Under the pieces are notes generated by a model. The model saw only the letters and a program-made list of their open reading frames with translations, did not search any database and was not told the DNA's origin. The translations under genes were made by a program, and so were the position numbers. A stretch of DNA of 36,689 bases, taken from positions 1-36,689 of IMG/VR virus record IMGVR_UViG_3300025610_000069. One strand, 5' to 3'. The DNA comes from a virus (lineage: Duplodnaviria; Caudoviricetes). Numbering within the stretch: position 1 is the first letter of the stretch; each line of letters opens with the position of its first letter. Positions 1-36,689 of the stretch are shown here, piece by piece.

Positions 1-41
1 GTTGCACGTACACGCACACGCGCACACTAGAATTTTTCCAA

Positions 42-190
42 TGTGCCACATTGTAAACACAATTGGTCCACCGTTGCCGATCCGCAACAGTGTGACAATC
101 TTGCAACAGTGTGTCCCATCGACAACAGTGTGACAATTTTGCAACACTTGGTCTGTGGCCGGTGTGCAACAGTGTGACAATTTTGCAACA
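42..190. repeat. Array of seven 18-bp TGT-N12-ACA boxes (three are near-identical TGTGACAATYTTGCAACA)
   Basis: Boxes at 42-59, 72-89 (CGT...ACA), 91-108, 110-127, 129-146, 154-171 and 173-190. Four are tandem with a 19-bp period, separated by a single G. Confidence 0.85.
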
Positions 191-198
191 CTTTGGAT

Positions 199-258
199 GT
201 TCATGGTTTGTTCCAGTTTTGTTCACGTCTGAGAACAAAGTGAGAACAAAACGAGAAC
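199..258. promoter_or_regulatory. Four overlapping alphaproteobacterial-type LexA (SOS) boxes in inverted arrangement
   Basis: GTTC at 199, 210 and 221 (7-nt spacers), then GAAC at 233, 244 and 255 (7-nt spacers). This matches the known GTTC-N7-GTTC / GAAC-N7-GAAC alphaproteobacterial LexA motif. Confidence 0.75.
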
Positions 259-328
259 GACCCCCCCACGGTGTTTTTATTATTGTCATGTTCTCTGCGT
301 CCATTCTGGGGGGTATTTTGAAAACCTG

Positions 329-357
329 TTGACACTTTGTTTAACATACTGTATAAT
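329..357 (+). promoter_or_regulatory. Consensus sigma70 promoter for the packaging/structural arm
   Basis: TTGACA (329-334), 17 bp, TATAAT (352-357), upstream of terS. Confidence 0.85.
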
Positions 358-366
358 AGCAGTATG
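345..366. promoter_or_regulatory. Operator-like palindrome enclosing the -10 element
   Basis: CATACTG-TATAATAG-CAGTATG, perfect 7-bp arms. Confidence 0.5.
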
Positions 367-448
367 AAGTACATTTTGTGGACACCTTGTATCCTCTTAG
401 GAGCATACATCGTCTACATTGTTGCACTAATGATCTGGGGGACATTCA

Positions 449-913
449 ATGGCTAAGAAAACAGGTAAGTATCCCAGCTATGTAGAACCTAAGTCTCTGG
501 ACGCTGATATGACAGAGAGGGAACACCAGTTTGTCATTGAGCTTGTAGACAACCACCGTGAACCAGTTGATGCTTTTTTTGAAGCGGGGTTTGTCTGTAA
601 CCAAGAGTTAGCACATGCCAAAAACCGTGCCAAGCGGTTACAGCGCCACCTTTGGCTCCATATTGAAAAGCGGATCAAGGAGCGGGTAGGTGAAACGGCA
701 ACGTTGGCCCTGACTGTGCTAGAGCGTCTGATGCGCGAGGCAGAGTCTGAGAACGTCAAGCTCAACGCTGCCAGAGACATTCTGTCTAGGGCGGGTTACG
801 ATGCAGTCCACAAGCAGGAAACTGTAGTCAAAGAGGTCACGGACCTGACTGATGCAGAGCTAGACGAACAGATCGAGCGGTTGTCTAAAAACGTGGTAAA
901 GCTACGTGGATAA
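449..913 (+). CDS. terS: Terminase small subunit
   Basis: Overlaps terL start; N-terminal HTH-like segment and SENVKLNAARDILSRAG motif typical of phage TerS. Confidence 0.75.
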   Translation: MAKKTGKYPSYVEPKSLDADMTEREHQFVIELVDNHREPVDAFFEAGFVCNQELAHAKNRAKRLQRHLWLHIEKRIKERVGETATLALTVLERLMREAESENVKLNAARDILSRAGYDAVHKQETVVKEVTDLTDAELDEQIERLSKNVVKLRG

Positions 914-2339
914 GGAAAAGGTTCTAGAGCTACTCCAAGAGAAACAACGGCGGCTAGAAACAAGACGCATTGAACAATACGACCCATATGACTACCAGAC
1001 AAGGTTTCACACTGAGGGTCAAGGTTGTCCACAACGCATCTTAATGGCGGCTAACCGGGTAGGGAAAACCTACTGTGGAGCGGCAGAGACAGCATACCAC
1101 CTGACCGGAGACTATCCGGAGTGGTGGAAGGGGCACAGGTTTAACAAGCCGATCAGGGCGTGGGCAGCTGGTGAGTCAAACGACACCACCAGAGACATCA
1201 TCCAGAAAGAACTTTTTGGTAACCCGCAAGACCCAACAAAGAAAGGCACTGGGTCTGTCCCACTGGACAACATCGTTGAAACAGTGCGTAAACCGGGTGT
1301 ACCAAACGCCTACTCGTCCGTGCTGGTCAAGCACAGGTCAGGGGGCAACTCCCAGATAAGTTTTAAAGCCTACGAACAGGGTTTTGAGAAGTTCATGGGC
1401 GAGGCAATAGACGTTGTCTGGCTAGACGAGGAACCAAAGCAGGAAATCTTTAGCCAGTGCATAACGCGAACCGCAGATACAGATGGGATTGTCTATATGA
1501 CTTTCACCCCGGAGCGGGGGATGACATCCGTAGTCTCGGCTTTTATGAACGACCTGAAACCGGGCCAGAGCCTGATCACAGCAACATGGGACGACGTAGA
1601 CCACCTAGACGAAAAAACAAAGGAGCAGCTGTTAGCTGTCTATAGCCCAGCAGAGCGGGACATGCGCTCAAAGGGCATTCCGGTGTTTGGCTCAGGGTTG
1701 GTCTTTCCTGTCTCAGAAGAGGACATCGTCTGCGAAGACTTCGACTTGCCAGAACATTTCCCCCGGCTGGCTGCAATTGACTTTGGCTTTGATCACCCCA
1801 CTGCCATCAGTTGGGTCGCATTTGACGCAGACGATGACATAATCTACGTCTATGACGAATACAGGAGAAGCAAAGAGACACCTCTGACACATGCAGCAGC
1901 ACTGAACGGCAGGACACCCGGCATACCTGTAGCTTTCCCACACGACGGACTACAGCATGACAAAGGCTCCGGGATTCAGCTAGCTCAACAGTACAGAGAC
2001 CTAGGTGTCTATATGCTACCAGAACACTTTACCAACCCGCCAGCAGAAGGTAAGCTAAATGGTAATAACTCGATTGAAGCAGGCATCAGCGAAATGCTAC
2101 AACGGTTTGAAACAGGCCGTTTGCAAATTTTTGAGTCCTGTGCAGAAACTCTGGAAGAAATGCGTTTGTATCATCGGAAAAACGGAAAAGTAGTTCCGAT
2201 CAAGGACGACCTGATCTCAGCAATGAGATACGCAGTGCTCTCAGTTGAACGCTTTGGTGAGAAGCTCAAGAACAAAACACACTACCGTAGATACGGATTC
2301 GAACAAGAAATCAAATACTCTAACGCAGGGATAGTCTAA
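906..2339 (+). CDS. terL: Terminase large subunit (P22-like)
   Basis: Walker A MAANRVGKT, Walker B VVWLDEEP, coupling motif TFTPE, RNase H-like IDFGFDHP and DDLISAMRYA. Confidence 0.95.
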   Translation: MDKEKVLELLQEKQRRLETRRIEQYDPYDYQTRFHTEGQGCPQRILMAANRVGKTYCGAAETAYHLTGDYPEWWKGHRFNKPIRAWAAGESNDTTRDIIQKELFGNPQDPTKKGTGSVPLDNIVETVRKPGVPNAYSSVLVKHRSGGNSQISFKAYEQGFEKFMGEAIDVVWLDEEPKQEIFSQCITRTADTDGIVYMTFTPERGMTSVVSAFMNDLKPGQSLITATWDDVDHLDEKTKEQLLAVYSPAERDMRSKGIPVFGSGLVFPVSEEDIVCEDFDLPEHFPRLAAIDFGFDHPTAISWVAFDADDDIIYVYDEYRRSKETPLTHAAALNGRTPGIPVAFPHDGLQHDKGSGIQLAQQYRDLGVYMLPEHFTNPPAEGKLNGNNSIEAGISEMLQRFETGRLQIFESCAETLEEMRLYHRKNGKVVPIKDDLISAMRYAVLSVERFGEKLKNKTHYRRYGFEQEIKYSNAGIV

Positions 2340-2602
2340 TGAGCATGTTTACCCGAAATAGAAACCGCCAGTCTTTGTCGGAATTAAGAGATAAACTTCC
2401 AAAAAATAGTGGAGGGAAAAGGCAAAAACCGTGGCTTATGCTAGACCCTATTGAAAAATATGAGCGTCGTCGCGGAGAATACGAAAAAATGATGGAGCAC
2501 AAAAACAAAGTTATGAAACAAATGGAAGAACAAAGAAAAAAGCGTAAAAAGCGCCAAGAATATATAAAATCAATTGACCCTAATAAGGGTATTAAGATTT
2601 AA
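2339..2602 (+). CDS. Hypothetical basic protein (AT-rich gene)
   Basis: 87-aa ORF coupled by TAATG overlaps at both ends; K/R-rich. Confidence 0.6.
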   Translation: MSMFTRNRNRQSLSELRDKLPKNSGGKRQKPWLMLDPIEKYERRRGEYEKMMEHKNKVMKQMEEQRKKRKKRQEYIKSIDPNKGIKI

Positions 2603-2733
2603 TGCCAATCCGCAAAGTCAAAGGCGGCTACAAGTGGGGTAATAAAGGCAAGGTCTATAAGACCAAAGCTGGAGCAGCTAGGCAAGCACGGGCAGCTTAC
2701 GCAAGCGGGTATAAGGAGAAGAAACGTGGCTAA
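2602..2733 (+). CDS. Small basic protein MPIRKVKGGYKWGNKGKVYKTKAGAARQARAAYASGYKEKKRG (43 aa)
   Basis: Translated by hand (not in ORF track); TAATG coupling to the upstream gene. Confidence 0.7.
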   Translation: MPIRKVKGGYKWGNKGKVYKTKAGAARQARAAYASGYKEKKRG

Positions 2734-2869
2734 ACGAGGACTCTATGCGAACATCAATGCTCGCAAGAAAAAGGGCATCTCGCGTCCTAAGAGCAAAAGC
2801 ACTATCTCCAACAAAGCCTATGCAGCTATGAAAGCTGGGTTTCCTAAGAAAAAGAAGAAGAAATCCTGA
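2726..2869 (+). CDS. Small basic protein MAKRGLYANINARKKKGISRPKSKSTISNKAYAAMKAGFPKKKKKKS (47 aa)
   Basis: Translated by hand; AAGGAG RBS before the GTG start; TGATG coupling to portal. Confidence 0.75.
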   Translation: MAKRGLYANINARKKKGISRPKSKSTISNKAYAAMKAGFPKKKKKKS

Positions 2870-4887
2870 TGGCTCATAATATGACAGAAGAAGAGATCAT
2901 TGGTCTTGTAGAAAGCGAGATCAACGGTTCCTCGGACTACATGGATTCCGAGATAAGCTCCCAGCGCGAACGCTCCATGGAGTATTTCTATGGAGAACCG
3001 TTTGGCAACGAGGAAGACGGACGTAGCCAAGTCGTAGTCACCGATGTCCAAGACACCCTGATGTGGATGATGCCTAGCCTGATGCGCATCTTCACAGCTG
3101 GAGACAGGGTGGTCAAGTTTGTACCAGAGGGTCCAGAGGACGAGGACACCGCAGAACAGGCCACCAAGTACGTAAATCACGTGTTCTACAAGCAGAACGA
3201 CGGGTTTATGGTGCTATATAACATGTTCCTTGACGCGCTGATGCAGAAGGTTGGCATTGTCAAACACTACTGGGAAGAGGTCGAAAAGACCACCACAGAG
3301 TCATATCAGAACCTTACAGAGCAGGAATACTCGCTGCTCCAGCAAGACGACGAGCTAGAAGTTGTAGAGCATGAAGAAACGGTAACGATCACTGAGCAGC
3401 CTGATCCGTTCACCGGAGAATTAGTGCAGGTCGAAGAGGTCTTCCACGATGTCACCTTTGCAAGGACATCGATGGAAGGTAAAGTCACCATTGAAAACGT
3501 ACCACCGGAAGAGTTCCTGATTAACCGTGGTGCCAAGACGTTAGAAGATGCTCGGTTCATTTGCCATCGTTCGCACAAGTCCAAAAGCGAACTGCTCCAG
3601 ATGGGATTTGATCCGGACGTGGTGGAAGACCTCCCCGGCTACACAGGTGGTGCAGACGATATCACCACCAGCCAAGAGTACATGGCCAGACACTCCTATG
3701 ACTCCACGGACGTATATCCTAATCAAGCTGCCGCTGACAGCGAAATGGTTGTCCAAGTATACGAGTCCTATGTCAAGCTGGACATGGACGGCAGCGGAAT
3801 TAGTGTGCTGCATAAAATCTGCCACGCTGGTTCAGAGTTGCTAGACATTGAACCTATCGACTACATCCCGTTCAGCACCGTCTGTCCTATTCCGATTCCG
3901 CACAAGTTCTACGGACTGTCTGTGGCAGAAACGGTAGAAGACATTCAGCTGATCCGGTCTACACTGACCAGAAATCTGCTAGACAATATGTACCTGTCCA
4001 ACAACGGCAGGTTCCAAGTTGTAGAAGGCCAAGTCAACATTGACGACCTGTTGACCAACAGGCCGGGTGGCATTGTCCGTACGCGCAGTCCCAATGCCCT
4101 ACAGCCGATCCAGACGCCTAGCCTTCAGCCGTACAGCTTCCAGATGCTCCAATACTGGGAAGACATCAAAAGTGGTCGCACTGGTGTTAATCCCAAGACG
4201 CAGGGACTTAGCGCAGACGTTCTGAAAACGCACGTAACCACGGGTGCAGTCACCGCTGCACTGACCAATGCCCAAGGACGGCTGGAACTAATAGCTAGGG
4301 TTTTTGCAGACACCGGCGTAAGGAATATGTTCAAGTCGATCTACAACCTGATCCAGCGGTACGAAGACCGCAAGAAGGTTGTCCGGCTAAACAATAACTA
4401 CTTCCAGATTGATCCTGCCAGCTGGCGAGAAGACCTAGACGTAGACATCGAAGTTGGCATTGGCTACGGTGACCAAGATGTCCGTCTACAGAACATCAGC
4501 AACTTTGCTAGCCTGATAGAAAAAGTAGGACAGCAGACCCAAGGCATTGTACAGCCGGATAACATCTACAACTTGGTTCGCGAGATAGCCGACGAGATGG
4601 GCATCAAGAACGTAGACAAGTTTGTCAGTACGCCGCCCACAGAACCTCCGCCTCCGAGTGCGCAAGAGCAGCTACAACAGGTCCAAGCCCAAGCGATGAT
4701 GACACAGGCGCAAGCCACGCAGCTTGAAGCAGAGGTCAAGGCAAAAGAACTTGAAATCAAAGCAGCCAAGCTGGAACTTGAGCGAGTAGAGATAGAACAC
4801 GACATGGCGGTCAAGCGCGAAGAACTAAAGCTCAAAGGCATTGAGCTTGGATTTGAAATGAACTCTGACAAAAACATAAAGGCATAG
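2869..4887 (+). CDS. Portal protein (P22-like)
   Basis: 672 aa after terL; YFYGEPFGNE..GRSQVV, IENVPPEEF, HKFYGLS motifs; C-terminal coiled-coil barrel. Confidence 0.9.
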   Translation: MAHNMTEEEIIGLVESEINGSSDYMDSEISSQRERSMEYFYGEPFGNEEDGRSQVVVTDVQDTLMWMMPSLMRIFTAGDRVVKFVPEGPEDEDTAEQATKYVNHVFYKQNDGFMVLYNMFLDALMQKVGIVKHYWEEVEKTTTESYQNLTEQEYSLLQQDDELEVVEHEETVTITEQPDPFTGELVQVEEVFHDVTFARTSMEGKVTIENVPPEEFLINRGAKTLEDARFICHRSHKSKSELLQMGFDPDVVEDLPGYTGGADDITTSQEYMARHSYDSTDVYPNQAAADSEMVVQVYESYVKLDMDGSGISVLHKICHAGSELLDIEPIDYIPFSTVCPIPIPHKFYGLSVAETVEDIQLIRSTLTRNLLDNMYLSNNGRFQVVEGQVNIDDLLTNRPGGIVRTRSPNALQPIQTPSLQPYSFQMLQYWEDIKSGRTGVNPKTQGLSADVLKTHVTTGAVTAALTNAQGRLELIARVFADTGVRNMFKSIYNLIQRYEDRKKVVRLNNNYFQIDPASWREDLDVDIEVGIGYGDQDVRLQNISNFASLIEKVGQQTQGIVQPDNIYNLVREIADEMGIKNVDKFVSTPPTEPPPPSAQEQLQQVQAQAMMTQAQATQLEAEVKAKELEIKAAKLELERVEIEHDMAVKREELKLKGIELGFEMNSDKNIKA

Positions 4888-4889
4888 AC

Positions 4890-5192
4890 ATGGCTTACCA
4901 GAATAACATTGCTTCTCGCATTATCAGCAGCGAGAATATCACCAGCACAGGCACCAGTGCGCAGAGCGGACGTGCTCCCTTTGGTTGCACCATTGCTCGC
5001 ATTGCTACCAGTGCTGCTGTTAATATCGTAATCGGACCTAACCCAACTGCCACGGCAGCGGGTACGCGCATTGACCCGGCCGATGCAGCTTACTTTGTGA
5101 TCAAGGGTGATACCGACCCCAGTGCCACAGATGGAGAAAAGATTGCTAGCATTGGAACGGCCACGGTAAACGTTACGTTCTTGGAGGGATAA
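4890..5192 (+). CDS. Small putative virion protein (paralog A)
   Basis: T/A/G-rich beta-type protein; shares PFGC..ARIA, NPTA, TDG(E/D)KIA and a LEG terminus with the next ORF. Confidence 0.6.
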   Translation: MAYQNNIASRIISSENITSTGTSAQSGRAPFGCTIARIATSAAVNIVIGPNPTATAAGTRIDPADAAYFVIKGDTDPSATDGEKIASIGTATVNVTFLEG

Positions 5193-5525
5193 ATGGCTCG
5201 CCAGAACGTCTACGCCTATCGTATCAATTCTAACGAACAGCTCACTTCTTCTGGAACCTCTGTTGCATCTGGTCCTACTCCGTTTGGCTGCAACGTGGCA
5301 AGAATCGCGTGTCACGGAGCTTCCGGGTCTCCGCTGACTTTCTTTGAAGTTGGTACAAATCCAACTGCTCTAACAGACGGAACGTCCACGTTTATTCACG
5401 ATGGAGACGAAAATTATATCACAGTCAGTCCGTCAACGACTCCCGGAGGAACTGACGGTGACAAAATAGCGGCAATTGTTACAAACGGAAGCGCAAACGT
5501 ATTTATTAGCTGGTTGGAGGGGTAA
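5193..5525 (+). CDS. Small putative virion protein (paralog B)
   Basis: Paralog of 4890-5192; GGAGG RBS. Confidence 0.6.
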   Translation: MARQNVYAYRINSNEQLTSSGTSVASGPTPFGCNVARIACHGASGSPLTFFEVGTNPTALTDGTSTFIHDGDENYITVSPSTTPGGTDGDKIAAIVTNGSANVFISWLEG

Positions 5526-6575
5526 GTGGCTACTAACAAAAAAATCACAGAGCTTACAGAACTTGAAGAAGCTGATCTGGCCGATGATGATGTTCTGCCA
5601 ATTGTAGACATCAGTGCAGGCCAGACGTTCAAGGTTCGTAAATCAACCTTGGCCAGTGCGCTGGCTGGTGTTGCCAGCATTGCAGCTACAACTCCGGTAG
5701 CCGTAGACCAAGCCACTGGTGCCGTGACTGTCAGCCTAGACACAGTTCCTATAACCAGCGGTGGCACAGGTGCTACCACAGCTGCTGGAGCACGTACCAA
5801 CCTTGGAGCCATTAGTGATCCCACGGACACACGTGGTGATATTATTACCCGTGGTGCCAGTGCCTTGCAGAAGCTGGGCATCGGCAGTTCAGGAACTGTC
5901 CTCAAGTCTGATGGCACAGATGTTGTATACGGCAGCATAGCAACCAGTGAGCTAAGTGGTAACATCGACCTGACCACGCAAGTTACCGGCACTCTTCCGC
6001 TGGCCAACGGTGGCACCAATGCAACCACCGCAAGCGGCGCTAGGACCAGCCTTGGCCTAGGCAGCATTGCCACGCAGGACTCCAGCAGTGTTTCGATCAC
6101 TGGTGGTTCGATTACCGGCGGCTCGATCAGCGGAATTACTGACCTAGCTGTAGCAGACGGTGGCACTGGAGCCAGCGATGCGGCAACCGCTAGGACAAAC
6201 CTGGGCGTGGCTATCGGCACGGACGTACAGGCGTATGATGCAGACAACGCCGTCACCGATGCAGCACAGACGTTCACGGTGAGCCAGCGTGGAACTATCA
6301 CTACGGACAATGACTTGTCGTTTGATCAGAACGCCACGAACAACTTCAAATGTACCCCCACCGGCACAGGCACTCTGACGTTCACCAACCACACCGCTGG
6401 ACAGTCAGGCAACATCTTGCTGGATAACTCTGGCGGTCACGCGATCAGCTTGGCAGCTACGACCAAGGGTGATGCAAACTTGGCGACCACGATCAGCACC
6501 GCTGGCACCTACTGGCTGTCGTACTACGACGACGGCACGAACGCCTATGTGGTCACCAGCGCGGTGTTTGCCTGA
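5526..6575 (+). CDS. Fibre protein with [16 protein letters not shown]-type repeats
   Basis: Three GGT(G/N)A..A..ART.LG repeats typical of phage fibre shafts; N-terminal [18 protein letters not shown] anchor; GGAGG RBS, GTG start. Confidence 0.8.
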
Positions 6576-8944
6576 TGTCAATAATCCAAGGCAACTCTAA
6601 ATCGTCTGCGGCTGGCGGTTACACCATCGACCAGTCGATCCGGTTTAATGACGATGATTCTGCTTATTTAGAATGGTCTGGTTACAGCGGATCACCGACG
6701 AGCGGCACTGATTGCACTTTTTCATTTTGGGTAAAGCGTTGCAAATTAGGCGCTACGCAAGTCTGTATCTACGGCGGCGATGCAAGCGGCTCGACCTATG
6801 AGGGCATACGGTTTGACTCTGACGACCAGTTTCGAGTTTTCCAAGCAAGCAGTGCCTACGACATAATTACAAGTCAAGTTTTTCGGGACGTTTCGGCGTG
6901 GAGTCATTTTGTAGTTGCTTTTGATACAGATAACGGCACCGCTGCTGACAGAATTAAAATCTATCACAACGGATCAAGGATCACTGATTTCAGTCTGGAA
7001 ACAAACCCGTCATCTGGATATGTCACAAACTTCAACACGGGTGGTGCTGGTGAGGCAATTCAGGTTGGTCGAGAAGGAGGTAATTCACAATTTCTTGACG
7101 GCTATCTAGCCGAAATTAACTTTGTAGACGGCCAAGCACTAGACCCAACCAGCTTCGGTGAAACCAACGCTGACACCGGACAGTGGGTGCCGGTGCGTTA
7201 CACTGGCTCTTATGGAATAAACGGCTATTACATCACAGGCGCTGACAGTGCTGATCTAGGTGCTGACGACAGCGGCAACGGCAACGACTTTACCAGCAGT
7301 GGCTTGACTGCGGCTGATCAGACGTTGGATACGCCGACTGATAATTACGCTACGCTTAATCCTCTTCTTAAACACAGCAGTGTAACCCTTGCGGATGGAA
7401 ACCTAGAAGCCTCTGCCGGCACAAACGGCTGGTTTGGTTCTATTGGTACGGTAGGTATTAAGCTTGGCGATAAGGTTTATTTTGAGGGTAAATGCCTGAC
7501 CAACACTCGTCTTTATTTTGGCCTGTCCCGTGTAAACGGCAGTGGCGGAACGATCAGACCAGAAAGCGACAGTACCTTTGAGGGTGGACAAAGCGACACA
7601 GATTATATGTGGCGTGTCACCGATGCCAACACAGTTTATTACCAGACCACAAACCAAAGCGTTACGGTTTCGGCAGTAGCAGTAAATGATATTGTTGGCT
7701 GTTCAGTTGATACTGATGGCACGGTAAAGTTCTATAAGAACGGAACGGAAATACACTCTTTTTCGACGACGCTAGTTGCCGGTGATACGTATATGCCGGT
7801 GTATAGCGTAAACGGTGCTACCAGTACCGAAAAATGGGAAGCACGATTTGGCTCAACCGGCATATCGCATCAGCCCACAGGATTTAGCTTGCTGCGAACA
7901 TCCGATATGGACGACCCAACCATTGCCGATCCTTCGGCGTACTTCCAAATTTCTCTTTGGAATGGCAACGGTTCGACGCAGACTATTACTCAAGATGGCA
8001 ATAGTACGTTTCAGCCCGGATGGATTTGGTCGAAAGGCAGAAATAACTTACAAGAGCATGTTGTTTTTGACGAAGTGCGTGGCACTACTAAATATCTTAA
8101 AGTTTCTCCCGCTGGAACAGAAGGTACACAATCAGGTGTTACCGCATTCAACTCCGATGGATTTGATTTAGGTTCGTGGGCTGTCACAAACGGCAGCGGT
8201 CAAACGCACGTTGGGTGGCAGTGGAAAGCTGGTGGCACCAGCGGCAGCAGCAACACTGATGGCAGCATCACGTCAACGGTGTCGGCTGATACGACAAGTG
8301 GCTTCAGTATTGCTACATACACAGGAAACGCTACGGTTGGTGCTACAGTCGGACATGGTCTAGGTGTTGCGCCAAAAATGGTTATAGTTAAAAGCCGTTC
8401 GAATAGTGAAAACTGGGTTGTTGGTCACGACAGCATGGGCTGGACTAAGGGGATTTATTTGAATTCTACTTCAGCACCATTTACCTTAGACATTTACTGG
8501 AATAACACCGCACCTACTTCTTCTGTTGTTGAATTACATGACCATGTAACCACAAATGGTAGTGGCTATACATATGTAATGTATTCGTTTGCAGAAGTAG
8601 AAGGCTTTAGCAAATTCGGCAGCTACACCGGCAATGGTTCCACTAATGGTGCATTTATTTATACAGGTTTCAAACCTGCTTTTGTCTTATGGAAACAATA
8701 CACAAATCTAGGAACAAATTCTTGGGGCATTAGAGACTCGGCCCGTGATCCATATAATGTAGTCGAGTCGGTGCTTAGACCCGACACCTCCGCTGCGGAA
8801 ACGACAGCATCAAGTGCTTATGCCGATTTTCTTTCAAATGGTTTCAAGCTACGAGCAACTGACGGCTTCGTAAATAAAGCATCATCAAATTATCTATACA
8901 TGGCATTTGCCGAATCACCGTTCAAAACAGCAACTGCCCGATAG
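6575..8944 (+). CDS. Receptor-binding/fibre protein with LamG (ConA-like) and SPRY-like domains
   Basis: TFSFWVKR...WSHFVVAFD...GYLAEINFVDG (LamG-like); YFEG...DIVGCSVD..GTVKFYKNG (SPRY-like); repeated YTGNG modules. Confidence 0.75.
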   Translation: MSIIQGNSKSSAAGGYTIDQSIRFNDDDSAYLEWSGYSGSPTSGTDCTFSFWVKRCKLGATQVCIYGGDASGSTYEGIRFDSDDQFRVFQASSAYDIITSQVFRDVSAWSHFVVAFDTDNGTAADRIKIYHNGSRITDFSLETNPSSGYVTNFNTGGAGEAIQVGREGGNSQFLDGYLAEINFVDGQALDPTSFGETNADTGQWVPVRYTGSYGINGYYITGADSADLGADDSGNGNDFTSSGLTAADQTLDTPTDNYATLNPLLKHSSVTLADGNLEASAGTNGWFGSIGTVGIKLGDKVYFEGKCLTNTRLYFGLSRVNGSGGTIRPESDSTFEGGQSDTDYMWRVTDANTVYYQTTNQSVTVSAVAVNDIVGCSVDTDGTVKFYKNGTEIHSFSTTLVAGDTYMPVYSVNGATSTEKWEARFGSTGISHQPTGFSLLRTSDMDDPTIADPSAYFQISLWNGNGSTQTITQDGNSTFQPGWIWSKGRNNLQEHVVFDEVRGTTKYLKVSPAGTEGTQSGVTAFNSDGFDLGSWAVTNGSGQTHVGWQWKAGGTSGSSNTDGSITSTVSADTTSGFSIATYTGNATVGATVGHGLGVAPKMVIVKSRSNSENWVVGHDSMGWTKGIYLNSTSAPFTLDIYWNNTAPTSSVVELHDHVTTNGSGYTYVMYSFAEVEGFSKFGSYTGNGSTNGAFIYTGFKPAFVLWKQYTNLGTNSWGIRDSARDPYNVVESVLRPDTSAAETTASSAYADFLSNGFKLRATDGFVNKASSNYLYMAFAESPFKTATAR

Positions 8945-8953
8945 GAGGCACAC

Positions 8954-9520
8954 ATGACGACAATCTATAAATGCTGCCACGGGCAGACAATCCGACCGGG
9001 CAAGGCGTGGACCGATCAGACCGGCGTGACGCATCCGGCAAGCTGGCACACGTACAGCGCAGAGCGGAAAGCAGAGCTTGGTATTACCGAGATAGTGCAG
9101 CAACCTGCGCCGGATAGCCGGTTGTACAACTGGAGTTACAACGACGACGGCACGGTCAACAGCACGGCTAAGTCGCTGGACGACGTAAACGAAGTCGATG
9201 AGAACGGCGATCCGATCATGGAAGACGGCGTTCAGGTCGTTACCAAGGGCGTCAAGTCGAACCTGATTGCAGAAGTCAAAGCGCAACAGGGCGCACTGCT
9301 TGCCCAGACTGACTGGGCCGTGATCCGCAACGCTGACACTGGTGACGCAATCCCGGCGAACATTGCAACTTGGCGTGCAGCTATCCGGTCCAAGGCCACT
9401 GAGATGGAGACGGCTATCACTGCCGCCGCAGACACTGATGCGGTAGCTGCGTTGTTCGTCAGCTACGACGTTGATGGGAACAAGTCTGGCATCCTGTACG
9501 ACTGGCCTGAGCTTGATTGA
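8954..9520 (+). CDS. Putative fibre assembly chaperone / fibre-associated protein
   Basis: Follows the fibre genes; LLAQTDWAVIR...WRAAIR and terminal WP motif as in tail-fibre assembly proteins; AGGAGG RBS. Confidence 0.55.
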   Translation: MTTIYKCCHGQTIRPGKAWTDQTGVTHPASWHTYSAERKAELGITEIVQQPAPDSRLYNWSYNDDGTVNSTAKSLDDVNEVDENGDPIMEDGVQVVTKGVKSNLIAEVKAQQGALLAQTDWAVIRNADTGDAIPANIATWRAAIRSKATEMETAITAAADTDAVAALFVSYDVDGNKSGILYDWPELD

Positions 9521-9717
9521 TGTTTTATTATCTGTCCGTAATTCTGCTACCCCTGATGATGGCCAGTGGTTCTCAAGTAAGTGAAAAGTCAATGACCGGG
9601 CCGTTTGAAACAAAAGAACAGTGTGAACTCTATAAGCTCTCTATTGAAAACACTATAACACAAATGCCAAGCGTTGAGTTAATAAAGTCATCCTGTGAAC
9701 AAAACCTGGCAGTTTGA
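9520..9717 (+). CDS. Small hypothetical protein with hydrophobic N-terminus
   Basis: TGATG coupling; signal-like N-terminus, two Cys. Confidence 0.5.
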   Translation: MFYYLSVILLPLMMASGSQVSEKSMTGPFETKEQCELYKLSIENTITQMPSVELIKSSCEQNLAV

Positions 9718-9742
9718 CAAACCTTTGTAATCGTGCTATAAT
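9714..9742 (+). promoter_or_regulatory. Consensus sigma70 promoter with extended -10
   Basis: TTGACA (9714-9719), 17 bp, TATAAT (9737-9742), preceded by TGn. Confidence 0.85.
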
Positions 9743-9760
9743 AGGAAAAGGAAGTGAAAG

Positions 9761-10249
9761 ATGACGGTAGAATCCGCCAGCTATATTAGCCAGCTTAACA
9801 CGGCATACCCGGCAGCTGGCGATAACATCTCCGAAGGAGACGATCATCTCAGGCTAATCAAGTCTGTCCTACAGACCCAGTTTCCTAATCTGTCTACCAC
9901 AGCTGTAAACCCTACTGCTGCACAGATGAACAAGCTGGGCTTCCAGACCGGCAGTGTTTTGATGTACGCCTCTAATACCATTCCTACCACCCAGACCATC
10001 AGCGGTCTTAACGACTTTTTGCTATGCGACGGTAGCTCATATTCTACCACAACGTATTCAGATTTGTACGCCGTGATAGGCACCACCTTTGGCGGATCAG
10101 GTTCTAACTTTAACGTACCGGATTATCGCACATATTTTCCCGTAGGTGTGGGTGGCAGCTTTGTGCTAGGAACAGCGGTGAGCGCAAGCGCAGCCACTGG
10201 TACAGACACCCTGAAGGTTCAGCCAATTAACTTTATCATAAAGAGCTAA
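9761..10249 (+). CDS. Tail-collar domain protein
   Basis: GSVLMYA...FLLCDGSSYS...YSDLYAVIGTTFGG...FNVPDYR matches the phage tail collar motif. Confidence 0.8.
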   Translation: MTVESASYISQLNTAYPAAGDNISEGDDHLRLIKSVLQTQFPNLSTTAVNPTAAQMNKLGFQTGSVLMYASNTIPTTQTISGLNDFLLCDGSSYSTTTYSDLYAVIGTTFGGSGSNFNVPDYRTYFPVGVGGSFVLGTAVSASAATGTDTLKVQPINFIIKS

Positions 10250-10250
10250 C

Positions 10251-10502
10251 ATGGCAATCAACTACAGAGGCGAGCGGTTCTCAGGATATAACAAGCCAAA
10301 GAGGACTCCGGGCAAATCCAAGAAGTTTGCCGTGCTTGCAAAGCAGGGAGACAAAGTCAGGCTGGTCAGGTTCGGTGATCCGAATATGTCTATCAAGAAG
10401 GACCAGCCAAAACGTCGCAAGAGTTTCAGGGCTAGGCACAAATGTGACACCAGCCCGCCTAGTAAACTAACCGCAAGATATTGGTCTTGCAAAAAATGGT
10501 AG
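10251..10502 (+). CDS. Small basic phage protein
   Basis: KVRLVRFGDPNM...RKSFRARHKC...ARYWSCKKW, a motif I recall from marine phages; function unknown. Confidence 0.7.
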   Translation: MAINYRGERFSGYNKPKRTPGKSKKFAVLAKQGDKVRLVRFGDPNMSIKKDQPKRRKSFRARHKCDTSPPSKLTARYWSCKKW

Positions 10503-10510
10503 GAGACACC

Positions 10511-10582
10511 ATGCCTTACAAAGAACCTTATAAGCAGAAACCCAAACCAAAGAAAAATAAAAAAGGTGGAAACCGTTACTGA
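10511..10582 (+). CDS. 23-aa basic micropeptide MPYKEPYKQKPKPKKNKKGGNRY
   Basis: AGGAG RBS at 10501-10505; TGATG coupling to the next gene; fills the gap exactly. Confidence 0.55.
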   Translation: MPYKEPYKQKPKPKKNKKGGNRY

Positions 10583-10806
10583 TGGACTCTAGAGAAAGAG
10601 CCAACCAAGCTAGTGCAATTTTGAACAACCCTGTATTCAAAGACACACTAGAACGAATCAGCAATGACTTGATCTCTCAATGGGGCATAGCTGACACTAC
10701 ACAAGAGAGAGAACTATGTTGGATGAAACTTAATGCTTTGCGTTCCATACAGGAAGACCTTGAAGCAACCATCCATAGCGACAAAATTGAAAACACAGAA
10801 AGGTAA
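10582..10806 (+). CDS. Hypothetical protein preceding scaffold
   Basis: 74-aa helical ORF, translationally coupled. Confidence 0.65.
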   Translation: MDSRERANQASAILNNPVFKDTLERISNDLISQWGIADTTQERELCWMKLNALRSIQEDLEATIHSDKIENTER

Positions 10807-10811
10807 ACAAA

Positions 10812-11792
10812 ATGAGTGAGGCACAGACCAATCCCGAAGGGGAAGTCGAACAGCCAAAGCTTAACATGTTCGATGTCATGTTTGGAAGTGAGGAGACCAC
10901 CAATCCAGAACAAGCAGTCGAAGAATCTGACGATACGGGAGAGGAGTACGAAGTCGCCGAAGCTGAAACCTTTGATGAGGAAGAAGCGGAGGAAGCTCTC
11001 GAATCTGACGAAGTAGAGTACGAGGTAGAAGAACCGGATGCCCAGACGGACACCGCATACACTGTCAAAATCGACGGTGAAGAATTTGAGGTTACTCTTG
11101 ACGAGCTACGGAACGGATACCAGCGGCAAGCGGACTATACCCGTAAGTCGCAGTCTTTAGCGGAACAGCGTAAAGCCTACGAAGCCAATCTACAGGCCGT
11201 TCAAGCAGAGCGTAATCAGTATGCGCAGGTGCTTGAAAGCATGTCAGCTAATCAGAATGCTGAACTACAGCGTTATGAAAACATTAACTGGCAGGAACTC
11301 AAAGACAGTGACCCCATGGAATACATGGAGAAACGGTTAGAGTACCAAGAGGCCAAGGAAAAGATTTCTGAACTGAACAACGAGCGTTATCGGGTTCAGC
11401 AGCAGAACGAAGCAGAAATGGCCAGTGTGCTACAGGAAAAAATTCAGAACGAAGCTGAACTTCTTGTTAAACAATTGCCAGAGTACGCCGATCCTAATTC
11501 TACTCTGAAGAACGACCTGCGCAACTATGGGCTAGGTCTGGGCTTTTCAGAGCAGGAGATAGATGGCATCACCGATCACCGGGTCGTCATGGTTCTACAC
11601 AAAGCCATGATGCAAGACCAGATGTCGAAAGGTGTTAAAAGGGCCAAACCAGTTCCCAAGGTTGTTAAGTCTGGTACACCGCAGACCAAAGCTCAGAAAG
11701 CTAAAAAGTCTGTGCAGGCTAAACGAGAAAGACTAGCGAAAACAGGTAGTGCACGTGATGCTGCGGATGTTTTTCTGGACTTAATCTCATAA
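10812..11792 (+). CDS. Capsid scaffolding protein
   Basis: Very acidic N-terminus, YTVKIDGEEFEVTLDELRNGYQRQADYTRK motif, basic C-terminus; immediately before MCP. Confidence 0.85.
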   Translation: MSEAQTNPEGEVEQPKLNMFDVMFGSEETTNPEQAVEESDDTGEEYEVAEAETFDEEEAEEALESDEVEYEVEEPDAQTDTAYTVKIDGEEFEVTLDELRNGYQRQADYTRKSQSLAEQRKAYEANLQAVQAERNQYAQVLESMSANQNAELQRYENINWQELKDSDPMEYMEKRLEYQEAKEKISELNNERYRVQQQNEAEMASVLQEKIQNEAELLVKQLPEYADPNSTLKNDLRNYGLGLGFSEQEIDGITDHRVVMVLHKAMMQDQMSKGVKRAKPVPKVVKSGTPQTKAQKAKKSVQAKRERLAKTGSARDAADVFLDLIS

Positions 11793-11813
11793 CCCTATAA
11801 GGAGGGACTACAC

Positions 11814-12773
11814 ATGGCACAGCCTACTGGTGTTTACGTCACCTTCTCCTCTGCCGGTCTTCGCGAAGACTTGGAGAATGTGATCTACGATATCTCGCCG
11901 ACTGATACGCCGTTCATGTCAATGGGCGGTCGCATGGACGCGATTGCAGTCAACCACGAATGGCAGACGGATGCTCTTGCGTCGGCTGCTGACAACTTTA
12001 ACGAAGAGGGCGCGACTCTTACGGCTGCTGAACCAGCTGCTACGACTCGCGTTGGCAACATCTGCCAGATCAGCCTGAAAACCACGCTGGTCTCCGGTAC
12101 TCTTGACGCCGTTAGCAAAGCGGGTCGTCGGGAAGAACTGGCGTATCAGATGTCCAAGCGTTCCAAGGAACTGAAGCGTGACATGGAACGTGCGATGGTT
12201 GGTGTTAATCAGTCCAAAACTGCTATGGCCGCTGACAGCACCGTGCGTAAACTCGGCTCGCTGAGTTCGTGGGTCACGACCAATGCTAGCGTCGGAAGCG
12301 GCGGCACGGCAGCTGGGGCTGGCGGTAATGGTACTGCTCGTACTGACGGTACTGCACGTACCTTTACTGAAACTCTGTTGAAAGCGTCGATCCTGTCCGC
12401 TTACGACGAAGGCGCTGACATCAAGTATCTGATGATGGCTCCTTCGCAGAAGCAGACTTTCTCCAGCTTCGTTGGTGTTGGTGGAGCGTCGGGCGTTAGC
12501 AACTTCAACGACGTTGCTGACCAGCGCATCATTGGCGGCATGGACGTGTACGTCAGCGATTTCGGTGAGATGGCGGTTGTTCCTAACCGCTTCCAGCGTT
12601 CTCGCGATGTATGGCTTCTCGATCCGGAATACTACGGCGTGGCTTATCTGCGTCCGTTCTTCCAGCGCGAAGTTGCCAGCACGTCTGACGGCGAACAGCG
12701 TGCGATCATCGCCGAGTACACTCTCGTTTGTAAGAACGAGAAGGCGCTCGGTGCGGTCTACGATCTGTCGTAA
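11814..12773 (+). CDS. Major capsid protein
   Basis: GLREDLENVIYDISPTDTPF...HEWQTD...N.CQI...ELKRDME...EYTL motifs (DUF5309-like capsid); strong AAGGAGG RBS; biased codon usage. Confidence 0.9.
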   Translation: MAQPTGVYVTFSSAGLREDLENVIYDISPTDTPFMSMGGRMDAIAVNHEWQTDALASAADNFNEEGATLTAAEPAATTRVGNICQISLKTTLVSGTLDAVSKAGRREELAYQMSKRSKELKRDMERAMVGVNQSKTAMAADSTVRKLGSLSSWVTTNASVGSGGTAAGAGGNGTARTDGTARTFTETLLKASILSAYDEGADIKYLMMAPSQKQTFSSFVGVGGASGVSNFNDVADQRIIGGMDVYVSDFGEMAVVPNRFQRSRDVWLLDPEYYGVAYLRPFFQREVASTSDGEQRAIIAEYTLVCKNEKALGAVYDLS

Positions 12774-12780
12774 GCCACAA

Positions 12781-12810
12781 GGGGGAGGGCCACGTGCTCT
12801 CCCCCATTCT
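12781..12810 (+). terminator. Hairpin after the capsid gene (probable leaky intrinsic terminator)
   Basis: GGGGGAGGGC-CACGT-GCTCTCCCCC followed by ATTCT (weak U-tract). Confidence 0.65.
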
Positions 12811-12824
12811 AACAAGAGGTTATC

Positions 12825-13133
12825 ATGAACGACCCTATTAAAACCAAGTTTCGCTACGACCACAATGAAGACAAGGTTATCCTCCAGAATGTGCAGGACG
12901 TTGAGCCTCTGCTGGAACTTAACAAGAAAGAGATGAACGGCGACTCCATGTACGGCATCGGAGAAAACGCTGCCGGTATGCGAAAGGTTGCCAGCATTCC
13001 GTTGGTTGTCATTGAGAAATGGAAGCGTGAACTTGGCGTCGATATCATGAACAAGAATGACTGGCCCAAGATTAAACAACTGCTGAACGATCCTGAGAAC
13101 AGGTTCCTTCGCACACATGAGAGCCATCTGTAA
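12825..13133 (+). CDS. Hypothetical virion-module protein
   Basis: 102 aa with GAGG RBS, directly after MCP; RKVASIP...WK...LNDPENRFLRT. Confidence 0.65.
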   Translation: MNDPIKTKFRYDHNEDKVILQNVQDVEPLLELNKKEMNGDSMYGIGENAAGMRKVASIPLVVIEKWKRELGVDIMNKNDWPKIKQLLNDPENRFLRTHESHL

Positions 13134-13783
13134 TGAGCCTTTCAACGTACTCAGAGCTGAAGACCAGCGTAGCCAACTACCTGAACAGGGAAGACCTTAC
13201 CGATGTCATTCCTGATTTCATCACGCTTACTGAGAACCGTTTGAACAGGGAACTGCGCATCCGTGCAAACGTGACTAGGGCGCAGACAACTACCACGTCT
13301 GGTACAGCCTTCTATGATCTACCAGACGATCTGATTGAGCTACGGAACATAACCTATGACACCACGTCTTCCAGCTATGCTCTGTCTTATCTATCTCCTG
13401 AATCGCTCAGCAGAGAGTATGGCACAACGTCCAGTGGTTTTCCACGGGCCTATACTAACATTGGAAAGACGTTTAAGCTCTCGCCAACTCCAGATGCTGC
13501 ATATACTGTAAGCATCAACTACTTTGGCAAACTGAACCCACTGTCTGACAGTGTGACCACCAATAACATCTTGGCAGAGTTTCCTGATCTGTATCTGTTT
13601 GGTTCTTGCATGGAAGGTGCCATTTATCTGAACGACACAGAGCAGCTACAGCGATTTGGTGGCATCTTTCAGAAAGCCATGGACGATATCAAGAAGTCTG
13701 AAGACTCTGCCCGGTACGGTGGCACGGTGATGACCATGAGCGTACAGGGCGATCCCGGCTCGCTTGTGCGCAGGGGTGCCTAG
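13133..13783 (+). CDS. Head-tail adaptor / tail tubular protein A-like
   Basis: TYSELKTSVANYLNREDL...FITLTENRLNRELR...PTPD...PDLYLFGS; position after MCP. Confidence 0.7.
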   Translation: MSLSTYSELKTSVANYLNREDLTDVIPDFITLTENRLNRELRIRANVTRAQTTTTSGTAFYDLPDDLIELRNITYDTTSSSYALSYLSPESLSREYGTTSSGFPRAYTNIGKTFKLSPTPDAAYTVSINYFGKLNPLSDSVTTNNILAEFPDLYLFGSCMEGAIYLNDTEQLQRFGGIFQKAMDDIKKSEDSARYGGTVMTMSVQGDPGSLVRRGA

Positions 13784-13927
13784 ATGCCTACCAACTGGGT
13801 AATAGAAAACTTTTGTCTGGTTCAAGAAGAGGGTGGTAACATCCTGATGGAGGACAGTGACCTTGTGTCTCTGCAAGAGTTTGACTCCACCACATGGACT
13901 GAACAGACAGCAACTGGCGCTGGTTAA
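13784..13927 (+). CDS. 47-aa acidic protein MPTNWVIENFCLVQEEGGNILMEDSDLVSLQEFDSTTWTEQTATGAG
   Basis: Translated by hand; fills the gap between neighbours with TAATG coupling to the next gene. Confidence 0.65.
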   Translation: MPTNWVIENFCLVQEEGGNILMEDSDLVSLQEFDSTTWTEQTATGAG

Positions 13928-15498
13928 TGGCAAAAGAACTTTTCAACGTAGCAGCAACACCACAGAGCGGCTTTTCGCTGAACAAGGACTTGTCACCGTA
14001 TGACATGCCCCCTACGTTTTTCAGCGATGTTCAGAACGCTCGCTTTCTAGATGGCAAAGCTGGTAAGATACTTGGACACACTTCTGTCCTAGGTACTCCC
14101 ACCGCTGCTCCCTATTGGGCTATCAGCTGGCTACAGGGTACTACCAACCTGTGGATATATGGTGGCCTGACTGAGCTATATAAGATCAGCGGTGTTACGC
14201 ACAGCACTGTCACACGGTCAAGCGGGTCTTATACAACCCTTGCCGGAACAGAGAACAACTGGCAGGGCGGTGTACTAGGTGGCGTACTGGTCTGCACCAA
14301 CGGTCTAGACGTTCCCCAGAGCTTTACCCAAGCTGGCTCACTGTTTACTGATTTGCCTGACTGGCCGTCTACACTGCGTTGTAAGACAATTGTGCCATTT
14401 AGAAACCACTTGGTTGCACTGAACCTGACAGACAGCAGCGTTGAAAAACCGTTTACCATCCGGTGGAGCGATGCAATACCTGCCGGTGCAGCTACTAATG
14501 GTGCAAACACTTGGAACACTGCCAGCACAGCCAGTGAGTCAGCAGAGACTTCACTGACTGGTACCAAGGGCCACGTGCTCAATGGTCTTCAACTTGGCAA
14601 CGAGTTGATCATCTACAAAGAAGACAGCATCTACGGCATGAACTACGTGGGTGGTTCGTTCACGTTTAACATTCGCGAGAAGTTCAAAGACACTGGTCTG
14701 TTTGCCAAGAACGCTGTGATAGACCTTGGCGATGGCAGTCACGTGATGATGTCTACCAACGACGTGATGGTACATAACGGTAACTCTATCAGGAGTGTTA
14801 TTGACGACAAGGTCAAGACATTCTTGTTCTCCGAGATCGACTCCACGTACTACTACAAGACGTTCTTGGCACACAACAAGATCAGAAACGAAGTCTGGAT
14901 TTGCTTCCCACAGACGGGAGCTACTAATGGTTTCCCCAATGCTGCCCTGATCTGGAACTACAGAGAAAACACTTGGACCTTCCGTGACCTTCCTAATGTA
15001 AACTTCATTGCCAAGGGTCTGGTCAATCCTGCACTGACCAACACATGGACAGCATCAACCAGCACATGGGAAAACAGTACCTTAGCATGGGCGCAGCAGG
15101 AATACAACCCGGCCATTGACTCGCTGCTCATGTGCGGCACAAATGATACAAAGCTGTACTTGGCAGACAGTGGCACCACGTTTGATGGCACTAACTTTAT
15201 AACGCGACTAGAGCGAGTTGGTTTGTCGGCTGGCCGCACTGATGCAGTTAAGTCGATCACCCGTGTCTATCCTAGGATCGAAGGTACTGGCACGGTGAAC
15301 ATCAGCATTGGCTCTGAGCTACAACCGTTCCAAGGCGTGTCTTATAATGACCCGGTGGCGTTTGAGATAGGCACAGACTCAAAGGTAGACTGTAGGGTGC
15401 GTGGCAGGTACATGGCGATCAAGATTGAAAGTCAAGCTGCCAGCCAGTTCAGGTTGTCTGGCTACGCCGTAGAATCAGAGGTTGTGTCTGACCGATGA
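13927..15498 (+). CDS. Tail nozzle / DNA stabilisation protein (P22 gp10 / T7 gp12-like)
   Basis: 523-aa beta-rich protein (IRWSD, NEVWICFP, VRGRYMAIKI) in the canonical podovirus position. Confidence 0.7.
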   Translation: MAKELFNVAATPQSGFSLNKDLSPYDMPPTFFSDVQNARFLDGKAGKILGHTSVLGTPTAAPYWAISWLQGTTNLWIYGGLTELYKISGVTHSTVTRSSGSYTTLAGTENNWQGGVLGGVLVCTNGLDVPQSFTQAGSLFTDLPDWPSTLRCKTIVPFRNHLVALNLTDSSVEKPFTIRWSDAIPAGAATNGANTWNTASTASESAETSLTGTKGHVLNGLQLGNELIIYKEDSIYGMNYVGGSFTFNIREKFKDTGLFAKNAVIDLGDGSHVMMSTNDVMVHNGNSIRSVIDDKVKTFLFSEIDSTYYYKTFLAHNKIRNEVWICFPQTGATNGFPNAALIWNYRENTWTFRDLPNVNFIAKGLVNPALTNTWTASTSTWENSTLAWAQQEYNPAIDSLLMCGTNDTKLYLADSGTTFDGTNFITRLERVGLSAGRTDAVKSITRVYPRIEGTGTVNISIGSELQPFQGVSYNDPVAFEIGTDSKVDCRVRGRYMAIKIESQAASQFRLSGYAVESEVVSDR

Positions 15499-15755
15499 GC
15501 AGAGAGTTTCTACGGTTTGATCCAACGCTTGCGCCAAGTGATCCACAAGACCTTCCTCGTTTTCTGGACGAGATGTTTCAAGAAATCAGAACGGTCCTAG
15601 AGCTAGTAAGAGACGGACACCTAGACGTTCAGAACGTAGCGCCAACAAAACCACAACAGGGTGATATACGATATGCTGATGGCACTAACTGGGACCCCGG
15701 AAGCGGAGAAGGAATATACTTTTACAACGCCGCTGGAGCATGGACTAAGCTATAA
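15495..15755 (+). CDS. Hypothetical tail-module protein
   Basis: ATGA overlap; PTKPQQGDIRYADGTNWDPGSGEGIYFY. Confidence 0.65.
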   Translation: MSREFLRFDPTLAPSDPQDLPRFLDEMFQEIRTVLELVRDGHLDVQNVAPTKPQQGDIRYADGTNWDPGSGEGIYFYNAAGAWTKL

Positions 15756-16161
15756 GCTAGTAAATCACAACAGCCATCTGTTGATGAAGAAACTTGGAGA
15801 AGGTTTCGAACACATAGAAAAGTCAATAGTAAAAAGCAACTGCTCTGATCTGTATGACGCAGAGGACATTGTAAAAAGAGTTCTGAACAAACAAAGCGAC
15901 TTATGGGTATCCACGGACTCTGACAATAATACAAAGGGTGTTCTTGTCATAGGCTTTGGAGAGATGCCAAAGGGGCGCATAATCGGGGCAGAAGCTATGG
16001 GTGGTAAGTTTGATTTCAACGTGATCACACCTGTGATAGCAGACTACTACAAAAAACTAGGCTTTAAGTTCTTTGAGATGACAGGACGAAAAGGTTGGGA
16101 AAAGATAATGGAACCTCTTGGATACGAATTTAAGACGATAACACTGAGAAAGAAGCTGTAA
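15661..16161 (+). CDS. Putative GNAT-fold virion-assembly protein (true start probably near 15781-15784)
   Basis: C-terminal EMTGRKGWEKIMEPLGY resembles the GNAT-like proteins preceding ejection proteins in podoviruses; start uncertain. Confidence 0.5.
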   Translation: MIYDMLMALTGTPEAEKEYTFTTPLEHGLSYKLVNHNSHLLMKKLGEGFEHIEKSIVKSNCSDLYDAEDIVKRVLNKQSDLWVSTDSDNNTKGVLVIGFGEMPKGRIIGAEAMGGKFDFNVITPVIADYYKKLGFKFFEMTGRKGWEKIMEPLGYEFKTITLRKKL

Positions 16162-16162
16162 G

Positions 16163-17032
16163 ATGAGTAAAATATTCGGATCACCACCGCCCGTAGTTGT
16201 ATCTACGCCGTTTCAACAGACCAGCAGTGGCTCGTCTGAGATCAAGCCGTATGCTCCGGTAGAACCGTTTATTGAGCAGCTGCTTCCAGAGGTTCGGGAG
16301 ACGTTTACACAGGCACCTGAACTGTTCACTGGTTCGTTGGTGCCGGAAGACGCTGCCCAAACGCTGGCAGCTAGGGACATTTATGGACAGGTAGGACAGA
16401 CAGCTGCTGGCTTAGCTCCTCAGTTTATGCAGCTTGGCCAAGCCGACATCGCCCGTGGATTGGCCGACCCAAGTCAAGACCCTATCTACCAGCAGCAGCT
16501 TGGTGTGATTGCACAGCAGGCTAGGGAGATGACTGAGAGAGACAAGCAGCTTGCCCAACAGCAGGCGATCCAAGCTGGTCAGTTTGGTCTAGGCTCTACT
16601 GCCCTAGGCGAACTGGAGACCATGCAGCAGCAGAAGCGGGAAGAGCTTGCACAGCGCCAAATGGCCACTGCGCTACAGCAGGCTGAAGCCCGCAGGATTG
16701 CAGCTGCGCAGAGAGCACCGGGAGCGGCACAGCAGGCTCTGCAAGCGCAGATGACGCCTGCAACGCTACAGGAAGCGATTGGCAGGGATGTAGAAGCTAG
16801 GCAGGCAGCAAGAGCTACAGACGCTGCACGGCTGGCGCAGCAAGACCAAGAGGCCCGCAGAGCACAGCTGGTCACCATGGCCAACCTGTTTGGTGGTCTG
16901 GCCGGTCTGGGCAGCAGCACACAGATGCAGCAAACGTCCAGCGGCTTTGGTAGTCAAGGATTTGCTGGCGGAGCAAGTCCGTTCAGTCAGCTGGTCAGTG
17001 CTGCCGCCACAGGTGCTAGGTTCTTAGCTTAA
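16163..17032 (+). CDS. Internal virion / DNA ejection protein (P22 gp7-like)
   Basis: Q/A-rich helical protein with Gly-rich hydrophobic C-terminus; position. Confidence 0.6.
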   Translation: MSKIFGSPPPVVVSTPFQQTSSGSSEIKPYAPVEPFIEQLLPEVRETFTQAPELFTGSLVPEDAAQTLAARDIYGQVGQTAAGLAPQFMQLGQADIARGLADPSQDPIYQQQLGVIAQQAREMTERDKQLAQQQAIQAGQFGLGSTALGELETMQQQKREELAQRQMATALQQAEARRIAAAQRAPGAAQQALQAQMTPATLQEAIGRDVEARQAARATDAARLAQQDQEARRAQLVTMANLFGGLAGLGSSTQMQQTSSGFGSQGFAGGASPFSQLVSAAATGARFLA

Positions 17033-17043
17033 GGAGAAAAACA

Positions 17044-17505
17044 ATGGGTGCCTTACTTGGAAGCAATTTTGGAAGCGCTGTAGACCCTTCTAAAGCTAAG
17101 TATGATCTTGACACTGGCGAACCAGAAAACTTAGAAGCTCTTAAATTAGACGCAGAGTATGATCCTGAAACAGGAGAGCCGGTAAACGAATCTGCTAAAA
17201 AACTAGAACAAATGTTTGAGGAAGAATCAGAAGGCTTTGATCTAAAAAAATATACTGACATTTTAAGTGAAAGTGACTTTGTAAGCTCTGGTAAACCTAC
17301 GTCAAATCGTCCATTGTTTACACAGCGTCCAGAAAGCGGTCCAAGAGTTCCAACGGGCAGCGTGAGCTACCGACCAACTCAAAGCCCTTACCAAGTACCC
17401 AGCTACCTGATGAGTTCAGCGCAGTACAACGAACAGATTTCCAAGATGCTCGGCGGCTTGCTGTCTAGGAGCATCCGCAGCAACCCCATTAAACTTCTGG
17501 TGTGA
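17044..17505 (+). CDS. Putative internal virion protein
   Basis: AAGGAG RBS; internal YD.(D/E)TGEP repeat; low complexity. Confidence 0.55.
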   Translation: MGALLGSNFGSAVDPSKAKYDLDTGEPENLEALKLDAEYDPETGEPVNESAKKLEQMFEEESEGFDLKKYTDILSESDFVSSGKPTSNRPLFTQRPESGPRVPTGSVSYRPTQSPYQVPSYLMSSAQYNEQISKMLGGLLSRSIRSNPIKLLV

Positions 17506-17513
17506 GATAGATT

Positions 17514-18857
17514 ATGGCTGAACAGCGTAATAGCGGACTTTTAAGTCAGGGTACGGGCCTTGATCCGTTTATAAACCGTTTCAAACAGGCGTATGAACAG
17601 CAGGGCGCATTGGGCGCTATTGCGCAGGCTGGTGGGGGTCTTCTAGACCTTTTACAGCTGGGCGGCACTATGGCTGTTAACGAGGCTCTTCCAATTCTAT
17701 ATGGTCCAGAAGAGGCAAAGCGACGTCGCTTAGAAATACCATACCTTGAAAGAAGTGCCACGGCCAGAGAAATGGCAGACGTGGTGGCACGATCAGAGGG
17801 TCGCCTACCTCCTGTAAGAAGGCAGGATGTTCAAGCCATGCCCGGACCTGCTCCTACAGGCAGGGTTGTTCCCTCTGTAGAACAGCGCGTAGCAGCAGAC
17901 AGGGCTGAACGTGCAGAACTGGCTAGGCTTGGCCAAGTTGTAACTGCCGCTGCACCAATAGACAGAACAGACGGAAAGACGGGAGCAGAGGTTTATATGC
18001 AGGAAGCTGCTCGTCTCAGGGAGGCGGAGAAGCAGCAAGAAGCAGCCGCACTGAAACAAAAAATAGACCGGGATAACGCAACTGGCACCCCCAACATTAT
18101 GCCGTATGTTTTAGCCGGTGATAATCAAGCACAAAATGCGCGTGAGCGTTCTTTCCTAGAGCGCATGGCTCAATCAGGTCTGTTGTCTACCCTACAGGGC
18201 ATGGCACGTGCAGAGCGCCAGTACGGCGTTGGTCCTTTGGCTGCGTTCAGTGAGTCTGCTCTGGATGTACAGGCCGCTAGGAGTGCTGCTGAGCAGGAGG
18301 CAGCAAAGAGACAGTCTGAGGGAGCAGATCGACAAGCTAAGATACTTGCGGAGCAGATTAAAAAGTCTGGTCCTTCCAAACTTACTGGACCTATAGACAA
18401 AAGACTGACTTCGTTTAGAAACAATTCAGAAGCTCTGAACACAATAAACAGATATCTAACAATTCTGACATCTGGTCAGACAGGTGGTATAGCTGGTAAA
18501 ATGGATTCAGGTATTGACGCTCTTGCCTCTTTGGTTGGCCTAGGCTCTGGTAGTCAGGCGTCCAAAGCTGAAGCAGCCAGATCGTTATTGTTGTCTACAA
18601 TAAGCAGCCTGAAACAAACTGAAGGCCAGATTTCTAAATATGATTATGAAGAAATCGAAAACTATCTTAAAAAGCCAAATTCTTGGTTTATCAACAACGA
18701 AAAAATAGCAAACCAGCTTAGAAATCTAAGGCCAGTAATTCAGAGAACTCTGTCGCAAGATGCAACGCTCATACGAGAATCAGGACGCGATCCGGCAAAA
18801 TACAGCGGATACGATAATATCAAATTGTCTACTCCCGGCAGGACTATAAACGAATAG
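17514..18857 (+). CDS. Putative internal virion / ejection protein
   Basis: 447-aa A/Q-rich helical protein in the ejection module. Confidence 0.55.
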   Translation: MAEQRNSGLLSQGTGLDPFINRFKQAYEQQGALGAIAQAGGGLLDLLQLGGTMAVNEALPILYGPEEAKRRRLEIPYLERSATAREMADVVARSEGRLPPVRRQDVQAMPGPAPTGRVVPSVEQRVAADRAERAELARLGQVVTAAAPIDRTDGKTGAEVYMQEAARLREAEKQQEAAALKQKIDRDNATGTPNIMPYVLAGDNQAQNARERSFLERMAQSGLLSTLQGMARAERQYGVGPLAAFSESALDVQAARSAAEQEAAKRQSEGADRQAKILAEQIKKSGPSKLTGPIDKRLTSFRNNSEALNTINRYLTILTSGQTGGIAGKMDSGIDALASLVGLGSGSQASKAEAARSLLLSTISSLKQTEGQISKYDYEEIENYLKKPNSWFINNEKIANQLRNLRPVIQRTLSQDATLIRESGRDPAKYSGYDNIKLSTPGRTINE

Positions 18858-18865
18858 GAAAAAAC

Positions 18866-21800
18866 GTGGCTCAAAAGCAAATATACACTTTGTATAACGG
18901 CATGGAAGTAAAACTTCCTGTCGGTCTTTCTCAAGACGAAGCTGACAACCTGATTGCCAAAGCTCTTCCGGGAGTTGCGCTGGGTGCTGGTACTTTCTAC
19001 GATCTTGAAAAAGAGTTTGACATCTCTTCAAGCGTGGACAATGCTGGTCTTCGCTTTGATCTTGCATTGGCCAAAGATAATCCAAAAGAGGCCAAGGCTG
19101 TTCTGGACGCCCGTCTGGGCAAAGACGGATGGGGTCTAAGCGATTTTGGTGAGTTTTATGCCAATCCTATCGGTCTTCGTCGTCTCGGTATGGAGCCTAA
19201 AGACAACCGAAAAGTTTTGATAGACGGTATAAGCAACAATGTCTACGATCTTGTAGACCTTGTGCCAGAGATTGCCACTGGTGTTGGCGCTTTGGCCGCT
19301 GAATTGTTAGTACCAGTGCCGGGAACGGGTGCAGCCGGTGCGGCCGCCGTGGGAGGCTTCCTGTCGTCCTTTACCGCAAGACAATTGGTGGCTAGATCAG
19401 TAGCAGCGGGAGCAGGAGATGTAACTGCTAATCTTGGTCTGGAAGCCGTTCAGACATACCGTGGTAATCAATACGAAGACCTTGGTGAAATACTCTCCGA
19501 TGCTGGAACACAAGGCGCAGTGGTTGCAGCAGCGTCTCTGGGTCTTGGTCTGCCGTTCACGGCTATTGCTCCAGTGGCAGGCAAGATCAAAAACGTAGCA
19601 AAAGAGAACATAGACAACGTAACTACGAACCAAGGTATAGCGGTTACCGCTGAGTCTGCAAAACAGGCAAGGCAGGAAGCTGTTGACTTCCTCAGAGCGC
19701 AGGGCGTTCCTGAAAATGAAATACAAGACATTGTCCCATTGATCACATTGAAACACCAGCTTGGCGACTCTGGTAACCTGTTTGCCAAGTTTGCTATTGT
19801 CTCTGAAGGCGCTGGCGCAAAGAACTTGGCCGATAGTCTTCCGGCAAAGGGTCTGGAGTTTCTGGACAAGATCGACAGTTTCTTCAGGCAGGGACAGGCC
19901 GCTGGCAGAAACCCTGCGGAAATTGCAAAACAGCTTAGAGAAACCTTGACCCAAGCAGAGCTACAAACTGCTAAAAACATACAGAAGGAGATTGACACTG
20001 CCTATAAGCAGATGTCCAAAACATCTGTGCAGAGAGACAGGGCGGAAATAGGAGACTTGATAGAACTTCAGGCCAACAACCAGTTGCGCTACATGATGAA
20101 GAACTTTGACGAGTCTCCTGAGCTATATGCAAGCCCTGATCTAGACCTTGACAATCTGTACAAGACAACGGTAGACGGCGATCTTGTTGCAGACTTGATT
20201 AACAAATTGTCCGGGGAGTATTCTAGGGGTGCTGAGGACGTAATAGCTATTCTCAATAAGACCTCTAATGGTTTAGGAGATCGTCTTCAGAAAGTTATAG
20301 ACATCGAGGACGGATTTGCCGTTGCGAAAAAGGCAGACGAAGCTATTAGTGAACTGGACGACCTGATAACAGAGATTGGTCTGGGGAAAGGTTTTGCAGC
20401 CGATCTAGCGGCCTATACTAATAGGTCCTCTAAGGAAGCCAAAGAAGAGATCGCGTCTGTGACTGCCAGAGACCTATACGAGCTTGATCGAGCTATCCGA
20501 CAGAACATCTACAAAGGCAGGCTGGATCGTAACGGTATAAGAGAGGGCGTCATAGCTTCCAAAGAAATCTTGGACACCATGGACGAGATTGTAAGCCCTG
20601 ACTTCTCTGCCACTTTCCGCCAAGTCAACGCTGACTATAAAAAGGCAATCGCACCGTTTGCCAAGGGTCTGGGCAAATTTGAAAACAGTACCGCCCAGAC
20701 AGTTCCAGAGTATGTCAAAGACCTTGTTACCGGACGTAAGACGCAGGTGTTTGCTGAGCTTGTAGAAACCCTAGACGACATGCTGACTGGCATTGAAAAG
20801 GCTGGTGGCAAAGCTGCCAACGTTATGAGCGCAGACGAGGTCTTGGGGGAAGTTGCCACCCAGTACATGCGGTATCATAGAGACAGGTTTAATCTCACTA
20901 GGGCAAGCCTAGACACAGACGATATCCCTACGCTGCGTCAGAATGCCAGAGAAGCCCTCAAACAGATTGACGATCTGAAAAACAGAGAGACAACTCCCAG
21001 AGCTAAGAAGGCATTTAACAGGCTGTTTAACAACCAAGCGTTTACAGAGTACAGGAAAGCTCTAGAAAGCCTGTCTAAGGGCAATGTACGCGCAGCGGAA
21101 AAGCTCAAGATGCAGCTGAGCTACGAAGAGGCTGGTCAGTTTGTAGACAACATTGCCAAACTTGGTCGCAACCTGAGAGACGCTGATCTGGATACAGCTG
21201 TTGAGCAGTACCGGGCTATCAAGGCCATTGAGCCAAGAGGCACCGACTTTTATAACCTGATGCTCTACTCTGAGATTTTTGATCGCGTTAAGAAGATAGC
21301 GGGACAGAACCCCCAGACGAGAAACCAAGCTCTTAAAGCATGGGCCGACGATATCGTTGCTGCCAATAACGTATCTCCGGCTGCGCTGAAAGAGCTTCTG
21401 GGCAGCGGCAAGGAGGGGACCAAAGACCTGTACAAGCCGCTTATGCAGATGGCCAATGTGATACAGGGTGGCTTCAACCTTGATCCCACGGCTGGTGCTA
21501 TCAGTGCAGCGGGACAGCCTCTGATGGGCATACGTGGTCTGATAAACTTCTCAGCTGGAGCAGCATTGAAACCAGTTGTGTTCATGGGGATGCTCAAGTC
21601 GTATGCCCCCGGTGGTCGCTCTTGGAAGGCTGTTAATGCTGCGATCAATGGTGGAGAGAGCATAGAGCAGGTGGCCAAAAACTCAAAACTGAACAAGAAT
21701 GCTCAAGTTGCCTTGAAAGCTGCAAACGCAGGCGCAGCCAAGATACTGGCAGGGAGAGATGGTCTGTTCGCAGCGTCGGTAGCAGCGTACATGAACGAGG

Positions 21801-22036
21801 CTGACGAAAGGCTACCAAACGAAAACACGCCGGTAGTTCCTGTCAGACAGCGGACTGGGGCAGAGGCTGAGGCAGAGAGACAGGCTGAACAGCAGCAGCA
21901 ACAGTCGGCTCTGTCTGCCGACACTGGTATAGCTGCAATACAGCAGATTGCCAGCATGTTACAGCCGCAGCAGATACAAGGTGTAGGCACCTCCGGTCTT
22001 GAAGAGGGTGCTCAGATAGCAAGGAGTGCGGCCTGA
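18866..22036 (+). CDS. Large internal virion / ejection protein
   Basis: 1056 aa, helical, Gly/Ala hydrophobic segments near the N-terminus; largest gene, in the T7 gp16 / P22 gp16-like position. Confidence 0.6.
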   Translation: MAQKQIYTLYNGMEVKLPVGLSQDEADNLIAKALPGVALGAGTFYDLEKEFDISSSVDNAGLRFDLALAKDNPKEAKAVLDARLGKDGWGLSDFGEFYANPIGLRRLGMEPKDNRKVLIDGISNNVYDLVDLVPEIATGVGALAAELLVPVPGTGAAGAAAVGGFLSSFTARQLVARSVAAGAGDVTANLGLEAVQTYRGNQYEDLGEILSDAGTQGAVVAAASLGLGLPFTAIAPVAGKIKNVAKENIDNVTTNQGIAVTAESAKQARQEAVDFLRAQGVPENEIQDIVPLITLKHQLGDSGNLFAKFAIVSEGAGAKNLADSLPAKGLEFLDKIDSFFRQGQAAGRNPAEIAKQLRETLTQAELQTAKNIQKEIDTAYKQMSKTSVQRDRAEIGDLIELQANNQLRYMMKNFDESPELYASPDLDLDNLYKTTVDGDLVADLINKLSGEYSRGAEDVIAILNKTSNGLGDRLQKVIDIEDGFAVAKKADEAISELDDLITEIGLGKGFAADLAAYTNRSSKEAKEEIASVTARDLYELDRAIRQNIYKGRLDRNGIREGVIASKEILDTMDEIVSPDFSATFRQVNADYKKAIAPFAKGLGKFENSTAQTVPEYVKDLVTGRKTQVFAELVETLDDMLTGIEKAGGKAANVMSADEVLGEVATQYMRYHRDRFNLTRASLDTDDIPTLRQNAREALKQIDDLKNRETTPRAKKAFNRLFNNQAFTEYRKALESLSKGNVRAAEKLKMQLSYEEAGQFVDNIAKLGRNLRDADLDTAVEQYRAIKAIEPRGTDFYNLMLYSEIFDRVKKIAGQNPQTRNQALKAWADDIVAANNVSPAALKELLGSGKEGTKDLYKPLMQMANVIQGGFNLDPTAGAISAAGQPLMGIRGLINFSAGAALKPVVFMGMLKSYAPGGRSWKAVNAAINGGESIEQVAKNSKLNKNAQVALKAANAGAAKILAGRDGLFAASVAAYMNEADERLPNENTPVVPVRQRTGAEAEAERQAEQQQQQSALSADTGIAAIQQIASMLQPQQIQGVGTSGLEEGAQIARSAA

Positions 22037-22602
22037 TGGTAGATTTTTTCAAGGAGTTTAACCAAGCTGCCCAGAAACAAGGCGCTGCGCCTGTAGTAGA
22101 CTACGCCAAAGAGCAGGCCATGAAAGGCGCTGCTGGTCTTGCTGCCATGGGCGCTGCTGCCGCTCTTGGTCCGGAGAACATAGAGGAAATCCGACAGACA
22201 GGCAGGGACATAGACGACAGGTTTGGTCCTGACATACGATTGATGCGCGATCAGCTGCCAGAGGGCATGTCTCTGTCCGCACAGCCCAACTACCTAGACC
22301 CAATGGCCACCACTGTAACACCTAGCGTAGACCTGTCCGCTATCAGTCCCTATCTGCAAGGCCAAGCGCAGGCAACCATGGGCCAAGGTGGGCTACTTGG
22401 TTACAACATTGACGCACAGGTGCCAATGGGTGACTTTACCGGCACACTGAACTATGGCCCACAAGGTGGTACAATGGGTGTCAACTATGCGCAAGATGGT
22501 TTCAGTGCTTCTGTTAATGCTCCTGTGCCTGAGCGAACCGCTAGCGTTAAAGGCTTGCTCGACAACATCACCGCAGGCTTCCGGTATACAAGCAGGTTCT
22601 AA
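22036..22602 (+). CDS. Hypothetical protein with amphipathic beta-strands and C-terminal Phe
   Basis: TGATG coupling with AAGGAG RBS; ends AGFRYTSRF. Confidence 0.6.
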   Translation: MVDFFKEFNQAAQKQGAAPVVDYAKEQAMKGAAGLAAMGAAAALGPENIEEIRQTGRDIDDRFGPDIRLMRDQLPEGMSLSAQPNYLDPMATTVTPSVDLSAISPYLQGQAQATMGQGGLLGYNIDAQVPMGDFTGTLNYGPQGGTMGVNYAQDGFSASVNAPVPERTASVKGLLDNITAGFRYTSRF

Positions 22603-22603
22603 G

Positions 22604-23224
22604 ATGCAAGAGATTTTCAAAATGCTTGAGCAGATGCGCCGAGAGAACTACGGTGAGCCTATGCCCGCTAATCCTGCCGGTCTTCTTGGAGCGTCTCCTG
22701 CCCAAGCTGCGTCATCTTCTCCCGACCCGTTGCAGTCAATTATAAACAGGACTCTACAGGAAGAGGGAGGATTTCAAAATAGAAAAGATGATAGGGGTAA
22801 TTTTATAAATGGCCGTCTTGTCGGAACTAAATACGGAATAACTCCAAAAGCATGGGCAGAACATACAGGAATGCCTGCCAAAGACATAACGGAAGATACA
22901 ATCAAAGGCTTAAACCTAGACCAAGCTCAGGAGTTTTACAGGAGTAAGGCCCAAAAAGAATTTAAGTTAGACAGGTATCCCGAAAACCTCCGGCCTCAGA
23001 TTTTCGACATTATGACTAATTTTGGGTACACTGGCGGAATGAAAGTTTTACAAAGAGCCGCTGGAGTAGAGAAGGACGGCAGGTACGGTCCTAAGACAGC
23101 AGAGGCAATTAAAAATTTGTCTAATTCTAAACTTGCACAAGCTAGGTGGGACAGTTATTCAAAAGAACTAAAGAAAAAAAATCCGGGATGGAAGACGAGA
23201 ACATTTAGTTTTGCGGTAGATTAA
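22604..23224 (+). CDS. Glycoside hydrolase family 108 lysozyme with peptidoglycan-binding tail
   Basis: EEGGFQN..DDRG...TKYGIT (EGGY-like catalytic motif); LQRAAGVEKDGRYGPKT PG-binding motif. Start reassigned to ATG 22604, right after the upstream stop. Confidence 0.85.
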   Translation: MQEIFKMLEQMRRENYGEPMPANPAGLLGASPAQAASSSPDPLQSIINRTLQEEGGFQNRKDDRGNFINGRLVGTKYGITPKAWAEHTGMPAKDITEDTIKGLNLDQAQEFYRSKAQKEFKLDRYPENLRPQIFDIMTNFGYTGGMKVLQRAAGVEKDGRYGPKTAEAIKNLSNSKLAQARWDSYSKELKKKNPGWKTRTFSFAVD

Positions 23225-23225
23225 A

Positions 23226-23588
23226 ATGGAAGGCGGTATCGACATACGGCTGGTGGTCACCATTGCCGGTATCCTGTTCAGCGTGGCAGGAGCCAGTGCG
23301 GTGGCCAAGATGCAGATCAAGGACATCATTGAAAAGATGGCCGACATGGAGAAGCGTCTGCGCCAGATGGACTCACGTGGTGACAAGTTGGTCACAGCCA
23401 CGGAGACACAGGAACAGAGAATCAGTGTATTGGCAAAGATGGCCAGCCCTGAGAACCTGCGCAGAGATCACATGCAATTAGCAGAACTTTTGACCACAGT
23501 CAAGCAACTTGAAAAATCTTATGACCGACTTTATTCCATGCACAATGGCAAACATCCGCCTGTATCAGACGTAAGAAAGGCAGACTGA
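23226..23588 (+). CDS. Membrane-anchored coiled-coil protein (lysis module)
   Basis: N-terminal TM (LVVTIAGILFSVAGASAVA) followed by coiled coil; adjacent to the lysin. Confidence 0.55.
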   Translation: MEGGIDIRLVVTIAGILFSVAGASAVAKMQIKDIIEKMADMEKRLRQMDSRGDKLVTATETQEQRISVLAKMASPENLRRDHMQLAELLTTVKQLEKSYDRLYSMHNGKHPPVSDVRKAD

Positions 23589-24031
23589 TGGGTATACCCT
23601 TTGAACTGATCACCATGCTAGGCTCTGGGCTGCTGTCCGGGGTAATGACACTGTGGAGCCAGAACCAGAAGGCCAAGCAGGACGCATTCAACAGGGCCAT
23701 AGATGGTCTTGCTGCGCAGTCACAGGCCACGGACTTGGCCCGCAGGTACGAGAACAAAGGCTTCCAAGTTACCCGCAGGATCATTGCCCTGATGGCTGTG
23801 TTTGCTGTGATTGTCTGGCCAAAGGTGGTGGCAGTGTTCTGGCCTGAGATACCTGTCAACGTTGGCTACACTGAGTTTAATCCCGGTGCGCTGTTTGGTA
23901 TTTTTGAGGGATCAGAAGAGATCAAGTGGCAGAGCCTGAAAGGCTTGGTCCTGACACCGCTGGATACACATTTGCTCAGCGCGATCATCGGGCTGTACTT
24001 TGGTGCTTCAATGGTAAAGAATGCGAGATAA
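23588..24031 (+). CDS. Putative holin
   Basis: Two to three hydrophobic segments, TRRIIAL and terminal IIGLYFG; adjacent to the lysin. Confidence 0.55.
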   Translation: MGIPFELITMLGSGLLSGVMTLWSQNQKAKQDAFNRAIDGLAAQSQATDLARRYENKGFQVTRRIIALMAVFAVIVWPKVVAVFWPEIPVNVGYTEFNPGALFGIFEGSEEIKWQSLKGLVLTPLDTHLLSAIIGLYFGASMVKNAR

Positions 24032-24033
24032 AA

Positions 24034-24324
24034 ATGTTTGGATATAACCCATATGGATATGGTCTGCTGTCTCAGATGCCCATGCAGCAGGCTCCGCAAA
24101 TCGTTCAGCAACCGCTGCTGAGTGCTGCCCGTGGCATAGGATCGTCCTTGCCAGACTACGCTACGCAACAGCTTCCACAAAATACTCCGGTTCAGAGCAC
24201 CCTTCTTGGGCCTATCTTTGCAGCGATGCCGCAAATTATGCAAAACTTGCCAGACCTTCCCAGAGGCGGGCTTCTTGGGCTAGCTATAAATGCTCTTAAA
24301 GATGAGATAGCAAGGAGGGGCTAA
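24034..24324 (+). CDS. Hypothetical Q/P-rich protein
   Basis: Start reassigned to ATG 24034 just after the holin stop; last gene of the + arm. Confidence 0.55.
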   Translation: MFGYNPYGYGLLSQMPMQQAPQIVQQPLLSAARGIGSSLPDYATQQLPQNTPVQSTLLGPIFAAMPQIMQNLPDLPRGGLLGLAINALKDEIARRG

Positions 24325-24361
24325 CCGTTGGCCCCCCACGGGTGTATTACGGCACCACCCG
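24317..24361. terminator. Two hairpins at the convergence of the genome arms
   Basis: GGGGCTAA-CCG-TTGGCCCC (24317-24335) and CGGGTG-N11-CACCCG (24339-24361); no clear U-tract. Confidence 0.4.
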
Positions 24362-24365
24362 ATAG

Positions 24366-24785
24366 TCAGCTAAGTTCTATCTGCCTAGCCTTCTTTTCTT
24401 CCGGTACTTCCCGTACCAGTTTGATGCGCAGGATACCGTCGTTCAGACCAGCATCCTGTACATTTACATGCTCGCCCAATAGAAACAGCTTCTTGAACGG
24501 GCGGAACGCAATGCCTCCATATATAATCTCGGCATCCTTGTCTTCATGTTTGACACCGTTGGACGTAACAGACAGAATGTCTTCCTTTACGTGAACGGAA
24601 ATGTCCTCCTTCTTAAATCCGGCAACGGCCATGGTGATCTCATAGCTGTCTTCCCCCAGCTTTACAACGCTGTGCGGTGGGAAGTTCTGGTTGCCTGACA
24701 TTACTTCTGCAACCTTGTGCATATTGTCAAACAGGCGCTCAAATCCAAGAGCAGAGTCCGATATGGACGGGAACATAATAGTCAT
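24366..24785 (-). CDS. hsp20: Small heat-shock protein (Hsp20/IbpA-like)
   Basis: LGFERLFD...NFPPH...YEITMAVAGF...GIAFRPFKKLF.L...AGLNDGILRI; alpha-crystallin domain. Confidence 0.95.
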   Translation of the reverse strand: MTIMFPSISDSALGFERLFDNMHKVAEVMSGNQNFPPHSVVKLGEDSYEITMAVAGFKKEDISVHVKEDILSVTSNGVKHEDKDAEIIYGGIAFRPFKKLFLLGEHVNVQDAGLNDGILRIKLVREVPEEKKARQIELS

Positions 24786-24832
24786 TTGTTTCTCCCAATT
24801 GGCAAGAATTAGAGGCCCAGGATTGGCACCTC
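24786..24832 (-). ncRNA. ROSE-like RNA thermometer in the hsp20 5' UTR
   Basis: Minus-strand UUCUU(G)CC-AAUU-GGGAGAA hairpin sequesters the SD with a bulged G; preceded by a GAGGU(G)CCA-AUCC-UGGGCCUC hairpin. Confidence 0.6.
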
Positions 24833-24838
24833 AAAAAA

Positions 24839-24867
24839 AGTATACCACAAAACCATAGGTTTGTCTA
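24839..24867 (-). promoter_or_regulatory. Sigma70-type promoter for hsp20
   Basis: Minus strand TAGACA, 17 bp, TATACT, with TGn extension. Confidence 0.7.
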
Positions 24868-25425
24868 CCTAAATGGTGGACCCCATGCCCAGCCGGTCAG
24901 GCTATATCGCACACCTTTGATAACAGGCTGTACCCTGTGGTAGTAGTAAGACGGGAAGATCACGATCTTGCCTGCTCTTCTCAAGGCAGGCTCAGGGATC
25001 ACGCGCTTCCTGTACGGAGCACTGGGAGACCCCCAGCTGAACTGAAAGTCTCCCCCTTCGTAGTCTTCATTGAGCACAACGTTGAACGTCAGCTTGCGGC
25101 ATTTGTTCCCCGGCTGCACATCGTGGTGCCACCCGTACCTCTCCTGCATAGTGTACTTGCTCAGCTGTAGGTTCTCTAGCTCGGTCAGGTCAAACAGCCA
25201 ACCCATCTCAAAGTTGGCCGTCTGAACCCAATCAAAGACAATCGACCTGAACTTCTCGTCTTCCAAGGCATAGATGGAATTGTTTCTGATCTGTGTCTTT
25301 GTCTGACCGTCTAGCACCTGTGCCTCCTGCTCTTCGAAGTTCTGGCTCAGCTGCATAACAGCTTTGCAGAACTCCTCCGGCATGTCAGGCACTGAGCCAC
25401 CAGAGTAGTAGATGTCACCGTACAT
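24865..25425 (-). CDS. 2OG-Fe(II) oxygenase (prolyl-hydroxylase-like)
   Basis: YGWHHD (HxD), RKLT, YEGGDF, IFPS...HRVQPV..GVRYSL motifs. Confidence 0.9.
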   Translation of the reverse strand: MYGDIYYSGGSVPDMPEEFCKAVMQLSQNFEEQEAQVLDGQTKTQIRNNSIYALEDEKFRSIVFDWVQTANFEMGWLFDLTELENLQLSKYTMQERYGWHHDVQPGNKCRKLTFNVVLNEDYEGGDFQFSWGSPSAPYRKRVIPEPALRRAGKIVIFPSYYYHRVQPVIKGVRYSLTGWAWGPPFR

Positions 25426-25516
25426 TCTTACCAGCTTCCCTGATCTGGTCTAGTGTACGCCCACAGCCTGTGCAGTAGGTCTTTGTCTGATCCAGCTTGC
25501 ACTGCTTCTTACACAC
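25415..25516 (-). CDS. 33-aa Cys-rich protein (DUF1289-like)
   Basis: CKKQCKLD...YCTGCGRTLDQI; GTG start overlapping the RNR stop, GGAGG RBS. Confidence 0.6.
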   Translation of the reverse strand: MCKKQCKLDQTKTYCTGCGRTLDQIREAGKNVR

Positions 25517-27191
25517 CGCAACTTCCTCCATGTCCGGTGATGTCACAGATGTCGTGGGTTTCAATTGACTCTTCAAACTCTTCTCCAAGTTTATCGGCAG
25601 CTTCAGTGTAAGGCACACTGCTAAGAGGCTGTCCCCCTCTGCATCCGTCCGGATACACGGTGAAACCACGCAGCCTGTGAGCATAGCTGGCAAGAGCATC
25701 GGCAAAATCATCGACCGTATCTTCATTGTTCAGCTTGCTCCCCCACTGGGGCAGATTGATCGTGCTACTGATAGACATATCTACGTAGTCTTGGACATCT
25801 GCTTGAAACTTCAACCTGCGCCGGTAGTCCTCGGCCAAGTCCAGTGCGGACTCGATGTTGTCAGGCTTGACACCGTACAGGTCAATGATCTCTTGCGCTG
25901 CGCTGTCTACAACGTACTGGTAGTGCCACTTGTTTCCGCCCTTCAAATATCTGCGCTTGTACGCCACGGCAAAGATAGGCTCCACACCAGTGCTAGTGCC
26001 AGCAAGAATGCCAATGCTGCCAGTAGGGGCAATAGCCCGATTAGCAACAGGACGACTAATTGAAAGCAGGTCAGCCATTGTACGGCTAGTGTCGTCGCTG
26101 ATGCCTTGATAGACAGCCAGCCACTTATGAAGCTCGTCGGTAACTTCATACTTACTTCCCTTTTTGATCAGCCATTCGTGCATACCCATCAGGCCAAGGC
26201 CCAGCCTGCGGTTCTTTTCGCGCGTCTTATAGACAGCCTCATAGGGCAGCTTGGCTTTCAACGTGCCGCAGATCAGGAACTTGGTTGCCAACTCTACGAT
26301 CTGACTGAACTCTTTCAGATCGTCAACGCGACCAAGGTTGATACTACCAAGATTGCACACGTCACTGTCGTCAGCACTTGTGACCTCTGTGCAGGCGTTA
26401 CGTAGGGTCTCGTTCTCCTTGTCGAAGAAGTTGAAACTGAATCCCGGCTCAGCTGTTCTAAGAGCTTGACGTACATTAGTCCTAAAGACATCCCCAACTT
26501 CTCCGGTCTTCCAGTAGTTCAACAGCCACTCTGTGTCATAGTTGACACTGATGTTAGTCATGTCCAGCGGTGCATGGAAGTTAAAGTCCTGCTCCTTGAC
26601 TTGACCAACACTGAACCCAGTTGATCCTACCGGCATGTCGTACCAGTTCTTGCTGGCCAAGAACGTCTCCACGTCCCTGTGCTTCCAGTTCAGGCTGGCA
26701 TAGATGGCAGACCTGCGGCTCCCTCCCTGCATGACCCTGCGTCCGATCTCGTTGATCATCTGCATCTTGGGGATAGGACCACTGGCCAGCCCACCCGTCT
26801 TGCTCAGACCAGAACCCTCCGGACGATACACCGAGTAGTCAATACCGATACCACCGCCCGTCATCAGACAGGACTCGGACTTCCAGCTAAGGTTTGCCCA
26901 GTCCTCCCGACTGTCCTCCTCTGCCCGGAGCAGGTAGCAGTTGTTAAAGAACTTGTTTGGTCTCCCAGCATAGTACAGGTAGCGACCACCGGGGATAAAC
27001 TTCAAGTCCCGGATGATCTCTGTCAGTGCTTCCACCTCGTCGTCTTTCAGCACCCCCTTGCAGACATCCTCTGCCAGCGTCTTGGCCAAGTCGGACCACG
27101 TGTAGCAGCTTTGGTGTGCGTACTTCTGTTTGAAGATGTCCTCGCTGAACTTGCTACGGAACATCGGATTTTCATTGCTCTTAAAAGTCAT
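25509..27191 (-). CDS. nrdJ: Ribonucleotide reductase class II (adenosylcobalamin-dependent)
   Basis: PGGR, NNCY, NACTE, CNLGSINL, RRLGLG, APTG motifs; C-terminal Cys pair; no beta subunit anywhere in the window. Confidence 0.85.
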   Translation of the reverse strand: MTFKSNENPMFRSKFSEDIFKQKYAHQSCYTWSDLAKTLAEDVCKGVLKDDEVEALTEIIRDLKFIPGGRYLYYAGRPNKFFNNCYLLRAEEDSREDWANLSWKSESCLMTGGGIGIDYSVYRPEGSGLSKTGGLASGPIPKMQMINEIGRRVMQGGSRRSAIYASLNWKHRDVETFLASKNWYDMPVGSTGFSVGQVKEQDFNFHAPLDMTNISVNYDTEWLLNYWKTGEVGDVFRTNVRQALRTAEPGFSFNFFDKENETLRNACTEVTSADDSDVCNLGSINLGRVDDLKEFSQIVELATKFLICGTLKAKLPYEAVYKTREKNRRLGLGLMGMHEWLIKKGSKYEVTDELHKWLAVYQGISDDTSRTMADLLSISRPVANRAIAPTGSIGILAGTSTGVEPIFAVAYKRRYLKGGNKWHYQYVVDSAAQEIIDLYGVKPDNIESALDLAEDYRRRLKFQADVQDYVDMSISSTINLPQWGSKLNNEDTVDDFADALASYAHRLRGFTVYPDGCRGGQPLSSVPYTEAADKLGEEFEESIETHDICDITGHGGSCGV

Positions 27192-27360
27192 TGCAGTCCA
27201 CCGGCCTCAAGTTGAATTTATCTAGGTTGTCTTCTACGTACTCACGGAAGAAGTCTAACAGTGTGAGCGAGTCAATGTCAAGCAAGTCAATGATCTGCTC
27301 ACAGCTGTACGCATCCGCTATGTCTCTCAGCTGTTCTTCAGAAAGTATGGCCACTGGCAT
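27181..27360 (-). CDS. Small acidic hypothetical protein
   Basis: GGGGAG RBS before ATG 27360; 59 aa. Confidence 0.55.
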   Translation of the reverse strand: MPVAILSEEQLRDIADAYSCEQIIDLLDIDSLTLLDFFREYVEDNLDKFNLRPVDCNDF

Positions 27361-28162
27361 TCTCCCCCGGCTCCACAAGGAACACCGGGCGTCCAGACCT
27401 GAACTTGGTCTCAAACTTCTCCCAGCACGTGTGCTTGTGAGAACAATATGAACAATTGACGCCCAGCTTCTTGCCTCCGCTAGGTCGGTCATGTACCGGC
27501 TCAAAAGCCCGCTCAGGCGGTTCTGGCTGCGATACGGCCTTCTTGATCTCTGCGATCTTCATCTCCGTGTTCTCCAGCTGGGAGTGCGTATACGTGGCAA
27601 GCTCTCCGCTGGACTTGTCAAAGGCCAAGAACGTACCACGGGTCTTGCCTAGTGCGTTACCATAGCCGCTGATCTGGCTGATATACCCAAAGGCATCGTC
27701 ATCGGGCAGTGTACCGTTCTTGAACTTCTTCATGCTGTACGACGAGGCGGACTTGATATCGACCAACTCGTCGTCTATGAAGCAGTCGATATGCCCCTTG
27801 ATCCCATCGACCTCGATCTCTGCTTGCTGGTTCGAGACATGATGACCAGCTTCTTTAGCAAGGTAGATCAACAGTGCCTCAACGATGTCACCGATCATGA
27901 ACTTCAACCGGGTCTGTGGGCTGAAGTCTTCTGCTTGATCGTCGCCGTTGATGTCGTACCACAGAGAGCGAGAACACGGCTTGCCAATGTTAGACATCCG
28001 CAGCCTTGGCTTGGACTCTGCCGTCCCCATCCACAGTTGTCTCCGCACTGCGTCCATCACCGTGCTGCCTAGGGCGAACAACGCCTCTTGGTCTGGATTC
28101 TTGGTTCCTTGGTCTACCAGCTGATAGATGTCATCTACCAGTGTGTCAATTGTCTTCGTCAT
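27338..28162 (-). CDS. Cas4-like PD-(D/E)XK exonuclease
   Basis: RMSNIGKPC..SLWY, GHID...VDIKS, QISGY, CSYCSHKHTC (1+3 Cys Fe-S pattern). Confidence 0.8.
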   Translation of the reverse strand: MTKTIDTLVDDIYQLVDQGTKNPDQEALFALGSTVMDAVRRQLWMGTAESKPRLRMSNIGKPCSRSLWYDINGDDQAEDFSPQTRLKFMIGDIVEALLIYLAKEAGHHVSNQQAEIEVDGIKGHIDCFIDDELVDIKSASSYSMKKFKNGTLPDDDAFGYISQISGYGNALGKTRGTFLAFDKSSGELATYTHSQLENTEMKIAEIKKAVSQPEPPERAFEPVHDRPSGGKKLGVNCSYCSHKHTCWEKFETKFRSGRPVFLVEPGENASGHTF

Positions 28163-28760
28163 ATTTCACCTTTACAATGTTTTTGTGACGCTTTGCTTTT
28201 CCGTTCTTAACCTTACTGAGTTCAGATTGATTGTACCCATGACACTCAGCGAACTCTCTCATGGACATGTCCGTGACCCTGTGTTGAACACCGTTGTCAT
28301 AAGTGATGGTAAACGGTCCTAGGTACTTTGGGTTGTTGATGCCCCGCAGCTTGTCCCTGAACTCTTCGCCATAACTCTTGACTGGTCTGAAGAAACGCTT
28401 GCCACCGATGTTCTTGTTATAGAAGTTATCGTCTTCAAGAACATTCAGATCGACCTGCATCTTCATCTCGTTGTAGTACAGGTCACGCTTGTTTCTACAT
28501 AACAACAAAATTGCAAAGGTGAACTGCTTCTTTCCAAGTTTGGCTATCAATGGTGCCAACTCCTTGGAACTTGAGCTATAGTACCTCCAGTTGCTCTCCG
28601 TTGTACGCTTTCCCCGACTGGTTCTGTATAGGTGCTTGCATCCTATGTAGCTTTTGCCTGACTCCTTGTGGGTGATGCGGTAGACAAATCCAAAATGGTC
28701 TCCCGGATTGAACTCGCCTACCGCATCTATGTCCCAATGTCCGTACTTAGAACGGGACAT
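28146..28760 (-). CDS. GIY-YIG endonuclease (Seg-like) with C-terminal DNA-binding modules
   Basis: GFVYRITHKESGKSYIG, YYSSS, conserved E and YN; C-terminal NUMOD/HTH-like segment. Confidence 0.75.
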   Translation of the reverse strand: MSRSKYGHWDIDAVGEFNPGDHFGFVYRITHKESGKSYIGCKHLYRTSRGKRTTESNWRYYSSSSKELAPLIAKLGKKQFTFAILLLCRNKRDLYYNEMKMQVDLNVLEDDNFYNKNIGGKRFFRPVKSYGEEFRDKLRGINNPKYLGPFTITYDNGVQHRVTDMSMREFAECHGYNQSELSKVKNGKAKRHKNIVKVKYDEDN

Positions 28761-29193
28761 CGTCGTTCAGATCATCCTTCTTGGTATCTTTACCGAAAGA
28801 CTGATCGCTGTTGTCTCCCACGTACTCAATGGGATCAGTGATCTTCACAGCGTTCAGGAACGTGGTAACGCCCGTGCCGTACTTATTGTTGTACGGCTTC
28901 TGGCTCACGCGCACAGCTGCTTTTGATCCGTTAGACAACATCCGTGGGCCTGTGTAGTCCTTGCCGTCAGCATCGAACAGCTTAGGCTCATAGTTGCTCT
29001 TCAGCTGGACATAGGGCAGGCCATCCATCTTGCCCTCCTCCTGCTTGACGTTCAAGCCTAGCTTACGGGCTTGGGCAAGCTGGTCTCCCTCCAAGGCCAA
29101 GGCAACCGAGTAGCGGTCGAACTTGTCTTTCACGTCGAACAGATAGGGGAAGTACATGATTCCTTCGAGGTAGTGTTGTGCATTAGCAGGCAT
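28747..29193 (-). CDS. ssb: Single-stranded DNA-binding protein (T7 gp2.5-like)
   Basis: NGS, LNAVKI motifs and acidic tail DDLNDDVPF; start at ATG 29193 (TAATG coupling). Confidence 0.75.
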   Translation of the reverse strand: MPANAQHYLEGIMYFPYLFDVKDKFDRYSVALALEGDQLAQARKLGLNVKQEEGKMDGLPYVQLKSNYEPKLFDADGKDYTGPRMLSNGSKAAVRVSQKPYNNKYGTGVTTFLNAVKITDPIEYVGDNSDQSFGKDTKKDDLNDDVPF

Positions 29194-30842
29194 TAATGTA
29201 TCTCGCTCCAGTTGTTTCCGATTTGTACGTCGCAGTCTAGCTGGCAACGTAGTTTGTACGCCTTGTTGACCTGACGTATAGATAGTATAACACAATCTCT
29301 GGCAAGGTCAACATCTTTAGCATCACTTTCTATAACTAATTCGTCATGCACCATGGCTACGATCTTGGCATCTGCTTGTCTCCTTCTCAGGTGATAATCA
29401 ACGTACATAAACCACTTCTTCATCAGGACGGCGCTAGAGCCTTGGATCAGGGTGTTCAGGCTGGCGTGTCCTGATCTGACCCTGAGAACTCTGCCGTCTA
29501 GTCCTTTCAGCTTGCCGACTGATTCTCCCTTGTGTATGACCGCTTCGCTCAGCCTCTTATATGCTGGCATGTTTGCCATAAATCGCGCCCTAAGTTGAGC
29601 ACCATCTTTGGCAGAGCCGTTGACCACCGCTCCGATCTTTGCGTCTCCTGCTCCATAGAGAAGCGCATAGATGAACGTCTTAGCTTGGTCTCTAGTCTCC
29701 AGACCAGCCATCTGTTGGTTAGCAGTATGTACATCGCCCTCAAGTATTTCACGTGTGAACCTCTCATCATCCATATAGTGTGCCAGCACCCGTAGCTCTA
29801 GGCCAGCTGCGTCTGTGTCTAGCAGCTTCCTGCCCTGCGGGGCTTCGAACAACTCTCTACAATCTTTGCCATACTCCACGCGCACAGCTGGAACCTGTTG
29901 CAGGTTGGGACTGACGCAACTCATACGGTTAGTGATAGCCCCTAGTGTGCGATACCTGCAATGCACCCTAGACTCCGCTGAGCAGGCTTCGATCCATGCC
30001 TTGACCAGTGCAGACCGCTTCTGTAGCAGAAAGTATCTGGCCAGCTTCTGTGCCACGGGCAGACTGCACTTGGATAGTGTCTTCTCGTCTACCTTTGCCC
30101 TGCCGCTGGGCGTTAGCTCCGTGGGTTTCCAACCTAGCTCGATCAGGCGCTCTGCGATCTGCTGTCTGCTTGCCGGGTTGAACTCCGTGACCTTGTCCTT
30201 CAGACGCTTGCCCGTCTTCTCCGAGTATCTCTCCTGTACAATCGGTGGGAACATGCTGACGCACTCGGCTGCGATCCGGTCCTGTTCAAGCGCCAGCCTG
30301 TTATAAAGCTCAACGGCCTTGTGCTTGTTCAGACCAAAACCATTGCCGCTCACCCGGTCAGCAACGATGCGCATCCTGTGCTCGTCCCTGATCGACTGTT
30401 CGCTGAACTCGTCCTCCATCTCTGCCCATAGTGTCCAATGCAGGTGCATACATACCTTCACGTCTTGGATGCAGTAGTCTCGCATCTCATCCGTGTACCT
30501 GCTAAAGTCCCCACTGAACTCGGCCTTGTGTTTGCCTAGGCGTTTGCCCCATGCGTCAAGGCTGTGCCCTCCCTCCCGTGACGGGTTCTCCATCATGGAC
30601 AGGACCAGTGTGTCCACCATCTGGTCGAACTTCAGCCGGACACCCCATAGCTTGGCCAGCACAGGGAAGTCAAAGCTCAGCCCGTTGTGCGCAACCACCT
30701 CTTGGAACTTATCAAGATAGTCCTGTAGACCGTCGGCCTGTGTCCAGACCCTGATGCCAACATCCGAGTCAAAGGTGACCACGCAGTGTATCACACTGGC
30801 ATCAAGGCTGTCGGTCTCTATGTCTAGGTAGCAGGCTCTCAC
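29193..30842 (-). CDS. polA: Family A DNA polymerase with 3'-5' exonuclease (Tyr762 type)
   Basis: LDIETD, HNGLSFD, YCIQDV exo motifs; DAAGLELR, AKTFIYALLYG, VHDE polymerase motifs; GTG start overlapping the thyX stop. Confidence 0.95.
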   Translation of the reverse strand: MRACYLDIETDSLDASVIHCVVTFDSDVGIRVWTQADGLQDYLDKFQEVVAHNGLSFDFPVLAKLWGVRLKFDQMVDTLVLSMMENPSREGGHSLDAWGKRLGKHKAEFSGDFSRYTDEMRDYCIQDVKVCMHLHWTLWAEMEDEFSEQSIRDEHRMRIVADRVSGNGFGLNKHKAVELYNRLALEQDRIAAECVSMFPPIVQERYSEKTGKRLKDKVTEFNPASRQQIAERLIELGWKPTELTPSGRAKVDEKTLSKCSLPVAQKLARYFLLQKRSALVKAWIEACSAESRVHCRYRTLGAITNRMSCVSPNLQQVPAVRVEYGKDCRELFEAPQGRKLLDTDAAGLELRVLAHYMDDERFTREILEGDVHTANQQMAGLETRDQAKTFIYALLYGAGDAKIGAVVNGSAKDGAQLRARFMANMPAYKRLSEAVIHKGESVGKLKGLDGRVLRVRSGHASLNTLIQGSSAVLMKKWFMYVDYHLRRRQADAKIVAMVHDELVIESDAKDVDLARDCVILSIRQVNKAYKLRCQLDCDVQIGNNWSEIH

Positions 30843-31465
30843 AGGTACTTCCAGCTGACAGGAAACTCTGTGGCACACGTTTCTGATATCTTCAATGCTA
30901 CCTCTCTGGTCTCTTGCTGGGCGTCTGGTGCCAGCCTGAGCTTGCAGACCCGGCTGAAGGCGTACAGGCTACCAGTCCAGTACCACTCGGTATACATGGA
31001 CTGCGGCAGCACGGCACGTGCCTGCTCAGGACAGACGCCAAGCTCTATCATGTTGTCATACGTGGTCACAGCGGTGCGCACGGCTTCGTCGTACATCTTG
31101 CTGACCAGCTTAGGGCTTTGCACGGCTTGATCCGTTGATCCCTGCTTCTTGTCGTCAGCTGCCTTGCGCCATTTGTCCGGGCTGTAACAGCTGGGCTGCT
31201 CACTGACATACCTGCGGCTGACCTCGTTCCAGACCAGACCAACTTGGTGCTTGGCCAGCTGTCTGGCAACGAACACAGGCGCTTTGATATGGAACTGCAA
31301 ACTGGTGTGGGCAAAGGGGGACCAGTGCTGATGGTCTGCCAAGTACTTGATCAGCCGTTCGTCTCCCGGCTCCATCTGTAGGTGTACCTTGCTGAAGCTC
31401 ACGCGAGCAGCATTGACCACGCTCAGGTCGCTGCCCATCTTGTCTATCAATCCTACCTGTATCAT
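30839..31465 (-). CDS. thyX: Flavin-dependent thymidylate synthase
   Basis: VVNAARVS, HWSPF, ARQLAKHQ...NEVSRRY, EQARAVLP, AQQETR. Confidence 0.93.
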   Translation of the reverse strand: MIQVGLIDKMGSDLSVVNAARVSFSKVHLQMEPGDERLIKYLADHQHWSPFAHTSLQFHIKAPVFVARQLAKHQVGLVWNEVSRRYVSEQPSCYSPDKWRKAADDKKQGSTDQAVQSPKLVSKMYDEAVRTAVTTYDNMIELGVCPEQARAVLPQSMYTEWYWTGSLYAFSRVCKLRLAPDAQQETREVALKISETCATEFPVSWKYL

Positions 31466-31605
31466 CCTTGTCCTCGCTGCTTTTTCTTCATGCCATAGAA
31501 TGGCGAACGCTTGCCTATCTTTTTCTTATGGTTGAACGGCCTAGGCTTGCGACGACGTTTGACCTTGGTCCTTGGGGTGTAGTTGTTCTCTGCTCTCTTG
31601 GCCAT
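31462..31605 (-). CDS. 47-aa basic protein ending RGQG
   Basis: Hand translation MAKRAENNYTPRTKVKRRRKPRPFNHKKKIGKRSPFYGMKKKQRGQG; coupled on both sides (TGATG, ATGA). Confidence 0.7.
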   Translation of the reverse strand: MAKRAENNYTPRTKVKRRRKPRPFNHKKKIGKRSPFYGMKKKQRGQG

Positions 31606-33251
31606 CAAAACTCATCCTGTTGGTGCGTTACATTTAGTCTACCAGATGTCTTGTCATAGAACAAGCGGTCACATGCTCCCACGTCTCCGGTGTACCTGCA
31701 CTTCAGAACCCGCAGCGTCGTGGTGTTGCATTCTACCACATCGTCGCTCTGGGTGTTACGCTCTAGGCTGATCACCGTGTCACTGATCTGGGCGATGCCA
31801 TGGCTACCACGCAGGTGACCAAGGTTGACCTCCACGCCTTCTTCGTGAGACCTGTCGCTGCCTAACCTGCGCAGGTGTGTAACCAAATGGATCGAACATC
31901 CTGTCTCCTCTGTGACCTGTCTGAGCAGTGTCATGGTACGGTCTATGGCCTTGCGCTCGTCCGTGATCTCCAGACCACTGACCAAGATGCTCAGGTGGTC
32001 TATGAAGATGGTAGAGCAGTCTAGGCCTTGCACCATGTACCGCACCCGGTCTAGCAGGTCGTCCATCTCTAGGCTACCAAAATGGTCGTAGATGAACACC
32101 CTGCCAGTACCCAGAGTACAGTCAAAGTATTCTCTGATCTGTTCTTTAGAATACTTACTGAATACTTCGTTCAGATGCAGTCTATCACTTGCTTCTACCG
32201 CCAAGATACCACGCCGTGTGCGGTCCACCGACTCTTCCAAGGCAATGATCCCGATGTTTTCATCGGTGTTCTTCAGCAGGTAGTGCTGTAGCTCGCGCAG
32301 GATACTGCTCTTGCCCACGCCTGTACCAGCTGCCCATGTGACGATCTCCCTGCTCCGGGTTCCCAGCGTCTTGGACTGTAGCTGTGGCCAAGGGAAGTCA
32401 ACGCTGGCCAAGTTCTGCTCAGACCACAGCCCGTCGAAATCGGTAGCTGCGTTCTTGATCCCTGCCGGGGTGTAGCAGCTGGCGTTTTTCAGGCTGGCCA
32501 AGAACAGGTCTTCCTTGTCCTGTCCGCTGTACTCGCAGGCGTCCTTCAGGTCTAGGCTGACAATAAACGCCTTACCCGGCCTGAGCAGTTTGGCGCACTG
32601 CTCCGCTGACTCCTGCGCCCTAGGCTCGTTGTCAAAGCAGATGAACACCCGGTTGAACGTCTCCAGTAGCTCTAGGTTGTTCTTAAAGTCCCTAGCTGCG
32701 CTGGCTTGGCCGCTCTTGATGCTCAGGGCGTTGACAATGGGCTGACCCCGTCTGGTTATGGTCTGGGCGTTGTTAGGTATCCCGTTGGCCATCTGGAACG
32801 CTGCCAGTGCGTCTGCCTCGCCCTCTGTTACGATAATAGTCTTGGACTTCTGGCCAACTGTCTTGTTCAGTGTGTGCGTCCCAAATAGCGTGCAATTTTT
32901 GAAGTCTCCATCTGTGCTGAATTGTTTACCCTTGTGCCTGATCTTCTTGGCTACCGCCAGACCGTCTTGGTCATGGTAGGGGAAGACCACGGCCATGTCG
33001 TTTGCAGTTACGTTGTAGTAGTCTGTAACTGCTTGGCTGATCTTGCGATCTGCCCATGGTTTGTCAGGTCCAGTGTCCTTTGGAACGTATTCTACCACGT
33101 TGTCTACCTCCTGATCTCTGGTGACCTGCTCACAGCTGAAGCAGTAGGTATGCCCATCGTCGTACATGGTCAGGGCATCGCTGCTTCCGCAGTCTGGACA
33201 AGGCTGGTGCGTCTTGACCGCCTTGGAACCTTCGTGTTCTTCTAAGATCAA
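31605..33251 (-). CDS. T7 gp4-like primase-helicase
   Basis: Zn finger CPDC...CFSC, TOPRIM TEGEAD / CFDNE, Walker A AGTGVGKS, IFIDHL, LRGS..IAQISD, KCRYTG. Confidence 0.95.
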   Translation of the reverse strand: MILEEHEGSKAVKTHQPCPDCGSSDALTMYDDGHTYCFSCEQVTRDQEVDNVVEYVPKDTGPDKPWADRKISQAVTDYYNVTANDMAVVFPYHDQDGLAVAKKIRHKGKQFSTDGDFKNCTLFGTHTLNKTVGQKSKTIIVTEGEADALAAFQMANGIPNNAQTITRRGQPIVNALSIKSGQASAARDFKNNLELLETFNRVFICFDNEPRAQESAEQCAKLLRPGKAFIVSLDLKDACEYSGQDKEDLFLASLKNASCYTPAGIKNAATDFDGLWSEQNLASVDFPWPQLQSKTLGTRSREIVTWAAGTGVGKSSILRELQHYLLKNTDENIGIIALEESVDRTRRGILAVEASDRLHLNEVFSKYSKEQIREYFDCTLGTGRVFIYDHFGSLEMDDLLDRVRYMVQGLDCSTIFIDHLSILVSGLEITDERKAIDRTMTLLRQVTEETGCSIHLVTHLRRLGSDRSHEEGVEVNLGHLRGSHGIAQISDTVISLERNTQSDDVVECNTTTLRVLKCRYTGDVGACDRLFYDKTSGRLNVTHQQDEF

Positions 33252-33454
33252 TGTACGCTCTCCTCTTCTAACTCTATCTCGTACTCTGGTGACTGGTCTA
33301 GGTACATCTTGAACTCTTCAAGCGCCATCATGACAAAGTAGGTGGGCGTTCGCTGGTTGATCTCGGCCATCTGGACCACCCAGTCTATCACGTTAGAGTC
33401 CAGTCCCTCCCTGATCAGTGCGTCGAAGTATGCGTCTTGTATGTAGTCTTCCAT
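33248..33454 (-). CDS. Hypothetical acidic protein
   Basis: 68 aa, GGAGAGG RBS. Confidence 0.6.
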   Translation of the reverse strand: MEDYIQDAYFDALIREGLDSNVIDWVVQMAEINQRTPTYFVMMALEEFKMYLDQSPEYEIELEEESVH

Positions 33455-33552
33455 TAACCTCTCCAGATTGAGTAGCAGACGGCTACCAGCACAGTACCTG
33501 CGACAGACAAGGCAATGACCTCAGCCCCAGTCAGGGCGTTTAATATCTGCAC
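33454..33552 (-). CDS. 32-aa single-TM micropeptide MQILNALTGAEVIALSVAGTVLVAVCYSIWRG
   Basis: Hand translation; GGGGAG RBS, GTG start, TAATG coupling to the next gene. Confidence 0.45.
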   Translation of the reverse strand: MQILNALTGAEVIALSVAGTVLVAVCYSIWRG

Positions 33553-33811
33553 GTGACATCTCCCCTGCTAACGCTGCATAGCCGCACATGTCTATGAAAC
33601 TGTCGTCCTTGAAGGCATGGATGCACCGGGCCACCTTGACCAGCAGCATCATCATTGCCACATCTGTGGGCGTCAGTTTGATCTCATGGTCTAGGTAATT
33701 GTTCCAGAACTCGGCGATGCGCATATGGTTCAGATATGCGTCGCCGTAGTCCTCCTTCCTGTCGCCGTTGATCAGTTCGCCTGCCTTGGCTAGTACATCG
33801 TCACGCTTCAT
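33521..33811 (-). CDS. Conserved phage protein (DUF6378-like)
   Basis: GDRKEDYG...RIAEFW..YL...DVAMMM..VKVAR...DSFIDMCGYAALAGE; GGAGG RBS before ATG 33811. Confidence 0.7.
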   Translation of the reverse strand: MKRDDVLAKAGELINGDRKEDYGDAYLNHMRIAEFWNNYLDHEIKLTPTDVAMMMLLVKVARCIHAFKDDSFIDMCGYAALAGEMSRADIKRPDWG

Positions 33812-34004
33812 CAGTACCCTCCATCTGGTCTTTGAAATGTCTGAGACGCGCAGCTGCATCGCACAGCTTTGAGTAGTCAGACATAAACATATCGCCGTCG
33901 CACTCCCACATCATCTGCACAGGGCCGTTTACCATCGGCACCAGTCGCTTGAGAAACTCCTCGGCGGTGATCTCTTCGTCGTAGCTCCATTTGTACGTCT
34001 TCAT
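33801..34004 (-). CDS. Hypothetical protein
   Basis: 67 aa, ATGA coupling. Confidence 0.55.
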   Translation of the reverse strand: MKTYKWSYDEEITAEEFLKRLVPMVNGPVQMMWECDGDMFMSDYSKLCDAAARLRHFKDQMEGTDEA

Positions 34005-34531
34005 GCTGCTTCCCTTTCTTTTAAGATTCCCAATCGTGCCTGTTCGAGATATCTTACAAAGTCCAACTCGGGCGGTTCACTAAACTTCCATTTGGCCATA
34101 TATGACTTCTCCTTGATGTAGTAGGTTCTATATGCTACCACGGCATCGTCGTCTTTGCAATAGTCGGGCATACACTGAGGCGGATCAGTGAACTTACCGC
34201 CCTTCAATCCATGCGGTAAATTTTTCAATGCCCAGAATATCCCACTGCTCTCGGTCTTGTGCGTCTTGCCGTACCTGAACGTGTACTCCTGAAGCAGGTT
34301 GCTAAGAAGCTGCCATAACCACTGGTAATTACTGCGGTTCTCCCTAGCCCAGACAGCACTGGGGTGGTTCTTATGGGTGGCCTTGTAGCAATTGATACTA
34401 GGGACACCGTCGATCTCATGGTGAGCAGTGCTGAGCAGCTGTGCGTACTCCAAGATCATCTTGACCACGTGCTTGTCACAGTGCATGGCAGCGCAACGCT
34501 GGGGGTCTCTGTCTAGGTAGAATATATTCAT
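34001..34531 (-). CDS. Pyrimidine-dimer DNA glycosylase (DenV)-related family protein
   Basis: MNIFYLD...HCDKHVVKMILEYAQLLSTAH...THKNHPSAVW...PQCMPD...AYRTYY; start at ATG 34531. Confidence 0.7.
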   Translation of the reverse strand: MNIFYLDRDPQRCAAMHCDKHVVKMILEYAQLLSTAHHEIDGVPSINCYKATHKNHPSAVWARENRSNYQWLWQLLSNLLQEYTFRYGKTHKTESSGIFWALKNLPHGLKGGKFTDPPQCMPDYCKDDDAVVAYRTYYIKEKSYMAKWKFSEPPELDFVRYLEQARLGILKEREAA

Positions 34532-34692
34532 TCCTCTTCCTCTATGATTTCGTCGTAGTATCCCATGGGGGTCAGGTTGTCGGTTTTCCAGTCGTTGTCC
34601 ATGACTTCCTTGGCGTCCCAGTACGGCATCCGGCGACGTTTGCCAGACACAGGCAATAGGGAAGCAATGGTGAAACAATTAGGCTTATCCAT
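34528..34692 (-). CDS. 54-aa hypothetical protein with acidic tail
   Basis: Hand translation MDKPNCFTIASLLPVSGKRRRMPYWD...DEIIEEEE; ATGA overlap with the downstream gene. Confidence 0.5.
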   Translation of the reverse strand: MDKPNCFTIASLLPVSGKRRRMPYWDAKEVMDNDWKTDNLTPMGYYDEIIEEEE

Positions 34693-34765
34693 GAAAAACG
34701 ATTCCGATCTCTGAATTTTGATTATTATCTGTCTTTTTCGTGCTAAACTTATTGTCTTTGGTCAT
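34685..34765 (-). CDS. 26-aa micropeptide MTKDNKFSTKKTDNNQNSEIGIVFHG
   Basis: GGAG RBS; directly downstream of a predicted promoter. Confidence 0.35.
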   Translation of the reverse strand: MTKDNKFSTKKTDNNQNSEIGIVFHG

Positions 34766-34794
34766 CTGGTCTCCGTTTGATGTTCTGCTCTATT

Positions 34795-34822
34795 AGTATA
34801 GCACGTCCAAGGATCATTGCAA
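34795..34822 (-). promoter_or_regulatory. Sigma70-type promoter
   Basis: Minus strand TTGCAA, 16 bp, TATACT, with TGn extension. Confidence 0.6.
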
Positions 34823-34840
34823 GCAAGCTGGCCAGTATGT

Positions 34841-34984
34841 TCAATAGCTCTCCCCCGGCAGGTTATCTAGGATATCCGGGTCGTAGAACACCCGGTCCAC
34901 CTCTTGGTGACAGGTGCCGCACAGGTCGTCCTCTGCGGATTGGTACGGCGACAACTCTGTGTCACATATTGCGCAACGTGGCAT
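34841..34984 (-). CDS. 47-aa zinc-finger microprotein (CAIC...CGTC)
   Basis: Hand translation MPRCAICDTELSPYQSAEDDLCGTCHQEV...; AAGGAGG RBS. Confidence 0.65.
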   Translation of the reverse strand: MPRCAICDTELSPYQSAEDDLCGTCHQEVDRVFYDPDILDNLPGESY

Positions 34985-35170
34985 TTAGTCCTCCTTGACG
35001 TTGACTGGATAGACACCCAGCTGGTTCAGTTTGGCAATCATGTTCGAGTGATCCATCAGCAGGTGGACCAATTGGTCTCGCCTGAGCTGGACGTTTTTAC
35101 CTCTGCCCTTGTCTGCGAACAGGTGGGCATCGTGGAACTCTTGGTCCGTGGTGTGTAAGACAATCTGCAT
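34985..35170 (-). CDS. Hypothetical protein
   Basis: GGAG RBS before ATG 35170; 61 aa. Confidence 0.6.
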   Translation of the reverse strand: MQIVLHTTDQEFHDAHLFADKGRGKNVQLRRDQLVHLLMDHSNMIAKLNQLGVYPVNVKED

Positions 35171-35181
35171 GCGGTCTCCAA

Positions 35182-35250
35182 TTGTTAACAATCTTGTTAT
35201 AACTAAGTGTTATAAACACTATGTCTATAACACTAGGTTATAACAATATT
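35182..35250. repeat. AT-rich array of short GTTA(TA)AC-type palindromes (possible origin or operator)
   Basis: TTGTTAACAA, TTGTTATAAC, GTGTTATAAACAC, GTCTATAACAC, GGTTATAACAA at 12-16 bp intervals in intergenic DNA. Confidence 0.55.
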
Positions 35251-35251
35251 G

Positions 35252-35279
35252 TATATAGTACGGTTCGTCTGAATTTCAA
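35252..35279 (-). promoter_or_regulatory. Possible sigma70 promoter
   Basis: Minus strand TTGAAA, 16 bp, TATATA. Confidence 0.4.
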
Positions 35280-35301
35280 GGGGTGCGACAAAATATTTTT
35301 T

Positions 35302-35469
35302 TCATTGTGCGTCTTCCTCTTTCCTCCGTAGGTCATGGTCTATCAATTCCAGCTGTCTGCGTAGGTCTACCTTGCGTTCAAGGTTGCACTGCATGCAGTA
35401 GTATATGTCTTCCCAACCTTGCCTAATAATGTATTCAATTGGGCCTTGTTTGCAGCGTTTACATTTCAC
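35302..35469 (-). CDS. 55-aa zinc-finger microprotein (CKRC...CMQC)
   Basis: Hand translation MKCKRCKQGPIEYIIRQGWEDIYYCMQCNLERK...; TAAGGAG RBS, GTG start. Confidence 0.65.
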   Translation of the reverse strand: MKCKRCKQGPIEYIIRQGWEDIYYCMQCNLERKVDLRRQLELIDHDLRRKEEDAQ

Positions 35470-35481
35470 GTGTCTTACTCC

Positions 35482-36111
35482 TTAGTGCTTGGGATAGCTA
35501 ACTAGTGGGATTGTCTGGTCCCAACAGGCGCGACAATCGCCGCAGTTATTGCCCTGTGTCCGGGCGGGGCAGGCGTAGCCCTTAGGTGCGGCCGTGTACA
35601 CTTGCGAGCCATTGATACCCTGTGGCTTGTCTCCATCCAGTTTAGAGGCTGATACGCGCACATTAAGATTGTCTGGCATGGTGTTTCCAGCGGCGATCCA
35701 GTCGGCTACCATGCGTCGCTCTTGTGTCGGCAACCAGTACCGTATCGACGGGGTAAGACGTGCGATCTCGGCGATAGCGTCTAGCATATCGATCGATTGT
35801 AGATCGCCGCTATCGAACCAGCGATGGTATCCGTCTACGTTGTAGCGTTCAATCTGGAATACCATACTGGCAACCCATTGGTCGCGAGGGGTAGACTGCC
35901 ACCGGGCGAGGTTGTCTTTCCAGCCTTGATCGACGCTCGGCCGTATCTTTTGCAGCCGGCGAGCGTAGCAGCTGGCGCATGGGGTACCGGCAATCTTGGC
36001 CAATTTAGACCCCGTGATACAAGCGAATGCATCGATGGCAAACGTGGTACCGGGCATTTTAGTGTTGCCGGTACTGATCTTCCCGGCTTGTCTGGCGTCT
36101 TTTACTTTCAT
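35482..36111 (-). CDS. GP88-like Cys-rich protein (possible Fe-S / radical-SAM-related fold)
   Basis: NTKMPG, C-x13-CxxCYA, RWFDSGD, WLPTQE, PDNLNVRVS, CPA...CGDCRACW...H; start at ATG 36111. Confidence 0.7.
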   Translation of the reverse strand: MKVKDARQAGKISTGNTKMPGTTFAIDAFACITGSKLAKIAGTPCASCYARRLQKIRPSVDQGWKDNLARWQSTPRDQWVASMVFQIERYNVDGYHRWFDSGDLQSIDMLDAIAEIARLTPSIRYWLPTQERRMVADWIAAGNTMPDNLNVRVSASKLDGDKPQGINGSQVYTAAPKGYACPARTQGNNCGDCRACWDQTIPLVSYPKH

Positions 36112-36126
36112 GGGTTTTTCCCTACA

Positions 36127-36182
36127 GGTTAACACATTGGAACGGGTGACCATTGCTGGCCACCCGCTCGGACGTGTTAACC
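36127..36182 (-). promoter_or_regulatory. Long intergenic hairpin with internal loop (RNase III-type processing site candidate)
   Basis: GGUUAACACGU-CC-GAGCGGGUGGCCA-GCAA-UGGUCACCCGUUC-CA-AUGUGUUAACC. Confidence 0.55.
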
Positions 36183-36359
36183 GGCGAAGTTCCATCTGTT
36201 GTGGTGTTTGATATAAATTGTCCGCAACCCGAAACTTACCTTAAAAAATACCTTTCCCTTTTCGAGCTGATATTTTTTCTGAACCTTGCGACGCTTAGTC
36301 ATTCCCCATTTGTAGAACCGTGCGAGGTTGTCGGTTTTCGGCTGATATCCTTTTGACAT
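36177..36359 (-). CDS. First early gene; basic hypothetical protein
   Basis: AAGGA RBS before ATG 36359; 60 aa, K/R-rich. Confidence 0.55.
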   Translation of the reverse strand: MSKGYQPKTDNLARFYKWGMTKRRKVQKKYQLEKGKVFFKVSFGLRTIYIKHHNRWNFAG

Positions 36360-36412
36360 GGCAAATCCTTTCATTGTTGCCGTTGAAACAGTCTCTATAT
36401 TATATCCGAAAT

Positions 36413-36451
36413 TATGGCAAAATTGTGACAATGTGTATTCAATTTTGCATA
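36413..36451. promoter_or_regulatory. Two degenerate TGT-N12-A(T)A boxes upstream of the early arm
   Basis: 36413-36430 reads TGTCACAATTTTGCCATA on the minus strand; 36434-36451 reads TGTATTCAATTTTGCATA; minus-strand TATAAT at 36399-36404. Confidence 0.5.
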
Positions 36452-36689
36452 CCTGCTATCCGCTTGCGTCTATTGACACGGCAAATCTGCATAGCCTAGG
36501 GGTCCAGCTATGTACCTAGTGCATGGCCTAGGATGGCCCGTGGGTGCCCATGTCGCATGTGCCGGGTAGGTACATACCTGAAAACATAGATCGCGCTGTG
36601 TGACGCTCTGTGGCCGTTTAACAGGCATATATCAAAAATGTTTGTCAACGGTGTTTGCCATATGTTTTCACTATATCGATCCGATATAT

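Follow-up and report, generated by a model that had tools for sequence, protein, structure and literature searches.

A predicted terminal repeat filled with host-regulator boxes in a clade of aquatic alphaproteobacterial phages

A virus record of 36,689 bp (class linear, completeness 98%), the whole of which was analyzed and is called the window below, opens with a non-coding cassette (positions 42-258) in which boxes resembling the binding sites of host transcription regulators are massed between two conserved borders. Among relatives the borders are fixed and the filling turns over. From the match of the borders to the repeats of phages tf, TL and BA6, about the first 300 bases are predicted with good confidence to be a direct terminal repeat, with the cassette as its interior. 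As the selected function of the cassette we tentatively favor titration of host regulators, ranked ahead of promoter gating, which is itself ranked ahead of a coating of the genome end. In its fullest form the proposal is that the terminal repeat is an exchangeable, protein-free rack of decoy operators which would titrate LexA, NtrX and Fur, would be retuned box by box between close relatives, and would also display the NtrX recognition sequence in near-ideal form; taken as a whole, this is speculative and somewhat doubtful. The claim of the initial annotation that host transcription-factor sites lie at a genome end was borne out, both motifs being present in Rhodobacteraceae promoters and the region being a predicted terminal repeat.

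The plus-strand arm of the window carries the small terminase gene terS (449..913, assigned by PHROGs; the first gene of the late arm), then the large terminase gene terL (906-2339), and genes for portal, tail fibres, scaffold, capsid and lysis; the minus-strand arm encodes primase/helicase, ThyX, DNA polymerase, ribonucleotide reductase, a 2OG-Fe(II) oxygenase and Hsp20. The ribonucleotide reductase is 77.5% identical to the enzyme of Roseobacter phage CRP-3, from which we infer an alphaproteobacterial host, probably a roseobacter; the sequencing runs that best contain the phage sequence are labeled freshwater metagenome. Identity of the window TerL to isolates was at most 60% among the matches listed, where close isolates may be missing, and the nearest isolates were Vibrio VPp1-like phages, Pelagibacter phage Baldr and LUZ24-like Pseudomonas phages. 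BLASTN of positions 1-470 against phage records, a collection that may lack close isolates, matched nothing. No integrase or repressor gene was found among the 49 ORFs scanned, and a search of bacterial genome contigs with TerL gave a best identity of 47% and no prophage form; these results give no support to a temperate phage or a carrier state with a LexA switch, nor to the repressor-free carrier state proposed earlier. Auxiliary genes (Hsp20 and 2OG-Fe(II) oxygenase) and a SegE-type GIY-YIG endonuclease are located at 24366-25425 and 28146-28760 in the replication arm. The early genes at 34001-34678 and 35482-36195 encode a DNA-binding protein, which matches a pyrimidine-dimer glycosylase at a borderline level, and a member of the GP88 family, the latter kept near the repeat across the clade.

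Relatives were sampled as 80 TerL loci; about 1200 TerL-matching stretches are estimated in IMG/VR. Nineteen of the 80 lacked upstream DNA, leaving 61, and one lacked an anchor, leaving 60; removal of 9 anchored sequences shorter than 230 nt and of 14 redundant ones gave a set of 38 non-redundant sequences (the window and 37 relatives). Boxes were counted in the 230 nt before the C-run of each sequence, and one locus with a partial TerL (L080) was omitted from the TerL tree.

Perfect alphaproteobacterial SOS boxes occur four times in the 36,689 bp, all inside 42-258. The exact GTTC-N7-GTTC or GAAC-N7-GAAC boxes start at 199 and 210 on the plus strand and at 233 and 244 on the minus strand, and form two triple half-site arrays set head to head: three GTTC half-sites with an 11-bp period (199..224, plus) and three in the opposite orientation (233..258, minus). 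The 26-nt arms are 73% complementary and can be folded into a hairpin (z -2.9). The other motif, box A, is an 18-bp palindrome, TGT(T/G)(G/A)CA-N4-TG(C/T)(A/C)ACA, with copies at 72, 91, 110 and 129 and at 154 and 173, the period being mostly 19 bp. The box A array proper (91..190) has strong copies at 91, 129, 154 and 173 and a weak copy at 110, all predicted as likely NtrX sites, and is preceded by two weak copies (42..89), of which 42-59 is an outline and 72-89 is the sixth-best match of the host matrix in the genome. Outlines of the form TGT-N12-ACA start at 42, 91, 110, 129, 154, 173 and 220, the last as a by-product of the SOS array. Among 5000 dinucleotide shuffles of 42-258, none reached four SOS boxes (mean 0.02) and none reached seven TGT-N12-ACA outlines (mean 0.69), in agreement with the earlier report of two motif arrays in non-coding DNA.

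Strict boxes make up 54% of the 230 nt before the C-run and about 80% when weak boxes are counted (our own arithmetic), so the description of this DNA as almost wholly built of motifs stands if weak boxes are included and fails for strict boxes. The C7 run (261-267), the G6 run (308-313) and the consensus sigma-70 promoter of the terminase/structural arm (329..357, plus strand; TTGACA-17-TATAAT, 12/12 matches) were confirmed. The distance from the end of the last SOS box to the -35 was measured as 70 nt, the value given before, and no box touches the promoter. The three small overlapping ORFs had no Pfam match and an Rfam scan gave a chance match only (E 0.41), and by these results an RNA or ORF reading of the cassette was rejected. 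At the other end of the window a lone box A, also Pho-box-like (36413..36430), covers the place where the -35 would be expected in a putative early promoter on the minus strand, whose TATAAT at about 36399-36404 was placed by eye and is absent from the promoter scan; this box is the fourth-best match of the phage matrix in the genome (16.9) and falls outside the top 12 of the host matrix.

The outer border of the predicted repeat (11..37, plus strand) is a CAC-rich tract followed by GAATTTTT; it is kept in most relatives and is likely a terminase processing signal. The inner border begins with the C7 run on the plus strand and continues with a conserved element (287..322, plus strand; consensus of 37 sequences) that comprises GTCCATT, the G6 run and TTTT.AAAA and is the predicted cut zone. 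The repeat itself is predicted at 1..311, with its outer end near base 1 and its inner end at about 290 to 311, from border homology and from offsets in tf, TL, BA6 and phiM5; the borders were compared with those of these four phages by eye, with no alignment statistic. Of the 61 relatives with upstream DNA, 60 have the C-run (three of them anchored by hand), and after it nearly all relatives have the conserved GTCCATT-G-run element and then the promoter, the distance from C-run to G-run being 45-50 nt in 35 of 37. The two borders lie 220-349 nt apart in 29 sequences.

The repeats annotated in tf and TL are 186 and 206 bp long; in window orientation both have a C-rich tract and T-run at the start and terminate within a G6 run downstream of the C-run. 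BA6 has an exact 115-bp end repeat which starts 10 nt before the CAC-rich tract and stops 35 nt past the C-run, and the annotated repeat of phiM5, which shares the C-run and G-run only, stops 42 nt past the C-run; across the four phages the distance from the C-run to the repeat end is 29-42 nt. In near-identical relatives (L001-L003) the window end is joined to the window start via about 57 nt, and the cassette lies in a gene-free gap between divergent arms, upstream of terS. The window and one other contig (L033), 2 of 14 contigs starting nearby, start at the offset from the border that is seen at the ends of tf and BA6, a coincidence that lends modest support to a terminal repeat. Against a terminal repeat stand the record itself, within which no exact end repeat was found, and a check of 36 early-arm contigs, not one of which stopped at the G-run. 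As the C7 and G6 runs and the CAC-rich tract are terminal-repeat borders, the genome-end recognition that was among the models of the initial annotation applies to the borders; both runs, which it had counted with the cassette, are present but belong, like the left CAC-rich tract, to the conserved border DNA. In phage Baldr an unannotated ORF (L164:39008-39444) stands before a gap with the same border motifs and is small-terminase-like by position; it had no match to the window TerS by tblastn.

Between these borders, 91 SOS boxes were counted in 25 of the 38 sequences (shuffle mean 0.3) and 53 strict box A copies in 22 of the 38 (shuffle mean 0.1). Half-site spacing was N7 in 91 cases, N6 in 3 and N8 in none, and neighboring spacings were not enriched. 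Fur-like words (11 in 6/38) and the palindrome GGTCA-N7-TGACC (13 in 4/38), both patterns picked post hoc, were less widespread. At least one box class was present in 36 of 38 sequences and at least two classes in 25; 13 had no SOS box in the cassette and 2 had no recognized box. Across 24 loci the distance between the last SOS box and the -35 varies from 70 to 214 nt, the order of the arrays is flipped in 5, and both box orientations are found in 17 of 25 SOS-bearing loci. A conserved border of 65-79 nt always stands between the boxes and the late promoter, and the spacing has no fixed phase.

On the TerL tree (77-100% identity) the filling differs between sister branches. Two relatives whose TerS proteins are 97% identical (L006 and L008) have common borders and a common SOS array but different box A slots, and one with a TerL 98% identical to that of the window (L004) has GGTCA-N7-TGACC in the place of the window's box A. 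The same palindrome stands in place of, or beside, box A in the cassettes of L004, L005, L006 and L022; in hosts it was found in 15 of 151 genomes against 4 for the control, with most matches inside ORFs and no common neighbor except two LysR genes. The cassette slot of L035, L036 and L037 (up to 400 nt upstream of the C-run) is occupied by arrays of GAGAATCATTCTCA-type words, which we take to be Fur-like boxes. In L035 and L037 the SOS boxes are shifted to the early side, where L035 also has two DnaA-like boxes. Additional boxes exist outside the predicted repeat; on the early side, 6 of 28 relatives have box A matches and 7 of 28 have SOS boxes. In L040:1-98 and at the L608 contig end the slot is filled by a plain 11-bp tandem run, at which the assembly is broken, and in L046 the stretch from border to promoter contains a 10-11 bp repeat.

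We hold with high confidence, from sequence comparison, that host LexA would bind the SOS boxes of the cassette. In Rhodobacteraceae the exact box precedes lexA in 29 of 30 cases and recA in 27 of 30, and half of the lexA promoters (15 of 30) carry a triple half-site array like that of the phage. With a LexA matrix built from host sites only, phage boxes scored 18.4, host boxes 19.9 and random cores 10.9, and the four cassette boxes were the top 4 in the phage genome. At non-core positions the phage boxes track host recA boxes (r 0.67, permutation p 0.009). None of the 8 gammaproteobacterial-host relatives examined had an alphaproteobacterial SOS box or box A. Phage tf carries three E. coli-type SOS boxes, two within the repeat and one immediately beyond it (3 against 0.03 in shuffles, for a post hoc pattern), and BA6 has one perfect E. 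coli-type box outside its repeat; the remaining six have no SOS box, partly on records that do not hold the full repeat. A swap of boxes in relatives infecting other hosts, suggested by the initial annotation as a check, was seen in 2 of 8 gamma-host relatives and not in six. The SOS boxes of tf (L163:96-274) are unannotated in its record, and the third abuts an early -35-like hexamer. In the stretches examined of phiM5, ppBeUSDA76-2 and Venkman, neither alphaproteobacterial SOS boxes nor box A were present.

The second factor had been taken for a metabolic repressor; an envelope response regulator, NtrX, is more likely. On balance the pattern of host sites favors NtrX for box A; the alternatives are CenR or some other regulator of the envelope. 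Of 401 alphaproteobacterial genomes, 21 contained strict box A and 1 the reversed control, the box A matches adjoining porins at 5 loci and also other envelope genes. With a matrix made from phage boxes only, 18 of 30 Rhodobacteraceae showed one conserved site in the interval between the porin gene and DUF3576 (controls: shuffles 0.5%, lexA 1/30, recA 0/30), and there were matches upstream of a cwlJ-like hydrolase, a putative counterpart of RSP_1860, in 7 of 30 and upstream of mraZ in 0 of 29. At the autoregulated ntrY promoter the score on this matrix reached 8 or more in only 2 of 30, but 27 of 29 retain the right half-site in exactly the same register immediately after the ntrC stop codon; the left half overlaps coding sequence. 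A host matrix from porin and ntrY sites placed 173, 129, 91 and 154 at the top of the phage genome, a ranking with some circularity, since it was the phage matrix that first located those host sites. The host median is reached by 9% of the 69 distinct phage copies of box A. The conserved 18-bp host site, present between porin and DUF3576 (L371-L400) and from the ntrC stop to ntrY (L469-L498), may represent the genuine operator of NtrX in Rhodobacteraceae.

NtrX ChIP in R. sphaeroides peaks most strongly at two places, the ntrY promoter and RSP_1860, and NtrX activates division and cell-wall operons and represses a wall hydrolase, according to the accessible part of PMC7240162. For RSP_1860 the table of the CenR regulon gives a 15-mer that is the box A core, and CenR enrichment there is weak (PMC9275681, accessible part). 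The published NtrX patterns are mutually discordant: CAA-N3-5-TTG (Brucella) and CAA-N2-5-TTG (S. meliloti) are given in the accessible text of PMC9223101, and GCA-N9-TGC (R. sphaeroides) in that of PMC7240162. Of these, only CAA-N2-5-TTG is enriched in cassettes (146 vs 42, compared with 36 vs 31 for CAA-N3-5-TTG and 2 vs 4 for GCA-N9-TGC). As an 18-bp palindrome box A differs from the published patterns; of the three NtrX-target promoter classes tested, it was absent at mraZ and is kept at least in part at the other two (ntrY and the cwlJ-like hydrolase).

The loose box A pattern also catches the pstS Pho box in hosts, and a first enrichment in Rhodobacteraceae (52/301; control 14 genomes, our own count) was mostly this Pho box and was discarded. 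Strict box A gave 0 matches in three single genomes, and with one mismatch it was found in 99 of 251 genomes, the reversed control being about as frequent (not counted exactly); genome-wide counts accordingly do not show box A in Rhodobacteraceae, and only orthologous promoters do. Several other factors were tried and rejected. For PpsR/CrtJ, whose site we take to be TGT-N12-ACA with inner TGTc-N10-gACA, the fourth base of box A is T or G, with C in 5%, and no photosynthesis gene was among the family-matched host neighbors. Direct repeats of TGTCA(T/C) at an 11-bp period, the PhoB pattern, numbered 0 in 38 cassettes, and the CtrA pattern gave 1 match in 38; RegA and FNR were rejected, as were PhaR and ChvI, whose patterns in the accessible parts of PMC12542648 and PMC9731502 do not fit. 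The CenR pattern TGA-N8-TGA has G at position 13 in 24 of 31 sites listed in the accessible part of PMC9275681 (counted by eye), where strict box A has C or A, and it occurred 18 times in cassettes against 9.5 in shuffles (maximum 21). The SAR11 phages Baldr and HTVC106P have box A in the intergenic gap upstream of terL, and in a viral scan with box A alone the border element accompanied only 6 of 124 loci.

Under titration, the leading model, the interior of the terminal repeat would act as a copy-number-dependent sink that draws LexA and a second regulator, likely NtrX, off the host chromosome. The sink would grow as phage DNA replicates, each mature genome contributing two copies, and tens of genomes would present hundreds of sites to a regulator pool presumed limited from pool sizes in E. 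coli only. SOS repair and recombination genes would be expected to come on, and control of cell division and the envelope to relax, with no phage protein required. Such a sink fits best because the number and quality of sites are conserved without geometry, beside a promoter that needs no activator; the ranking of cassette boxes as top 4 genome matches by host matrices, and the change of box A slots between L006 and L008 while borders and SOS array stay, argue in the same direction. Titration of LexA or Fur by multicopy operators is established practice. Set against this, an interchangeable filling suits any bound protein at least equally well, 13 cassettes have no SOS box and 2 no recognized box, the phage sites are host-grade and not better, and SOS induction could wake competing prophages. 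The NtrX part is further weakened by the result at mraZ and by the two published patterns that are not enriched. The third tf box by the early -35-like hexamer and the box A over the -35 at 36413 point to promoter control, and a host-state gate, in which bound LexA and NtrX would control the flanking promoters or the access of terminase to the borders at a distance, is the next reading, though a rather doubtful one. With the cassette between divergent arms in circular or concatemeric DNA, as its position in the near-identical relatives indicates, cleavage or dilution of LexA would time late expression or packaging. The early-side boxes of relatives are consistent with a gate, as are the membership of NtrX in the NtrC family (PMC7240162, accessible part) and the activation or repression of phage promoters by CtrA bound in phage DTRs and gaps (PMC9437464, accessible part); but no box overlaps the late promoter of the window, the intervening border imposes no fixed phase, the same slot is taken by different factors, and the absence of integrase, repressor and prophage form speaks against a host-state switch.

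An unlikely further role would be that of an end coat, the bound host proteins shielding the DNA tip that enters first, helping to draw DNA in, or shaping the end for duplication or cutting. The boxes do occupy the space between two predicted processing borders, their filling is interchangeable, and the injection-stop region of T5 with its DnaA boxes offers a parallel; yet BA6, TL and phiM5 have borders with no detected boxes inside the repeat, so that processing does not depend on a coat, bound proteins are evicted by enzymes of the RecBCD type, and additional boxes lie outside the predicted repeat. That the arrays instead serve a protein of the phage itself, TerS or the early DNA-binding protein, and only look like host sites, we regard as improbable. 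The adjoining terminase genes, the place inside the predicted repeat, the period of about 11 bp in both arrays, the hairpin capacity and double orientation of the SOS arrays, and the short SRL/SRR repeat arrays beside the T7 terminal repeat would all suit such a protein, but the spacing is exactly the host N7, the non-core positions follow host recA boxes, the same triple array stands in half of the host lexA promoters, the motifs change where TerS is 97% identical, and the 8 gamma-host relatives examined lack the alphaproteobacterial boxes, with E. coli-type boxes in tf. Least probable is a neutral filler of slippage-amplified repeats in an unconstrained spacer: copy numbers do vary widely, and the L040/L608 contig has its plain tandem run, but sequences of little similarity converge on two host motifs over the whole TerL tree, and slippage would be at odds with neighboring spacings that are not enriched. 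Titration remains the reading that we rank first.

Repeated protein-binding words at a genome end are likewise present in T5 (DnaA boxes) and T7 (SRL/SRR); in the window no two-step-injection genes were seen, and the words match host promoters and are swapped among close relatives. That a phage terminal repeat may hold host sites is not a new idea, since CtrA sites are massed, with turnover, in the DTRs and intergenic gaps of alphaproteobacterial phages and were tested there (Mascolo et al. 2022, PMC9437464, accessible part). The CtrA-site phages are alike in having host-regulator sites at the terminal repeat or divergent gap and in turnover between close relatives; here, instead, the sites match those of LexA, likely NtrX and a Fur-like factor, several classes swap in one slot, the gene-free repeat is about 300 bp long, and no site overlaps the adjacent promoter. 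LexA has been co-opted by GIL01, coliphage 186 and CTXphi, and Spo0A sites occur in phi29 (summarized in the accessible part of PMC9437464); in those phages the boxes lie in promoters as switches, whereas the window boxes are massed at least 70 nt upstream in a genome with no integrase or repressor found. The architecture itself is that of LUZ24-like and VPp1-like phages (tf HE611333, TL HG518155, BA6 MK483107), in which the repeat likewise lies between divergent arms before a sigma-70 promoter and terS, with the C-run and G6 at the inner border and the C-rich tract and T-run at the outer; the interior in the window is longer and filled with alphaproteobacterial boxes. Cobaviruses have repeats of 159-173 bp in the same kind of gap (PMC6775973, accessible part), but the window differs in gene order, its tail fibres lying between portal and scaffold, and PhoH had no match among the 49 ORFs scanned. 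Our literature search, to which most subscription papers were external, returned no LexA/NtrX-like arrays filling a short podovirus repeat (Fig. S9 of the cobavirus paper may show boxes) and no swapping of several regulator classes in one slot.

If these assignments hold, a widespread clade of aquatic alphaproteobacterial phages devotes its genome ends to host-regulator sites, and a 220-bp fragment would be suited to a direct test of DNA decoys as a takeover strategy. The 18-bp site is also a candidate for the NtrX site, for which published motifs disagree (PMC9223101, accessible part), and the porin is a new predicted target. Among the isolates checked, the alpha or gamma type of SOS box tracks host class, which could help to assign hosts to uncultured phages. 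Triple SOS arrays of the alphaproteobacterial type are also common elsewhere among viral contigs, an IMG/VR scan (L679-L756) giving an estimate of about 380 stretches: of 66 loci not assigned to this clade, 25 have at least 4 SOS boxes within about 600 nt, with up to 10 in one contig (L755), and another (L745), with a gp88 homologue only, has 14.
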